46,045 nt of DNA, from NCBI GenBank assembly GCA_049699855.1, contig JBNAWM010000003.1:1-46045 (forward strand), in the 5' to 3' direction. This stretch comes from Candidatus Cryosericum sp. (GTDB lineage: Bacteria; Caldisericota; Caldisericia; Cryosericales; Cryosericaceae). Under the pieces are notes generated by a model. That model saw only the letters and a list, made by a program, of their open reading frames with translations, was not told the origin of the DNA and did not search any database. Made by a program: the position numbers and the translations under genes. Below, one piece after another: positions 1 to 46,045 of the stretch (position 1 is the first letter of the stretch; each line of letters opens with the position of its first letter).

Positions 1-524
1 TGGAAAGCGGCGAGGCGGGTACGGTAATACAGGCTGCGGTGCTGCATGACCTGGGTAAGGTCGGGCTCGATGAGGACTTGCTGCGCAAACCAGGACTGAG
101 CGTGGATGAGTTTCACCAGATCATGGGACACTCGGCAGTCTCCGCCAGCTTGCTGGAAGGGCTGACGCTGTTTCAGGGCGGTCGCGACATTGTTCTGCAC
201 CACCATGAGCGTTATGACGGGAAGGGATATCCGGATCACCTTGTTGGGGAGAACATCCCGCTTGGGGCCCGCATTATTGCGGTAGCCGATTCTTTTGATG
301 CTATGGTGAGTGTTCGCCCGTACCGTGCCAAAAGCCTGACCGTCACCGAGGCGTTGAAGATTCTCGACGACGAGCGTGGAGCGCAGTTCGATCCAGAGCT
401 GGTGACGATTTTCTCGAAGATCGTTCGAGCCCGCGTTGCAGCGGGTGACATGACCAACTTCCCGGCTGCCGTGCAAGTGGGTGCAAGCGAAGGCGTCGGC
501 GCCGTCGTGGGGGTTCAGCAATAA
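1..524 (+). CDS. HD-GYP domain phosphodiesterase (5' partial)
   Basis: LHDLGK, HHHERYDGKGYP and RIIAVADSFDAM..RPYR motifs; frame is open back to the window start. Confidence 0.9.
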   Translation, partial: ESGEAGTVIQAAVLHDLGKVGLDEDLLRKPGLSVDEFHQIMGHSAVSASLLEGLTLFQGGRDIVLHHHERYDGKGYPDHLVGENIPLGARIIAVADSFDAMVSVRPYRAKSLTVTEALKILDDERGAQFDPELVTIFSKIVRARVAAGDMTNFPAAVQVGASEGVGAVVGVQQ

Positions 525-525
525 C

Positions 526-1122
526 ATGTTTGTTCTTGCCGTATTGGCTGTTACGCTGATAGCCAGTCTGTTGACTGGTGGGCGCCTGCGTTACATAGAG
601 AACTTCCGCCTCAAGCTCCTGCCGCTCGGGACAGGGGCCTTTGTCCTTCAAGTCCTTATCTTCACTTCCCGGGGCGAATCATTGCTTGGTGCAACGCTGC
701 CTGGATTCTATGTCCTGAGCCTGGCGATGCTGGTCGGGTTTCTCGTCGCGAATCTGAAGGTCTTTGGTGTTCCACTTCTGCTGGTGGGGCTGCTGTTGAA
801 TGTTCTGGTCATCGGAGCGAACGGGGGGCGCATGCCAGCCAATCCCCAGGCACTTATCGCCGCAGGGCAGAGCTCCGCGGCCGAGCGATTGGTCAGGGAC
901 GGCCATGCAGCCAATGTCGTTCTCATGAGCAGCCAGACCCGGCTCAATGTTCTTGGAGACTACATTGTCCTGCCTCTGCTTGGCAACTTTGGTTCGGCAT
1001 ACAGCATTGGAGACCTTGTGGCGCTGGCCGGAGAAGCCGCCCTGGTTTTTGGAATGGTGCGAAGAGCTGAACCGGTGCCCGATGCACAGGCCAAGGACAG
1101 CAATTCCGGCAGCAAAGGATAG
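526..1122 (+). CDS. DUF5317-like integral membrane protein
   Basis: Hydrophobic protein with GGRL, NGGRMP, LGDYI and SIGD motifs; ATG 1 nt after the HD-GYP stop. Confidence 0.75.
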   Translation: MFVLAVLAVTLIASLLTGGRLRYIENFRLKLLPLGTGAFVLQVLIFTSRGESLLGATLPGFYVLSLAMLVGFLVANLKVFGVPLLLVGLLLNVLVIGANGGRMPANPQALIAAGQSSAAERLVRDGHAANVVLMSSQTRLNVLGDYIVLPLLGNFGSAYSIGDLVALAGEAALVFGMVRRAEPVPDAQAKDSNSGSKG

Positions 1123-1217
1123 TTGCGGTGGCCAGGTTTTCACGTCGGGTGTCTGATGTCTTCATCTGTTCGAGTGCGGCCGTGTCAAAGCGCGTCTGAT
1201 GACAAGTGAGGAACGCA

Positions 1218-2324
1218 ATGCGTGTGCATGAAGTCTATGAGTTGATCGACGCGGTGGCCCCCTTTCGGCTCCAGGAGTCCTATGACAATGCCGGCCTGAT
1301 CGTGGGTTCCATGGACGACGACGTGCGTGGAATCCTCCTCTGCCTTGACGTGACGAATGAGACTGTCGAGGAAGCAAGCCGGCTGGGTGCGAATCTGATT
1401 GTTTCTCACCACCCTCCCATTTTCAGGGCGATCAAGAGGCTGGATTCGGTCCAGCACTCGGCTCTGCTGGCAGCCGTCCGCATGGACATTGGACTGCTGG
1501 CAGCCCATACCAATTTCGATGCTGCGCCGCAGGGGCTGAACGCTTTCGTTGTTCAGGCGATGGGGCTCACTGATGTGCGCATCCTGGACGTACGTGAGTC
1601 AGAGCGCTTGTACAAGGTCGTCACGTTTGTGCCGCCCGAGTTCAGAGAGCAAGTCCTTGAAGCGGTGTTCAAGGCTGGAGCGGGCCACATCGGGGCATAC
1701 GCGGATACATCGTTTCGGACTGCAGGCACCGGTGCATTCCGCCCAGGACCGGGGACGCACCCTTTCATTGGTGAGGAAGACGTCCTTGCAAGCGTAGAAG
1801 AGGAGCGTGTTGAGACGATCGTCCCTGGGCGGCAGCTGGGACCTGCGCTCGAAGCGCTCCGGTCAGCCCATCCGTATGAAGAGCCTGCCATTGACGTTTT
1901 TGAGGAACACCTCCCTGGGGCGCCAGTCTCTGGTTTTGGGCATGTGGGAAGTCTGCCGAACCCCATGGATGCGCAGCAGTTTGTGGCGTTCATCAAGTTG
2001 TTCTTCTCTCTCAACGTCCTGCCGGTGGTGGGGACGCTCCCCTCCATGATCCAACGCGTTGCTTTCTGTTCGGGAGCAGGATCTTCACTGATCGCAGCGG
2101 CCAGCGCTGCGGGCGCTCAGGTGCTGATTACTGGTGACGTGACCTATCACACGGCGCTTGATGTATCGCAGGAAGGCAGCTGTATTGCGATCGTTGATCA
2201 CTACAGGTCTGAGCACTTTTTCGCAGCAGCGATGGAAGAGATACTGCGGAGTGTGGCAGGCGCCAGGGAGCTGCCTCCGTTGCACCAGTCGACGGTGGAC
2301 TACCAGCCAGTCAAGTTTTGGTAG
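1218..2324 (+). CDS. Nif3/YbgI-like dinuclear metal protein (GTP cyclohydrolase 1 type 2 homolog) with PII-like insert
   Basis: YDNAGL, VSHHPPIF, HTNFD, HPYEEPAID, TGDV.YH and DHYRSE motifs; GAGGA SD before ATG 1218. Confidence 0.9.
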   Translation: MRVHEVYELIDAVAPFRLQESYDNAGLIVGSMDDDVRGILLCLDVTNETVEEASRLGANLIVSHHPPIFRAIKRLDSVQHSALLAAVRMDIGLLAAHTNFDAAPQGLNAFVVQAMGLTDVRILDVRESERLYKVVTFVPPEFREQVLEAVFKAGAGHIGAYADTSFRTAGTGAFRPGPGTHPFIGEEDVLASVEEERVETIVPGRQLGPALEALRSAHPYEEPAIDVFEEHLPGAPVSGFGHVGSLPNPMDAQQFVAFIKLFFSLNVLPVVGTLPSMIQRVAFCSGAGSSLIAAASAAGAQVLITGDVTYHTALDVSQEGSCIAIVDHYRSEHFFAAAMEEILRSVAGARELPPLHQSTVDYQPVKFW

Positions 2325-2337
2325 GAAATCGCGGGTA

Positions 2338-2423
2338 CAACAGAAAACAGCCTGAAGCGCGATTGCGGTCCAGGCTGTTTCCGAAGGAGGGCATGTAACC
2401 GATAACAAAGTTACCGATTACAC
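2338..2423 (-). ncRNA. Candidate small regulatory RNA (5' hairpin, anti-SD seed, terminator)
   Basis: Downstream of TTGACA-N16-TATAGT; 13-bp hairpin (2394-2422) and 14-bp terminator stem (2343-2382) pair fully only on the minus strand, through G-U wobbles; unpaired UGCCCUCCUUC between them. Confidence 0.6.
2343..2382. terminator. Probable bidirectional intrinsic terminator
   Basis: AAACAGCCTG (2345-2354) / CAGGCTGTTT (2371-2380) perfect inverted repeat with A/T ends, just after the nif3 stop. Confidence 0.7.
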
Positions 2424-2427
2424 CGTC

Positions 2428-2455
2428 ACTATAGGAAGTATCTTCGCCGTGTCAA
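2428..2455 (-). promoter_or_regulatory. sigma70-type promoter TTGACA-N16-TATAGT
   Basis: Perfect -35 and 5/6 -10, pointing at the candidate sRNA. Confidence 0.7.
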
Positions 2456-2527
2456 TGGTCGTGTCTTCTCTTTGTTTACTGCGCGCGGCTGCGCAAGTCA
2501 GAGGCAGGTTTTAATGCAGCGGGCGCG

Positions 2528-2555
2528 TTGAACTGCCAGTGAAACGTGCTATGGT
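2528..2555 (+). promoter_or_regulatory. Putative alr promoter TTGAAC-N16-TATGGT (TGn extended -10)
   Basis: Ends 30 nt upstream of the alr ATG. Confidence 0.5.
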
Positions 2556-2585
2556 TTCTGTATGAAGAGCATCAGCAGGAGTGCG

Positions 2586-3752
2586 ATGGAGCAGTTTGGA
2601 CGTCCGACATGGCTCGAGATTGACCTGGCACGGATCCGGAACAACTATCATGTTGTCCAGAGGTTGGTTCCGGCAAAGACGCACATTGTCTGTGTGGTCA
2701 AGGATGATGCGTATGGACACGGCAGTATCCCTGTTGCAACTGCGCTTCAGGAAGAAGGCGCAGACTGGTTTGCCGTCGCGACGCTGGAAGAAGCTCTTGA
2801 ACTGCGCGAGGCAGGGATCACTGGAAGGATGCTGGTGCTGGGTTCTGTCCCTGCAGCCGGAGTTCTCGAGGCTGTCGCTCACGAGATCACCCTGACCATT
2901 CCGGACGAGGACACTGCCCGCCGGCTCTTGGAAGCAGCCCAGGGCAGGAAGCTGACGGTACACCTGAAGGTTGATACGGGGATGGGCAGAACCGGAGTGC
3001 TGGCTGAGGACGCGCTGGAGGTGCTCCATCACCTGAATGGGGCTAAGGGCTTGGTGGTTGAGGGCGTGTATTCGCACTTTTCCTGCGCCGACTCAGATGA
3101 ATCGTATTCGTCCATGCAACTGCGCCGGTTTGAAAAACTACTGCACAAGGCTACGGTCGAGGGAATCCGCCCGCCAATCGCGCACTTTTCGAACTCTGCC
3201 GGCATCCTCACGATGAACACGGCCATGCTGGATGCTGTGCGCCCTGGATTGCTGCTGTACGGCCTGTCCCCCATCGAGGGGGTTCCCATTGCGGGCCTGA
3301 GCCCTGCAATGTCGATGAAGACGCGCATTGTCTCGATGAAGCAGGTGCCGGCTGGATATGGCATTGGCTATGGACGCAGCTATCTGACGTACAAGACAAC
3401 GGTTGTTGGTCTTCTGCCGGTTGGCTATGCGGACGGGTATTCGCGCATGCTGTCCAACAAAGCCTCTGTTCTCCTCCATGGGAGGCGTGCGCCGGTGATT
3501 GGGAGAATCGGCATGGATCAGACGACGATTGACTTGTCTGACATTCCTGACGCGAGGGTGGGAGATGATGTCGTATTGATGGGTGAAGCAGGCAGCCAGC
3601 GCATCACGGGCGGCGACCTTGGTTCTCTTGCCCAGAGTATCAGCTATGAGATCCTGACGACGGTTGGAAAACTGGTGCGCCGCGAATACACAGACCACAG
3701 TGGCTTGGACGCCGCAGAGTCCCAGGAACATCCACAACCCGAACCACAATGA
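2586..3752 (+). CDS. alr: Alanine racemase
   Basis: RPTWLEID, VVKDDAYGHG (PLP lysine), HLKVDTGMGR, GYGRSY, PVGYADG, ISYEILT; AGGAG SD. Confidence 0.93.
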   Translation: MEQFGRPTWLEIDLARIRNNYHVVQRLVPAKTHIVCVVKDDAYGHGSIPVATALQEEGADWFAVATLEEALELREAGITGRMLVLGSVPAAGVLEAVAHEITLTIPDEDTARRLLEAAQGRKLTVHLKVDTGMGRTGVLAEDALEVLHHLNGAKGLVVEGVYSHFSCADSDESYSSMQLRRFEKLLHKATVEGIRPPIAHFSNSAGILTMNTAMLDAVRPGLLLYGLSPIEGVPIAGLSPAMSMKTRIVSMKQVPAGYGIGYGRSYLTYKTTVVGLLPVGYADGYSRMLSNKASVLLHGRRAPVIGRIGMDQTTIDLSDIPDARVGDDVVLMGEAGSQRITGGDLGSLAQSISYEILTTVGKLVRREYTDHSGLDAAESQEHPQPEPQ

Positions 3753-4576
3753 AGCACGATTCCAGGTACCATTCGATCCAGGCATCGCTGAAGAAGCTCC
3801 TTGCAGCCGTTCCATTTCCCTGCGCAGTACATGCCGAACTCCTGAGCGGTGAGGACCCGTGTGTCATCTACTCTCAGAATGCAAACCTTGTTTTTGGCGC
3901 GGCGTCAGTCATCAAACTTCCTCTCCTTGTGTGCGTAGAAGAACTGATCGAAACAGGCGCGCTGGCGTGGGATCAGCCCGTGGTGCTCACGGTGCCGGCG
4001 CCTCACGGTACGGGCCTTCTCGAGTTTCTTGACTGCAGTCGCCCGTGGACTATTCGAGACCTTAGTGTCTTGATGATGGGCACATCCGACAACATGGCCT
4101 GCAACCAGCTGCTGGAAGTGGTGGGAATGGCGCGGGCAAATGAGATCCTTCGTGTCCTGGGCTATACCGCTACTGTGGTTCGCAGGCGCATGATGGACCG
4201 GGAGAAACTGGCTCTGGGTGTTGACAACACGGTGACGGCGCTGGAGACGGCCGATATGCTCTCCAGGCTTCACGCTGGCCGTCTCATCTCGGCAGAAGCA
4301 AGTGCAGAGACTCTCAAATACCTGCGTATGAACCAGCTCAGGGACCTCACTGCCTGGCCGCTGCCGGGGAGCGTCGTGCTGGCAGGGAAGACCGGCGGGA
4401 TGCCCGGTTCGCTGCTGGATGCAGAACTCATCAGTATTCCGGGAGGGTCTACCTACTCCCTCTGCGTGTTTACCTCGGGGTTTGAGCGCGCGCTTCAGGC
4501 AAAGCGCCTTATCAGCGAGATTTCGGAACAGCTCTACGCCGCTGTTTCCGGAAGCGGGGGTGAGGGCTGCGACTGA
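3749..4576 (+). CDS. Serine hydrolase, class A beta-lactamase-like fold (no signal peptide)
   Basis: SVIK (SxxK), SDN and KTG motifs; ATGA overlap with the alr stop. Confidence 0.85.
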   Translation: MKHDSRYHSIQASLKKLLAAVPFPCAVHAELLSGEDPCVIYSQNANLVFGAASVIKLPLLVCVEELIETGALAWDQPVVLTVPAPHGTGLLEFLDCSRPWTIRDLSVLMMGTSDNMACNQLLEVVGMARANEILRVLGYTATVVRRRMMDREKLALGVDNTVTALETADMLSRLHAGRLISAEASAETLKYLRMNQLRDLTAWPLPGSVVLAGKTGGMPGSLLDAELISIPGGSTYSLCVFTSGFERALQAKRLISEISEQLYAAVSGSGGEGCD

Positions 4577-4602
4577 GCGTCGTTCCCTCCGCACTTGCAG
4601 AC

Positions 4603-5307
4603 CTAGATATTTCCACGGGCGCTGACAGAGAGCATGGGGTACCTGTGCTGCAGGGTCGTGGCAAGCTCATTCAGACTTCCTTGATCAAATCCTCTGGCTT
4701 GGAGGAAACGAGGGTCAAGGGTCTTTGACGGGACAAAATTCTGGAGGATATACCGCGAGCCCGAAGGAAGCATGGCTGCAACATCCATGATGTCCTCTTC
4801 GCCAAAAAGCATGGGCAGGACCGTTGTGCGGAACTCAGTGGCTACACCGGAATCAGCCAGCAGTTGGATCGACATTCTAGCGAGAGCAAGAGCTTCGGGG
4901 TTTGCAGTTACCTCGGCGTAGCGGGCAGGGGGAGCTTTGACATCCATTGCGACATAGTCAAGCAATCCTGCTTCCAGAAGAAGCCGAAGCATGTCTGGAT
5001 TTGAGCCGTTGGTGTCCAGCTTGACGGCAAAGCCAAGACGCCGCATGTGATCGATGAACTGTGGCAGATCTGCATGCAGAGTGGGTTCTCCCCCGGTGAT
5101 GCAAACACCGGTCAGCTTGCCCCTCCGCCTCCCGAGAAAAGTGAAAAAAGTCTCCTCAGTGAGACTGGGAGTCTCTGTGGTGACTGTGACCAGTTCGGGG
5201 TTGTGACAATAGGGACACCTGAAATTACAGCCGACGGTAAACACGGTCGCGGCTAGTTTCCCCGGAAAGTCGTTCAGCGAAAGTGGTTCATAGTGGGCAA
5301 GTCTCAT
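4603..5307 (-). CDS. nrdG: Anaerobic ribonucleotide reductase activating enzyme (radical SAM)
   Basis: SLNDFPGKLAATVFTVGCNFRCPYCHN (CxxxCxxC), ITGGEPT, KLDTNGS, YVAMDVKAP, EFRTT; GAGAGG SD. Confidence 0.9.
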   Translation of the reverse strand: MRLAHYEPLSLNDFPGKLAATVFTVGCNFRCPYCHNPELVTVTTETPSLTEETFFTFLGRRRGKLTGVCITGGEPTLHADLPQFIDHMRRLGFAVKLDTNGSNPDMLRLLLEAGLLDYVAMDVKAPPARYAEVTANPEALALARMSIQLLADSGVATEFRTTVLPMLFGEEDIMDVAAMLPSGSRYILQNFVPSKTLDPRFLQARGFDQGSLNELATTLQHRYPMLSVSARGNI

Positions 5308-5340
5308 GAGAGAACCTCTCGATTGCCAAGATGCGCCGTC

Positions 5341-5394
5341 AGAAACGAAAGACGCTCCTGGCGGGTCTGTCATGACCGGCGGCCAGAAGCGTCT
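5341..5394 (-). terminator. Intrinsic terminator-like hairpin between the small NrdD gene and nrdG
   Basis: Minus strand AGACGCTTCTGGC...GCCAGGAGCGTCT 13-bp stem (one G-U), inner GGTC/GACC stem, followed by TTCGTTTCT. Confidence 0.6.
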
Positions 5395-5406
5395 CCTCTA
5401 TCGGGA

Positions 5407-5604
5407 TTATTGTGCAGAGCTGTGTTCTTTTCTTGCTTCGAATGTCCTTCTCTCGGACCACTCAGCTTTCTTTCCCTTGTTCCACTGTGCTACCGGTCTC
5501 AGATAGCCAACCACCCGGCTGTAGACTTCTGTTTTTGTACGCCGGCTGGCGGGCACGACCGTCCCGTTCTCCAAGAGAAGATCTCCATTTTCAAGTTCTC
5601 TCAC
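5407..5604 (-). CDS. nrdD: Stand-alone glycyl-radical domain of class III RNR (NrdD C-terminal fragment, 65 aa)
   Basis: TEVYSRVVGYLRPVAQWNKGKKAEWSER matches the NrdD C-terminal glycyl-radical signature; GTG start with GAGGAGGTGA SD. Confidence 0.9.
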   Translation of the reverse strand: MRELENGDLLLENGTVVPASRRTKTEVYSRVVGYLRPVAQWNKGKKAEWSERRTFEARKEHSSAQ

Positions 5605-5628
5605 GTATCACCTCCTCGTCATAACTCA

Positions 5629-5637
5629 ATTATACCA
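5629..5637 (-). promoter_or_regulatory. Extended -10 element TGGTATAAT
   Basis: Perfect TGnTATAAT 24 nt upstream of the small nrdD gene start. Confidence 0.55.
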
Positions 5638-5644
5638 CAAAATG

Positions 5645-7090
5645 TCAATTGGATAGCGTGACACTTCCTGTTGCGACGAACGCTGAAGTCCCTGATGGAA
5701 GAAGGATCTGAACGACGCGCCCCTCTGCCGTCATATTGATGGCAACAACACTGTCTCCTTTGGAGAGACTGGTTGAAGCCAGTTGCGTCAAACCTGCATC
5801 CAAGTAGACCTTGACGGTCGCAGGCGCGCTTACCCTGGCAAACGGAAGATAGGTCGAATTCCCACGCGTGATCTGGGCATAGGCGCCATAGACCCATCCT
5901 GTCTTTCCTTTGGCCTGTCCCAGTCCTTTTGCCTGGATCCATCCCTGGCCCAGTGCAAGAGCGGTGCGTTTCTCGGTGGGTGCGGCCACCTCGAGGACGG
6001 TACTGCCAATCGTGACTGGCTGGTCGCGGAACATCAGTCCGGTTTCAGTTGTCAGTATCGGCGCAGACTGTTTGCCAGCCGCTACCGGCGCGCTGTCCCC
6101 GGTGAACTGATATGCGAACATCGAAGGAGAGCTGCCCTTCACGACAAGTCGCGGTTTGCTTGAGCCCTCCACGTACTGCCATGTCTCGTAGGTGAGCGGA
6201 GCAGTCTTGCCATCGGCGCCCGTTCCTGAACCATAAATGCCGAGCTCGTACACGATCGTTTTACCATCCATCGAACGGGAGGCTCCGCGCACAAAGGGCT
6301 GAAGGATGCTGCTTGAGGTCGGTGGTGGCGTGATGCTGGTGATCTTGCCGTCCTGTGTCTTGATTCCAAGGAAAGAACCCTTCGTGTCCTGCATGATGCC
6401 AAAGAAGGTGCCATCGGCAAATGTCACGCCTGACGGGCCAAGGAACGTGTGGGCAGTGTCGAACCCCAGGCTCGATGTTCCTACTGTCCAGATACCTCCG
6501 GGCGAGACGACGAGGGGAGTGGATCCGTCCAGGATCAACCGCGTTGTTCGATCGAACTGTTCTTTGGTGATGGGAACTTGGGTCCAGAATGAGCTGTTGG
6601 TCGTGCCATCATATCCGAGGGACGTCACGGTCAGCTGCAGCAGTCGCGTGACGGTCGTTGGTGCAGCCTGTACAAGTAGAACGCCATCAGACGTGCACAG
6701 GAGCTTCGGCGCCATCTCAGCTTTTCCCTGTACACTGACCAGTTCCTGCTTGGATGTCATCTTGTGATCCACGAGCTTGAACGACCCGTCCGCTTCGCTG
6801 GTCATGTAGACAATTTCGCCGCCTGCGGGATGCCAGTCAAATGCGGATACTGTGCCCAGCTTGGTGAGTTGTGTCTTGCGCCCGTTTACCCATTGCCAGA
6901 GGTCGCCTTTGTCAAGGTAGATACCTATGTCATTCTTGGTGGGTTTGGTCGAGGTTCCTGTTCCCGGGGACTGCGCTGTTGACTTCGAACCTATGGAGCG
7001 CAGTACAAAAAATAAGGAAACGGCTATGACCACTACAGCAATGGCAAGGATGACGATTCTCTTCTTTGGACGTCGACGAAATCCACTCAT
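5645..7090 (-). CDS. Hypothetical N-terminally anchored exported protein (beta-rich, possibly propeller-like)
   Basis: Basic N-terminus plus one TM helix, then a S/T/G-rich beta-strand sequence; AGGAGG SD overlaps the nrdD stop. Confidence 0.75.
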   Translation of the reverse strand: MSGFRRRPKKRIVILAIAVVVIAVSLFFVLRSIGSKSTAQSPGTGTSTKPTKNDIGIYLDKGDLWQWVNGRKTQLTKLGTVSAFDWHPAGGEIVYMTSEADGSFKLVDHKMTSKQELVSVQGKAEMAPKLLCTSDGVLLVQAAPTTVTRLLQLTVTSLGYDGTTNSSFWTQVPITKEQFDRTTRLILDGSTPLVVSPGGIWTVGTSSLGFDTAHTFLGPSGVTFADGTFFGIMQDTKGSFLGIKTQDGKITSITPPPTSSSILQPFVRGASRSMDGKTIVYELGIYGSGTGADGKTAPLTYETWQYVEGSSKPRLVVKGSSPSMFAYQFTGDSAPVAAGKQSAPILTTETGLMFRDQPVTIGSTVLEVAAPTEKRTALALGQGWIQAKGLGQAKGKTGWVYGAYAQITRGNSTYLPFARVSAPATVKVYLDAGLTQLASTSLSKGDSVVAINMTAEGRVVQILLPSGTSAFVATGSVTLSN

Positions 7091-7104
7091 GCGCAGTGTA
7101 CCTC

Positions 7105-9156
7105 CTACCTTTCACGGCCGGTCGCGAACGGGATGTCCTTCGAGACAGGATGAGCGGCAGAATTTTGTGCCTCAGCAATCAGTTCTTCATCGCAAAGAGG
7201 GCAGAACGGGTGATTTCCGGCGATATACCCGTGTTTCGGGCAGATAGAGAACGTCGGCGTCAACGTGAAATAAGGAAGCCTGTAGCTACTTGTCACGGCT
7301 TGCACCAGCTGCTTTGCCTGGTCTGCACTCTCCAGCCGTTCGCCAAGGAAGAGGTGGAGCACGGTGCCCCCTGTGTACTTTGTCTGGATGGGATCCTGAA
7401 GATCAAGGGCTTCAAACGCATCGGTCGTATAGCCGACTGGCAACTGAGTTGAGTTGGTGTAGTATGGATCGGCACCGTCCCTGAACGCTCCCTCGTTTGC
7501 GACGAGAATGTCCGGGTAGAGCGCCTTGTCCTGCTTTGCGAGGACGTAGGTCGCCGACTCGGCCGGACTCGCTTCGAGATTGTAGAGCTGGCCGCTCTCA
7601 TGCTGGAACTGCTCCAGTCTGCTCAGCATGAAGTCCATGATCTCAAGGGCGAGCTGCTGTCCTTCGGGATCGGCAATCGTGACGCCTGCAAAGTTCAGCA
7701 GCAGCTCATTCATGCCATTGATGCCTATGGTGTTGAAATGGTTTGCCCAATACGTCCCGTTGCGCTCCTTGACACCGTCAAGGTAGTGACGCGAATAGGG
7801 ATAGAGGCCAGCCGCCGTAAGATTTTCAATGATTTTTCGCTTGATTTCCAGCGACGTTCGGGCGACATCCATGACATGGGAGAGACGTTCAAGCAATTCA
7901 CCTTTGCTGCGAGAGAGATAACCGATTCGTGGGAGGTCGATGGTGACAACGCCGATCGATCCAGTGAGCGGGTTTGCCGCGAACAGTCCGCCACCCCTCT
8001 TCTGCAATTCACGCGTGTCGAGCCGGAGGCGGCAGCACATGGAACGCGTGTCGTCCGGACTCATGTCGCTGTTCACGAAGTTGCTCCAATATGGAATGCC
8101 GAACTTGGCTGTCATCTCGAAGATGGGGTCATAGACGGGATTCGCCCAGTCAAAGTCTCTCGTGATGTTGTAGGTGGGGATGGGGAACGAAAAGACCCGT
8201 CCTTTTGAGTCACCTGCCAGCATGACCTCTGCAAAGGCTCTGTTGAACATGTCCATCTCGGGCTGGAATTCGGCGTATGTTTCGTCGATGGGCTGACCTC
8301 CAATGATCGCCTGTTCGCCTGCTGTGGCACCATGTGGTTTCAAGTCCAGCGTGATGTTGCTGAAGGGGGACTGGAATCCCGAGCGCGTTGGAACATTCAT
8401 GTTGAAGACAAACTCCTGAACAGCTTGCTTCACCTCATCATAGCGCAAGTGATCGTTGCGGATGAAGGGTGCGAGGTAGGTGTCGACGGAACTGAACGCC
8501 TGTGCTCCGGCTGCTTCACCCTGCATGGTGAAGATGAAGTTGACCATCTGCCCCAGGGCTGATCGGAAATGCTTGGCGGGTTTGCTCTCGACCTTGCCAT
8601 AGACGCCACCCAGTCCCCTGAGAAGGAGATCCTTGAGATCCCAGCCCACACAGTAGGCAGCCAGGTAGCCCAGGTCATGAATGTAGAGATCACCGCCCAC
8701 GTGCGCATCGCGAACCTCGGGGGGATACACCTCATTCAGCCAGTACCGGCTGACGACGCTGGTGGCCAGGTGCATGTTCAACCCTTGAAGGGAGTAACTG
8801 GTGTTGGAGTTCTCATTGACACGCCAGTCGAGTTTCTCCAGGTACTTCTGGATGGTTTCGCGCGGGTCAAGAAGCGTCTTCAGGTCACGCAGTTTGCGAT
8901 GCTGCTCGCGGTACAGGATGTACGCTTTGGCAGTCTTGTGATGGCGTGACTCCATGAGCGTCTGCTCAACCAGGTCCTGTATCTGCTCAACGGTCGCAAT
9001 GTCATCAGGAATCTGGGCAACAATGATGCGTGTGAGGCGGTCGGCCTCGGCTTCGTCGAACTCCTTTGTAGCTTTGCCTGCTTTCGCAATGGCTGCATGG
9101 ATTTTCGCCGGGTCAAACTCCACCTTCTCGCCTGTGCGCTTGATTACATATCGCAT
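7105..9156 (-). CDS. nrdD: Anaerobic (class III) ribonucleoside-triphosphate reductase, large fragment with ATP-cone, lacking the glycyl-radical loop
   Basis: VIKRTG ATP-cone, YIHDL, YCVGW, SMCCRL, TGSIGVVTI, YNLEASPAE, YTNST, YTGGTV and C-terminal CPKH...CPLC; no RVxGY motif. Confidence 0.93.
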   Translation of the reverse strand: MRYVIKRTGEKVEFDPAKIHAAIAKAGKATKEFDEAEADRLTRIIVAQIPDDIATVEQIQDLVEQTLMESRHHKTAKAYILYREQHRKLRDLKTLLDPRETIQKYLEKLDWRVNENSNTSYSLQGLNMHLATSVVSRYWLNEVYPPEVRDAHVGGDLYIHDLGYLAAYCVGWDLKDLLLRGLGGVYGKVESKPAKHFRSALGQMVNFIFTMQGEAAGAQAFSSVDTYLAPFIRNDHLRYDEVKQAVQEFVFNMNVPTRSGFQSPFSNITLDLKPHGATAGEQAIIGGQPIDETYAEFQPEMDMFNRAFAEVMLAGDSKGRVFSFPIPTYNITRDFDWANPVYDPIFEMTAKFGIPYWSNFVNSDMSPDDTRSMCCRLRLDTRELQKRGGGLFAANPLTGSIGVVTIDLPRIGYLSRSKGELLERLSHVMDVARTSLEIKRKIIENLTAAGLYPYSRHYLDGVKERNGTYWANHFNTIGINGMNELLLNFAGVTIADPEGQQLALEIMDFMLSRLEQFQHESGQLYNLEASPAESATYVLAKQDKALYPDILVANEGAFRDGADPYYTNSTQLPVGYTTDAFEALDLQDPIQTKYTGGTVLHLFLGERLESADQAKQLVQAVTSSYRLPYFTLTPTFSICPKHGYIAGNHPFCPLCDEELIAEAQNSAAHPVSKDIPFATGRER

Positions 9157-9240
9157 GTGTCGCCCCCTGATATCATCGATGGCCGTGAATTGTTCTGCAC
9201 AGGATACTCAGGCTCTGAGGCCTTCAACTGGCATGGATTC

Positions 9241-9268
9241 ATTTTAGGGCCGCCGGCAGGTGCGTCAA
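9241..9268 (-). promoter_or_regulatory. Putative nrdD promoter TTGACG-N16-TAAAAT
   Basis: Near-consensus hexamers 84 nt upstream of nrdD. Confidence 0.6.
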
Positions 9269-9348
9269 GTATTGTGAAGATGCGGTGCAGGGGCTTGACA
9301 AGGATTCATTTCTTCCATAGGGTTCAGTTCTTCCGGCGCACGAGATTT

Positions 9349-10884
9349 TTAGAACGTGATGGGCTGCTGCCGATTTGCCCTCTTTGCCCCGGTCTCGGCC
9401 CGCACTGCAGACAGAAGCTCCAAATAGGCTTCACGCGCGTGGCTCGCCTGCCCGAGGTCCACATCCTGCTTGGAGTAGCGGGCGACATAGAAGCCAGATG
9501 CGAGGCTTTCCAGGCACGATGAAACAACTTCGGAGCGTTGGCGCGTTCGGAGAACCAGCTCCTCCGGCGTTTCGCCTCGGGCAAGAGTGATGGCCATATC
9601 TTTGAGAGCAGCTACCCCCATGTAGAACAGGGCAATGACCGCCTCTCGAGGGTTGGCGGCCAGAGATGCTTCATCGAGTGACGCCACGCGGCGGATGGAT
9701 ACGGCTATTCGTTTGCGTTCCCGGGGATCCGGAATGTTGAGAAGGAAGCCGAAGCGCGTATCAAAAATCGCCTTCGAGAGGATAAGAGCTACGCTTATGA
9801 CAATAGCGAGAGTGGCGGCAGAGGCAGTGACAGCGCCGAGCACCTGAAGCCAGGATGGTACTGAGCGCGTTACCTCATGAAGCGCCTGACCGACAGCCGC
9901 AGGCTGCTGGGCTTTGGCGAGTCCACTGACAGCCGCCAGCTGTTGATAGAGCTTTATGAGCGCAGGCCCGTGCGGCAGCTGGAGGCTCGAAGCAATCAAG
10001 ACAGCGGCGACGACGGCGCCCAGAAGGAGGAGTGGGAGGGTCAGCATGCGCAGAACATGCGAGAGCGGGTTTCGGGTGATAAGGAGCAGCATGAGGAGTC
10101 CCACAAGCAGGGTCATCAATCCGAGAATCAGAGGCACTGCCAGTGGCGTCAGCACCCGGGTCAGCGTGTCGACCCACAAGTTGAACAAAGGTGCGGCATA
10201 GCGGATCAGCGGGGCTGGGCCTGTCTCGGGTGTGACCTCGGGGGTTTTCGGCCCGGAGGAAGGAGGCAGGTGAGCAGTGGGCGAGAAAGCATGCTGGACA
10301 GCCTCAGCAAGAGGTCCCTGTACTGGAGAACGGCCCACTGGCAAAATGCCCGCAGCGATCACCATGAACATGAGGATGGTGAGAAGAAGGATAAGAGGTC
10401 GCAGATTGTGTCGTTGCGGCGATTTCTGCCAGCTGGCAACAGCGGCTGTACCTGCAAGAACTGCGAGGGCTATGGGCACCGTCCAACCCTGGACTTCGCC
10501 CGTCACCGTGGAGACAATGGCGAACCAAACGATGAGTGAGGCGGAATAGCGTGGAAACCCACGCGATATGACAAGTGCGGACGTTCCCGCTGTCAGTCCA
10601 GCAAAGACAAGTGCCAGCGCCACCGTGGCCAGGACAACCTCGGTGTGTGGTGAGCGCAGGGTTGTGAGAAGAACAACAGTCAAGCCGGCGATCCCCAGTC
10701 CCCAGAGGAGCCAGGTCAGTCCAGGACGGCGCGCAGCAAGCGCCATTGCCAGCGCAACACACGGCAGGAGTGCGAAGGGCGCCGGCACGGCAGCACGGGC
10801 AAGCCACCAGGCAAGGAAGCCGGCCACAGCCGCCATCAGAAGCCGTTGGGCAGAATCGTCGGACCAACCGAGACGCTTCGTCAT
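9349..10884 (-). CDS. Polytopic membrane protein with C-terminal DUF4129-like domain (copy 3)
   Basis: Many TM segments; C-terminal RGETPEEL...FYVARYS. Confidence 0.75.
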   Translation of the reverse strand: MTKRLGWSDDSAQRLLMAAVAGFLAWWLARAAVPAPFALLPCVALAMALAARRPGLTWLLWGLGIAGLTVVLLTTLRSPHTEVVLATVALALVFAGLTAGTSALVISRGFPRYSASLIVWFAIVSTVTGEVQGWTVPIALAVLAGTAAVASWQKSPQRHNLRPLILLLTILMFMVIAAGILPVGRSPVQGPLAEAVQHAFSPTAHLPPSSGPKTPEVTPETGPAPLIRYAAPLFNLWVDTLTRVLTPLAVPLILGLMTLLVGLLMLLLITRNPLSHVLRMLTLPLLLLGAVVAAVLIASSLQLPHGPALIKLYQQLAAVSGLAKAQQPAAVGQALHEVTRSVPSWLQVLGAVTASAATLAIVISVALILSKAIFDTRFGFLLNIPDPRERKRIAVSIRRVASLDEASLAANPREAVIALFYMGVAALKDMAITLARGETPEELVLRTRQRSEVVSSCLESLASGFYVARYSKQDVDLGQASHAREAYLELLSAVRAETGAKRANRQQPITF

Positions 10885-10885
10885 T

Positions 10886-12124
10886 TCAGATCTCCGAAAG
10901 AGACTGCAAGGTGTCGTTGATCCCGATGATGGACAGATCTACGCCAGCCCCCCGCAGAACCTTTTGAACTGTTCTCAAACGATCTATCTGAGCGTAGTCC
11001 TGCATGAAATAGGGGGTCTCGTGCTCAGTGTAGTGACGGAAACTCCCCTGAGGAAACAGGGCGATCGACAACCTGGAGAACTGGGCGCGCATCCTGAGCA
11101 ATATCCCAATTTCCGCCTCAGTCATTTCCTGCTGGATGAGAAACAGCTGCGAACGCGGTGGAATAGCAAACCGCCTGCTTTGCAGGTAGTCCAGGAAAAT
11201 GGCTTTGTCCGGATCGGGTTCGAGGGCGGAACGCGCGCGCGCGAGTATTGAAAGGCATTTGACAAGATGTGCTCCGCCATTTCCAAAACCACTGCTGCTT
11301 TGTTCCTGGCCCAGCACAATAAGTCCAAAGGGGAGGTGAGCATCGTTGGCATAGTTGGCGATGGAGCCAGCGACCGTCGACAGATAGTCTTCGAATGCAT
11401 CGGTGTCGAAGATAGGAGTATGGCGCAGCGTCAGATTGAGGAGAATAACGATCGTTTTGGACGCGCTTGGGCTGAAGTCTTTGGCATACAGCGTTGACGC
11501 ATGGGCACTGGCCTTCCAGTGAATGCGGTTCATGGGATCGTTTGCATACGCATGGATCCCCGTCAACTGGCTTGTGTCATAATTGGGGGCGAAGCGCACG
11601 CGCTGTCCATCCAGAGGGGAGGTCAGGGCGATGCGCAGGCGCGGAAAGGAGAGCAGACGCGGAAAGGCGGTGACATACTCTGAACCGGGAAAAACGCGGC
11701 TGAGCGAGAAGACCCCAAAAATGTCTTCGACTGTCACTGTGGTGTCGCCCAGCCGGTATTCGCCGCGGCGATTGACCTCGAAAAAGATCGTCAAACCGCG
11801 CGGCGCAGGTCGCTCAAGTTTCCTGATGAGATAAGGGGGCAGATTCATGGCAAGGTGGTATCTCACCGGGTTCCACGAGCCGGTTTCGCCCAGGGTTATG
11901 TTTGCCATGTCGGGCTTTCCCATCATCACAAGTCGGTGTTTGAGCGTGACAGAGATGCTTGCCCGGTCCAGGGAGCGTACCAGGACGAGAGGCATCACCA
12001 GGCTGTACAGAAGAACTATGCAGGCCGCGAGAAAGAGCGCATTCCCTCCCATGATGAACCACAACAACGCCAGCACGGCTCCAAGAGCCACACCTCGAGA
12101 GGCAGTACGTGCGTACTGACTCAT
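10886..12124 (-). CDS. DUF58 (vWA-like) MoxR-associated protein (copy 3)
   Basis: RRGEY, DIFG, DPMNRIHWKASAH; two N-terminal TM segments; ATGA overlap with moxR. Confidence 0.85.
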   Translation of the reverse strand: MSQYARTASRGVALGAVLALLWFIMGGNALFLAACIVLLYSLVMPLVLVRSLDRASISVTLKHRLVMMGKPDMANITLGETGSWNPVRYHLAMNLPPYLIRKLERPAPRGLTIFFEVNRRGEYRLGDTTVTVEDIFGVFSLSRVFPGSEYVTAFPRLLSFPRLRIALTSPLDGQRVRFAPNYDTSQLTGIHAYANDPMNRIHWKASAHASTLYAKDFSPSASKTIVILLNLTLRHTPIFDTDAFEDYLSTVAGSIANYANDAHLPFGLIVLGQEQSSSGFGNGGAHLVKCLSILARARSALEPDPDKAIFLDYLQSRRFAIPPRSQLFLIQQEMTEAEIGILLRMRAQFSRLSIALFPQGSFRHYTEHETPYFMQDYAQIDRLRTVQKVLRGAGVDLSIIGINDTLQSLSEI

Positions 12125-13071
12125 TGCTTGCTGTAGTCTGCGAGTTTGGGGATCGGGACGTTCTTGAGAGTGGTGGTCACAACTTCAGTGGTCGTGACGC
12201 CACGCAGGCGTGCTTCGGCCTGAAGGATGAGACGGTGACCAGCGACAAAAGGAAAAACGGTTTTGATGTCGTCCGGAATGACAAAGCTGCGATTCTGGAG
12301 GTACGCATATGCTTTGCCGAGGCGCATGAGATCAATGCTGCCGCGTGGCGAAAGGCCAAGGTAGACAGTGTCATCATGCCGAGTCGCATCGACCAGCGAA
12401 ACGATATAGCTGATGAGTTCAGAGGCGATGAAGACCGTTTCGACCTCTTTCTGCATGGCGATCAGTTCTTCACGGGAAATGATCTGGACGTCATCACTGA
12501 TGATTCTTGAGCGTGCATAGAAACCGGTGACGATCTCCTCTTCCTTCTCCTTGCTCGGGTAGCCTATCGTGAGGCGTGTCATGAAGCGGTCCAGCTGGGC
12601 CTCGGGAAGTGGGAAGGTTCCTTCGTATTCGATCGGGTTCATCGTAGCCATGACAAAGAAAGGACGCTCGAGTTTCACGATGGTACCGTCGATCGTTACT
12701 TGATATTCAGCCATGGCCTCGAGAAGTGCAGACTGCGTCTTGGGCGTTCCGCGATTGATCTCGTCCGCCAGCAGGAGATTGGTGAAGATAGGCCCTCGCT
12801 TCAATCTGAACTCCTGCGTTTTCTGGTCATAAACAGACACTCCGGAAATGTCGGAGGGCAGGAGATCGGGGGTGAACTGAATGCGTTTGAATTCAAGTCC
12901 AAGAGACCTGGAGATGAGATTAGCCAGCGTCGTCTTGCCTAGACCCGGCACATCCTCGAGAAAGATGTGTCCGCCTGCCAGAACGGTGGAAAAGGCGATA
13001 TCGACGACGGTATTCTTCCCGACAAAGTACTGCTCGACGTACGTTATGGCCTTGTTCAAGTTTTCGTTCAT
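12121..13071 (-). CDS. moxR: MoxR-family AAA+ ATPase
   Basis: LEDVPGLGKT (Walker A), RIQFTPDLLPSD, LADEINR, ATMNPIEYEGTFPLPEAQLDRF, SPRG; GAGGGAG SD. Confidence 0.95.
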   Translation of the reverse strand: MNENLNKAITYVEQYFVGKNTVVDIAFSTVLAGGHIFLEDVPGLGKTTLANLISRSLGLEFKRIQFTPDLLPSDISGVSVYDQKTQEFRLKRGPIFTNLLLADEINRGTPKTQSALLEAMAEYQVTIDGTIVKLERPFFVMATMNPIEYEGTFPLPEAQLDRFMTRLTIGYPSKEKEEEIVTGFYARSRIISDDVQIISREELIAMQKEVETVFIASELISYIVSLVDATRHDDTVYLGLSPRGSIDLMRLGKAYAYLQNRSFVIPDDIKTVFPFVAGHRLILQAEARLRGVTTTEVVTTTLKNVPIPKLADYSKQ

Positions 13072-13107
13072 TGTCTGCTCCCTCTCTGATCTTCTACCGA
13101 CCTTACC

Positions 13108-13134
13108 ATTATAGGCCGGCTGGCTCAAAATCAA
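13108..13134 (-). promoter_or_regulatory. Possible internal moxR promoter (TTGATT-N15-TATAAT)
   Basis: Perfect -10 in the 59-nt gap upstream of moxR; -35 spacing is short. Confidence 0.4.
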
Positions 13135-14609
13135 TGCTGGCGGCGGGTCTGCCTCTGTGTCCGAGCCTTTTCACTGCGCAGGTTGCGAGCGCAGACCCTC
13201 AGCTCCTGAAGACTCTTCTTTGCCGTCAGGACATCTTCACCGCCAACACTCAAAGGCGTATACCTCGCTTTGACAAACAGATCTGCAAGTGTGTTCAGCT
13301 CGCTGGAGCATGCAGGCACCTCTGTGACAACACGCTGAGCGAATTCTGTAGCAGTCTCTCCGCGCCTCAGACGCGGACCAATTTGCGCAACGGTTTCAAC
13401 GCCGAGCGCAAAGAGCGCCGTGATGCTGGTTACTGGATCCTGAAGCAGCGATTCCTGATCCATGGAGACCAGGCCACGGATCGCTCTCATGGTCTTTTTG
13501 CGATCTGAGTGTTCGAGCAGGGACAAAAGAACTTCATGGCGAAACTCGAAGACCATATCTCGAATACTGGCCACGAGAGAGACAAGGAGAAGACTGGACC
13601 CGATCCAGTAGACTGCCGCTGCGATTGCCTCCAGCGTTGGTTTTACCTCTGTCTGTTTGTCGGGGAGGATTCGTTCGGTTCTCAGCAGATCGATGACGTC
13701 GTTGAAGTTGTCGATTCCCAGACGGCCGGCCTCACCAATGCTGTTCAATATCTGCGCAGTCTTGGTCCCTGTGTAGATAATGGTGAAGAGGAGGGCCGTT
13801 GTTACTAGGCTGATAGGGAAAATGAGGAGGCGAATGGTCTTGCGCCACGTGTTGTGGAGGACCGAAATGGAGAGGATCATTGCGGCCGCCAGCATGGCGC
13901 TCATGAAGGCCAGGGGAACGTACATGAAGCCGAATAGCTCCCAGAAGTGATCCTGCAGAATCCGGCGTAGAGTGAGAACGGGGGGAACGATGGAAACGCT
14001 CCCTGTCCCGGAAGGTACCGGCGTTGAAGAAGGCGTTCCCGGAACAAGCCAGACTGCTGCGGTGGGCAGCGTGGGAGCTCGCATGATGGGAGAGGCGACT
14101 GCTGCCGCAAACACGATGACGAGAATGACAAACCCTGGGATAAGACGCTTTAGAGCATTCGGGTCGAGGGTCGTCACGGCAGAAAGCATGGATGAAGCCA
14201 GCATGATCACCAGAACGACAGCGGGGATGAGAGGATCGGTATTGCCAAAGATGGCATAGCAGCAGGCAAGAATAGCTAAGCGAAGGAAGTGCACTGGCGA
14301 TTCCGCAGCAAGAACAAAGTTGCCAGCAAGCCAAAAGTACACTTCGAACAGCACTGCGAGCAGGAGAATCGCAATGAGCTCCTGCAGGGTGTGTCGGCTG
14401 GCGGTCAGAGCAAGATAGATGATGAGGAGGCATGTCTGGAGACCGTGATAGACTCGGAAGAGTCTTTGGTTGCGGTGTTGCAGGGCGATATTCAGGATGA
14501 CGAACGCGGCAATGCCAAACCACCAGGGAACGGCAAGCCGGGCAATCCAGTACGCCAGGAAACACGAAGCATTGGCAACAATCAGGCGGGCGAGACGCTG
14601 TGCATCCAT
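13131..14609 (-). CDS. Polytopic membrane protein with C-terminal DUF4129-like domain (copy 2)
   Basis: TM-rich; RRGETATEF...FVKARYT; paralogous to 9349 and 15966. Confidence 0.75.
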   Translation of the reverse strand: MDAQRLARLIVANASCFLAYWIARLAVPWWFGIAAFVILNIALQHRNQRLFRVYHGLQTCLLIIYLALTASRHTLQELIAILLLAVLFEVYFWLAGNFVLAAESPVHFLRLAILACCYAIFGNTDPLIPAVVLVIMLASSMLSAVTTLDPNALKRLIPGFVILVIVFAAAVASPIMRAPTLPTAAVWLVPGTPSSTPVPSGTGSVSIVPPVLTLRRILQDHFWELFGFMYVPLAFMSAMLAAAMILSISVLHNTWRKTIRLLIFPISLVTTALLFTIIYTGTKTAQILNSIGEAGRLGIDNFNDVIDLLRTERILPDKQTEVKPTLEAIAAAVYWIGSSLLLVSLVASIRDMVFEFRHEVLLSLLEHSDRKKTMRAIRGLVSMDQESLLQDPVTSITALFALGVETVAQIGPRLRRGETATEFAQRVVTEVPACSSELNTLADLFVKARYTPLSVGGEDVLTAKKSLQELRVCARNLRSEKARTQRQTRRQH

Positions 14610-14628
14610 GTGTTTACCTCCCCGTGCA

Positions 14629-15945
14629 TCATTGCCCCGTCAGAGGGTCATTGAGTCCAACAACAACCAGTTCGATCCTGTTTTCTTTCAGTCTATGCTG
14701 AAGCGAACGAAGATGCAACAACTCCGATGTATCCCTGAAGTAGCAGGGAGCTCGATGCTCGCCCGGCATGAGAAAGGAGCCTGCGGGGAACAAGATGAGA
14801 ACGATGCGTGAGAATCGGTCGCGCAGTTTGAGCAGGTGAACGATCTCGCTTTCGCTCGCCTCGTGCGCCAGGACGATGAGCTGAGATTGGGCAGGGATGG
14901 CACGAGTATTGCGGACGAGCCAGTTCGAGATGGGCTCTGATTCTTCACGCCGAGTGGGAGCCGCTCTCGCGATTCCTGCCAGGCAGCGATAAAGGTGCAT
15001 ACTGTCGCGGCCGGTATCGGTCCACTCCACCGCAGATCCAAGCGTTACCAGGCCAAACGGCAGCTTGTGGTCATGAACATAGCGGAGCATGCTTGCCGCA
15101 GCAGTAGAAAGGGTATTGTCCAGTGTCTCCAGCGGAAAGACCGTGTCATGACTGACCGAGTAGTCTACCATGAGGATAACCGTCTGGGATGCCGACGGGG
15201 TAAAATCTTTGACAACGAGGGTTCCGGTATGAGCACTGGCCTTCCAGTGAATGCGGTTCATAGACTCGCCGTCGTAGGGATGCGTTCCAGTAAGCTGGCT
15301 GGTATCGACATTGGGGGCGTAGCGAATGCGCTGGCCGTCAATGGGCGAGGTCAGGGCAATGTGCAGGGTTGAAAGTGGAATGGGGCGCGGCACAACGGTA
15401 AGCGTGAGCGAGGCGTCGAAAGTACGCTCGGTATGGAAAATGCGGAGCGGATCCTGGATGAGGATGCGGGCGGCACCCATGGCATATTGACCCTTGCGCG
15501 TTGCATCAAAGAAGACGACTGAGGCCCCGTCGCTTTCTCGGTGGTGGGGAACAACATACGAAGGGAATCGAGGTTCCACGGCAAGAAGCAAGGGGCTGTT
15601 CTGTCCATGCCCCGACACCAGGTAAGTGATGGCGTTTGGATCGGAGATTGCGGTGACACTGTGACGAAGGGTAGTCTTCATGACGATCCGGCGCTTTTCG
15701 AGAAGCATCATGCTGCACAGGAGGGTTGTATACAGGAGTGCCACGCAGCCTGCAACCACGAATGAAGGATTGTGAGACGTCGCGGCAATGAGAAGGATGA
15801 ACACGGAAGCGATGAAACCAGTTCTGCCGGTCGAAAGGAGCGCATAGAGGAAAGAATGACGATTCGCTGGTTCTGCCTCTTCCTGCGACAGGCGCCCTGC
15901 TGGTCGGTGACTTCCAAGTGTCTCCACGGTGCCTCGCTGCCGCAC
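14629..15945 (-). CDS. DUF58 protein (copy 2; start uncertain)
   Basis: RKGQY, DPL, ESMNRIHWKASAH and DYSVS (MIDAS-like) motifs. Confidence 0.82.
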   Translation of the reverse strand: MRQRGTVETLGSHRPAGRLSQEEAEPANRHSFLYALLSTGRTGFIASVFILLIAATSHNPSFVVAGCVALLYTTLLCSMMLLEKRRIVMKTTLRHSVTAISDPNAITYLVSGHGQNSPLLLAVEPRFPSYVVPHHRESDGASVVFFDATRKGQYAMGAARILIQDPLRIFHTERTFDASLTLTVVPRPIPLSTLHIALTSPIDGQRIRYAPNVDTSQLTGTHPYDGESMNRIHWKASAHTGTLVVKDFTPSASQTVILMVDYSVSHDTVFPLETLDNTLSTAAASMLRYVHDHKLPFGLVTLGSAVEWTDTGRDSMHLYRCLAGIARAAPTRREESEPISNWLVRNTRAIPAQSQLIVLAHEASESEIVHLLKLRDRFSRIVLILFPAGSFLMPGEHRAPCYFRDTSELLHLRSLQHRLKENRIELVVVGLNDPLTGQ

Positions 15946-15965
15946 GCATGGTGCGGTGCCTGCGG

Positions 15966-17483
15966 TTACCTGGCTGAGGGCAACGCCCCCTCGGTCTTGA
16001 TGCGCGGGTGCTGGGCTTCAGCCTTGAGCAGTTCCAGCAGTTTCTGATAGGCATTCCTTGCCAGAACTACCTGATCCGGATGAATCTCTGCTTCAGAGTA
16101 GCGGGCGACATAGAACAGTCTTCCCAGAATGTCAATCTGCTCAGCAAGGTCGGGATACCATCGCGCCACCCGACCTGAGAGCTCGGTTGGGGTTTCACCT
16201 CGTACCATTGCAAGATCCAGTGGATAGAGAGCGTTTGCCGCCATGTAGAAAAGCGCAATGATGGTTCCACGCGGGTCACGGAGCAGTTCATCGTCATCCA
16301 GGCTCCGTATCCTTTTGATGGTTCGCTCGATAACAATGCGGTCTCGCCGCCGCCCAATTCCTTCGAGGCGATCCCACTGTGTTGCGAGTGCCTGTCTCAC
16401 AGAAATAATGATGGAGAAGAGCACCGAAAGGATCGAGAGATTCCGCACGATCAGCTGCAGTACGATAATGGAGGGCGATGCAAAGAAGTTAACCTTGGCT
16501 CGCAGGGCAAGAAACATGTTCCAGGATTTTGGCACCAGCAGGGTTCCATTGACCATCCACGGTGATGTGGCTCCAAACATCAGGGTGTCCAGACACTTGG
16601 CGTGGAGGCTGATAAGCAGGAGAAAAGAAAGACCCATGCCTGCTGCGAGTATGAGCGAAGGAAGCAGTTTGCGAAGTGATTTTCCGGGGCCCTGCTGGAG
16701 AACGCCTCCAACAAACACCCAGGCGAGCAGGAGTGTCAGTGGAGCAAGCAAGAGTGAACGAGAAAGAACATGAAACTCCTCGACGAATGAGACGCGAAAC
16801 AGCCATGACCTCAGCAGGCTTGAACCGGCCGTCGGCCAGGGCCGCCACCAGTTGGTTCCATGGTGACCAAGAACATAGTCCACACTTGTTGAGCGTCCAA
16901 AGAGAAAAGCCTGTAGATTACGGGCTGTAGTTGCACCCAGAGGACCTGTCTCGACAGGAAGGAGAACCGACAGAAGAGTGATGCCGAGGAGGACGAGTGC
17001 GACAGGAACCAGTTGCTGAAGCAATTCCTGCTGGTCCTTGGTTGACTCTGAGAGTAGGACTGACAGCAGGATCAGCAGAGACAGTGCCGGAATTGTAACC
17101 GAGGCACCTTCCAGATCCAGTGTTGCCAGAAGTCCCAGCCAGGCGACGCTGTAAAGATAGACAGGTTCACCGGGGATTCTCAGTCTGGTGACAATGACTC
17201 CCGCATAGAAGGGCATTGGGACCAGAAGGAAGAAAAACTCGCGGTACCGAGCCGCATAATCCATCGCAAGCCGCTGACCATTGGTAGCAACGATGCTCAG
17301 GAGTATGAGGGCGATAACGGCTTCCCAGATGAGTTTGTGTTGCTGGAGCCATGGAGCTGCTATGACAATGGCCAGAGCAGGCAGGACGATCCAGGCTGGG
17401 ATCGTGGCGCGCGCAATCCAGAAGATGACAAGCGTGGCAGTGGTTGTGAAGCCGAGATGCAGAAGGAATTTGTCACGTTCCAT
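15966..17483 (-). CDS. Polytopic membrane protein with C-terminal DUF4129-like domain (copy 1)
   Basis: TM-rich; RGETPTEL...FYVARYS. Confidence 0.75.
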   Translation of the reverse strand: MERDKFLLHLGFTTTATLVIFWIARATIPAWIVLPALAIVIAAPWLQQHKLIWEAVIALILLSIVATNGQRLAMDYAARYREFFFLLVPMPFYAGVIVTRLRIPGEPVYLYSVAWLGLLATLDLEGASVTIPALSLLILLSVLLSESTKDQQELLQQLVPVALVLLGITLLSVLLPVETGPLGATTARNLQAFLFGRSTSVDYVLGHHGTNWWRPWPTAGSSLLRSWLFRVSFVEEFHVLSRSLLLAPLTLLLAWVFVGGVLQQGPGKSLRKLLPSLILAAGMGLSFLLLISLHAKCLDTLMFGATSPWMVNGTLLVPKSWNMFLALRAKVNFFASPSIIVLQLIVRNLSILSVLFSIIISVRQALATQWDRLEGIGRRRDRIVIERTIKRIRSLDDDELLRDPRGTIIALFYMAANALYPLDLAMVRGETPTELSGRVARWYPDLAEQIDILGRLFYVARYSEAEIHPDQVVLARNAYQKLLELLKAEAQHPRIKTEGALPSAR

Positions 17484-17485
17484 GA

Positions 17486-18727
17486 CTAGGCTTCTCCCAG
17501 AGCGGCAAGAGTATCATTGAGGCCGATGATGGAAAGGTCGACACTGGCATCACGAAGTACCTTTTGTGTTTTCTTGAGTTGGGCGATCTGTTCGAGGTCG
17601 GGCATGAAATAGGGAACTTCACGCTCTCCATAGAGAAGGAAACTGCCATAGGGAAACAGCACGATGGAGATGCGGGAGAACTGTGCTTCCATGCGCAACA
17701 GGGCACCGATCTCCTCTTCTTTGAGTTCATGCTGGATAAGAAACAATTGAGAGCGTGGAGGGATGCGAAGTCGTTCCTTTCTCAGGTAATCAAGGAACAC
17801 CGTGCTGTCTGGCTGCCTGTCGATCGTGCCACGCGCCTGAGCCAGCAGCCGATAGCTGGCAAACAAGTGCGTCGGGTCCTTTGAAAAGCCATCTGTCGAC
17901 AGCGTCTGCTCGCCCAGAACCGTGAGGCCAAACGGTAGCTTGTGGTCATAGGCGTACTGAAGGATGCTCGCACCCACCATCGTCATGTAGTCCTCGAATG
18001 TTTCCATGGTGAAGCTGGGCTCGCGGCGGAGCGTCAGATTGAGCAGGACAACGATCGTCTTTGATGCCGACGGAGCGAATTCCTTCACCATGAGCTCGCC
18101 CTTGTGAGCGCTCATCTTCCAGTGTATGTGGTTCATCGGATCGTTCTGATATGGTCGGACCCCCGCCAGCTGTGAGACATCGTAGTTTGGAGCAAACTTG
18201 ACGCGCTGGCCATCAAGCGGAGACGTCAGAGAGATACGCAGTTTTTCGAGGGGAAGAACGGTGGGAAAGACCGTGAGCTGCTGGTCCGCAGGGATGCGCT
18301 TGCTGATCTTGAACAGTTGAAGGGGATCTGTCACGGTCAAGACGCCTCCTCCGATCTCGTAGACGCCTCGGCGATTGACATGAAACTCCAGAGTGCAGGT
18401 TCGGCGGTGCCATGACGAGTTGTCGAGAATGATATACTCTGGAAGAAGCGGTCGAAGAGAAACGGAGAGAGGAAATCGAACAGGAATGTTGTCAAGCGTG
18501 AGGGTCAGCAAATCCTGAGATTTCATCTGGACAACCGAATGCTGTACGCGTTTGTTGACCGTTGCCCGGTCACTTGTCTTCAGAACAAGCGGAACCATGA
18601 TGGACGTGTAGCACGTCAGGAACGCCGCCAGGTAGAAGAGCGGGCGTGTCCCGAAGACCGACCAGGCCAGCAGGGCTAGAAGCGAAATGGCAACGGGGCG
18701 TCCTGCGACGCGAATGAAACGCTTCAT
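17486..18727 (-). CDS. DUF58 protein (copy 1)
   Basis: RRGVY, DPL, DPMNHIHWKMSAH; start chosen at MKRF (GAGG SD, length matches the paralog). Confidence 0.82.
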   Translation of the reverse strand: MKRFIRVAGRPVAISLLALLAWSVFGTRPLFYLAAFLTCYTSIMVPLVLKTSDRATVNKRVQHSVVQMKSQDLLTLTLDNIPVRFPLSVSLRPLLPEYIILDNSSWHRRTCTLEFHVNRRGVYEIGGGVLTVTDPLQLFKISKRIPADQQLTVFPTVLPLEKLRISLTSPLDGQRVKFAPNYDVSQLAGVRPYQNDPMNHIHWKMSAHKGELMVKEFAPSASKTIVVLLNLTLRREPSFTMETFEDYMTMVGASILQYAYDHKLPFGLTVLGEQTLSTDGFSKDPTHLFASYRLLAQARGTIDRQPDSTVFLDYLRKERLRIPPRSQLFLIQHELKEEEIGALLRMEAQFSRISIVLFPYGSFLLYGEREVPYFMPDLEQIAQLKKTQKVLRDASVDLSIIGLNDTLAALGEA

Positions 18728-18827
18728 GAGGGCCTCGCGGTCGTGCATATCGCTATGGAAGAACGTGCTGACTGTCTCATGCTGTCTCCACCTTCTGTTG
18801 GTCACGAGCATGCGGCCAACCTTGGAC

Positions 18828-18855
18828 ATTGTATGACTGACATGTTGAATTGCAA
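18828..18855 (-). promoter_or_regulatory. Putative promoter of the DUF58/MoxR operon, TTGCAA-N16-TACAAT
   Basis: Near-consensus hexamers 100 nt upstream of the operon. Confidence 0.55.
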
Positions 18856-18974
18856 TGCTGGAGCGATACAACGAGGATTTCTACCGAGTTTCCAGAAATC
18901 TTCCTGCCAGCAAGCTGGAGCGAACGAAGTTTTCTGGTAGACTATACACTGTCACATGTGGAGGTGAATGGCAG

Positions 18975-19814
18975 ATGATACGAGTTGTCATGGATACCAC
19001 TACCGGCATGACCAGGGCGGAGTTTGAACAGGCTGACATTACCATGGTCCCACTCTATGTCCGGGATGGAGAAAAGCTCTATCGCGAGCAGGTCGATATT
19101 TTTCCTCAGGAGTTCTATCGACGTGAACGGGAGGGGACTCTCTTCGAAACGGCGCAGACAAATCCGGCCGACCTGATCTCTGTGTTCAAGCCAATCCTTG
19201 AGGCAGGCGATGAAATCGTATGTGTGCTCATTTCAAGCGCGATTTCTGGATCGGTCAATGCAGCGCACCTCGCAGCCCAGACCCTTGGAGCCGAAGACAA
19301 GATCACGATTGTCGATTCGCTGGAATCGGGTTATGGAGAGGCATACCTTGGCCTTACGGCAAAGAAAATGGCCCAGGCCGGAGAGAGCCGAGCCGCAATT
19401 GTTCAAACGCTGGCCGACATCCGCAAGCGAACTCGGACGTATTTCATCATGGAATCGTTGAAATGGCTGTTCCATGGAGGACGCCTGACAGGGGCTCAGT
19501 ACTTTGTGGGATCGGTTGTCAAACTGAACCCCATTGTCTGGTTCGATGAGGCGGGACGCATGACGTCTTATGACAAGACTCGGACCCTCAAAGTAGCAAA
19601 GACGCGCATGCGTCAGCTCGTCGCAGAAGCCGGAAAGAATGGCGTCGAAGCGGCAACACTTCATTGGCCGGACAACCTGGACGAGGCACAGGAGTTTCAC
19701 GATGAAATGGAGCAAATCCTCCAGGTGCCTGTCTCGTACACCAAGCTCTCATGTGTGCTTGGTGTGCATACAGGCCCCGACCTGCTTGGGCCGTGCGTCA
19801 TTATGAAGGCATGA
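18975..19814 (+). CDS. DegV/FakB family fatty-acid-binding protein
   Basis: MIRVVMDTT, TAQTNP, ISSAISGS, VDS, GGRL and GVHTGP motifs; GGAGGTGA SD. Confidence 0.9.
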   Translation: MIRVVMDTTTGMTRAEFEQADITMVPLYVRDGEKLYREQVDIFPQEFYRREREGTLFETAQTNPADLISVFKPILEAGDEIVCVLISSAISGSVNAAHLAAQTLGAEDKITIVDSLESGYGEAYLGLTAKKMAQAGESRAAIVQTLADIRKRTRTYFIMESLKWLFHGGRLTGAQYFVGSVVKLNPIVWFDEAGRMTSYDKTRTLKVAKTRMRQLVAEAGKNGVEAATLHWPDNLDEAQEFHDEMEQILQVPVSYTKLSCVLGVHTGPDLLGPCVIMKA

Positions 19815-19944
19815 AGCGGGCTTCGCGTCCAAAAGGTCAGTTGCTTTGCAGGCAACAGCGTCGCATCGAGCAATGAGTTGCATTCCAGGTCCAGTCACTG
19901 CCTGGTGATCGGCGGCCGCCAAGCGCGCCCCGGAAAGGAATCCT

Positions 19945-20811
19945 ATGATCAAAGTAGTCATGGACTCGACCTGCGGCATGACCGTAGAGGACTTTGATAA
20001 AGCTGGCATCATCATGGTTCCCCTCTATATTCGCCAGGGGGAGACGCTTTACCGCGACGGAGTGGATATCAAGCCAGCTGAGTTCTACCGGAAGGAACGC
20101 GAGGGCGTTATCTTTGAGAGTGCACAGACAAATCCTGATGACCTGGTCCGTATCTTCAGGCCGATCATAGAAGCAGGCGATGAGGTTGTCTGTGTCATGA
20201 TTTCTGGAGCGATTTCGGGCTCTGTCAATGCGGCTCACGTCGCAGCAGCCACGCTGGGAGCCGAGGACCGGATTTCGATCGTCGACTCGCGACAGAGTGG
20301 GTACTGTCAGCTCAACATGGGCAGACTGGCCAAGAAGATGGCGGACGAGGGGAAAGACCGCGCAGAAATTGTCCAGGCGCTGGGCGATTTGCGGGATCGC
20401 ACGTGGGTCTACTTCATCATGGAATCGTTGCATTGGCTGTACAAGGGTGGCCGCCTCACTGGAGCGCAAGCTCTCATCGGCACGATCATCCAGCTCAAGC
20501 CGATCGTCTGGTTCGACGATGAGGGGCGTATGGTAACCCATGACAAAATACGGACCATCAAAGCCGGCAAGGAACGCCTCAAGGAGCTGGTGATGGAAAT
20601 GGCTTCGTATGGAGTTGAGTCAGCAGGGCTCCACTGGGCCGACAATTGGGATGAGGCTAAGGAATTCGGGGACTGGATGGAATCGGTTCTTCACGTGCCG
20701 GTGGAGTATAACAGGGTGTCATGTGTCGTGGGATGCCATGTGGGGCCTACGGTCCTTGGTCCAGTTGTTGTGATGAAAGAGAAGCCGAAGTCGAAGAGTC
20801 GCGCAGGCTGA
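19945..20811 (+). CDS. DegV/FakB family protein
   Basis: Close paralog of 18975; MIKVVMDST, ISGAISGS, GCHVGP. Confidence 0.9.
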   Translation: MIKVVMDSTCGMTVEDFDKAGIIMVPLYIRQGETLYRDGVDIKPAEFYRKEREGVIFESAQTNPDDLVRIFRPIIEAGDEVVCVMISGAISGSVNAAHVAAATLGAEDRISIVDSRQSGYCQLNMGRLAKKMADEGKDRAEIVQALGDLRDRTWVYFIMESLHWLYKGGRLTGAQALIGTIIQLKPIVWFDDEGRMVTHDKIRTIKAGKERLKELVMEMASYGVESAGLHWADNWDEAKEFGDWMESVLHVPVEYNRVSCVVGCHVGPTVLGPVVVMKEKPKSKSRAG

Positions 20812-21670
20812 GAAACACCCCTGCGAGGACCACGCCGCCGCCGGCAAGCTGCATAAGCGTCATCTGTTCGTGCAGAATGACCCAGGACGTCAGAACCCCA
20901 AAAACGGGTATCAAGTTCAAAATGTTCACGGCCTGGGTCGATGTCATTCCAGCAACTCCATAATTGTACAGAGAGTATCCGCCAACGGAACAGAAGATCG
21001 CCAGGTAAAAAACGGCCCAGACAGCAGAAGACGGTACCTGCAGGGTCGGTCGTTCGAACAGCGCGATCAGGGGCAGCAGGACGATGCTGCCAAACAACAT
21101 CTGAAACATGGCCGTTCTGCTGGCTGAGCTGGTTTCAGACAGGCTCTTCACGAGAATGCTGTAAAAAGCCCAGCAGACGCCTGACAGCACGATCAGACCG
21201 TCTCCGAGCAGGCGCCTTCCTGCAAGGGCGCCAGTCATGGATCGTGGATCAATGATGAGAACCACTCCTGCAACGGAAAGGGCTACGCCAGCGAGTGCCT
21301 GGCGGGAGAACTTCCGGTGATACGCGATGCTCTCGACCAGGAGTGACAGGATTGGGAAGATACCCATCATCAGCGAGATCTCCGATGCAGTTGAAAGTGC
21401 GAGTCCGACATTCTCGAAGATGTGATTCAGCGTGTAGCCCAGGATGCCGCCCAGGGCCATCACCCAAGCCTCCTTGCGGGTGAGGCGCAGGTTCTCGTGG
21501 CGGAGAAGCATCCAGGCAAACAGGATCATGCTGGCCAGCACAAAGCGTACCCAGGCGAGCGAGAGCGGTGGGATGAAACGCAGAGCCAGCTTCGAAGCAG
21601 TGAAGGAGGTGCCCCAGACAAACGCCGATGCCACAACAGCCGCGATCCTGCCCCCTCGATTGGTATGCAT
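20747..21670 (-). CDS. DMT/EamA family transporter
   Basis: VWGTSF, RF, GD.L...CWAFY and LIPVFG...LHE; about 10 TM segments in two repeats. Confidence 0.9.
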   Translation of the reverse strand: MHTNRGGRIAAVVASAFVWGTSFTASKLALRFIPPLSLAWVRFVLASMILFAWMLLRHENLRLTRKEAWVMALGGILGYTLNHIFENVGLALSTASEISLMMGIFPILSLLVESIAYHRKFSRQALAGVALSVAGVVLIIDPRSMTGALAGRRLLGDGLIVLSGVCWAFYSILVKSLSETSSASRTAMFQMLFGSIVLLPLIALFERPTLQVPSSAVWAVFYLAIFCSVGGYSLYNYGVAGMTSTQAVNILNLIPVFGVLTSWVILHEQMTLMQLAGGGVVLAGVFLSLRDSSTSASLSSQQLDQGP

Positions 21671-21824
21671 AAGCGCTTACTGAAGCCTTGTTACACGCCC
21701 GGCGCGAACTGGCCCGACAAAAGGAAGCTGCCGGTCAAACCTCTCACCGCGATGCAGTCACAGAACTGTTGAAACATGTCTGGCAATGTCACAGGGGTGA
21801 CAGGCTGAGTGGCAGGAGCCGTTG

Positions 21825-23261
21825 TTATTGGTCTCTGTCCTGAAGTTTGTAGTCACGGATCTTGTTGAAGAGAGATTTGCGTGAAATCCCGAGAATCTGG
21901 GCCGCTTTTGTCTTGTTCCCGCCAGATTCGCGCAGGGCTTTGCGAATCATGTCGATCTCCATCTGCTGAATGGCGTCCGACAGTCGAAGCCCTCCACTGC
22001 CATTGTTTGAAGGCGATTGCGGCTGTTCGGCTGTGGCTGGCTGGCATTCAGGGCTGGCAGAATCATCGGGGCGGCGCACGATCGGCTGTGATCCAAGCTC
22101 AACAGTCTCAGGCAGCAGCACGCGCGCCTGCGAGACGATGACAGCGCGGGCGATCGCATTCTCCAATTCTCTGACGTTTCCCGGCCAGTAATAAGCCGTG
22201 AGTCGCTCCAGAGTTTCATCTGCAATGTCCGTGACGTCCCGCCCATACTTGGCCGCATACTTGCGCAGGAAATGCCGGGCCAGCAATGCGGTGTCGCCCC
22301 GTCTCTCGCGCAATGGAGGCAGTCTCAGGGTAATGACGTTCAATCGATAGAAGAGATCCTCGCGGAACTTGCGCTCAGTCACCAGTCTCGTCAAGTCCTG
22401 ATTGGTCGCCGCTATGACTCGAGCCGACGATGTGAGATGCTCTCGACCGCCGACCCTTTCAAAACCTCCATCCTGAAGGACTCGCAGGAGTTTGGCTTGC
22501 AGCGGCAGAGACATGTCTCCAATCTCATCGAGGAAAAGGGTTCCGCTGGAAGCTTGTTCAAACTTGCCGATATGGGTCTCAAAAGCGTCGGTGAAGGAAC
22601 CCTTTTCATGTCCAAAGAGGTCGCTTTCAAGAAGGTTTTCGGGAATAGCGGCGCAGTTGACGACAATGAACGCCCTGTCCTTCCGGTGGCTGTTATTGTG
22701 AATCGCCTTGGCGACGAGCTCCTTGCCAGTACCGGATTCTCCAAGGACAAGCACCGTCGCATCGGAACTGGCGACTTTGCCAATCTGCTTGTAAAGCTCC
22801 TGCATCAGGGGACTCTGGCCGACAAGCTCATCGCTGTTAATGAAGGGAAGGTCCTCGGGGCGCACACGTCCTGACATGGACGACAACTCGCGCAGTTCAA
22901 GCGCCCGTTTCACCTTGATTCTGACTTCATCGATATCGAACGGCTTGGTCAGATAATCGTAAGCACCAGACTTCATCGCGGAGATGGCAAGGTCAGACGA
23001 GCCGAACGCGGTCAGGAAGATGACGGGAAGGTCAGGCTGGAACTCCTTGATTTTGAGAAAGGCGTCCATGCCGCTCATGATCGGCATTTTGACGTCCATG
23101 AGGACGGTGTCCGGGTTGATGGCTCTGACTTTCTCGACGGCTTCCTGGCCATTCTTGGCAACGTTCACCCGGTAACCCTCGTCTTCGAGTGATTCGCGCA
23201 AGAGCTCGCGTATGTTCTCTTCGTCATCCACAACCAGGATGAGCTTGCTTTGCATTTTCAT
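21825..23261 (-). CDS. Sigma54-interacting response regulator (NtrC/AtoC family: REC-AAA+-HTH)
   Basis: ILVVDDE, MDVKMP, GESGTGKE, GSFTDA, LFLDEIGDM, FREDLFYRL, WPGNVRELEN, Fis-type HTH; start could be 23267, 23261 or 23255. Confidence 0.93.
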   Translation of the reverse strand: MKMQSKLILVVDDEENIRELLRESLEDEGYRVNVAKNGQEAVEKVRAINPDTVLMDVKMPIMSGMDAFLKIKEFQPDLPVIFLTAFGSSDLAISAMKSGAYDYLTKPFDIDEVRIKVKRALELRELSSMSGRVRPEDLPFINSDELVGQSPLMQELYKQIGKVASSDATVLVLGESGTGKELVAKAIHNNSHRKDRAFIVVNCAAIPENLLESDLFGHEKGSFTDAFETHIGKFEQASSGTLFLDEIGDMSLPLQAKLLRVLQDGGFERVGGREHLTSSARVIAATNQDLTRLVTERKFREDLFYRLNVITLRLPPLRERRGDTALLARHFLRKYAAKYGRDVTDIADETLERLTAYYWPGNVRELENAIARAVIVSQARVLLPETVELGSQPIVRRPDDSASPECQPATAEQPQSPSNNGSGGLRLSDAIQQMEIDMIRKALRESGGNKTKAAQILGISRKSLFNKIRDYKLQDRDQ

Positions 23262-23297
23262 GGCCAATTAGACAGTCTACCGGTTTTGAGACGTGAG

Positions 23298-24695
23298 TCA
23301 AACAGCAGGATTCACGACTCGCTGCATGTTGACTGTGAACGTAGTGCCGACCCCCGCACTGCTCTCATAGGTGATGACTCCATTGTGAATGGATGCAATC
23401 TTCTGAGAGATGGGGAGACCGAGGCCCGTTCCGTGTTCCTTGGTGGTGAAGAAGGGAGTGAACATCTTTGGCTTGTCCTCGTCTCGGATCCCCACGCCGG
23501 TGTCGCGTACCTCCACAATGACTCGGTCGGCATCTGTCCTGGCCACGACAGTGACTGCCCCGCCGTTCTTGTCCTGAAGGGCCTGAATAGCGTTTTGCAG
23601 AAGATTCATGAACATCTGTTCTGTCTGGCGGGCGTCCCATGTGACGGTGATGTGCGGCACCTGAAGGTCGAGTACGGCATGCCCTTCCTCGAACTGCTGA
23701 TTCATGAGTTCGCCAAGTGAGCCGAAGAACTCGGCCAAGTCAAAAGGTACAGGCTGAATCGGAGATGGACGTCCAAAGGTAAGCAAATCCTTGACGAGCA
23801 GCTCCAGGCGGTCGGCTTCACTGCGGATGGGAACGACGTACTTTGCCTCGGGTCGTCCTTGAAGCTTCTTTTCCAGCAGGCTGGCGTAGCCCTTGATGCT
23901 TGTCAGGGGGTTGCGTACCTCATGAGCGATGCCGGTCGTGAAGATGCCAAGGGTCTTGAGAGCCTCTGTCTGCTTTGCTTCTTCGATGCTCCGCTTCAGC
24001 GAGAGAGCAAGGTTTGCCACCGCTCGTGAGATCTCTCCCAGTTCGCCGCCACCCTGAGGAACGCGTGCATCAAGGTTGGTCCCCAGTCGGACGACGCTTC
24101 TTCGCAATGCCAGCAGGCGGATAAGGAAAAAGGCCAGCAGGACGATCGTAGCGGCACCACTCGCGGCGATGGAAATGGTCGAGGTCTTGAAGGCCTCGAA
24201 ACGAACGCGTTGAAGAGGAGCTAGAACTTGGGGCATGTCTCGGTCGACGATCAGATAACCAAGCGTCTGCGTCCCAGCTTTGAGGGGAAGTGCAACAGTC
24301 AACTTGGACAAAGGGTTCCGGGAGGCATCACCGAGATACACCAGGCTCGGGCTGAAAAGGTTCACCTGATAGCCGATGCTGACGTTGGGGAAGTTGCTCT
24401 TGAAAAGAGCAATGTAGTCATTGTAGGATTTGGAGAGAAAGATGCTCAGCAGAGCGTTTTGTTTTTCCTGCGAAAGTGTGTTGAACTTGTAGCTGCTGTA
24501 CAGCTCGCGGTACATGCGGTTCCACCGTTCGACAGCCTGCGACCCTATCGCCTGGAGGGTTTCCGTTTCTTTGGTGATCAGCTGATCCTGAAAGTCGACA
24601 ATGAGACGATTGCTGAGAATTGCCATCGAGATGCCCACGATGAGCAAGGCGGTGACAATAATCTGAAAGGTCAGCGACTTGAAGACTCGGCCCAA
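23298..24695 (-). CDS. Membrane sensor histidine kinase (2 TM, HAMP-like, HisKA, HATPase)
   Basis: AHEVRNPLT H-box, NLLQNAIQA, DTGVGI, FTPFFTTK, GTGLGL. Confidence 0.92.
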   Translation of the reverse strand: MGRVFKSLTFQIIVTALLIVGISMAILSNRLIVDFQDQLITKETETLQAIGSQAVERWNRMYRELYSSYKFNTLSQEKQNALLSIFLSKSYNDYIALFKSNFPNVSIGYQVNLFSPSLVYLGDASRNPLSKLTVALPLKAGTQTLGYLIVDRDMPQVLAPLQRVRFEAFKTSTISIAASGAATIVLLAFFLIRLLALRRSVVRLGTNLDARVPQGGGELGEISRAVANLALSLKRSIEEAKQTEALKTLGIFTTGIAHEVRNPLTSIKGYASLLEKKLQGRPEAKYVVPIRSEADRLELLVKDLLTFGRPSPIQPVPFDLAEFFGSLGELMNQQFEEGHAVLDLQVPHITVTWDARQTEQMFMNLLQNAIQALQDKNGGAVTVVARTDADRVIVEVRDTGVGIRDEDKPKMFTPFFTTKEHGTGLGLPISQKIASIHNGVITYESSAGVGTTFTVNMQRVVNPAV

Positions 24696-24720
24696 ATTGC
24701 GCTCTCCGGGGGCTGCAGTC

Positions 24721-25680
24721 CTAGATCGAGACTCGCTTCAGCAGCTCCACGAGTTCCGGCTTGAGCAGGTTGCGACGAGTGACGGCTTCGAGAGTCTCCT
24801 GAAGGACAATGTGCCCATTGCGGGTGCCCGCAACGACGCCAGACTTCCCTTCGCTGAGAGCAACGACAGCCGCCTCGCCCGAGGTACCGGCCAGAATACG
24901 GTCAAAGCGCGTCGGACTGCCACCCCGCTGGACATATCCGAGAACAGTTGCCCGGCATTCCACGGGCAGATGGGCGTTGATGTACTGGGACAGTTCTTCT
25001 GCATGCCCGGCACCCTCCGCCATGACGATGATGTGGTGTTTCTTCTGCGCCATCACGTCATCGTGCAGGCGCGTGATGATGCGTGGGATGCTGAACGGGA
25101 GTTCTGGCGTCAGAACAATATCCGCACCGGTTGCAAGTGCAGCCTCGAGAGCGATCGAACCGTTGTCTCTTCCCATGACTTCAACGACAAAGACCCGATC
25201 GTGCGCTTCCGCTGCATCTCGAATGCGGTCGATGGCGTCGATGGCGATGTTGACTGCGGTATCGAATCCGATGGTATAGTCAAACCCATACAGGTCGTTG
25301 TCGATGGTCGAAGCGACTCCGACGACCGGTACGCCGAGTTGGGCCAGGAGATAACCCCCCGTTTGTGAGCCATTTCCTCCAATAATGACCATGCCGTCCA
25401 GCTGATTTTGTTGAACGACAAGTGCAGCCTGCCGGCGGCCTTCCTCAGTTCGGAAAAGTTCACTGCGAGCACTTTTAAGGATGGTTCCGCCGAGTTCCAG
25501 GATCCCGGAAACACTGCGTGCATTAAGTTCGACCCAGGCATTCGATACAAGCCCATCGTAGCCACGCTGGAATCCGATCGCCTCCATCCCCATCGATGCA
25601 GCAGTGCGTGCAACTGCTCGAATGGCTGCATTCATGCCGCTGGCGTCGCCGCCGCTGGTCAGAAGTCCGATGCGTTTCAT
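24721..25680 (-). CDS. pfkA: ATP-dependent 6-phosphofructokinase
   Basis: LLTSGGDASGMNAAIR, GGNGS, TIDND, EVMGR, LGYVQRGG. Confidence 0.92.
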   Translation of the reverse strand: MKRIGLLTSGGDASGMNAAIRAVARTAASMGMEAIGFQRGYDGLVSNAWVELNARSVSGILELGGTILKSARSELFRTEEGRRQAALVVQQNQLDGMVIIGGNGSQTGGYLLAQLGVPVVGVASTIDNDLYGFDYTIGFDTAVNIAIDAIDRIRDAAEAHDRVFVVEVMGRDNGSIALEAALATGADIVLTPELPFSIPRIITRLHDDVMAQKKHHIIVMAEGAGHAEELSQYINAHLPVECRATVLGYVQRGGSPTRFDRILAGTSGEAAVVALSEGKSGVVAGTRNGHIVLQETLEAVTRRNLLKPELVELLKRVSI

Positions 25681-25682
25681 GG

Positions 25683-26699
25683 TTACTTGGAGAAGACCTT
25701 CAGGAGGTCTATCCACTCCTGAGGAACAGTCTTGAGTCTGTCGACGGCATCGGATAAGGGGACAGAGTCGATGTGAGTGCCATGCAGGGCCGCCATTCTG
25801 CCGAATTCGCCATCATGAATCATTTCAATTGCCTTGACGCCGACTCTCGACCCCAGGATCCGGTCAAACAACGTCGGACTTCCCCCGCGCTGTATGTGGC
25901 CAATGGTGGCTGAGCGAGTGGATATGCCCGTTCGTTCTTCGAGAATCCGGGCGATTTCTGGTCCGACGCCCCGATCCTGCAACAGCATGTGTCCGAAGTC
26001 GTCCAGCTGTTCGGTTGTCACTTTGGTTACCTCGACTCCTTCACTGACGACGACAAAAGCGTACTTCTTGCGCTTATAAGCGGTCATCACCTGATTGGTC
26101 ATGGTATCCCAGTCTATCGGTACTTCAGGAATGAGCGTGTAGTCAGCTCCCGAACCAATGCCTGTGTAAAGAGCAACCCATCCGGCATTTCTGCCCATCA
26201 CCTCAAGAATAAGGATGCGACGGTGCGACAGTGCGGTGTCCTTCAGTCTTCTTGAAGCATCCAGAGCTACGCCGACGGCGGAGTCGAAGCCGAACGTGAA
26301 GTCTGTTCCCGACACATCGTTGTCCATGGTCTTCGGAACACCCACAACCCTTACGCCCATCTTCGCCAGCTTGGCGGCTACGCCGAGCGTGTCGTCGCCA
26401 CCAATGGCAACGATGGCATCAAGCCCCAGAGCGGCGATATTGTCAATTGTTTGCTGAACAAGCTGAGGACTCTTGAAGGGATTCGTCCGAGACGTTCCGA
26501 GGATGGTGCCGCCCTGGTCAATGATCTCGTCGACACGATCGAGGTCGAGGGGTTCTGTCTCGCGCGACAGCAGGCCCTTCCACCCTTCCGAAATACCGAC
26601 GCATTCATCGCCAAAGTCGAGCGCCCTGAATACCGCGCCACGTATGGCCGGGTTAAGCCCGGGGCAGTCGCCGCCGCCTGTAAGGATTCCTATTCTCAT
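25683..26699 (-). CDS. pfp: 6-phosphofructokinase, probably PPi-dependent
   Basis: LTGGGDCPGLN; GGDDT and PKTMDND give the Asp/Lys PPi signature. Confidence 0.8.
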   Translation of the reverse strand: MRIGILTGGGDCPGLNPAIRGAVFRALDFGDECVGISEGWKGLLSRETEPLDLDRVDEIIDQGGTILGTSRTNPFKSPQLVQQTIDNIAALGLDAIVAIGGDDTLGVAAKLAKMGVRVVGVPKTMDNDVSGTDFTFGFDSAVGVALDASRRLKDTALSHRRILILEVMGRNAGWVALYTGIGSGADYTLIPEVPIDWDTMTNQVMTAYKRKKYAFVVVSEGVEVTKVTTEQLDDFGHMLLQDRGVGPEIARILEERTGISTRSATIGHIQRGGSPTLFDRILGSRVGVKAIEMIHDGEFGRMAALHGTHIDSVPLSDAVDRLKTVPQEWIDLLKVFSK

Positions 26700-26749
26700 A
26701 GCAAGTCAACCTCCGTTCGTGCGTGGTGAAACGCATTCTATATCGATTC

Positions 26750-26777
26750 ATTGTAGAATAGCGGCAAGCTGAGTCAA
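26750..26777 (-). promoter_or_regulatory. Putative pfk operon promoter TTGACT-N16-TACAAT
   Basis: Near-consensus hexamers 50 nt upstream of the ATG. Confidence 0.65.
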
Positions 26778-26823
26778 GGCGAAGGCGCAGAAGTCGCGAG
26801 CTTCAGACAGGAACTGAAGCGGT

Positions 26824-29142
26824 TCAGCTGGAGATGTGAAACCACCGGAATACAGCAATCTTGTAGAAATCCAGCACTATGGCATAGAGGAGAATGGCCA
26901 GAAATGTCAAACCCAGGACGCGCAAAGGGAGAGGCGTCATGAGAATGCCACGTGAAGCCATGAAGCCGATCACCACCAGGTCGCCCAGAGTACTCAGGAG
27001 AAGCGCTCGTCCCGGTCGTGACTGCCAGAAGTGGCGGCGCTCTCGCACGAGATAGACATTGGCCTGTCCCGTCAGCACCAGCATGACGAAGATCAACGTC
27101 TGCAATTGCGGAAGACTGTAATGAAGAAGGCTTGTTCCAGCATACAGTGTACCAAATGCCACGATCAGCCATCCGAGTGCCAGAAAAAGAGCACTGCCTG
27201 TGAGCTGTGACACACGCCATCGGTCGGGAAGCCGAGATGCTGTTGCTGTATCGGAGGCCAGCGACATGGTCACGAAATCATTGGCGAAGAGAAGGAGAAG
27301 AATGAGCCGCGGAGATGTCACGAAACGGCCAGTCAGGAAGAAAGCGACAGCCAGAAACAGGGCGATCTGGAGCGTCTTTATGATTTTGTTAAGGGTATAG
27401 CTCAACATCCGCTGGTAGATTTGACGACCAGTTATGACAGCGGTGACAATGCCGCTCAGACCTGGGTTTGTGAGGATAGCGCTGGCAGCCGCGCGTGCAA
27501 CGTCGGTCGCATTGGAAACTGCAATGCCAACCTCGGCCTGCTTCAGGGCAGGAGCGTCATTGACACCATCGCCCGTCATGCCAACCACATTGCCGGCATG
27601 CTGGGAGACCTGAACCAGCGTGTACTTGTCCTCGGGGAGAACTCCTGCGACAATGTCGCAGTCGAGTGCAGTCGACTTTCCGCTTTCGTCGCGCAGTGCA
27701 GCTGCGTCACACGCACGGTCCCCGAGGCCGATCTGGCCGGCGATAGCCCGTGCCGTCTCTGGGGTGTCCCCCGTCACCATCACTACTCGTATCCCCATGT
27801 CTTTCAGATTGTGAATGAGCTGAGCTGAGTCGCTGCGTGGCGGGTCTTCAAGGGCAAGGAGTCCAGCCATCGTGAGCTGATCACCTGAACCGGCCGCCAC
27901 TGCAAGGACCCGGTTGCCCCGTGCAGCCAGAGCCTCGACATCGGCTGCCAGCGAAGGGCCTTCACCGACAAGCGTGTCAACGATTTGGGGAGAGCCTTTG
28001 ACAATGCGGGTGCTGATTCCATCCTGTATCACAGTAGCCTCTGTGCGCTTGGTCGCCGAATCGAAAGGCGTGAAGCTGGAGACAACTGCTGTGCCAGCAG
28101 AGACGTTCAGTTCTTGAGCGCGGGCAATAATGGCGAGGTCGATGGGGTCCTGCGATCGTTCATCTGAACTGAGCAGTGCCAGCCGAAGAACTTCATCTTG
28201 TGTCCTACCCGCCGCAGGAACGATATCCACAAGTTTCAGCTGATTTTCAGTGATCGTTCCCGTCTTGTCGCTGAACAGCACGCTCATGGCTGCCGCTTCC
28301 TCGATCGCTGAGAGACGCGTTACCAGAACACCACGGCTGACAAGCTGCTGGGCGCCGACAGCAGAGGCAAGAGTGAACACCGCGGGCAGGGCAACGGGGA
28401 CCGATGCGACCAGCAGCATCAGCGAAAAAGAGATTGTGTCGAGAAACGGAACTCCATTGATGCGCGAATATACAAGCACACCGACAACCAGCAGGACGTC
28501 GAGTGCCAGGAGATACTTGACGATCCCGACGATCGTTTCCTGCAGGTGACTCACCGTTCTTGCTGAACCGACCAGCTGAGCTGTGCGGCCAAAGTATGTG
28601 TGGATACCGGTGCCCGTAACGGTGCCGCTTGCCTCGCCCTGCTTGACGATACTGCCTGCATAGATGTGACTGCCTGCGGTCGCTTCTTGTGGCAGCGACT
28701 CACCTGTCAGAGCGGACTGGTCGACAGACAGCGTTCCATCGATGAGAGTGATGTCGGCAGGAACAAGATCTCCCATGCGCAGATGGACCACGTCATCCGG
28801 GACGATTAACTGCGAGTCCATCGTCTGCCACGAGCCATCTCGCAAGACGCGAACATGGACGACCAGGCGCTTCTGCAGAAGTCTGAGCGCATCTTGTGCC
28901 TTGTTTTCCTGAACGAAGCTGATGACTGCGTTAAAGACGATGAGTGCTCCAATAATGATGGACTGGGTGTAGTGCCGGGTAATCAGCTCAAGGATCAGGC
29001 TTGCTTCAAGCATCCAGGGAACTGGACCCCATGCCTTGCGGAGGAGAATCAACCAGGAAGGGTCATGATGCTCCGGTATTTCATTCGGCCCGGTTTTGGC
29101 AAGTCGTTCGTGCGCCTCGCTGCTGGTCAAGCCTGTCATCAT
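26824..29142 (-). CDS. P-type plasma-membrane H+-efflux ATPase (P3A type)
   Basis: SALTGES, VPVALP, DKTGT, KGSP, MVTGD, TGDGVNDAPAL and FANDFVTMSLA motifs. Confidence 0.88.
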   Translation of the reverse strand: MMTGLTSSEAHERLAKTGPNEIPEHHDPSWLILLRKAWGPVPWMLEASLILELITRHYTQSIIIGALIVFNAVISFVQENKAQDALRLLQKRLVVHVRVLRDGSWQTMDSQLIVPDDVVHLRMGDLVPADITLIDGTLSVDQSALTGESLPQEATAGSHIYAGSIVKQGEASGTVTGTGIHTYFGRTAQLVGSARTVSHLQETIVGIVKYLLALDVLLVVGVLVYSRINGVPFLDTISFSLMLLVASVPVALPAVFTLASAVGAQQLVSRGVLVTRLSAIEEAAAMSVLFSDKTGTITENQLKLVDIVPAAGRTQDEVLRLALLSSDERSQDPIDLAIIARAQELNVSAGTAVVSSFTPFDSATKRTEATVIQDGISTRIVKGSPQIVDTLVGEGPSLAADVEALAARGNRVLAVAAGSGDQLTMAGLLALEDPPRSDSAQLIHNLKDMGIRVVMVTGDTPETARAIAGQIGLGDRACDAAALRDESGKSTALDCDIVAGVLPEDKYTLVQVSQHAGNVVGMTGDGVNDAPALKQAEVGIAVSNATDVARAAASAILTNPGLSGIVTAVITGRQIYQRMLSYTLNKIIKTLQIALFLAVAFFLTGRFVTSPRLILLLLFANDFVTMSLASDTATASRLPDRWRVSQLTGSALFLALGWLIVAFGTLYAGTSLLHYSLPQLQTLIFVMLVLTGQANVYLVRERRHFWQSRPGRALLLSTLGDLVVIGFMASRGILMTPLPLRVLGLTFLAILLYAIVLDFYKIAVFRWFHISS

Positions 29143-29206
29143 ACTTCTCCTCTCCCTGTACAATTGGAACTGTGGACACTCTGTGTCGTTTGCGTCTTGT
29201 CACTAT

Positions 29207-29234
29207 AGTGTAGCCGACCCATTGGTGCAGGCAA
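29207..29234 (-). promoter_or_regulatory. Putative ATPase promoter TTGCCT-N16-TACACT
   Basis: 64 nt upstream of the ATPase start. Confidence 0.5.
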
Positions 29235-29389
29235 TGCACTAAATGGAGAAAGCTTCTCCTCGGCCCTGAGCCTGAAGACTCTCAGACTGAGGCTGATGCT
29301 GCTATACTATATTTGATGGTGCTTGATAGCCAAGGTTCCGCAAAGACTGGTTCTGGAAGTGTGAGGCTTCGACTTAGAGGTGAACAAAG

Positions 29390-30076
29390 ATGCAGGATGT
29401 TCTGTCAGGGCTTGGACTGTCGCTGCTGCTGATGCTCCTGGGCATTCCGCTCATGCTGGGCAAGGTACGGCGCAATGGCTGGTATGGCGCACGCTTTCCT
29501 GCCGCCATGGCAGACGACCGCGTCTGGGATGTCGTGAATCGCAAATCCGGATTCTTGTTTGTCGCAGGGGGAGCAGGCGGTGTCCTCATCGGGTTGCTCG
29601 CCGTCCTTGGAATTATCACCCGGGCTGTGGGGCCGTACATTCTCGGAACACTGCTTGTCTATTTGCTCATCGCGACTGCGTGGCTGTGGTGGTACTCTGA
29701 ACGGGTTGCGCGGGATGCAGGCGTTTCGGCACGGGAGGTGGAGGTCGACCGCGCGACGCTGCTGCTGATTTCGTTCGGCTGCTTCGCCATTGCCATCGTG
29801 GGAGTCGTGTCTGCGTTTTCAACGCCCAATCCTTGGCTCGGGTTCCGTATCCCTGCGACGTTTGCTGACCCGGCAGTCTGGCACCAGGTCAACCTCAAGG
29901 CAGGACTGACCCTGGCAGTTCTGTCGGGCGTTTTTGGACTCATGTTCCTTGGCCTGCGCGGCATGAGCGAGCATGACCGGAGGAGACTGTTCTCAGGACT
30001 GCTCATCGGCTGGTTCGTTGCGATCGTCCTTGTGGCCGTAGCCGGTACCTTGTACGCAAACAGTCTCATACGCTGA
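29390..30076 (+). CDS. SdpI/YhfL-like immunity membrane protein with two tandem repeats
   Basis: RNGWYGARFP..DDRVWDVVNRKSG and PNPWLGFRIPAT..VWHQVNLKAG. Confidence 0.75.
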   Translation: MQDVLSGLGLSLLLMLLGIPLMLGKVRRNGWYGARFPAAMADDRVWDVVNRKSGFLFVAGGAGGVLIGLLAVLGIITRAVGPYILGTLLVYLLIATAWLWWYSERVARDAGVSAREVEVDRATLLLISFGCFAIAIVGVVSAFSTPNPWLGFRIPATFADPAVWHQVNLKAGLTLAVLSGVFGLMFLGLRGMSEHDRRRLFSGLLIGWFVAIVLVAVAGTLYANSLIR

Positions 30077-30089
30077 AGTGGAGGACATT

Positions 30090-30623
30090 ATGCGCTTTGG
30101 ACTGTCACTTACTGCTGGTGCGATGGCTGTGGATGCACTCTCCATCGGGCTACCACTGCTTATCTGTTTCATGACACTGCACAGCCTGAGGAGGATTCCA
30201 CGGTCTCAGCGCATCGCCGTGTCTGCACTGGTCGTCTGTGTCACCCTGCTTGTTGGTGGTCTTGGTGTGTTCTTCCTGGTTGGTGAGCTCCGCACGGGAG
30301 TTGTCGTAGGTGACCGGATGATCGTCGAGGCCCCTCCGTTTGCTTCGGTCAGCGTCGAGCGGGTCGACATTCTCCGGGCCTACAGGGTGGTCGATCGAGC
30401 GGAAGAGCCTCACTTGGCCATCGCTGTCAGAACGAATGGCACTGGCGTGGGCTCCTATCTGACGGGGAACTTCAGGCTTCAGGACGGACGCTCGGCAGTT
30501 GTGATGGTGTCTGGGCCGGCATGCGTTGTGATTGAACTAAAGGATAAGGTCTTGTTGCTTGCTCCCGATGACCTCGACGGGTTTGTCCGGGCACTGCAGG
30601 CGTGGGGAGTCCCGGTTGGGTAA
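30090..30623 (+). CDS. Membrane-anchored bacterial PH-domain-like protein
   Basis: 2 TM segments, then RTNGTG...GNFRL and LLLAPDD..GF; GGAGGA SD. Confidence 0.65.
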   Translation: MRFGLSLTAGAMAVDALSIGLPLLICFMTLHSLRRIPRSQRIAVSALVVCVTLLVGGLGVFFLVGELRTGVVVGDRMIVEAPPFASVSVERVDILRAYRVVDRAEEPHLAIAVRTNGTGVGSYLTGNFRLQDGRSAVVMVSGPACVVIELKDKVLLLAPDDLDGFVRALQAWGVPVG

Positions 30624-30640
30624 CCGGGAAGGAGACCGGT

Positions 30641-31174
30641 ATGATTGAACTGACAGAAGAAGGACGGGTCTTTCGTCCACGTGTAAGTGCATGGACCCGG
30701 GTTTCCACCTGGATGCTGGGGGGCGTACTGACCATTCCGTTTATCATTGTCATGAGCGCAGCGCATGACGCTTGGCCTGAGTTGTGGTGGACGGTGCTCC
30801 TGATGGGGGTTATGGCTGTCGGCGGTATCGCGGTGTCCATGAATACCGTTCGGATTGTCCGCACGATGCGTTACATCCTGACCGCAGATGCGGTCGAGAT
30901 ACATGCCGGGGGCAGCTCACGCCAGATATTGTTCAGGGACATCATTCGTGCCGAGGTGGTCAATCTTGCTTTCAATCCCATTTCGAGCTTCCGTCTTCCT
31001 GGTTTGGCACTGTATGATGTCCTTTACAGTGATGAGGGCATTTTGACCATGTTCTCCACGCACGCGCTCAAGGACGTCGTTCTCATCGAGACTGCCGACC
31101 GCCACAAATACGGCATCTCGCCCGAAGACGAAGCCGAGTTTGTCAGCGATCTGCGCTCCCGTCTTCAATTGTGA
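30641..31174 (+). CDS. Membrane-anchored bacterial PH-domain-like protein
   Basis: 2 TM segments, RYILT, VVLIET...YGISPED..EFV; AAGGAG SD. Confidence 0.65.
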   Translation: MIELTEEGRVFRPRVSAWTRVSTWMLGGVLTIPFIIVMSAAHDAWPELWWTVLLMGVMAVGGIAVSMNTVRIVRTMRYILTADAVEIHAGGSSRQILFRDIIRAEVVNLAFNPISSFRLPGLALYDVLYSDEGILTMFSTHALKDVVLIETADRHKYGISPEDEAEFVSDLRSRLQL

Positions 31175-31250
31175 ATCCCATTGTACCAGGTACCAAAGGT
31201 GTTCACAATTGTGCTGCGGCCGCGGATGGCCCGCAAATGGAGGAACGCTG

Positions 31251-31979
31251 ATGTGCAGGATGTTTGGACTGATTGCAGAGACACCGCAGTTCCTGGCGCC
31301 CTGGCTAACGGACGAAGAGCCTTCGTTGCGTTCGCTGGCAATCAAAGACAGGTCTGGCGAGGGCAATGTCGACGGATGGGGTGTCGGATGGTATGACCGT
31401 GGAGGCGACAACCCGCACATCGTGAAGGAACCGAAACCGGCCTATGAGTCGCCCCTGTACGAAGAGACAGCTCGGAGCGTCAGTGCCCGCATCGCCCTCG
31501 CTCATGTTCGCCGCAGCAGCGGAACTCCTCGCTTGATGGAGAACACGCATCCATTTGGCTGGGGTCGTTGGCTGTTCTGCCACAACGGATACTGCTCAGG
31601 CACACGCCTGAAAGACCGCCTCCTGCCGAGGTACAAGAACATCCTGAAGGGAGAGAATGACAGTGAGATCTATTTTGCCCTGCTTCTGCAATACCTCGAA
31701 GCAATGGAGGACCCTGTTACAGCTCTCGGGACGGCTGTCCACGAGGTCATGTCTGTCGGTGAGTTCACCGGCCTCAACTTCCTCTTGAGCGAGGGTTTGC
31801 ATATCTATGCCTTTCACTACAGCACCGATCCCGAGCGGCACAGCATGTACGTGCAGCACAATGCTGACAGCGAACTCGTTGCAAGCGAGCCACTGGGATT
31901 GGGCGACTGGGAAGGGCTGCCAAACGGATCGCTTGCCGTACTCGAGCCCGGAGCGCACACCGTCGTCGCGCTGGTCTAG
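31251..31979 (+). CDS. Class II glutamine amidotransferase-like Ntn hydrolase (YafJ/EgtC type)
   Basis: MCRMFG (Cys2 nucleophile), DGWG, AHVR, NTHPF, HNG, DSE, ASEPL; GGAGG SD. Confidence 0.88.
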   Translation: MCRMFGLIAETPQFLAPWLTDEEPSLRSLAIKDRSGEGNVDGWGVGWYDRGGDNPHIVKEPKPAYESPLYEETARSVSARIALAHVRRSSGTPRLMENTHPFGWGRWLFCHNGYCSGTRLKDRLLPRYKNILKGENDSEIYFALLLQYLEAMEDPVTALGTAVHEVMSVGEFTGLNFLLSEGLHIYAFHYSTDPERHSMYVQHNADSELVASEPLGLGDWEGLPNGSLAVLEPGAHTVVALV

Positions 31980-32037
31980 GTCATCTTCCTGGCAACAGAG
32001 GCGCCCACGGTCGCCGGTCTGTGGCGAAGCCAGGACT

Positions 32038-32065
32038 TTGCTTTTTGAGCATGTTCGCCTACCAT
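32038..32065 (+). promoter_or_regulatory. Putative uppP promoter TTGCTT-N16-TACCAT
   Basis: 38 nt upstream of the ATG. Confidence 0.4.
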
Positions 32066-32103
32066 ATTGCATGTGACGAACGTCAGATTTGGAGGTATCA
32101 ACC

Positions 32104-32919
32104 ATGATCCTGTGGAAAAGTATCGTGCTGGGCATTGTGCAGGGACTGACCGAATTCCTGCCTGTCAGCAGTTCAGGTCACCTGGTCTTGTTCTCGGGTC
32201 TCCTCAAGGCAGATGCAACCTTGGCCTTTGACGTAGCTTTGCATGTTGGCAGCCTCATCGCGCTGGTTATTTTCTTCTGGGGCGACATCGTGGGCCTTTT
32301 CCAGGGATTCCTGGCCACGTTCCGGACAAACCTGACGCATGATGAAGTCCGCAAGCGCAATTTGTTCTGGCTCATCGTGGCGGCTATCATCCCGTCTGGT
32401 ATTCTTGGGGCCGTGCTGAGCTCAACGATTGAGAAGGCTTTTTCCAGCCCGTATGTTGTGGCAGTCATGTTCCTTGTGACAGCGGCCTTGCTGTTTCTTC
32501 AACACTTCTCTTCAACGACAAGAACCATCCGCGAAGTCGGCTGGAAGGATGCTCTTGCAATCGGCATAGGACAGATGTTTGCTCTGTTCCCCGGCTTGTC
32601 GCGCAGTGGCACGACCATGTCTGTAGGTGTCTACAGAGGGCTCAAGCAGGAGGATGCGGCGCATTTCAGCTTTCTCATGGCCATCCCAACGATTGCTGGA
32701 GCGGCGGTCTTCAAGCTGAAAGATTTCATGAAGGCGGGCCTGTCGTCGGGAGCGCTCACCGATATCGGCGTTGGAGTCGTTGTCAGCGTATTGACAAGTC
32801 TGCTTGCCATCGGACTCCTGCTGAAGGTGGCACGGAAGGGCAAGATGGAGTGGTTCGCTCTGTACTGCGTCGCAGCAGCGATCTTTACTGCCGTAGTACA
32901 CTATCTGGGCATTATCTGA
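32104..32919 (+). CDS. uppP: Undecaprenyl-diphosphatase (BacA/UppP)
   Basis: QGLTEFLPVSSSGHL, PGLSRSGTT and FSFLMAIP motifs. Confidence 0.95.
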   Translation: MILWKSIVLGIVQGLTEFLPVSSSGHLVLFSGLLKADATLAFDVALHVGSLIALVIFFWGDIVGLFQGFLATFRTNLTHDEVRKRNLFWLIVAAIIPSGILGAVLSSTIEKAFSSPYVVAVMFLVTAALLFLQHFSSTTRTIREVGWKDALAIGIGQMFALFPGLSRSGTTMSVGVYRGLKQEDAAHFSFLMAIPTIAGAAVFKLKDFMKAGLSSGALTDIGVGVVVSVLTSLLAIGLLLKVARKGKMEWFALYCVAAAIFTAVVHYLGII

Positions 32920-32990
32920 TTCCCCCTGTGATTGGTACGGGAATTCACGGTATAATGCGTGAACATATTTGACAAAGAGGAGCGTGTCGC

Positions 32991-34694
32991 ATGTTCGAAA
33001 AAGCAGTTGACAAGAAAGACATTGGCGATCTTGCCCTGTCCATTGGCATCAAGGACGAGGAGATCGATTTCTTCGGCCGCTACATGGGCAAAGTTGACTA
33101 CCACATCCTGAACCGCCTGCAAGACCAACCTGACGGAAAGTATATCGACGTGACGGCCATCACACCGACGCCCTTTGGCGAGGGTAAGACGGTAACCACC
33201 ATCGGGCTGGGTATGGCACTTAACAAGCTGGGATTCAAGACGGTCAATGCTTTGCGTGAACCGTCGATGGGCCCAGTCTTTGGCATCAAGGGCGGCGGCA
33301 CGGGCGGCGGCAAGTCATCGCTTTTTCCGATGGAACAGATCAACCTGCACTTCACAGGGGACATCCATGCGGTGGAGACAGCGACGAACCTTCTGGCAGC
33401 AGTAGTGGACAATCACATCTCACAGGGAAATGAGTTGGACATTGATCCTCAAACGATCAGCTGGCGCCGCACCATGGATGTGGAAGACCGGTCGATGCGC
33501 AAGCTCACCATCCATTTGACCGAGAAAAAGGACGGGGTCAAGACAGATACGACGTATGAGACGGGCTTTGACATTGCCGCTGCTTCACCAATCATGGCGA
33601 TCATGGGCTTGACGACTGGATTTGCCGACCTGCACCAGCGGCTCTCTGAGATCGTCGTAGCATTCAGCAGAAGCGGAGCCCCGATTACCGTGGCGGATCT
33701 TCGCGCAACGGGCGGACTGGCAGCGGTGCTCAAGGATGCCATCTATCCAAACCTCGTTCAGACGGAGGAAGGCACCCCCTCGTTCGTTCACATCGGGCCA
33801 TTTGCCAACATTGCTTTTGGCAACAACTCGGTTCTGGCGGATCGCATTGCGCTCAAGCTGGGTGACTATGTCGTAACAGAGAGCGGTTTTGGCGCCGACA
33901 TGGGATTCGAGAAGCTTATGGACATCAAGCTTCGACAGGCGGGAATGAAAGCACCAGACTGCGTGGTGATTGTTGCTACGGTGCGGGCACTCAAGATGCA
34001 TGGCGGCGCCTACACCATCAAGCCGGGGAAGAAGTTGGATCCGGTTCTGGTGGCAGCACCCAACATGCCGGCACTCGAGCTTGGCTGTGAGAACCTGCGC
34101 GTCCACATCGAGAATGTGCGCTCCTATGGTCTGCCTGTCGTTGTGGCAATCAACAGATTCCCGGATGACTCCGCCGAGGAGATCGCAATGGTTCAATCCA
34201 AGGCTCTTGCTTTTGGTGCTGTTGCCGCTGTTCCCCACACGTTCTTTGTTGACGGCAGTGAAGGCGGATTGGAGCTTGCAAAGGCTGTTCAGGAGGTGGC
34301 ATCGACCTCCCATGTCGGTGCTGTGCACTATCCATATGAACTAACAGACACGATCGAGGAGAAGATGCGCAAGCTCGTCCGTACGATCTATCGCGCCAGC
34401 GACATCGACCTTGCGCCACTGGCAGTCGAACGGATCAAAGAATTCACCGCGGCCGGTTATGACAAGTGGCCAATCTGTATGGCCAAGACACATCTCTCTA
34501 TCAGCCACGATCCCGATATGAAGGGTGCGCCCTCCGGATATCTGTTCCCGATTCGTGACATTCGTGCTGCGACCGGAGCGCGTTTCCTCTACCCCCTGGG
34601 TGGAACGATGCAGACCATGCCGGCCCTTTCCAAGGTCCCGGCAATCGTGAACATCGATGTGACAGAGGACGGCGTCATCACGGGTCTTCGCTGA
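32991..34694 (+). CDS. fhs: Formate--tetrahydrofolate ligase
   Basis: TAITPTPFGEGKT, LHFTGDIHA, GPFANIA, TESGFGADMG, PICMAKTH, TMP; TATAAT at 32951-32956. Confidence 0.95.
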   Translation: MFEKAVDKKDIGDLALSIGIKDEEIDFFGRYMGKVDYHILNRLQDQPDGKYIDVTAITPTPFGEGKTVTTIGLGMALNKLGFKTVNALREPSMGPVFGIKGGGTGGGKSSLFPMEQINLHFTGDIHAVETATNLLAAVVDNHISQGNELDIDPQTISWRRTMDVEDRSMRKLTIHLTEKKDGVKTDTTYETGFDIAAASPIMAIMGLTTGFADLHQRLSEIVVAFSRSGAPITVADLRATGGLAAVLKDAIYPNLVQTEEGTPSFVHIGPFANIAFGNNSVLADRIALKLGDYVVTESGFGADMGFEKLMDIKLRQAGMKAPDCVVIVATVRALKMHGGAYTIKPGKKLDPVLVAAPNMPALELGCENLRVHIENVRSYGLPVVVAINRFPDDSAEEIAMVQSKALAFGAVAAVPHTFFVDGSEGGLELAKAVQEVASTSHVGAVHYPYELTDTIEEKMRKLVRTIYRASDIDLAPLAVERIKEFTAAGYDKWPICMAKTHLSISHDPDMKGAPSGYLFPIRDIRAATGARFLYPLGGTMQTMPALSKVPAIVNIDVTEDGVITGLR

Positions 34695-34796
34695 CCTGAA
34701 GGGCGGCATCTGTGGCATGAAGAACCGCATCAAACTACAGGTGCCGTTTCCGATAAACTGAGTACAGATGTGAGACATGTGACAAGGAGGCAAGAC

Positions 34797-35375
34797 ATGA
34801 AACAAACATTTTTGAATCTTGGGGCAGCTTTTGTAGGTGAGTCCATGGCACGCAACCGGTACACCATGTACAACAAGGTGGCACGAACCGAAGGATTTGA
34901 ACAGATAGCAGCTATCTTCGCTGAGACAGCAGAGCAGGAACGGGAGCATGCCAGTGTGCTGTTCCGGTTTCTTCAGGACCTCAAAGCCGAGAATGGCGAT
35001 GAACTGAAGCTCGCCAGTGCCGAAGTCCCCCTGGGTTTCGGGACGACGGCAGAGAACCTGCAGGCCGCAATCGATGGCGAGCATTACGAAACCACGTCGA
35101 TGTACCCGGGTTTTGCAGATGTTGCAGAGCAGGAAGGATACACCGAGATCGCCCAGCGCCTTCGCGCCATTGCTGTTGCCGAAGCGCACCACGAGGAGCG
35201 GTACAGCAAACTCCTCAAGGAAGTTAAAGGACACTCTGTGTTCAAGAAGGATCACAAGATTGTCTGGGTATGCCGCGAATGCGGCTACGTGCACGAAGGC
35301 ACAGAAGCACCGGAGATCTGCCCTGCGTGCCACCATGCGCAGAGCTTCTACCAGGTGAAGGCTGAAGAGTACTAG
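34797..35375 (+). CDS. rbr: Rubrerythrin
   Basis: [28 protein letters not shown]-terminal CRECG...CPAC; AAGGAGG SD. Confidence 0.95.
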
Positions 35376-35391
35376 AATCGGTACCGTGAGC

Positions 35392-35413
35392 GGGGCCTGT
35401 TTCAGCAGGCCCC
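35392..35413 (+). terminator. GC hairpin after rbr (no clear U-tract)
   Basis: GGGGCCTG/CAGGCCCC 8-bp stem. Confidence 0.45.
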
Positions 35414-35504
35414 ATCGGTCTTGAGATCAAATGACAGTGGACTTTGAGCGCGCCCACGAGTGTTGCGCCGGGTTCATGTCCCAAGTATCAGGGGTGATCA
35501 GAGC

Positions 35505-36173
35505 ATGAGCAGCAGGAAGAAGCCGACAAAACTCAGCAGGGTCCAGGAACTCCAGAAGAAGTACCCGGGCCACAAGCCGATTCCGCCAAGCACGCGGACA
35601 GTTGTCATCACGCTGGCCGCCACGGTCATCCTGTGTTTGCTCATTGTGTTCGTTTTTTTCAGGCAGCCTGCCTCAAGCGTTCAGCCGTTGGGCAAGAAAA
35701 CCGTTGCTCTCGAGACGAGTATGGGGACCATCACGCTTGAGCTGGATGGCGACAAGGCTCCCAGAACCGTCGCCCAGTTCCTTGCAAATGTTACGGCCGG
35801 CAAGTACGACGGCCTCACCTTTCATCGCGTGGTGAAGGGTTTCATGATTCAGGGTGGTGACCCCAAGGGTGATGGCACCGGTGGGAGTGAGATTCCCTTT
35901 GAGAATACCGGCATCAGTCATGTCCGTGGTGTCATCTCGATGGCATCTTCTCAGGCGGGAGTCACCCAGTCCGACATGCAATTCTTCATCATGCAGGGAG
36001 ATGCAACCTCACTGGACGGCAAGTACGCTTCGTTCGGAAAGGTCATCGCTGGCATGGACGTTGTCGACAAGATAGCCAATGTCCCAGTCGACGAGAACCC
36101 GTCCATCCCCGGGGAGATGTCCTCTCCGCGCACCAAGGTCACCATCATTCGAGCAGTCGAAGTCTCAAACTAG
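35505..36173 (+). CDS. Cyclophilin-type peptidyl-prolyl isomerase with N-terminal membrane anchor
   Basis: YDGLTFHRVVKGFMIQGGDP, QFFI, LDGKYASFGKV; TM helix near the N-terminus. Confidence 0.9.
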   Translation: MSSRKKPTKLSRVQELQKKYPGHKPIPPSTRTVVITLAATVILCLLIVFVFFRQPASSVQPLGKKTVALETSMGTITLELDGDKAPRTVAQFLANVTAGKYDGLTFHRVVKGFMIQGGDPKGDGTGGSEIPFENTGISHVRGVISMASSQAGVTQSDMQFFIMQGDATSLDGKYASFGKVIAGMDVVDKIANVPVDENPSIPGEMSSPRTKVTIIRAVEVSN

Positions 36174-36182
36174 GAGTCCGGA

Positions 36183-36668
36183 ATGGAGACGAAGAACAGG
36201 ATAGTCCGCATGGAGACGTCAAAGGGCGTCATGAAGCTTGAACTGTTTTCAACTCGAGCACCCCAGACTGTGGAGCGGTTCATGGCAGCTGTAAACGCAG
36301 GCAAGTATGATGGCCTGACGTTTCATCGCATCATCAAGGACTTCATGGTCCAGGGCGGCGACCCGCAGGGCACTGGCACTGGAGGCGGCAGCGTGAAATT
36401 CGAGGGCTCGGACGTCAAGCATGTGCCCGGTGTCATCAGTATGGCTGCTCAGCAGGCACGCGTTGATCAGTCTGACATGCAGTTCTTCATCATGACAGGT
36501 ACAGCCGATCAGCTGGATGGAAATTACACGGCATTCGGTCATGTCACTGAAGGCATGGATGTCCTGTCGGCAATTGCCGCTACGCCGGTAGGCGCTGCAC
36601 CGTGGGGTGAGCGTTCGCGACCGCTGGAGGACGTCCACATCATCAAGGTGTCGGAGGTTGTCGACTAG
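36183..36668 (+). CDS. Cyclophilin-type peptidyl-prolyl isomerase (soluble)
   Basis: FHRIIKDFMVQGGDP, QFFI, LDGNYTAFG. Confidence 0.9.
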   Translation: METKNRIVRMETSKGVMKLELFSTRAPQTVERFMAAVNAGKYDGLTFHRIIKDFMVQGGDPQGTGTGGGSVKFEGSDVKHVPGVISMAAQQARVDQSDMQFFIMTGTADQLDGNYTAFGHVTEGMDVLSAIAATPVGAAPWGERSRPLEDVHIIKVSEVVD

Positions 36669-36676
36669 GAGGCTCC

Positions 36677-37519
36677 ATGGCTCTTCAGATTGTAACGGAT
36701 TCTACAAGTTGCTTGCCGGATGGTTTTGCAGAACAGCATCATCTACCGGTTGTTCCGCTCAAGGTATCGGTCGACGGGGTTTTCTATCGCGAGTTTGAGG
36801 AGATATCTCCTGACGCGTTCTATGCGAAGGAGAAAGCGGGAGCGAAAGTCGGTACGACACAGCCTGCCCCCGAGGACTTCATCGCTGTGTACTCACGAAT
36901 TCTGGCTGATCCTGAGGGCGAGGTATTGAGCATTCACCTCTCCGCTGCGATGAGCGGAACACTGAACAGCGCCTATATTGCTGCTGAACAGACTGATCCG
37001 GGGCGCGTGCACTTCTATGATGTGCGCACGATCGGGCCAGGCTTTGGTCTCATGGTCATGAATGCCGTCAAGATGGCAGAGAAGGGCGCAAGTGTTCATG
37101 ATGTGACAGCCATGCTCGATGAGATGCAAGCGCGCACGCATATCTACTTTCTTGTTGGTACCATGAAGTATCTCATCGAGGGTGGACGCGTCGGAAAGGC
37201 GGCGGGTGTGGCCGCAAGCATCCTGCAGATCAAGCCGATTCTCACTGTGCGAGATGGCATTGTGGATGTCTACGAACGCCCGCGCACGATGCGTGCAGCG
37301 CGGGATCGTCTGTGTGCTGTTGTGGATCAGGCGGTCGTACGGGGAATCGAACACATAGGGTTTCACTATACCGCGAACAGGGCTGAGGTGGAGGCCATGC
37401 AATCAGAATTTACGCGGCGAACGGGCATTCCTTCTGCTCTCGGTCAGCTGGGACCTGTCGTTGGGTGTCACACTGGCCCAGAGACGCTGGGAATCGTGAT
37501 CGTGGAACGGGCATCCTGA
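36677..37519 (+). CDS. DegV/FakB family protein
   Basis: IVTDST, TTQP, HLSAAMSGT, GGRVG, IKPIL, GCHTGP. Confidence 0.92.
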   Translation: MALQIVTDSTSCLPDGFAEQHHLPVVPLKVSVDGVFYREFEEISPDAFYAKEKAGAKVGTTQPAPEDFIAVYSRILADPEGEVLSIHLSAAMSGTLNSAYIAAEQTDPGRVHFYDVRTIGPGFGLMVMNAVKMAEKGASVHDVTAMLDEMQARTHIYFLVGTMKYLIEGGRVGKAAGVAASILQIKPILTVRDGIVDVYERPRTMRAARDRLCAVVDQAVVRGIEHIGFHYTANRAEVEAMQSEFTRRTGIPSALGQLGPVVGCHTGPETLGIVIVERAS

Positions 37520-37582
37520 GCCTATGGATTGTCGGAGATTGAGGCCGTTCGGGAAGAGCGCGATAGGCGGGGACAGCGGCCA

Positions 37583-39331
37583 GTGAGCGTCCATATCGTC
37601 ACTGACTCAACCAGTTATCTTACGCCTGGCGCGGTCAGCGAGGGCGAACTGGCTGTCGTTCCGGTCAAAGTTTCGCTCAATGAAGTCTTCTACCGCGAGT
37701 TCTCCGAGATTTCGCCCGACGAGTTTTACGCACAGCAGGCAGCCGGAGCAAAGTACACGACAACGCAACCAAGCCCTGAAGACTTCATGGGAGTGTATGC
37801 GAGGTTGACGGAGGATCCCCAGGATCAAGTCTTGAGCATTCACTTGTCGTCCAAGGTGAGTGGAACCCTCAACAGCGCGTATCTTGCCGCTCAGCAGATC
37901 GATCCAGGGCGCATTCATCTGTATGATTCATTGACGTCCGGGTTGGGGTTGGGATTCATGGTCATGGAAGCAGTCAGACTTGCGACCGACGGGATGAATA
38001 TCAACGGCATTGTCAAAGCCCTGGACGCCATGCGCGAACGAATCCACATTTACTTCCTTCTCGGCACGACGAAGTATCTTGTCAAGAGCGGGCGGATCAA
38101 CAAGGCAATCGGGGTCGCTGCCAACATCCTGCAGATCAAGCCGATTCTGACCGTGCGCAATGGGCTGATCGAAATGTATGACAAGCCGCGCACCATGGGC
38201 GTGGCGCTGGAGAGATTGAGGGCTCTTGTTGCGGAGGCGGTTGCCAAGGGTGTTGACCGCGTCGGTTTTCACTATGTCAGCGACAGGCTGCCGGTGGAGA
38301 GGATGCAGAGGGAGCTGATGGCGACCGCCGGAATTCCATCGGTGATCACGCAGCTGGGACCGGGCGTGGGCTGCCACATGGGGCCCGAGACAGTAGCGGT
38401 CGTGCTCCTGGACCGGGCGATTGAGCAGAAGGCGGAACCTCAGCCTGCAGCAAGCAGCAGCGGAGATCAGACGAGAGAGGGGTCACACATGCTCATCCAT
38501 ATCGTAACCGATTCGACCAGCTATCTGCCTGAGGGGTTTGCCACTCAGCATGGTATTGACATCGTTCCGCTCAAGATTACGGTCGATGGGGTCCTGCATC
38601 GCGAGTTTGTCGACATCGATTCGGACCAGTTTTATCAGAGGCAGAGCGCAGGAGCGAAGGCTGTGACCTCTCAGCCGGGGCCGGAGGACTTCGTGGCTCT
38701 CTACAAGAGGCTGCTGGCAAGCTCAGATGATGAGGTCCTTGGCGTTCATATTTCCAGCCTGATGAGCGGAACCCTCAACAGCGCGAATGCCGCGGCGGCG
38801 ATCGCAGGAACCCAGAGAGTGAGACTTTATGACAGCAAAATGGCTGGACTGGGATTGGGATTCATGGTGATGGAAGCAGTTCGGCTGGCCGAAGAGGGTG
38901 CGTCGGCAAGTGAGATTGTGGCAGCCCTCGATGCAATGCAGGCGCGCATTCACGTCTATTTCCTGGTTGGGACTCTCGATTACCTGGTAGCAGGAGCTCG
39001 CATCGGCAAAGCGGCAGGGGTCGCAGGCAGCATCCTGCAGATCAAGCCGATCCTCACTATCAAGGATGGTCTCATTGATGTATATGACAGACCAAGGACC
39101 ATGCGGGTTGCAAGGGATCGCATCTGGAAGCTGATTGATGAAGCGGCGGCGCGAGGCATTGAGCAGATAGGATTTCACTATGCCGGGAACAAGGCAGAAG
39201 TGGAGGCTCTTCAGCAGGACTTCGAACGCCGGACCGGAATGCCATCGCTGCTCAGTCAGCTGGGACCAGTCGTCGGGGGAAACACAGGGCCCGATACGCT
39301 GGGCGTTGTGATTGTGGAGAAAGCCAGATAA
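37583..39331 (+). CDS. Tandem double-DegV fusion (second unit begins at ATG 38489)
   Basis: Two complete DegV units (HIVTDSTSYL twice) in one ORF with a ~20-aa linker; start at GTG 37583 inferred from paralogs. Confidence 0.85.
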   Translation: MSVHIVTDSTSYLTPGAVSEGELAVVPVKVSLNEVFYREFSEISPDEFYAQQAAGAKYTTTQPSPEDFMGVYARLTEDPQDQVLSIHLSSKVSGTLNSAYLAAQQIDPGRIHLYDSLTSGLGLGFMVMEAVRLATDGMNINGIVKALDAMRERIHIYFLLGTTKYLVKSGRINKAIGVAANILQIKPILTVRNGLIEMYDKPRTMGVALERLRALVAEAVAKGVDRVGFHYVSDRLPVERMQRELMATAGIPSVITQLGPGVGCHMGPETVAVVLLDRAIEQKAEPQPAASSSGDQTREGSHMLIHIVTDSTSYLPEGFATQHGIDIVPLKITVDGVLHREFVDIDSDQFYQRQSAGAKAVTSQPGPEDFVALYKRLLASSDDEVLGVHISSLMSGTLNSANAAAAIAGTQRVRLYDSKMAGLGLGFMVMEAVRLAEEGASASEIVAALDAMQARIHVYFLVGTLDYLVAGARIGKAAGVAGSILQIKPILTIKDGLIDVYDRPRTMRVARDRIWKLIDEAAARGIEQIGFHYAGNKAEVEALQQDFERRTGMPSLLSQLGPVVGGNTGPDTLGVVIVEKAR

Positions 39332-39409
39332 AATAGGACAGGTCCGGGTTTGCCCCGGCGATTGCTGAGAGAAGGGCAGTCGCGAAGACAGCCGGAGAGG
39401 GAGTAGACA

Positions 39410-40258
39410 ATGGCAATCCATATTGTTACCGATAGCACGGCCGCTCTTCCAGATGGGTATGCCGGCCAGCACGGCGTAACCGTTGTTCCACTCAAGGTAT
39501 CGCTGGACGGGGAGTACTTCCGGGACGGAATCGACATTTCCAACGATGAGTTTTATCGGCGTTTGGTGGCCGGTTCAAAGGCGGGCAGCACTCAGCCATC
39601 GCCCGAAGAGTTTGCTTCAGCGTATCGTGCCATCCTGGAAAAGGACCCCGAAGGCGACATTGTCTCAATCCACATCAGTTCGCGGATGTCGGGCACGCTC
39701 AATGCAGCTCTGACGGGACGCAATCAGCTGGACACAATCCATGTCCGCTTTGTGGACACTTGGAATGCAGCACTTGGTGTGGGGTTTCCCGTGATGCGGG
39801 CCGTGGAACTTGCTGAAACGGGGGCACCCCTGTGGCAGGTGATGGCCGAGGTGGAGGCACTGTGCCTGAGAACGCATACATACTTTGTCCTTGACTCTCT
39901 CACCTACCTGGAGAGAGGCGGACGCATTGCGAAAGCCGCCGCAATCGCTGCCAGCATCTTGAAAATCAAGCCAGTGCTGACGTATATAGAAGGCGTGGTT
40001 GATGTGGTCGACCGCCCCCGGACCAAGAAAGTGGCGCTGGAGCATCTTTGGGCGATTATTGAGAAGCACGTGCAGAAAGGTATCGAGTACGTGGGCTTCC
40101 AGTATGGCTCAAATCTCGCCGAGGTCGAGGAGTTTCAGCGTGCGTTCACGTCCAGATTCAACCTTCCGAGCATCCTGACCCAGCTCGGTCCGGTCGTGGG
40201 CACATACTCGGGACCTGACATGATAGGCGTTGTCATTGTCGAGAAGAAGGCAGCTTAG
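39410..40258 (+). CDS. DegV/FakB family protein
   Basis: IHIVTDST, STQPSP, HISSRMSGT, GGRI, IKPVL. Confidence 0.92.
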   Translation: MAIHIVTDSTAALPDGYAGQHGVTVVPLKVSLDGEYFRDGIDISNDEFYRRLVAGSKAGSTQPSPEEFASAYRAILEKDPEGDIVSIHISSRMSGTLNAALTGRNQLDTIHVRFVDTWNAALGVGFPVMRAVELAETGAPLWQVMAEVEALCLRTHTYFVLDSLTYLERGGRIAKAAAIAASILKIKPVLTYIEGVVDVVDRPRTKKVALEHLWAIIEKHVQKGIEYVGFQYGSNLAEVEEFQRAFTSRFNLPSILTQLGPVVGTYSGPDMIGVVIVEKKAA

Positions 40259-40264
40259 AAGAAG

Positions 40265-41581
40265 ATGGCAAGCGCGATAACGTTCGCCATCGCCTCGCTG
40301 AGCGACTGGTTTGGCGCCAAGCGTGCCGCCATGGCGCTTTTTGCCCGCTCGCCTCTATCGGACTACGCCTCATGGTGGGGAGCTGTTGGCCTGATGCAGA
40401 ACGGCAGGCACGAGAACGCGCGGGATCTTCTGGAGCAAGCTCATGCCAGTCACCCCGAATGGAAGCGTACCAAGCGCTTGCTGGCGACTCTCTATGTGCG
40501 CGAAGACCCTGAACGTGCGGTGGAGCTGTACAACCCGCCGACGGGTATCTGGGAGGAACTGACTCTTGGTGACCTGCTGTACTTCTTTCTCGGGCGTGAG
40601 GATGAGGGCATACAATGGTGGCGGAGGGCATTTGCGCAGATAGACTGGGATACCGCTCGCGAGCTTGACAATCCTGCACGGCTTCTCCTCAAGAGACTGT
40701 GCCGGGTGACCAATGATCCCGAACTGCTCGAGCGGTTTGTGGAACTGGATACCGACAACGTTCGCCAGCGTGACATCGCTGATTATGCAAAGCTGCTTGC
40801 CTCCCGCGGTGAAGCAGACAAGGCAAGAGAAATGCTTGATCGAGGTTTCTACATCTATCGTGGAGATCCTCAATTGAGAGCGTGCTGGGCAGAACTTGGC
40901 TTTGGCCAGCTTCCCTCCTATCCGGCAAAGTCCTCCAAGACATCGGCTGTTCGTCACAACGTCTACACTGGACTGCTTACGGAAGCGAGCGATCTTGCCG
41001 CAATTGTGAACAGGGTGCACGATGAGTATCCGTCCGGGGTGATTACCATTGCTAGCAGCGTGATGACGATGTGTGAGGGTACACTGCTGTGGATCGGCAC
41101 ATTCAGACCGTCGCGTTTGGCGCGGTTTCTGGGACCGTACACGGGGCATGGCAGCGGCCCTTTTGTTCATTGGTACAGCTATCCCAATGAGGCGGCCTGG
41201 AAGGTGCAGGCCTATATTGAACTGGCTGGCACGTGCCGTGTTCTCCTCGGAACCGTCGCTGCCCTGGTGGGCAAATTGGTGCATCAGAGAGGGTGGTTCT
41301 ACATGATTGTCGGGAGCGTGGCCAAGGCGGTCGACAGTGACAAGGTCATGCCCTACGATGCCTGTCTTGTCCCTGGACCTCTTGATGTGAAGAGAAGTGT
41401 GACCGCGCTTGCCGCAAAGGGCGCGCGCATCAGTGTCGTCGATGTCAATGACGTCAACGGTGCCGAGATCGTGGCCTCTACAGGGAGCGTGGACCAGAGC
41501 TGGTTGAAGCGGTCACTGGAGGACAATCCAGCGGGCAACGACGACTCCATGACGCCTATCGTCGTGGTCATGCCGGAGTGA
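40265..41581 (+). CDS. TPR-like N-terminus fused to a CofE/F420-0:gamma-glutamyl ligase-like C-terminal domain
   Basis: Helical repeats at the N-terminus; C-terminal GWFY...VPGP...VVDVND...DNPAGNDDSMTPIVVV resembles bacterial CofE-like proteins. Confidence 0.6.
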   Translation: MASAITFAIASLSDWFGAKRAAMALFARSPLSDYASWWGAVGLMQNGRHENARDLLEQAHASHPEWKRTKRLLATLYVREDPERAVELYNPPTGIWEELTLGDLLYFFLGREDEGIQWWRRAFAQIDWDTARELDNPARLLLKRLCRVTNDPELLERFVELDTDNVRQRDIADYAKLLASRGEADKAREMLDRGFYIYRGDPQLRACWAELGFGQLPSYPAKSSKTSAVRHNVYTGLLTEASDLAAIVNRVHDEYPSGVITIASSVMTMCEGTLLWIGTFRPSRLARFLGPYTGHGSGPFVHWYSYPNEAAWKVQAYIELAGTCRVLLGTVAALVGKLVHQRGWFYMIVGSVAKAVDSDKVMPYDACLVPGPLDVKRSVTALAAKGARISVVDVNDVNGAEIVASTGSVDQSWLKRSLEDNPAGNDDSMTPIVVVMPE

Positions 41582-41596
41582 TCCCTGCGCAGGCGG

Positions 41597-42103
41597 TCAG
41601 TTGGTGACTGGGCTGCTCGGCAGAATGCCTGCGTAGACGGCAAGCTGGGTTGCCTGCGTCGTTGTCCCGCTGGACGCGATAGGAGTCACAACGAGTACCA
41701 CAAGAGATCCCTTGCTGTATCCCTCGGCGACGGACGTGTCTCCAAAACTGTTGTTCTGAGTATCACCCGCAAAACCCTGCTGTCGAAGCCAACTGTCTAT
41801 ACCGACGGCGTCATCGGAGGTGGCTGGGCTGACAACACTGACAACGCCCGAGAGGGTGAGCTTGATTGGTTCGTTCTGACCATTGGCAACGTACCAGTCA
41901 AAACTGCTGGGTACCGACACTGAGAATTTGAGACTGCTGTTGGTCTTCAGGTCGCTGAGAAGCTGACGCGCTGGCGCGAGATCGATGGATGGAGTCTGTG
42001 TACCTGCCTGCTGCCCTCCGTGTCCCAGCATATACCATGCGATACCTGCGGCCACAATTAGGATGACAAGCAGTACAGCCAATATTTTGATAACAGTTTT
42101 CAT
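41597..42103 (-). CDS. Hypothetical exported/membrane-anchored protein
   Basis: MK + hydrophobic N-terminus; GGAGG SD; TGGTACAAT extended -10 at 42142-42150. Confidence 0.7.
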   Translation of the reverse strand: MKTVIKILAVLLVILIVAAGIAWYMLGHGGQQAGTQTPSIDLAPARQLLSDLKTNSSLKFSVSVPSSFDWYVANGQNEPIKLTLSGVVSVVSPATSDDAVGIDSWLRQQGFAGDTQNNSFGDTSVAEGYSKGSLVVLVVTPIASSGTTTQATQLAVYAGILPSSPVTN

Positions 42104-42228
42104 ACAGCAGGACCTCCGTAATCACATCGAATGAATAGTTCATTGTACCACAACGGCTTCTGCTTCAATCCCGCAAAAGAGATTGCAGGTCGGAGGGATC
42201 TGGACGCGTTCGACGGTTTGTCGGGCGA

Positions 42229-42256
42229 TTGCATTTTCCACCAGGTGACATAGCAT
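42229..42256 (+). promoter_or_regulatory. Putative promoter TTGCAT-N16-TAGCAT
   Basis: 38 nt upstream of ORF 42295. Confidence 0.4.
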
Positions 42257-42294
42257 GTCTACGATAAAGAGCTGTCAAAGCCGGGGGTCAGCAC

Positions 42295-42951
42295 ATGCGG
42301 GTGGAAATGGCGTGGCGCGATGAACGAGTCAATGTGTTTGCTCTGAGCGGCGTGGGCATGGGCATGCGCCTGGAGCCCCAGTTGTTTGTCTGCAAGAAGC
42401 GTCCTGTAGGCCATCGAGGTCCGTTTGTCCTGGATCCCCGTCGGGGCCGACCAAGATTTCAGCTTTCCCAGCTGGGTGTTGAGGCTGAAGAACACGCTGC
42501 CAGAAGCCAGTTTCCGCTCGTGTACGTGGCTGAGGTAGACACCTACCTGCATATTCCAGTCGAATATGGAGTGTTTGCGGGGCTGTGCGCAGAAGGCTGG
42601 TTTGGTCTCTGGCATCCGTCTGCCCCACTTTCCTATTTCGACGATCTGCAAGACGGGTACCTTGCGCTGATGCGGGTCTCGCGACTTGATGCTGAAATCC
42701 CTGGAGAGGCACTTGAACACGGGCGGGCTGGAGCGAATTTCATTTACTATCTGGATCCGCCCGCGAACGTGCAGAAACTCCATCCCGTTCTCCGTCCCGA
42801 CGTGTATGAACGCCGCAAGGATGAGCTCATGGCTTTCCTGAGTGACCATGGCTGGCTTCTGGGTGAGGAAGGCCCCTCGGCGTCAGGAGAGCTGGAGACC
42901 GAAAGTCTGTTCGATGCATGGGAGCTTCCTGAACCACGAACTCGAGAGTAA
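42295..42951 (+). CDS. Hypothetical protein (start uncertain)
   Basis: 218-aa ORF with protein-like composition that fills the gap; upstream promoter candidate. Confidence 0.6.
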   Translation: MRVEMAWRDERVNVFALSGVGMGMRLEPQLFVCKKRPVGHRGPFVLDPRRGRPRFQLSQLGVEAEEHAARSQFPLVYVAEVDTYLHIPVEYGVFAGLCAEGWFGLWHPSAPLSYFDDLQDGYLALMRVSRLDAEIPGEALEHGRAGANFIYYLDPPANVQKLHPVLRPDVYERRKDELMAFLSDHGWLLGEEGPSASGELETESLFDAWELPEPRTRE

Positions 42952-43004
42952 GATAGTGTGACCATCGCGGGGGCTCAGATACCCTGCTAGTGCGGTTTTG
43001 CTGC

Positions 43005-43400
43005 CTACCTGACTGTCACTGTAATGGTCTTGGTTTGTGCTGGAGGAACGCTCTCCCAGGGACGGGCGTAGGATAACGTGATCGTGGTCGTTCCCTTGCC
43101 GACAGCCTTGAAGGTGAAGGTGTCGGTCCCGCCGCCGCCTACGACCTGTGGGTCGCGGGGCGTTACCTCGTAGGCATGCGTCACATACACCACAATGTTC
43201 GGCTCGCTCACGGTCTGGCTCCAAGTGTATCCGGTGGTGGCATTTGCGTCAAGAGTAATGGTGAAAGTCTTTCCAACGGTTGTCTCGTAGGTATCACCGG
43301 TGATCTTGTCTCCTCCGGAGGCACGATTCAGCGCCGCAGTGATGACTCCAGCTGCAACGAGCAGGACAACTACGGCAACAGCCAGCGTTCTCGTCTTCAC
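43005..43400 (-). CDS. Chagasin-family (I42) cysteine protease inhibitor, exported
   Basis: NATTGYTW, VGGGG and YARPWE loops; GTG start with AGGAG SD; signal-like N-terminus. Confidence 0.88.
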   Translation of the reverse strand: MKTRTLAVAVVVLLVAAGVITAALNRASGGDKITGDTYETTVGKTFTITLDANATTGYTWSQTVSEPNIVVYVTHAYEVTPRDPQVVGGGGTDTFTFKAVGKGTTTITLSYARPWESVPPAQTKTITVTVR

Positions 43401-43574
43401 AAGCTCATCTCCTGTGCTTTGGGATTGGTGTTCGTGTGCAACTCTAGGACGAAGGAGATGCGCCGGCGGTTCCCGGTTTACCATCGGACCGAGGGCTGTT
43501 CGTTTGGCTGCAATGATGTAGAATGTTCAAGTAACAAATACGGCCCACGGGCCAGCATTGGCGGAGGCGTAGAT

Positions 43575-45467
43575 ATGGATGAAAATGTTGTCAGGTTTCT
43601 TGAGGAGCGGCTCGGCGCGGAGCAGTATGAGAAGCTGAGCAAAATCCGGAATGAGAGGCTGTACAATTTCCTTGCGCGCTTCATCAAGTTGCTCGATCCA
43701 GCAAGTGTCTTTATCTGCAATGACTCTCCTGAAGACCTCTCCTATATCAGCGAGAAGGCGATTCATGATGGTGAGGAACAGCGTCTGGCGATGAACGGAC
43801 ACACATTGCACTTTGATTCGCCTCTGGACCAGGGTCGTGACAAGGAGCACACCAACATTCTGGTGGATCCCGGCGAGGAGATGGGCCCCAAAATCTCCAC
43901 GCGCGATCGTTCGGAGGGTCTGAAGGACATCGGCGAGGTCATGAATGGCATCATGCGCGGGCGGGAACTGCTCGTCCTGTTTGCTACCCTTGGCCCCAAC
44001 GGGTCGGAATTCGCCATTCCCGGTGTTCAGTTAACCGATAGTCCCTATGTGGCTCACTCCGAGAAGCTGCTCTACCGGCCCGGCTACGAGGAGTTCATCC
44101 GCCAGGGCGAAGACGCCCGTTTCTTCAAGTTTGTTCATTCCGAGGGAGAGCTGACCGAAAACAAGACCACAAAGAATATCGAGAAACGGCGCATCTACAT
44201 CGATCTCAAGGATGACATTGTGTACAGCGCCAACACGCAGTATGCAGGCAATACGCTTGGCATGAAGAAGATGGCAATGCGCCTTGCCATCCACCGTGGG
44301 TCACAGGAAGGATGGTTGTGCGAGCATATGCTGGTCATGGGTATTCATGGGCCTCACGGGCGCGTCACCTACTTCACGGGCGCGTTCCCTTCCATGTGCG
44401 GCAAGACCTCGACTGCTATGCTGGATGGCGAGAGCATCGTCGGCGACGACATTGCCTACCTTCGCAAGATCGACGGGGTCGTTCGAGCAGTCAACTGCGA
44501 ACACGGCATGTTTGGCATCATTCTGGGCGTCAACAGCAAGGACGATCCCATTCAGTGGAAGGCTTTGCACGCGCCCGGCCATCAAGTCATCTTCAGCAAT
44601 GTTCTGAGAACCGACGATGGCGGGGTGTACTGGGAAGGCAAGGATGTGCCGATACCTGCGCACGGAGTGAATTTCAAGGGGGAGTGGACGCCAGATACCG
44701 TTGACAAGGATGGCAAGCCGGTGCCTGCCTCTCATCCGAATGCGCGTTTCACCCTGGGCCTCGAGATGCTCGAGAACCTGGACGCCAATGTCGACAATCC
44801 GGCTGGCGTGGAAGTGGGAGCCTACGTGTACGGTGGGCGAGACTCCGACACCTGGGTGCCGGTGGAGGAGTCGCTTGATTGGGCGCACGGCATCGTTGCG
44901 TTTGGGGCTTCGATCGAATCCGAGACGACTGCCGCTACGATCGGCAAGGCTGGGGTACGTCAGCACAACCCCATGTCTAATCTGGATTTTCTGTCCATTC
45001 CGCTGGGCAAGTACCTTCAGATCAACGTCGACTTTGCGAACGGAGCGAAACGGCTGCCCAGGATTTTCGGGGTCAACTACTTTCTGAAGAGCCGGGACGG
45101 CAAATTCCTCAACGGAAAAAATGACAAGAAGGTCTGGTACAAATGGATGGAGCTTCGCTGCCATGGCGACGTCAAGGCCATCAAGACAGCGACAGGCTGG
45201 ATTCCGCAGTATGATGATCTTGTGCCACTGTTCAAAGAGATCATCGGACGAGAATATCCGCAGGAGGAGTACGAAGCCGAGTTCTCCCTCCGCATCCCTG
45301 AGAACCTGAGCAAGATCGACCGCGTCATAGAGAGCTGGAAGGCGAGCACGCACGATACTCCCGAGGTCCTGTTCGTGGAACTTGAGGCTCAACGGGCGCG
45401 CTTGCTGGAAGCCCAGAAGGCATTTGGCGACGAAGTGAAGCCTTCTCAATGGGGAATCGTCGGCTAG
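43575..45467 (+). CDS. pckG: Phosphoenolpyruvate carboxykinase (GTP)
   Basis: GWLCEHM, FPSMCGKTS, VGDDIA, HPNARF, YGGRD, VNYF; GGAGG SD before ATG 43575. Confidence 0.93.
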   Translation: MDENVVRFLEERLGAEQYEKLSKIRNERLYNFLARFIKLLDPASVFICNDSPEDLSYISEKAIHDGEEQRLAMNGHTLHFDSPLDQGRDKEHTNILVDPGEEMGPKISTRDRSEGLKDIGEVMNGIMRGRELLVLFATLGPNGSEFAIPGVQLTDSPYVAHSEKLLYRPGYEEFIRQGEDARFFKFVHSEGELTENKTTKNIEKRRIYIDLKDDIVYSANTQYAGNTLGMKKMAMRLAIHRGSQEGWLCEHMLVMGIHGPHGRVTYFTGAFPSMCGKTSTAMLDGESIVGDDIAYLRKIDGVVRAVNCEHGMFGIILGVNSKDDPIQWKALHAPGHQVIFSNVLRTDDGGVYWEGKDVPIPAHGVNFKGEWTPDTVDKDGKPVPASHPNARFTLGLEMLENLDANVDNPAGVEVGAYVYGGRDSDTWVPVEESLDWAHGIVAFGASIESETTAATIGKAGVRQHNPMSNLDFLSIPLGKYLQINVDFANGAKRLPRIFGVNYFLKSRDGKFLNGKNDKKVWYKWMELRCHGDVKAIKTATGWIPQYDDLVPLFKEIIGREYPQEEYEAEFSLRIPENLSKIDRVIESWKASTHDTPEVLFVELEAQRARLLEAQKAFGDEVKPSQWGIVG

Positions 45468-45501
45468 TCGTCAGAAACAACATCAGAGCAGCTAAAATCC
45501 T

Positions 45502-45526
45502 GGCCCCCTCCTCAAGAGGGGGCTTT
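45502..45526 (+). terminator. Intrinsic terminator between convergent genes
   Basis: GCCCCCTC-CTCAA-GAGGGGGC followed by TTT. Confidence 0.7.
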
Positions 45527-45537
45527 CCCTAGTCCTT

Positions 45538-46045
45538 TTATGGTTTCTTAGTCTTTATGAGAGGGGATTTGGTTTCTGCAAGAAGTTGTTTGCGGACCTG
45601 TGTGACAGAAACGAAAACAAAACCGTGCGACTGAAAGGCGGGGATGATTCGCTCCAGATAATTGCCTGATTGACCAGTTACTGAATGCGATGATGGTAGT
45701 CGTTCACGGAACGGATGAAAGAACAGAGAGGCAAGCACTTTTGCATGCGAGCTGTCAGCAAAGGAGACGATGGATTGAGCTTGTCGAAGCCCCTGAACCA
45801 TACCGAGAGGGGTAGGAACAAAGCAGACTTGGCCCACAGCGGGATTGGAGCTCTTGAGCAGAAACGGAATGCTTTTGCGATTGCCCACGGGCCCAGGTTC
45901 ATAGATGATGGAGAAGCGGCTCTCCAAGTAGGCGTACTGCTCGGGAGACGCAGTGTAGTGAGGCGTTTCCCAGAAGGCAATAGGGATATCCGCTCCTTTT
46001 GCCGCAGCGAGAGCAGCATCCACACGCAGGGCCATATATGGCGCT
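45538..46045 (-). CDS. DUF2334/polysaccharide deacetylase-like protein (5' partial)
   Basis: FWETPHYTAS and ASLFFHPF motifs; frame is open to the window end. Confidence 0.65.
   Translation of the reverse strand, partial: APYMALRVDAALAAAKGADIPIAFWETPHYTASPEQYAYLESRFSIIYEPGPVGNRKSIPFLLKSSNPAVGQVCFVPTPLGMVQGLRQAQSIVSFADSSHAKVLASLFFHPFRERLPSSHSVTGQSGNYLERIIPAFQSHGFVFVSVTQVRKQLLAETKSPLIKTKKP

Follow-up and report, generated by a model that had tools for sequence, protein, structure and literature searches.

The 237-nt gap between the end of nif3 (position 2324) and the start of alr (2562) raises the question of what is transcribed there and to what effect. The gap lies in a 46,045-nt stretch of DNA from Candidatus Cryosericum sp. 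(genome G000), which is called the window here. An earlier note had placed in the gap an unannotated minus-strand sRNA gene of about 85 nt with an exposed anti-Shine-Dalgarno (anti-SD) seed. Conservation, covariation and a sibling that shares only the seed give good support to such a stand-alone gene, while its length was refined to about 81–83 nt, with +1 at G2421. Judged by sequence, the element (element 1) is one of a real pair of predicted sRNA genes, siblings 1 and 2, which are conserved, restricted to the uncultured genus Cryosericum and form a family previously unlisted in Rfam. The features of the locus are as follows:

1206–2324, plus strand: nif3 (DUF34), convergent with sibling 1; TIGR00486 above cut-off; adjoins the element in 20 of 20 loci.
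2339–2421, minus strand: predicted sRNA of sibling 1, its +1 (G2421) 7 nt past the -10 box.
2339–2382, minus strand: 3' terminator hairpin and U-tract; compensatory changes in 4 of 17 pairs; short T runs on both sides.
2383–2395, minus strand: seed CAUGCCCUCCUUC, anti-start codon plus anti-SD; identical in sibling 2.
2394–2422, minus strand: 5' hairpin of 13 bp (12 if +1 is G2421); 97% of cells paired.
2428–2433, minus strand: -10 box TATAGT; 98% column conservation vs 76% in the spacer.
2450–2455, minus strand: -35 box TTGACA (promoter scan); unchanged in all 22 aligned loci (20 genomes).
2456–2469, minus strand: position of a LacI-type palindrome, occupied in relatives; the palindrome is absent in this genome.
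2562–3752, plus strand: alr (alanine racemase), divergent from sibling 1; TIGR00492 above cut-off; synteny in 20 of 20 loci.

The TTGACA-N16-TATAGT motif described in the earlier note is indeed found on the minus strand, at 2455–2450 and 2433–2428. In a promoter scan it matched 11 of 12 consensus positions with a 16-nt spacer and was the sole site within positions 1–6000; as shuffled sequence yields 2.0 sites at the scan's looser threshold, the promoter match by itself is weak proof. Transcription is predicted to run from G2421 to the U-tract. The fold claimed for this RNA, a 13-bp hairpin (2422–2394), a single-stranded linker and a 14-bp stem ending in UUUUCU, was borne out by the sequence and by folding; the terminator stem spans 2382–2343 and is capped by a C-C mismatch followed by a 3-bp stem with a 4-nt loop. 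As had been stated, all four non-Watson-Crick pairs are of the G-U type when read on the minus strand; the folding z-score of 2336–2421 was -8.96 on the minus vs -3.49 on the plus strand. Between the two stem-loops the seed is exposed: in each sibling RNA, 11 of 12 positions are unpaired with a probability of 0.97 or more. The layout is that of the csRNAs, two stem-loops with an unpaired anti-SD/anti-AUG region between them, and the anti-AUG and anti-SD stretches are nearly adjacent within the 12-nt linker.

A DNA search detected element 1 in 19 of the 22 other genus genomes and in none of 18 genomes of other families. The covariance model R1 scored 82–111 bits in 20 of 23 genus genomes, the three genomes without the element being 61–87% complete, and matched none of 61 other genomes of the class. 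Majority conservation per region, computed over 22 loci from 20 genomes, was 100% for the -35 box, 76% for the spacer, 98% for the -10 box, 68% between the -10 box and +1, 95% for the RNA and 74% upstream. Conservation of element 1 thus begins at the predicted +1, and in both siblings it is confined to the -35 box, the -10 box and the RNA; the Nif3 proteins flanking element 1 are just 63–79% identical. Covariation across related genomes was found: two-sided changes occur at 5 of 30 pairs, four of them in the terminator (17 distinct sequences), and the covariation score was reached by none of 500 shuffles, a control that is inflated by the relatedness of the sequences. In the 5' hairpin one-sided variation that retains pairing is seen at 3 of 13 pairs, and the single two-sided change is the terminal pair of a decayed copy. 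Across relatives, non-Watson-Crick cells comprise 45 G-U, 8 A-C and 6 others. The compensatory and G-U changes in the stems favour a minus-strand RNA.

Two genomes, G014 and G003, carry both an altered sibling 1 seed and a -10 box changed to TGTAGT; the other 18 of 20 keep both. As the two stand on separate, well-supported branches, the joint change of seed and -10 box suggests two independent decays of one functional unit.

The locus might instead hold only cis elements, namely a bidirectional terminator for nif3 and a DNA operator or promoter region for alr. Hairpin 2 does have T runs on both sides and lies 18 nt past the nif3 stop codon, so that it may also terminate the convergent nif3 transcript, and hairpin 1 is a palindrome at the DNA level. 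Nevertheless, the conserved minus-strand promoter has nothing else to transcribe, the bias to G-U speaks for one RNA strand, an unrelated locus has the core again between different hairpins, and alr has a separate promoter-like site (2528–2555, plus strand). The palindrome pattern of hairpin 1 was found solely at this locus in the genome, and on that ground hairpin 1 was also rejected as a LacI-type operator. A purely cis-acting role is therefore very unlikely.

The second sibling lies on another contig (G000:C24:6893-6956) and was picked up as a weak second match of model R1. It has its own promoter, TTGACA-18-TATAAT; its 5' hairpin (9 bp) and its GC-rich terminator both differ from those of sibling 1, and it is flanked by the gene of a DEAD-box helicase and a convergent gene for pirin. 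Its RNA is predicted to begin at C24 position 6894 and to measure 67 nt. The exposed core AUGCCCUCCUUC is identical and equally placed in both siblings, the identity spanning 13–15 nt, while both hairpins differ. The 13-mer of the seed occurs exactly twice in the 1.63-Mb genome, each time behind a promoter. Genome-wide, 136 strong promoter-like sites were counted. In 12 of them a terminator follows within 130 nt, and the two most stable of these terminators are those of the siblings. Sibling 2 is present in 18 of 23 genus genomes, is 99% conserved and, as sibling 1, starts with a G 7 nt past the -10 box. It also matched 35 metagenome stretches, and the 33 that reach the promoter show it on inspection by eye. 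Taken alone, sibling 2 gave no significant covariation: with its 5 distinct sequences, the score was reached by 55 of 500 shuffles. At the sequence level the pair thus has what is expected of trans-acting sibling sRNAs: promoter, terminator, no coding frame and a seed-sharing paralogue.

No third sibling emerged from 13 weak matches that were read; none had the core and most were ordinary terminators. Likewise, 29 core-pattern matches inspected of about 100 listed contained no sRNA gene. The corrected sibling 2 model, R3, gave four weak matches (E 0.02–0.09) in 70 other genomes of the phylum, namely in G038, G088, G087:C177 and G090:C22. The first two were inspected: that in G038 is a repeated gene-end terminator and that in G088 a terminator-like hairpin without the core. 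No convincing homologue of the siblings was found in the 70 genomes. In G038, which belongs to another family, this terminator hairpin is repeated about ten times after genes (L254, L305-L316).

Known RNAs offered no ready identity. A search of Rfam gave no matches in the window (best score 16.9 bits vs a cut-off of 55) and, with a best score of 16.7 vs 39 for sibling 2, no family above its gathering cut-off at either locus. A housekeeping RNA was rejected, as SRP RNA, 6S RNA, RNase P RNA and tmRNA were all found elsewhere in the genome. Neither Hfq nor CsrA had a match in this genome, which is 97.9% complete, and the fold of neither sibling contains repeated GGA loops; a sponge of the CsrB/RsmZ type was rejected for lack of a CsrA match and of such loops.

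The siblings could also be type I antitoxins, a class to which the earlier note had likened such seeds, or mRNAs of small peptides. The antisense strand of both carries an SD and an ATG (window 2384–2399, plus strand; opposite G000:C24:6894-6960), and a 27-aa ATG ORF begins within element 1, contrary to the initial statement that no ORF lies downstream of the promoter. The ORF has no SD, passes through the terminator and varies from 27 to 81 aa across relatives. On the antisense strand the ATG is followed by an immediate stop in both siblings (TAA, TGA), and no toxin ORF lies opposite either copy. The neighbours, nif3 and alr or the helicase and pirin genes, are housekeeping genes, and no exact match of either sibling was found in viral contigs. 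We regard this reading as highly improbable.

Anti-SD seeds are familiar from several sRNAs, and the C-rich seeds of RsaE/RoxS and LhrC are aimed at ribosome-binding sites rich in G. As a class, sibling sRNAs are paralogues with a common seed (excerpts of PMC4211561). Neither for this class nor for RsaE/RoxS and LhrC does any Rfam family reach threshold at either Cryosericum locus. The streptococcal, cia-dependent csRNAs occur as several related sRNAs per genome, with two stem-loops and an unpaired region, complementary to SD and AUG, that is their most similar part (excerpts of PMC3091779 and PMC4507080); in these respects they resemble the pair described here. In contrast to the csRNAs, which are under CiaR control, the Cryosericum pair is predicted to answer to a LacI-family repressor, has no Rfam match, belongs to another phylum and has its anti-AUG and anti-SD stretches nearly adjacent. 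In Neisseria, NmsR-A and NmsR-B are likewise two siblings in which exposed, conserved, UC-rich anti-SD stretches repress translation of metabolic genes; as far as excerpts of PMC5362039 describe them, the NmsRs have three stem-loops, two anti-SD motifs and a host with Hfq, whereas the Cryosericum RNAs have one seed, separate loci and no Hfq match. The pair most likely works like the csRNAs or NmsRs without being a member of either group.

A possible regulator was suggested by the DNA next to the promoters. In 14 of 20 genomes the -35 box of sibling 1 directly adjoins a 14-bp palindrome of the LacI type, with at most one mismatch. At sibling 2 the palindrome overlaps the -35 box, as seen in 14 of the 16 loci that were parsed (G021 and G022 left out). 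Of 24 loci of the dcd-lacI-ribokinase-BMP operon 16 were usable (seven without dcd and one other were left out), and 15 of these have the palindrome upstream, as compared with 0.3% of 3000 random windows, though this occurrence is only partly independent because the pattern was built from these same sites. LacI proteins bind such palindromes and often autoregulate. A LacI protein is encoded in 19 of 23 genus genomes, mostly one in each, and is closest to RbsR models, yet below all cut-offs, that of CcpA included. The palindrome sites appear to outline a small LacI regulon. In most species, an RbsR-like regulator of the LacI family would repress both sRNA promoters, and both RNAs would rise in the presence of its effector, likely ribose or a nucleoside.

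In the present genome the repressor and the lacI operator are kept and the palindrome is absent at both sRNA promoters; its sister G014 has neither a LacI match nor palindrome sites. Together with the decay of seed and promoter in two lineages, the absence of the operator from both sRNA promoters in these two sister genomes lets loss and rewiring of the sRNAs be compared in nature. The lacI operon of G000 (G000:C12:17584-21124, L230) begins with the dCTP deaminase gene, followed by lacI, a ribokinase-like gene and a BMP lipoprotein gene, and has the operator over its promoter. The palindrome also occurs upstream of an operon of MarR and a metallo-beta-lactamase-fold protein (ODP) in several relatives and upstream of a BMP ABC operon in G008 (MarR/ODP and BMP loci L204, L207, L208, L221, L224, L228 and L223).

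Candidate targets were scored by seed pairing with start regions that a home-made gene caller had delimited. In this genome many start regions showed such pairing; since an anti-SD seed pairs with many mRNAs, targets are poorly resolved. The AAGGAGG at 34784–34790, which the earlier note had offered as a possible target, is present and the gene, rbr, encodes a rubrerythrin, but at rank 347 of 1532 it did not stand out. Orthologues (about 800 kb from six relatives) covered 262 of 1487 genes, and among these 262 radA ranked first. Of 21 genus genomes, 12 have an exact 11-nt seed complement in the radA start region and 15 have one of 9 nt, this genome having 9 nt; five of five outgroup genomes have none. 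The AUG matched may be the start codon itself. The site is missing in 6 of 21 genus genomes, including G008, G015, G021 and G022, whose seed is intact. SD spacers are generally identical at 5 of 5 positions in 19 of 107 orthologue pairs and at 4 or more of 5 in 44, so that the conservation at radA is not exceptional, and a 12-nt match turned up among 356 start regions of a genome that lacks these RNAs. As the leading candidate target, radA is a lead and suggestive only. Good pairing of glnA (3 of 6 sequences) and of an ftsX-like gene was limited to some genomes, and this one was not among them.

The core stays invariant even where the radA site is absent, which would fit RNAs that imitate the 3' end of 16S rRNA (helix 45 plus the anti-SD tail), either diverting a 3'-end factor as decoys or competing broadly with the ribosome for SD sequences. 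In both siblings AU, two bases and CCUCCUU come after a similarly sized 5' hairpin, in a register that matches the 16S tail of the genus. Moreover, a G after GGAGG is scarce in the start regions of seven of seven Cryosericum sets (ratio 0.27–0.47, about threefold scarcer than in the spacer). The same scarcity is seen, however, in two of six outgroup sets without the RNAs (G040 and G032; pooled Fisher p = 0.067). Avoidance of the seed's best SD across the genome looked specific with three outgroups and no longer clearly so with six. CCUCCUU is common to 16S rRNA and any anti-SD RNA, the bases between AU and CCUCC differ, and the hairpins are unlike helix 45 of the genus; a likeness of hairpin 1 to the helix 45 of another organism did not hold for the 16S rRNA of this genus. 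Such mimicry is quite improbable. Were 16S 3'-end mimics switched on by a repressor that senses a sugar or nucleoside, which we think equally doubtful, they would form a global RNA rheostat of translation or a trap for a 3'-end factor.

The invariant core and the terminator loop could also serve protein binding instead of pairing, and the RNAs, though real, might titrate an RNA-binding protein such as a KH protein or sponge another RNA. The core identity of 13–15 nt exceeds the SD-complementary part, the 13-nt core has no complement elsewhere in the genome, and a KH protein of the KhpA/B type is encoded. The missing CsrA match and the lack of repeated motifs in the RNA argue against titration, as does the complementarity of the core to SD plus AUG, a property shared with the csRNAs in excerpts of PMC3091779. 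We consider this reading unlikely.

The best explanation, and a likely one, is that the twin predicted sRNAs repress translation through their shared exposed core. Each RNA would be transcribed from its own promoter up to its terminator, and the core would pair, independently of Hfq, with the SD and start-codon regions of several mRNAs; blocked ribosome-binding sites would leave these mRNAs repressed. The action we infer is trans-acting translation blocking. The class of mechanism is familiar; the family is new. In the literature searched no sRNA is described for Cryosericum or its phylum (the supplements of large RNA-motif surveys were outside the search, and a prior listing there is possible), and the phylum would gain a defined family, a predicted regulator and a testable target. 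If true, the csRNA/NmsR design of siblings with an exposed anti-SD seed arose again in a deep-branching lineage without Hfq, wired to a LacI-family repressor.

Some further observations concern the genes around the element. The promoter-like site of alr reads TTGAAC-16-TATGGT with a TG extension, and its predicted +1 falls on the A of the ATG at 2562 (2528–2564, plus strand); as this spacing is kept in relatives, judged by eye, alr may be leaderless. Five plus-strand genes in two clusters (18975–20811 and 36677–40258) have similar N-termini and presumably resemble DegV-type fatty-acid-binding proteins. A 65-aa ORF on the minus strand (5407–5604), which we take to resemble a C-terminal piece of an anaerobic ribonucleotide reductase, lies between an activase-like gene, presumably of the radical-SAM type, and a larger, presumably reductase-like gene (7105–9156), with an unrelated gene intervening.

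Follow-up and report, generated by a model that had tools for sequence, protein, structure and literature searches.

A probable two-gene class III ribonucleotide reductase in Candidatus Cryosericum with its glycyl-radical loop on a 65-residue chain

Comparative analysis indicates that Candidatus Cryosericum probably makes its class III ribonucleotide reductase (RNR) from two genes, one encoding a 65-residue radical chain and the other a 683-residue catalytic chain. A preliminary description of the window (the whole 46,045-nucleotide stretch analysed) had proposed such a split, with the Gly loop as a gene of its own. The open reading frames bore this out, and the two proteins matched complementary parts of the Pfam NRDD model (562 positions), the large protein 1-529 and the small protein 531-562. 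Because both genes were present in 21 of 22 Cryosericum congeners and neither a class I nor a class II RNR was found in 23/23 genus genomes, the pair is very probably the working enzyme. The two-component enzyme postulated earlier is strongly supported by comparative evidence, namely conservation, purifying selection, the lack of another detected RNR and the gene orders. We give about even chances to the broader reading that the small proteins form an overlooked, widespread family whose members would be obligate and separately expressed in the split RNR, true spares beside a full-length NrdD, and borne alone by phages so that the host's sole RNR keeps working.

Oxygen destroys glycyl-radical enzymes at one peptide bond. 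In the proposed mechanism, NrdG likely puts the glycyl radical on the separate 65-residue chain, whose predicted docking into the 683-residue chain would start nucleotide reduction. Judging from solved NrdD structures, the Gly33 hairpin would enter the barrel beside the finger-loop cysteine C375 (third residue of MCCR) and the following helix would cross the barrel top; the Zn site and a new tail led by Asp-Glu-Glu would remain on the large chain. Sequence signals suggest a separate promoter for the small gene and a leaky terminator ahead of nrdG, an arrangement that would yield the small chain in excess. If GrcA/Y06I is a guide, scission by oxygen at Gly33 would affect the small chain only, which would then be exchanged, and a phage copy would raise host dNTP output.

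The two genes and their locus

The large chain scored 1009.9 bits against NF006126/PRK08270 (cut-off 548) and 479 against TIGR02487 (cut-off 326), both whole-protein HMMs. It carries an ATP-cone (residues 3-87), an NxN flap (N116/N118), C169, the finger loop SMCCR (372-376), E528 and a Zn site (C639/H642/C652/C655) that leads into a D656-E-E tail without a Gly loop. C169, the finger loop, E528 and the four Zn-site residues were invariant in 58 split chains. A canonical NrdD has the Gly loop C-terminally on the same chain; since the loop lies here on a separate gene, the split NrdD is a variant of class III RNR rather than a canonical member. The earlier assignment of Zn-site cysteines to the large chain stood, but the site itself reads CxxH...CxxC. 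Likewise, the tail does lack an RVxGY loop, but it is not wholly non-conserved as had been claimed. All 142 split large chains ended in CxxC-D, and an Asp directly followed the last Cys in 142/142 of them compared to 2/59 fused chains.

The small protein consists of a Caldisericota-type N-terminal extension, an SRVVGY loop with Gly33, which aligned with T. maritima Gly621, and a WNKGK helix. Because the Zn site is kept on the large chain, the small gene corresponds to the Gly-loop half of the literature's "glycyl radical domain". Its only Pfam match was PF13597; it did not match PF01228 (PFL-type Gly_radical), for which the sole match in genome G000 was an 846-aa frame on C43. The gene is under purifying selection (pN 0.07-0.16 vs pS 0.68-0.90, 14 comparisons). 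The fold predicted for this very short chain alone (mean pLDDT 83.7, pTM 0.44) places strands 26-29 and 34-37 on either side of Gly33, followed by a helix at 38-50, and gave no structural matches at Z>=2, a result that says little at this chain length.

The position of the small gene 1.5 kb downstream of nrdD had been given correctly, but the 481-aa gene in the gap had gone unmentioned. This gene held the same position in all examined congener loci and is likely an unrelated passenger; no family scored over cut-off, and beta-propeller and SH3-like folds were leads only (<=0.90).

Table 1 Features of the split nrdD locus, in window coordinates
Feature	Positions	Strand	Basis or remark
nrdG activase (TIGR02495 NrdG2)	4603..5307	(-)	likely start 5307; ORF extends to 5373
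GC-rich hairpin with weak U-tail, 3' of small gene	5349..5395	(-)	
small gene, 65 aa, GTG start	5407..5604	(-)	ORF, Pfam NRDD C-terminal part
Gly33 codon of small gene	5506-5508	(-)	
Shine-Dalgarno AGGAGGTG of small gene	5609..5616	(-)	
extended -10 TGTGGTATAAT	5629..5639	(-)	TATA[A/C]T at same place in 15/16 genus sequences; no good -35
intervening gene, 481 aa	5645..7090	(-)	N-terminal hydrophobic anchor
nrdD large chain, 683 aa	7105..9156	(-)	ORF + HMM/Pfam profiles
sigma-70-like site TTGACG-16-TAAAAT, upstream of nrdD	9241..9268	(-)	consensus match only

The Shine-Dalgarno, extended -10 and hairpin sequences reported for the small gene are present, but a consensus scan listed neither its promoter nor the hairpin. 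The 1.63-Mb genome has just 13 occurrences of TGnTATAAT, and the perfect extended -10 was not general across the genus. The hairpin folded in 16/16 genus sequences, with two-sided change at 7/9 consensus pairs. Separate transcription of the small gene is supported indirectly because the -10 is kept in 15/16 congeners and an opposite-strand gene lies between the pieces in G040. The sigma-70-like site upstream of nrdD is weak, as the scan found 2 such sites vs 1.7 expected in shuffles. The nrdG product, the cognate radical-SAM activase, scored 210.6 against TIGR02495 (cut-off 131.15). Its start is most likely 5307 rather than 5373: the 5373 ATG falls within the hairpin, and the start found in relatives corresponds to 5307.

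Conservation, layouts and recurrence

In two other studies, single contigs cover the whole 5-kb locus at about 94-95% identity, and the sole listed indel is intergenic; this speaks against the misassembly considered at the outset. Synteny also held, the order nrdD-481aa-small-nrdG being found on contigs of 12 congeners. Neither piece was present in G017, where a small-gene match (E 7.6e-4) was rejected for want of a motif-bearing ORF; this changed the count from 22/22 to 21/22. G000 (97.9% complete) contains a single nrdD and a single RxxGY loop of the NrdD type. Among genomes that were mostly MAGs, 61-98% complete, PF02867 was found in 0/23 of the genus and 0/5 of family f3 and detected in 12/14 controls; PF17975 was found in 0/5.

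Other layouts also occur. In the single-contig genome G040, the opposite-strand gene separates nrdD from the small gene, and nrdG lies 1.36 Mb along the sequence. An Acetomicrobium locus (L041) has the order nrdD-nrdG-small. These reversed, non-adjacent and opposite-strand layouts exclude frameshifting and recoding. No splicing element, the mark of an intron- or intein-split gene, was found at the break: there was no relevant Rfam match for a self-splicing intron at E<=0.1 in 4400-9600, and neither the two pieces nor the 481-aa gene matched an intein or homing endonuclease Pfam. An insert in G024 was not recognised by Rfam. In many genomes the split genes lie side by side, probably with coupled translation.

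Outside the genus, we observed the split in further Caldisericota, Synergistota, Patescibacteria, Campylobacterota, Proteobacteria (among them a Cupriavidus necator pHG1-like plasmid) and one archaeon. Cryosericum and many other split carriers are anaerobes. Fused and split forms interleaved on an unrooted NrdD tree (six rows dropped for length, then de-duplication to 100), with 7 changes, 5 of them forced; the tree over-represents split chains, since the split C-terminus served to retrieve 120 proteins. This unrooted tree gave no support for the split having arisen just once. Two proteins within split clades, P0143 and L030, were fused via linkers.

Stand-alone and phage-borne copies

A full-length NrdD together with a stand-alone small copy was found in 4/10 genomes tested (G087, G088, G089 and G093); G000 has no such arrangement. 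In G091 and G092, the loop of NrdD itself reads SGVVKY, its Gly lost, and an intact stand-alone copy lies elsewhere.

All 13 near-complete phage genomes with the small gene lacked the large chain and the activase, and 12 of the 13 carried a small gene of the Cryosericum type. Viral records matched the NRDD C-terminal part only in 44/47 cases, including 13/13 near-complete genomes, and none of those records had a radical-SAM domain over cut-off. The phage genes keep the radical Gly and surrounding residues and are under purifying selection (pN 0.11-0.29, pS 0.46-0.91). Their positions vary, including one between terminase and portal, and G045 has two copies. Phages with the small gene alone are new here. 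They likely infect Cryosericum, since imperfect CRISPR spacer matches (79-94%, best 29/30; none from G000) point there. Short matches, two in G001/G002 and 7/8 further ones, were rejected as spacers because they were not in arrays. A simple repeat test found no CRISPR array in G000, and the small gene was the only DNA shared between G000 and the viral loci.

The earlier suggestion of a replaceable oxygen-labile part has real but circumstantial support, which comes from the small-gene-only phages, the spares beside full-length NrdD and the decayed loops accompanied by an intact copy.

Related systems and alternative readings

Taken together, the two genes share with the PRK08270/NF006126 NrdD of the double-cysteine (MCCR) finger-loop subclass (structures T. 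maritima 4COI/4U3E, P. copri 8P23) the ATP-cone, the NxN flap, the barrel cysteines, the Glu, the Zn site, the RxxGY loop and the NrdG2 activase. In the described enzymes the Gly loop is C-terminal on one chain, whereas the split form has it on a separate gene and adds a split-specific CxxC-D-E-E tail. Two genes also encode the catalytic subunit in the split class II RNR NrdJa/NrdJb, in Aeh1 NrdA-a/NrdA-b and in intron- or intein-split phage nrdD; NrdJ and Aeh1 are described as two chains. Those splits separate the reductant domain or have a mobile-element origin, whereas the split NrdD isolates the radical cofactor, and the piece travels alone.

A close parallel is with GrcA/YfiD of E. coli and Y06I of phage T4, autonomous glycyl radical cofactors of pyruvate formate-lyase; these small stand-alone glycyl-loop proteins of cell and phage serve a large glycyl-radical enzyme (PMC8683613). 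The small chain of the split RNR likewise stands alone, carries a glycyl loop and occurs in both cells and phages, but it belongs to Pfam NRDD with no Gly_radical match, is about half the size and, in Cryosericum, is obligate and not a spare. The GrcA-like layout, a full-length enzyme plus an extra chain, is that of the four spare-bearing genomes. A 2026 review names formate lyases as the only glycyl-radical enzyme class with identified spare parts (PMC13450708), and the existence of repair parts beyond pyruvate formate-lyase has been posed as open (PMC8683613, PMC13450708); the broader family, if real, would provide the first such system apart from those of formate lyases. The searched literature, an incomplete library, yielded no prior description of the split, and databases annotate both pieces. 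Surveys that drop RNR sequences <400 aa (PMC9531940) cannot see the small genes, which phage annotation takes for fragments instead of auxiliary metabolic genes. Their products are specific candidates, short and expressible, and come in an obligate, a spare and a phage-borne configuration, with tractable hosts including C. necator and Paracoccus denitrificans; structural studies of NrdG and radical transfer would be easier with a natural substrate of 65 residues.

A neutral fission would share the heterodimer core of the reading that we prefer and differ in purpose only: the chains would assemble once and stay together, without exchange or oxygen repair, and phage copies would raise dosage. 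A neutral split fits as well as oxygen adaptation, given that anaerobes are numerous among the carriers and that the tree mixes fused and split forms. Other points in its favour are the recurrent fission and re-fusion, seen in the linker-fused proteins, and the adjacency and probable coupling of the genes in many genomes. However, the spares and the small-gene-only phages need action in trans and excess, and the internal -10 and hairpin are conserved. We consider neutral fission plausible but somewhat improbable.

The phage copies might instead be decoys or takeover factors acting on the host large chain or NrdG, or provide escape from dATP inhibition. Their varied sites and the two copies in G045 are consistent with this, but the preserved Gly and its neighbours, the purifying selection, and the need of a DNA phage for dNTPs in a host without another detected RNR make it unlikely.

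Work by Siedow in 1999 reportedly found that G650A abolishes function in H16 and assigned the radical Gly to the large chain of C. necator. The NrdD of the pHG1-like record has 676 aa (76.2 kDa), and its residue 650 is the Gly of CPTHGY; the counterpart here, G643 of the Zn-knuckle HGY, was invariant in the 58 split chains. A radical on this Gly, with the small protein as an accessory, is nevertheless very unlikely: fused NrdDs with RxxGY have the same HGY, in solved enzymes the radical Gly follows the Zn site, within the RxxGY loop, and a Gly in the Zn knuckle would be required for structural reasons. If the broader family reading is true, the radical site of the genetically studied C. necator enzyme would be reassigned.

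Artefact or decay, whether misassembly, a pseudogene, or recoding or splicing that restores one chain, is scarcely conceivable, for although the window comes from a fragmented MAG and phage nrdD genes in fragments have been recorded (PMC3653736), independent contigs and 21 congeners agree, the locus showed neither an intron family nor an intein, reversed and opposite-strand layouts occur, and purifying selection is seen.

Division of NrdD between two genes

Split NrdD is real, conserved and widespread. The large protein belongs to the PRK08270 family of NrdD (1009.9 bits; cut-off, 548), and the nrdG product is NrdG2. Pfam NRDD (562 positions) aligned over positions 1-529 with the large protein and over positions 531-562 with the small protein, so the pieces are exactly complementary, bearing out the split into two genes proposed in the preliminary description. 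A profile of 90 small proteins aligned Gly33 to residues 608-644 of T. maritima NrdD, whose radical site is Gly621. As proposed, the Zn site (C639, H642, C652, C655) is kept on the large chain. In the class III RNR literature, the Zn site lies inside the "glycyl radical domain" (PMC11226230), whereas in Cryosericum the loop is apart from it.

The source genome (97.9% complete) contained one nrdD and one NrdD-type loop, with no second, full-length nrdD. The whole 5 kb was covered in one piece by contigs of two sequencing runs from different studies (X2 and X7), differing from the window at 272 and 300 letters with the sole listed indel intergenic, which argues against misassembly. Intron-family and intein searches at the window locus were negative.

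Coordinates of the features discussed
Feature	Sequence	Coordinates	Strand
nrdD large chain, 683 aa	window	7105-9156	minus
481-aa gene	window	5645-7090	minus
Small gene, 65 aa	window	5407-5604	minus
nrdG	window	start likely 5307 (ATG also at 5373)	minus
Alanine-racemase-like and beta-lactamase-fold genes	window	2562-4576	
Genes upstream of nrdD	window	9349-14609	
thyX	L001 (f3)	5713-6339	
thyX	L003 (f3)	3167-3793	
thyX	L004 (f3)	3261-3887	
Small-gene insert, 870 nt	L004 (G024)	2260-3129	
Large chain in 914-aa frame	L006 (G036)	624-3365	
Split nrdD, C. necator plasmid NZ_CP066020.1	L210	1962-5038	
CRISPR array, 36-nt repeat	L198 (G010)	1501-2547	
CRISPR array, 36-nt repeat	L189 (G018)	893-1000	

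The expression signals reported around the small gene stood in part. TGTGGTATAAT lies upstream, ending 24 nt before the start, and is followed by AGGAGGTG; a hairpin is also present. The perfect extended form does not occur throughout the genus, and a consensus scan listed neither promoter element nor hairpin. TATAAT or TATACT occupied the same place in 15/16 genus sequences, with variable flanks and no conserved -35. A GC-rich hairpin followed the small-gene stop in 16/16, and its alignment (15 sequences) showed two-sided change in 7/9 consensus pairs at a modest consensus energy (-6.6 kcal/mol). From these -10 and hairpin signals, we infer that the small gene may be independently transcribed. 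The upstream ATG of nrdG falls inside the hairpin, and comparison with relatives indicates the downstream start.

The 481-aa protein appears membrane-anchored, with propeller and SH3-like leads; across the genus its gene keeps the position separating nrdD from the small gene, and the protein matched no family over cut-off. Convergent on nrdG are an alanine-racemase-like gene and then a class A beta-lactamase-fold protein (PF13354; under the bla_class_A cut-off), probably of cell-wall metabolism. Upstream of nrdD, we read from sequence a MoxR-like AAA ATPase, a DUF58-like gene and two DUF4129-type membrane genes (DUF4129 match tested, sub-cut-off).

Conservation and taxonomic range

Among 40 relatives searched, 22 were congeners, with raw matches to the small gene in 22/22 and to the large in 21/22. 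The small-gene match in G017 was spurious and was dropped; thus both pieces occur in 21/22 congeners, and G017 (81% complete) has neither. Synteny held, with the order nrdD-481-aa gene-small gene-nrdG on one contig in 12 congeners. Against 14 congeners, the small gene showed pN of 0.07-0.16 and pS of 0.68-0.90. The split occurred with other spacers in G035 of f2 and throughout family f3 (5/5 genomes); three f5 genomes had fused NrdD. In single-contig G040, thyX and an opposite-strand 694-aa gene separate nrdD from the small gene, with nrdG 1.36 Mb further along, and Acetomicrobium (L041) has nrdD-nrdG-small gene. Neither frameshifting nor read-through can explain such layouts.

The class I/II barrel model PF02867 matched 0/23 genus, 0/5 f3 and 0/4 f5 genomes, compared to 9/9 genomes in f2 and f4 and 12/14 controls; PF17975, which marks monomeric class II, was found in 0/5 genomes. 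The genomes lacking matches are mostly incomplete MAGs (8 of the genus at least 90% complete; G040, one contig), and split NrdD is probably the only RNR of the genus. Catalytic and Zn residues were invariant across 58 split chains.

Three f3 genomes carry thyX directly after nrdD (Pfam Thy1 tested on two). In G024, an insert breaks the small gene one base past the radical Gly codon; it has a P1-like hairpin ending in U, a terminal G and a LAGLIDADG ORF, and is likely a group I intron, although Rfam did not recognise it. The split-type large chain of G036 has a ~230-aa insertion, probably an intein, between query matches ending at residue 375 and covering 373-663.

The split was also found in a Micrarchaeota genome, Magasanikbacteria, Falkowbacteria, Paracoccus denitrificans and C. 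metallidurans, and in annotated records of Sulfuricurvum, Bradyrhizobium, Ralstonia and Cupriavidus necator, with the small gene labelled nrdD or hypothetical. Related proteins of 35-114 aa numbered 1183, some of which will be fragments; 149 of the best 150 of 4970 profile matches (50% cluster level) were 42-123 aa. Asp directly followed the last Zn cysteine in 142/142 split chains compared to 2/59 fused chains, both of the latter with a linker before the loop; where the 120 database proteins are called "split", this says no more than that the protein itself lacks the loop. On an unrooted tree of a biased sample (100 rows, NrdD core cut before the Zn site), the split and fused states required 7 changes (5 forced; shuffled mean, 31), suggesting that fission and re-fusion recur.

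A longer stand-alone form (~115-145 aa), in which the Gly loop follows a CxxC...CxxC domain of its own, occurred in four Desulfobacterales loci (L058, L082, L091, L100) and in archaeal virus ANMV-1 (L104), there without a large chain.

Proposed mechanism and earlier work

The two chains very likely form a heterodimer. NrdG would most likely put the radical on Gly33, and the small-chain hairpin (strands 26-29 and 34-37 in a single-chain model) would enter the barrel beside the finger-loop cysteine, like the covalent loop of P. copri and T. maritima NrdD. The glycyl radical domain is described as mobile already in solved structures (PMC11226230), and the radical is the point at which class III RNR is cleaved by oxygen (PMC3019208). 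Such scission would cost 65 residues, not 683; we give small-chain exchange and repair an even chance. The split enzyme would work like the GrcA system, from outside the GrcA family.

This is a new form of class III RNR, both pieces of which are already annotated in databases. PMC13450708 (2026) states that spare parts have been identified in no GRE class but formate lyases, and PMC8683613 considers spare parts for other GREs possible. In literature searches that covered few subscription papers, and in term-matched passages of PMC9669993, PMC4390871, PMC9531940, PMC13450708, PMC4493059, PMC2795772, PMC3653736, PMC11226230, bioRxiv 2022.04.23.489257, PMC3019208, PMC8683613, PMC2864759, PMC5645315 and PMC8463856, we found no account of an NrdD glycyl loop encoded by a gene of its own.

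The split nrdD of C. necator is in a genetically tractable host. On a 453-kb plasmid of this species, a loopless NrdD (676 aa, 76.2 kDa) is encoded ahead of a 66-aa gene carrying TRVMGY, and the Gly in CPTHGY, which belongs to the Zn knuckle and not to the RxxGY loop, is residue 650. Siedow et al. in 1999 reportedly described a 76.2-kDa NrdD whose deletion abolished anaerobic growth, with G650 as the radical site. If so, a split enzyme has already been shown to work in vivo, and its radical site was misassigned. PMC2864759 cites the Siedow et al. 1999 work for essentiality and gives NrdDG as Rmet_5137 and Rmet_5139, one gene skipped.

Action of the small chain in trans was considered in ten genomes, each picked because its small gene is detached. 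Four (G087, G088, G089, G093) also had full-length NrdD with an intact loop; in G091 and G092, the NrdD loop reads SGVVKY, its Gly gone, beside an intact stand-alone copy. Split NrdD occurred in G095, G096 and G090, the last with two small copies, and G094 was cut by a contig end.

Phages carrying the small gene

With the small protein as query, we found 49 viral loci. In 46 IMG/VR records plus ANMV-1, 44/47 had the NRDD C-terminal part only, two had whole NrdD and one was truncated. Of the 13 records with completeness of 90% or more, six of which have terminal repeats, every one had the small part only. These 13 near-complete phages had no radical-SAM domain over cut-off (five weak partial matches). 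Phage G045 carried two copies, and terminase and portal flank the gene in L118 and L120. The phage copies probably play a helping role.

A Glu-Trp signature occurred in 38/49 viral loci (25 distinct segments), 18/18 Cryosericum loci and 0/82 other cellular loci counted; the signature is not exclusive, being present also in one further cellular copy (L172) and a low-GC viral locus (L150). The Caldisericota N-terminal extension is common to most viral small proteins too, and one phage small gene was 71-86% DNA-identical to genus genes. A 36-nt CRISPR repeat occurred in 5/23 genus genomes, with spacers in G010 and G018 imperfectly matching a set of 30-46 kb phages, apparently new to description. 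The single G018 spacer matched phages G044 (31/36) and G045 (30/36), and the G010 array (14 spacers) matched 7/35 viral records at 79-94%, with G064 matched by three spacers; reversed-sequence controls matched in 1/20 cases, a 24-nt flank. Phage lysin, terminase and portal had 56-69% identical homologs in genus assemblies. Signature, extension, DNA identity, spacers and homologs together suggest Cryosericum as the likely host.

Several Cryosericum genomes (L179-L181; G020, G001, G007) have phage-type lysin genes that share 56-69% identity with lysins of the small-gene phages; the surroundings look chromosomal, and the genes sit among short repeats.
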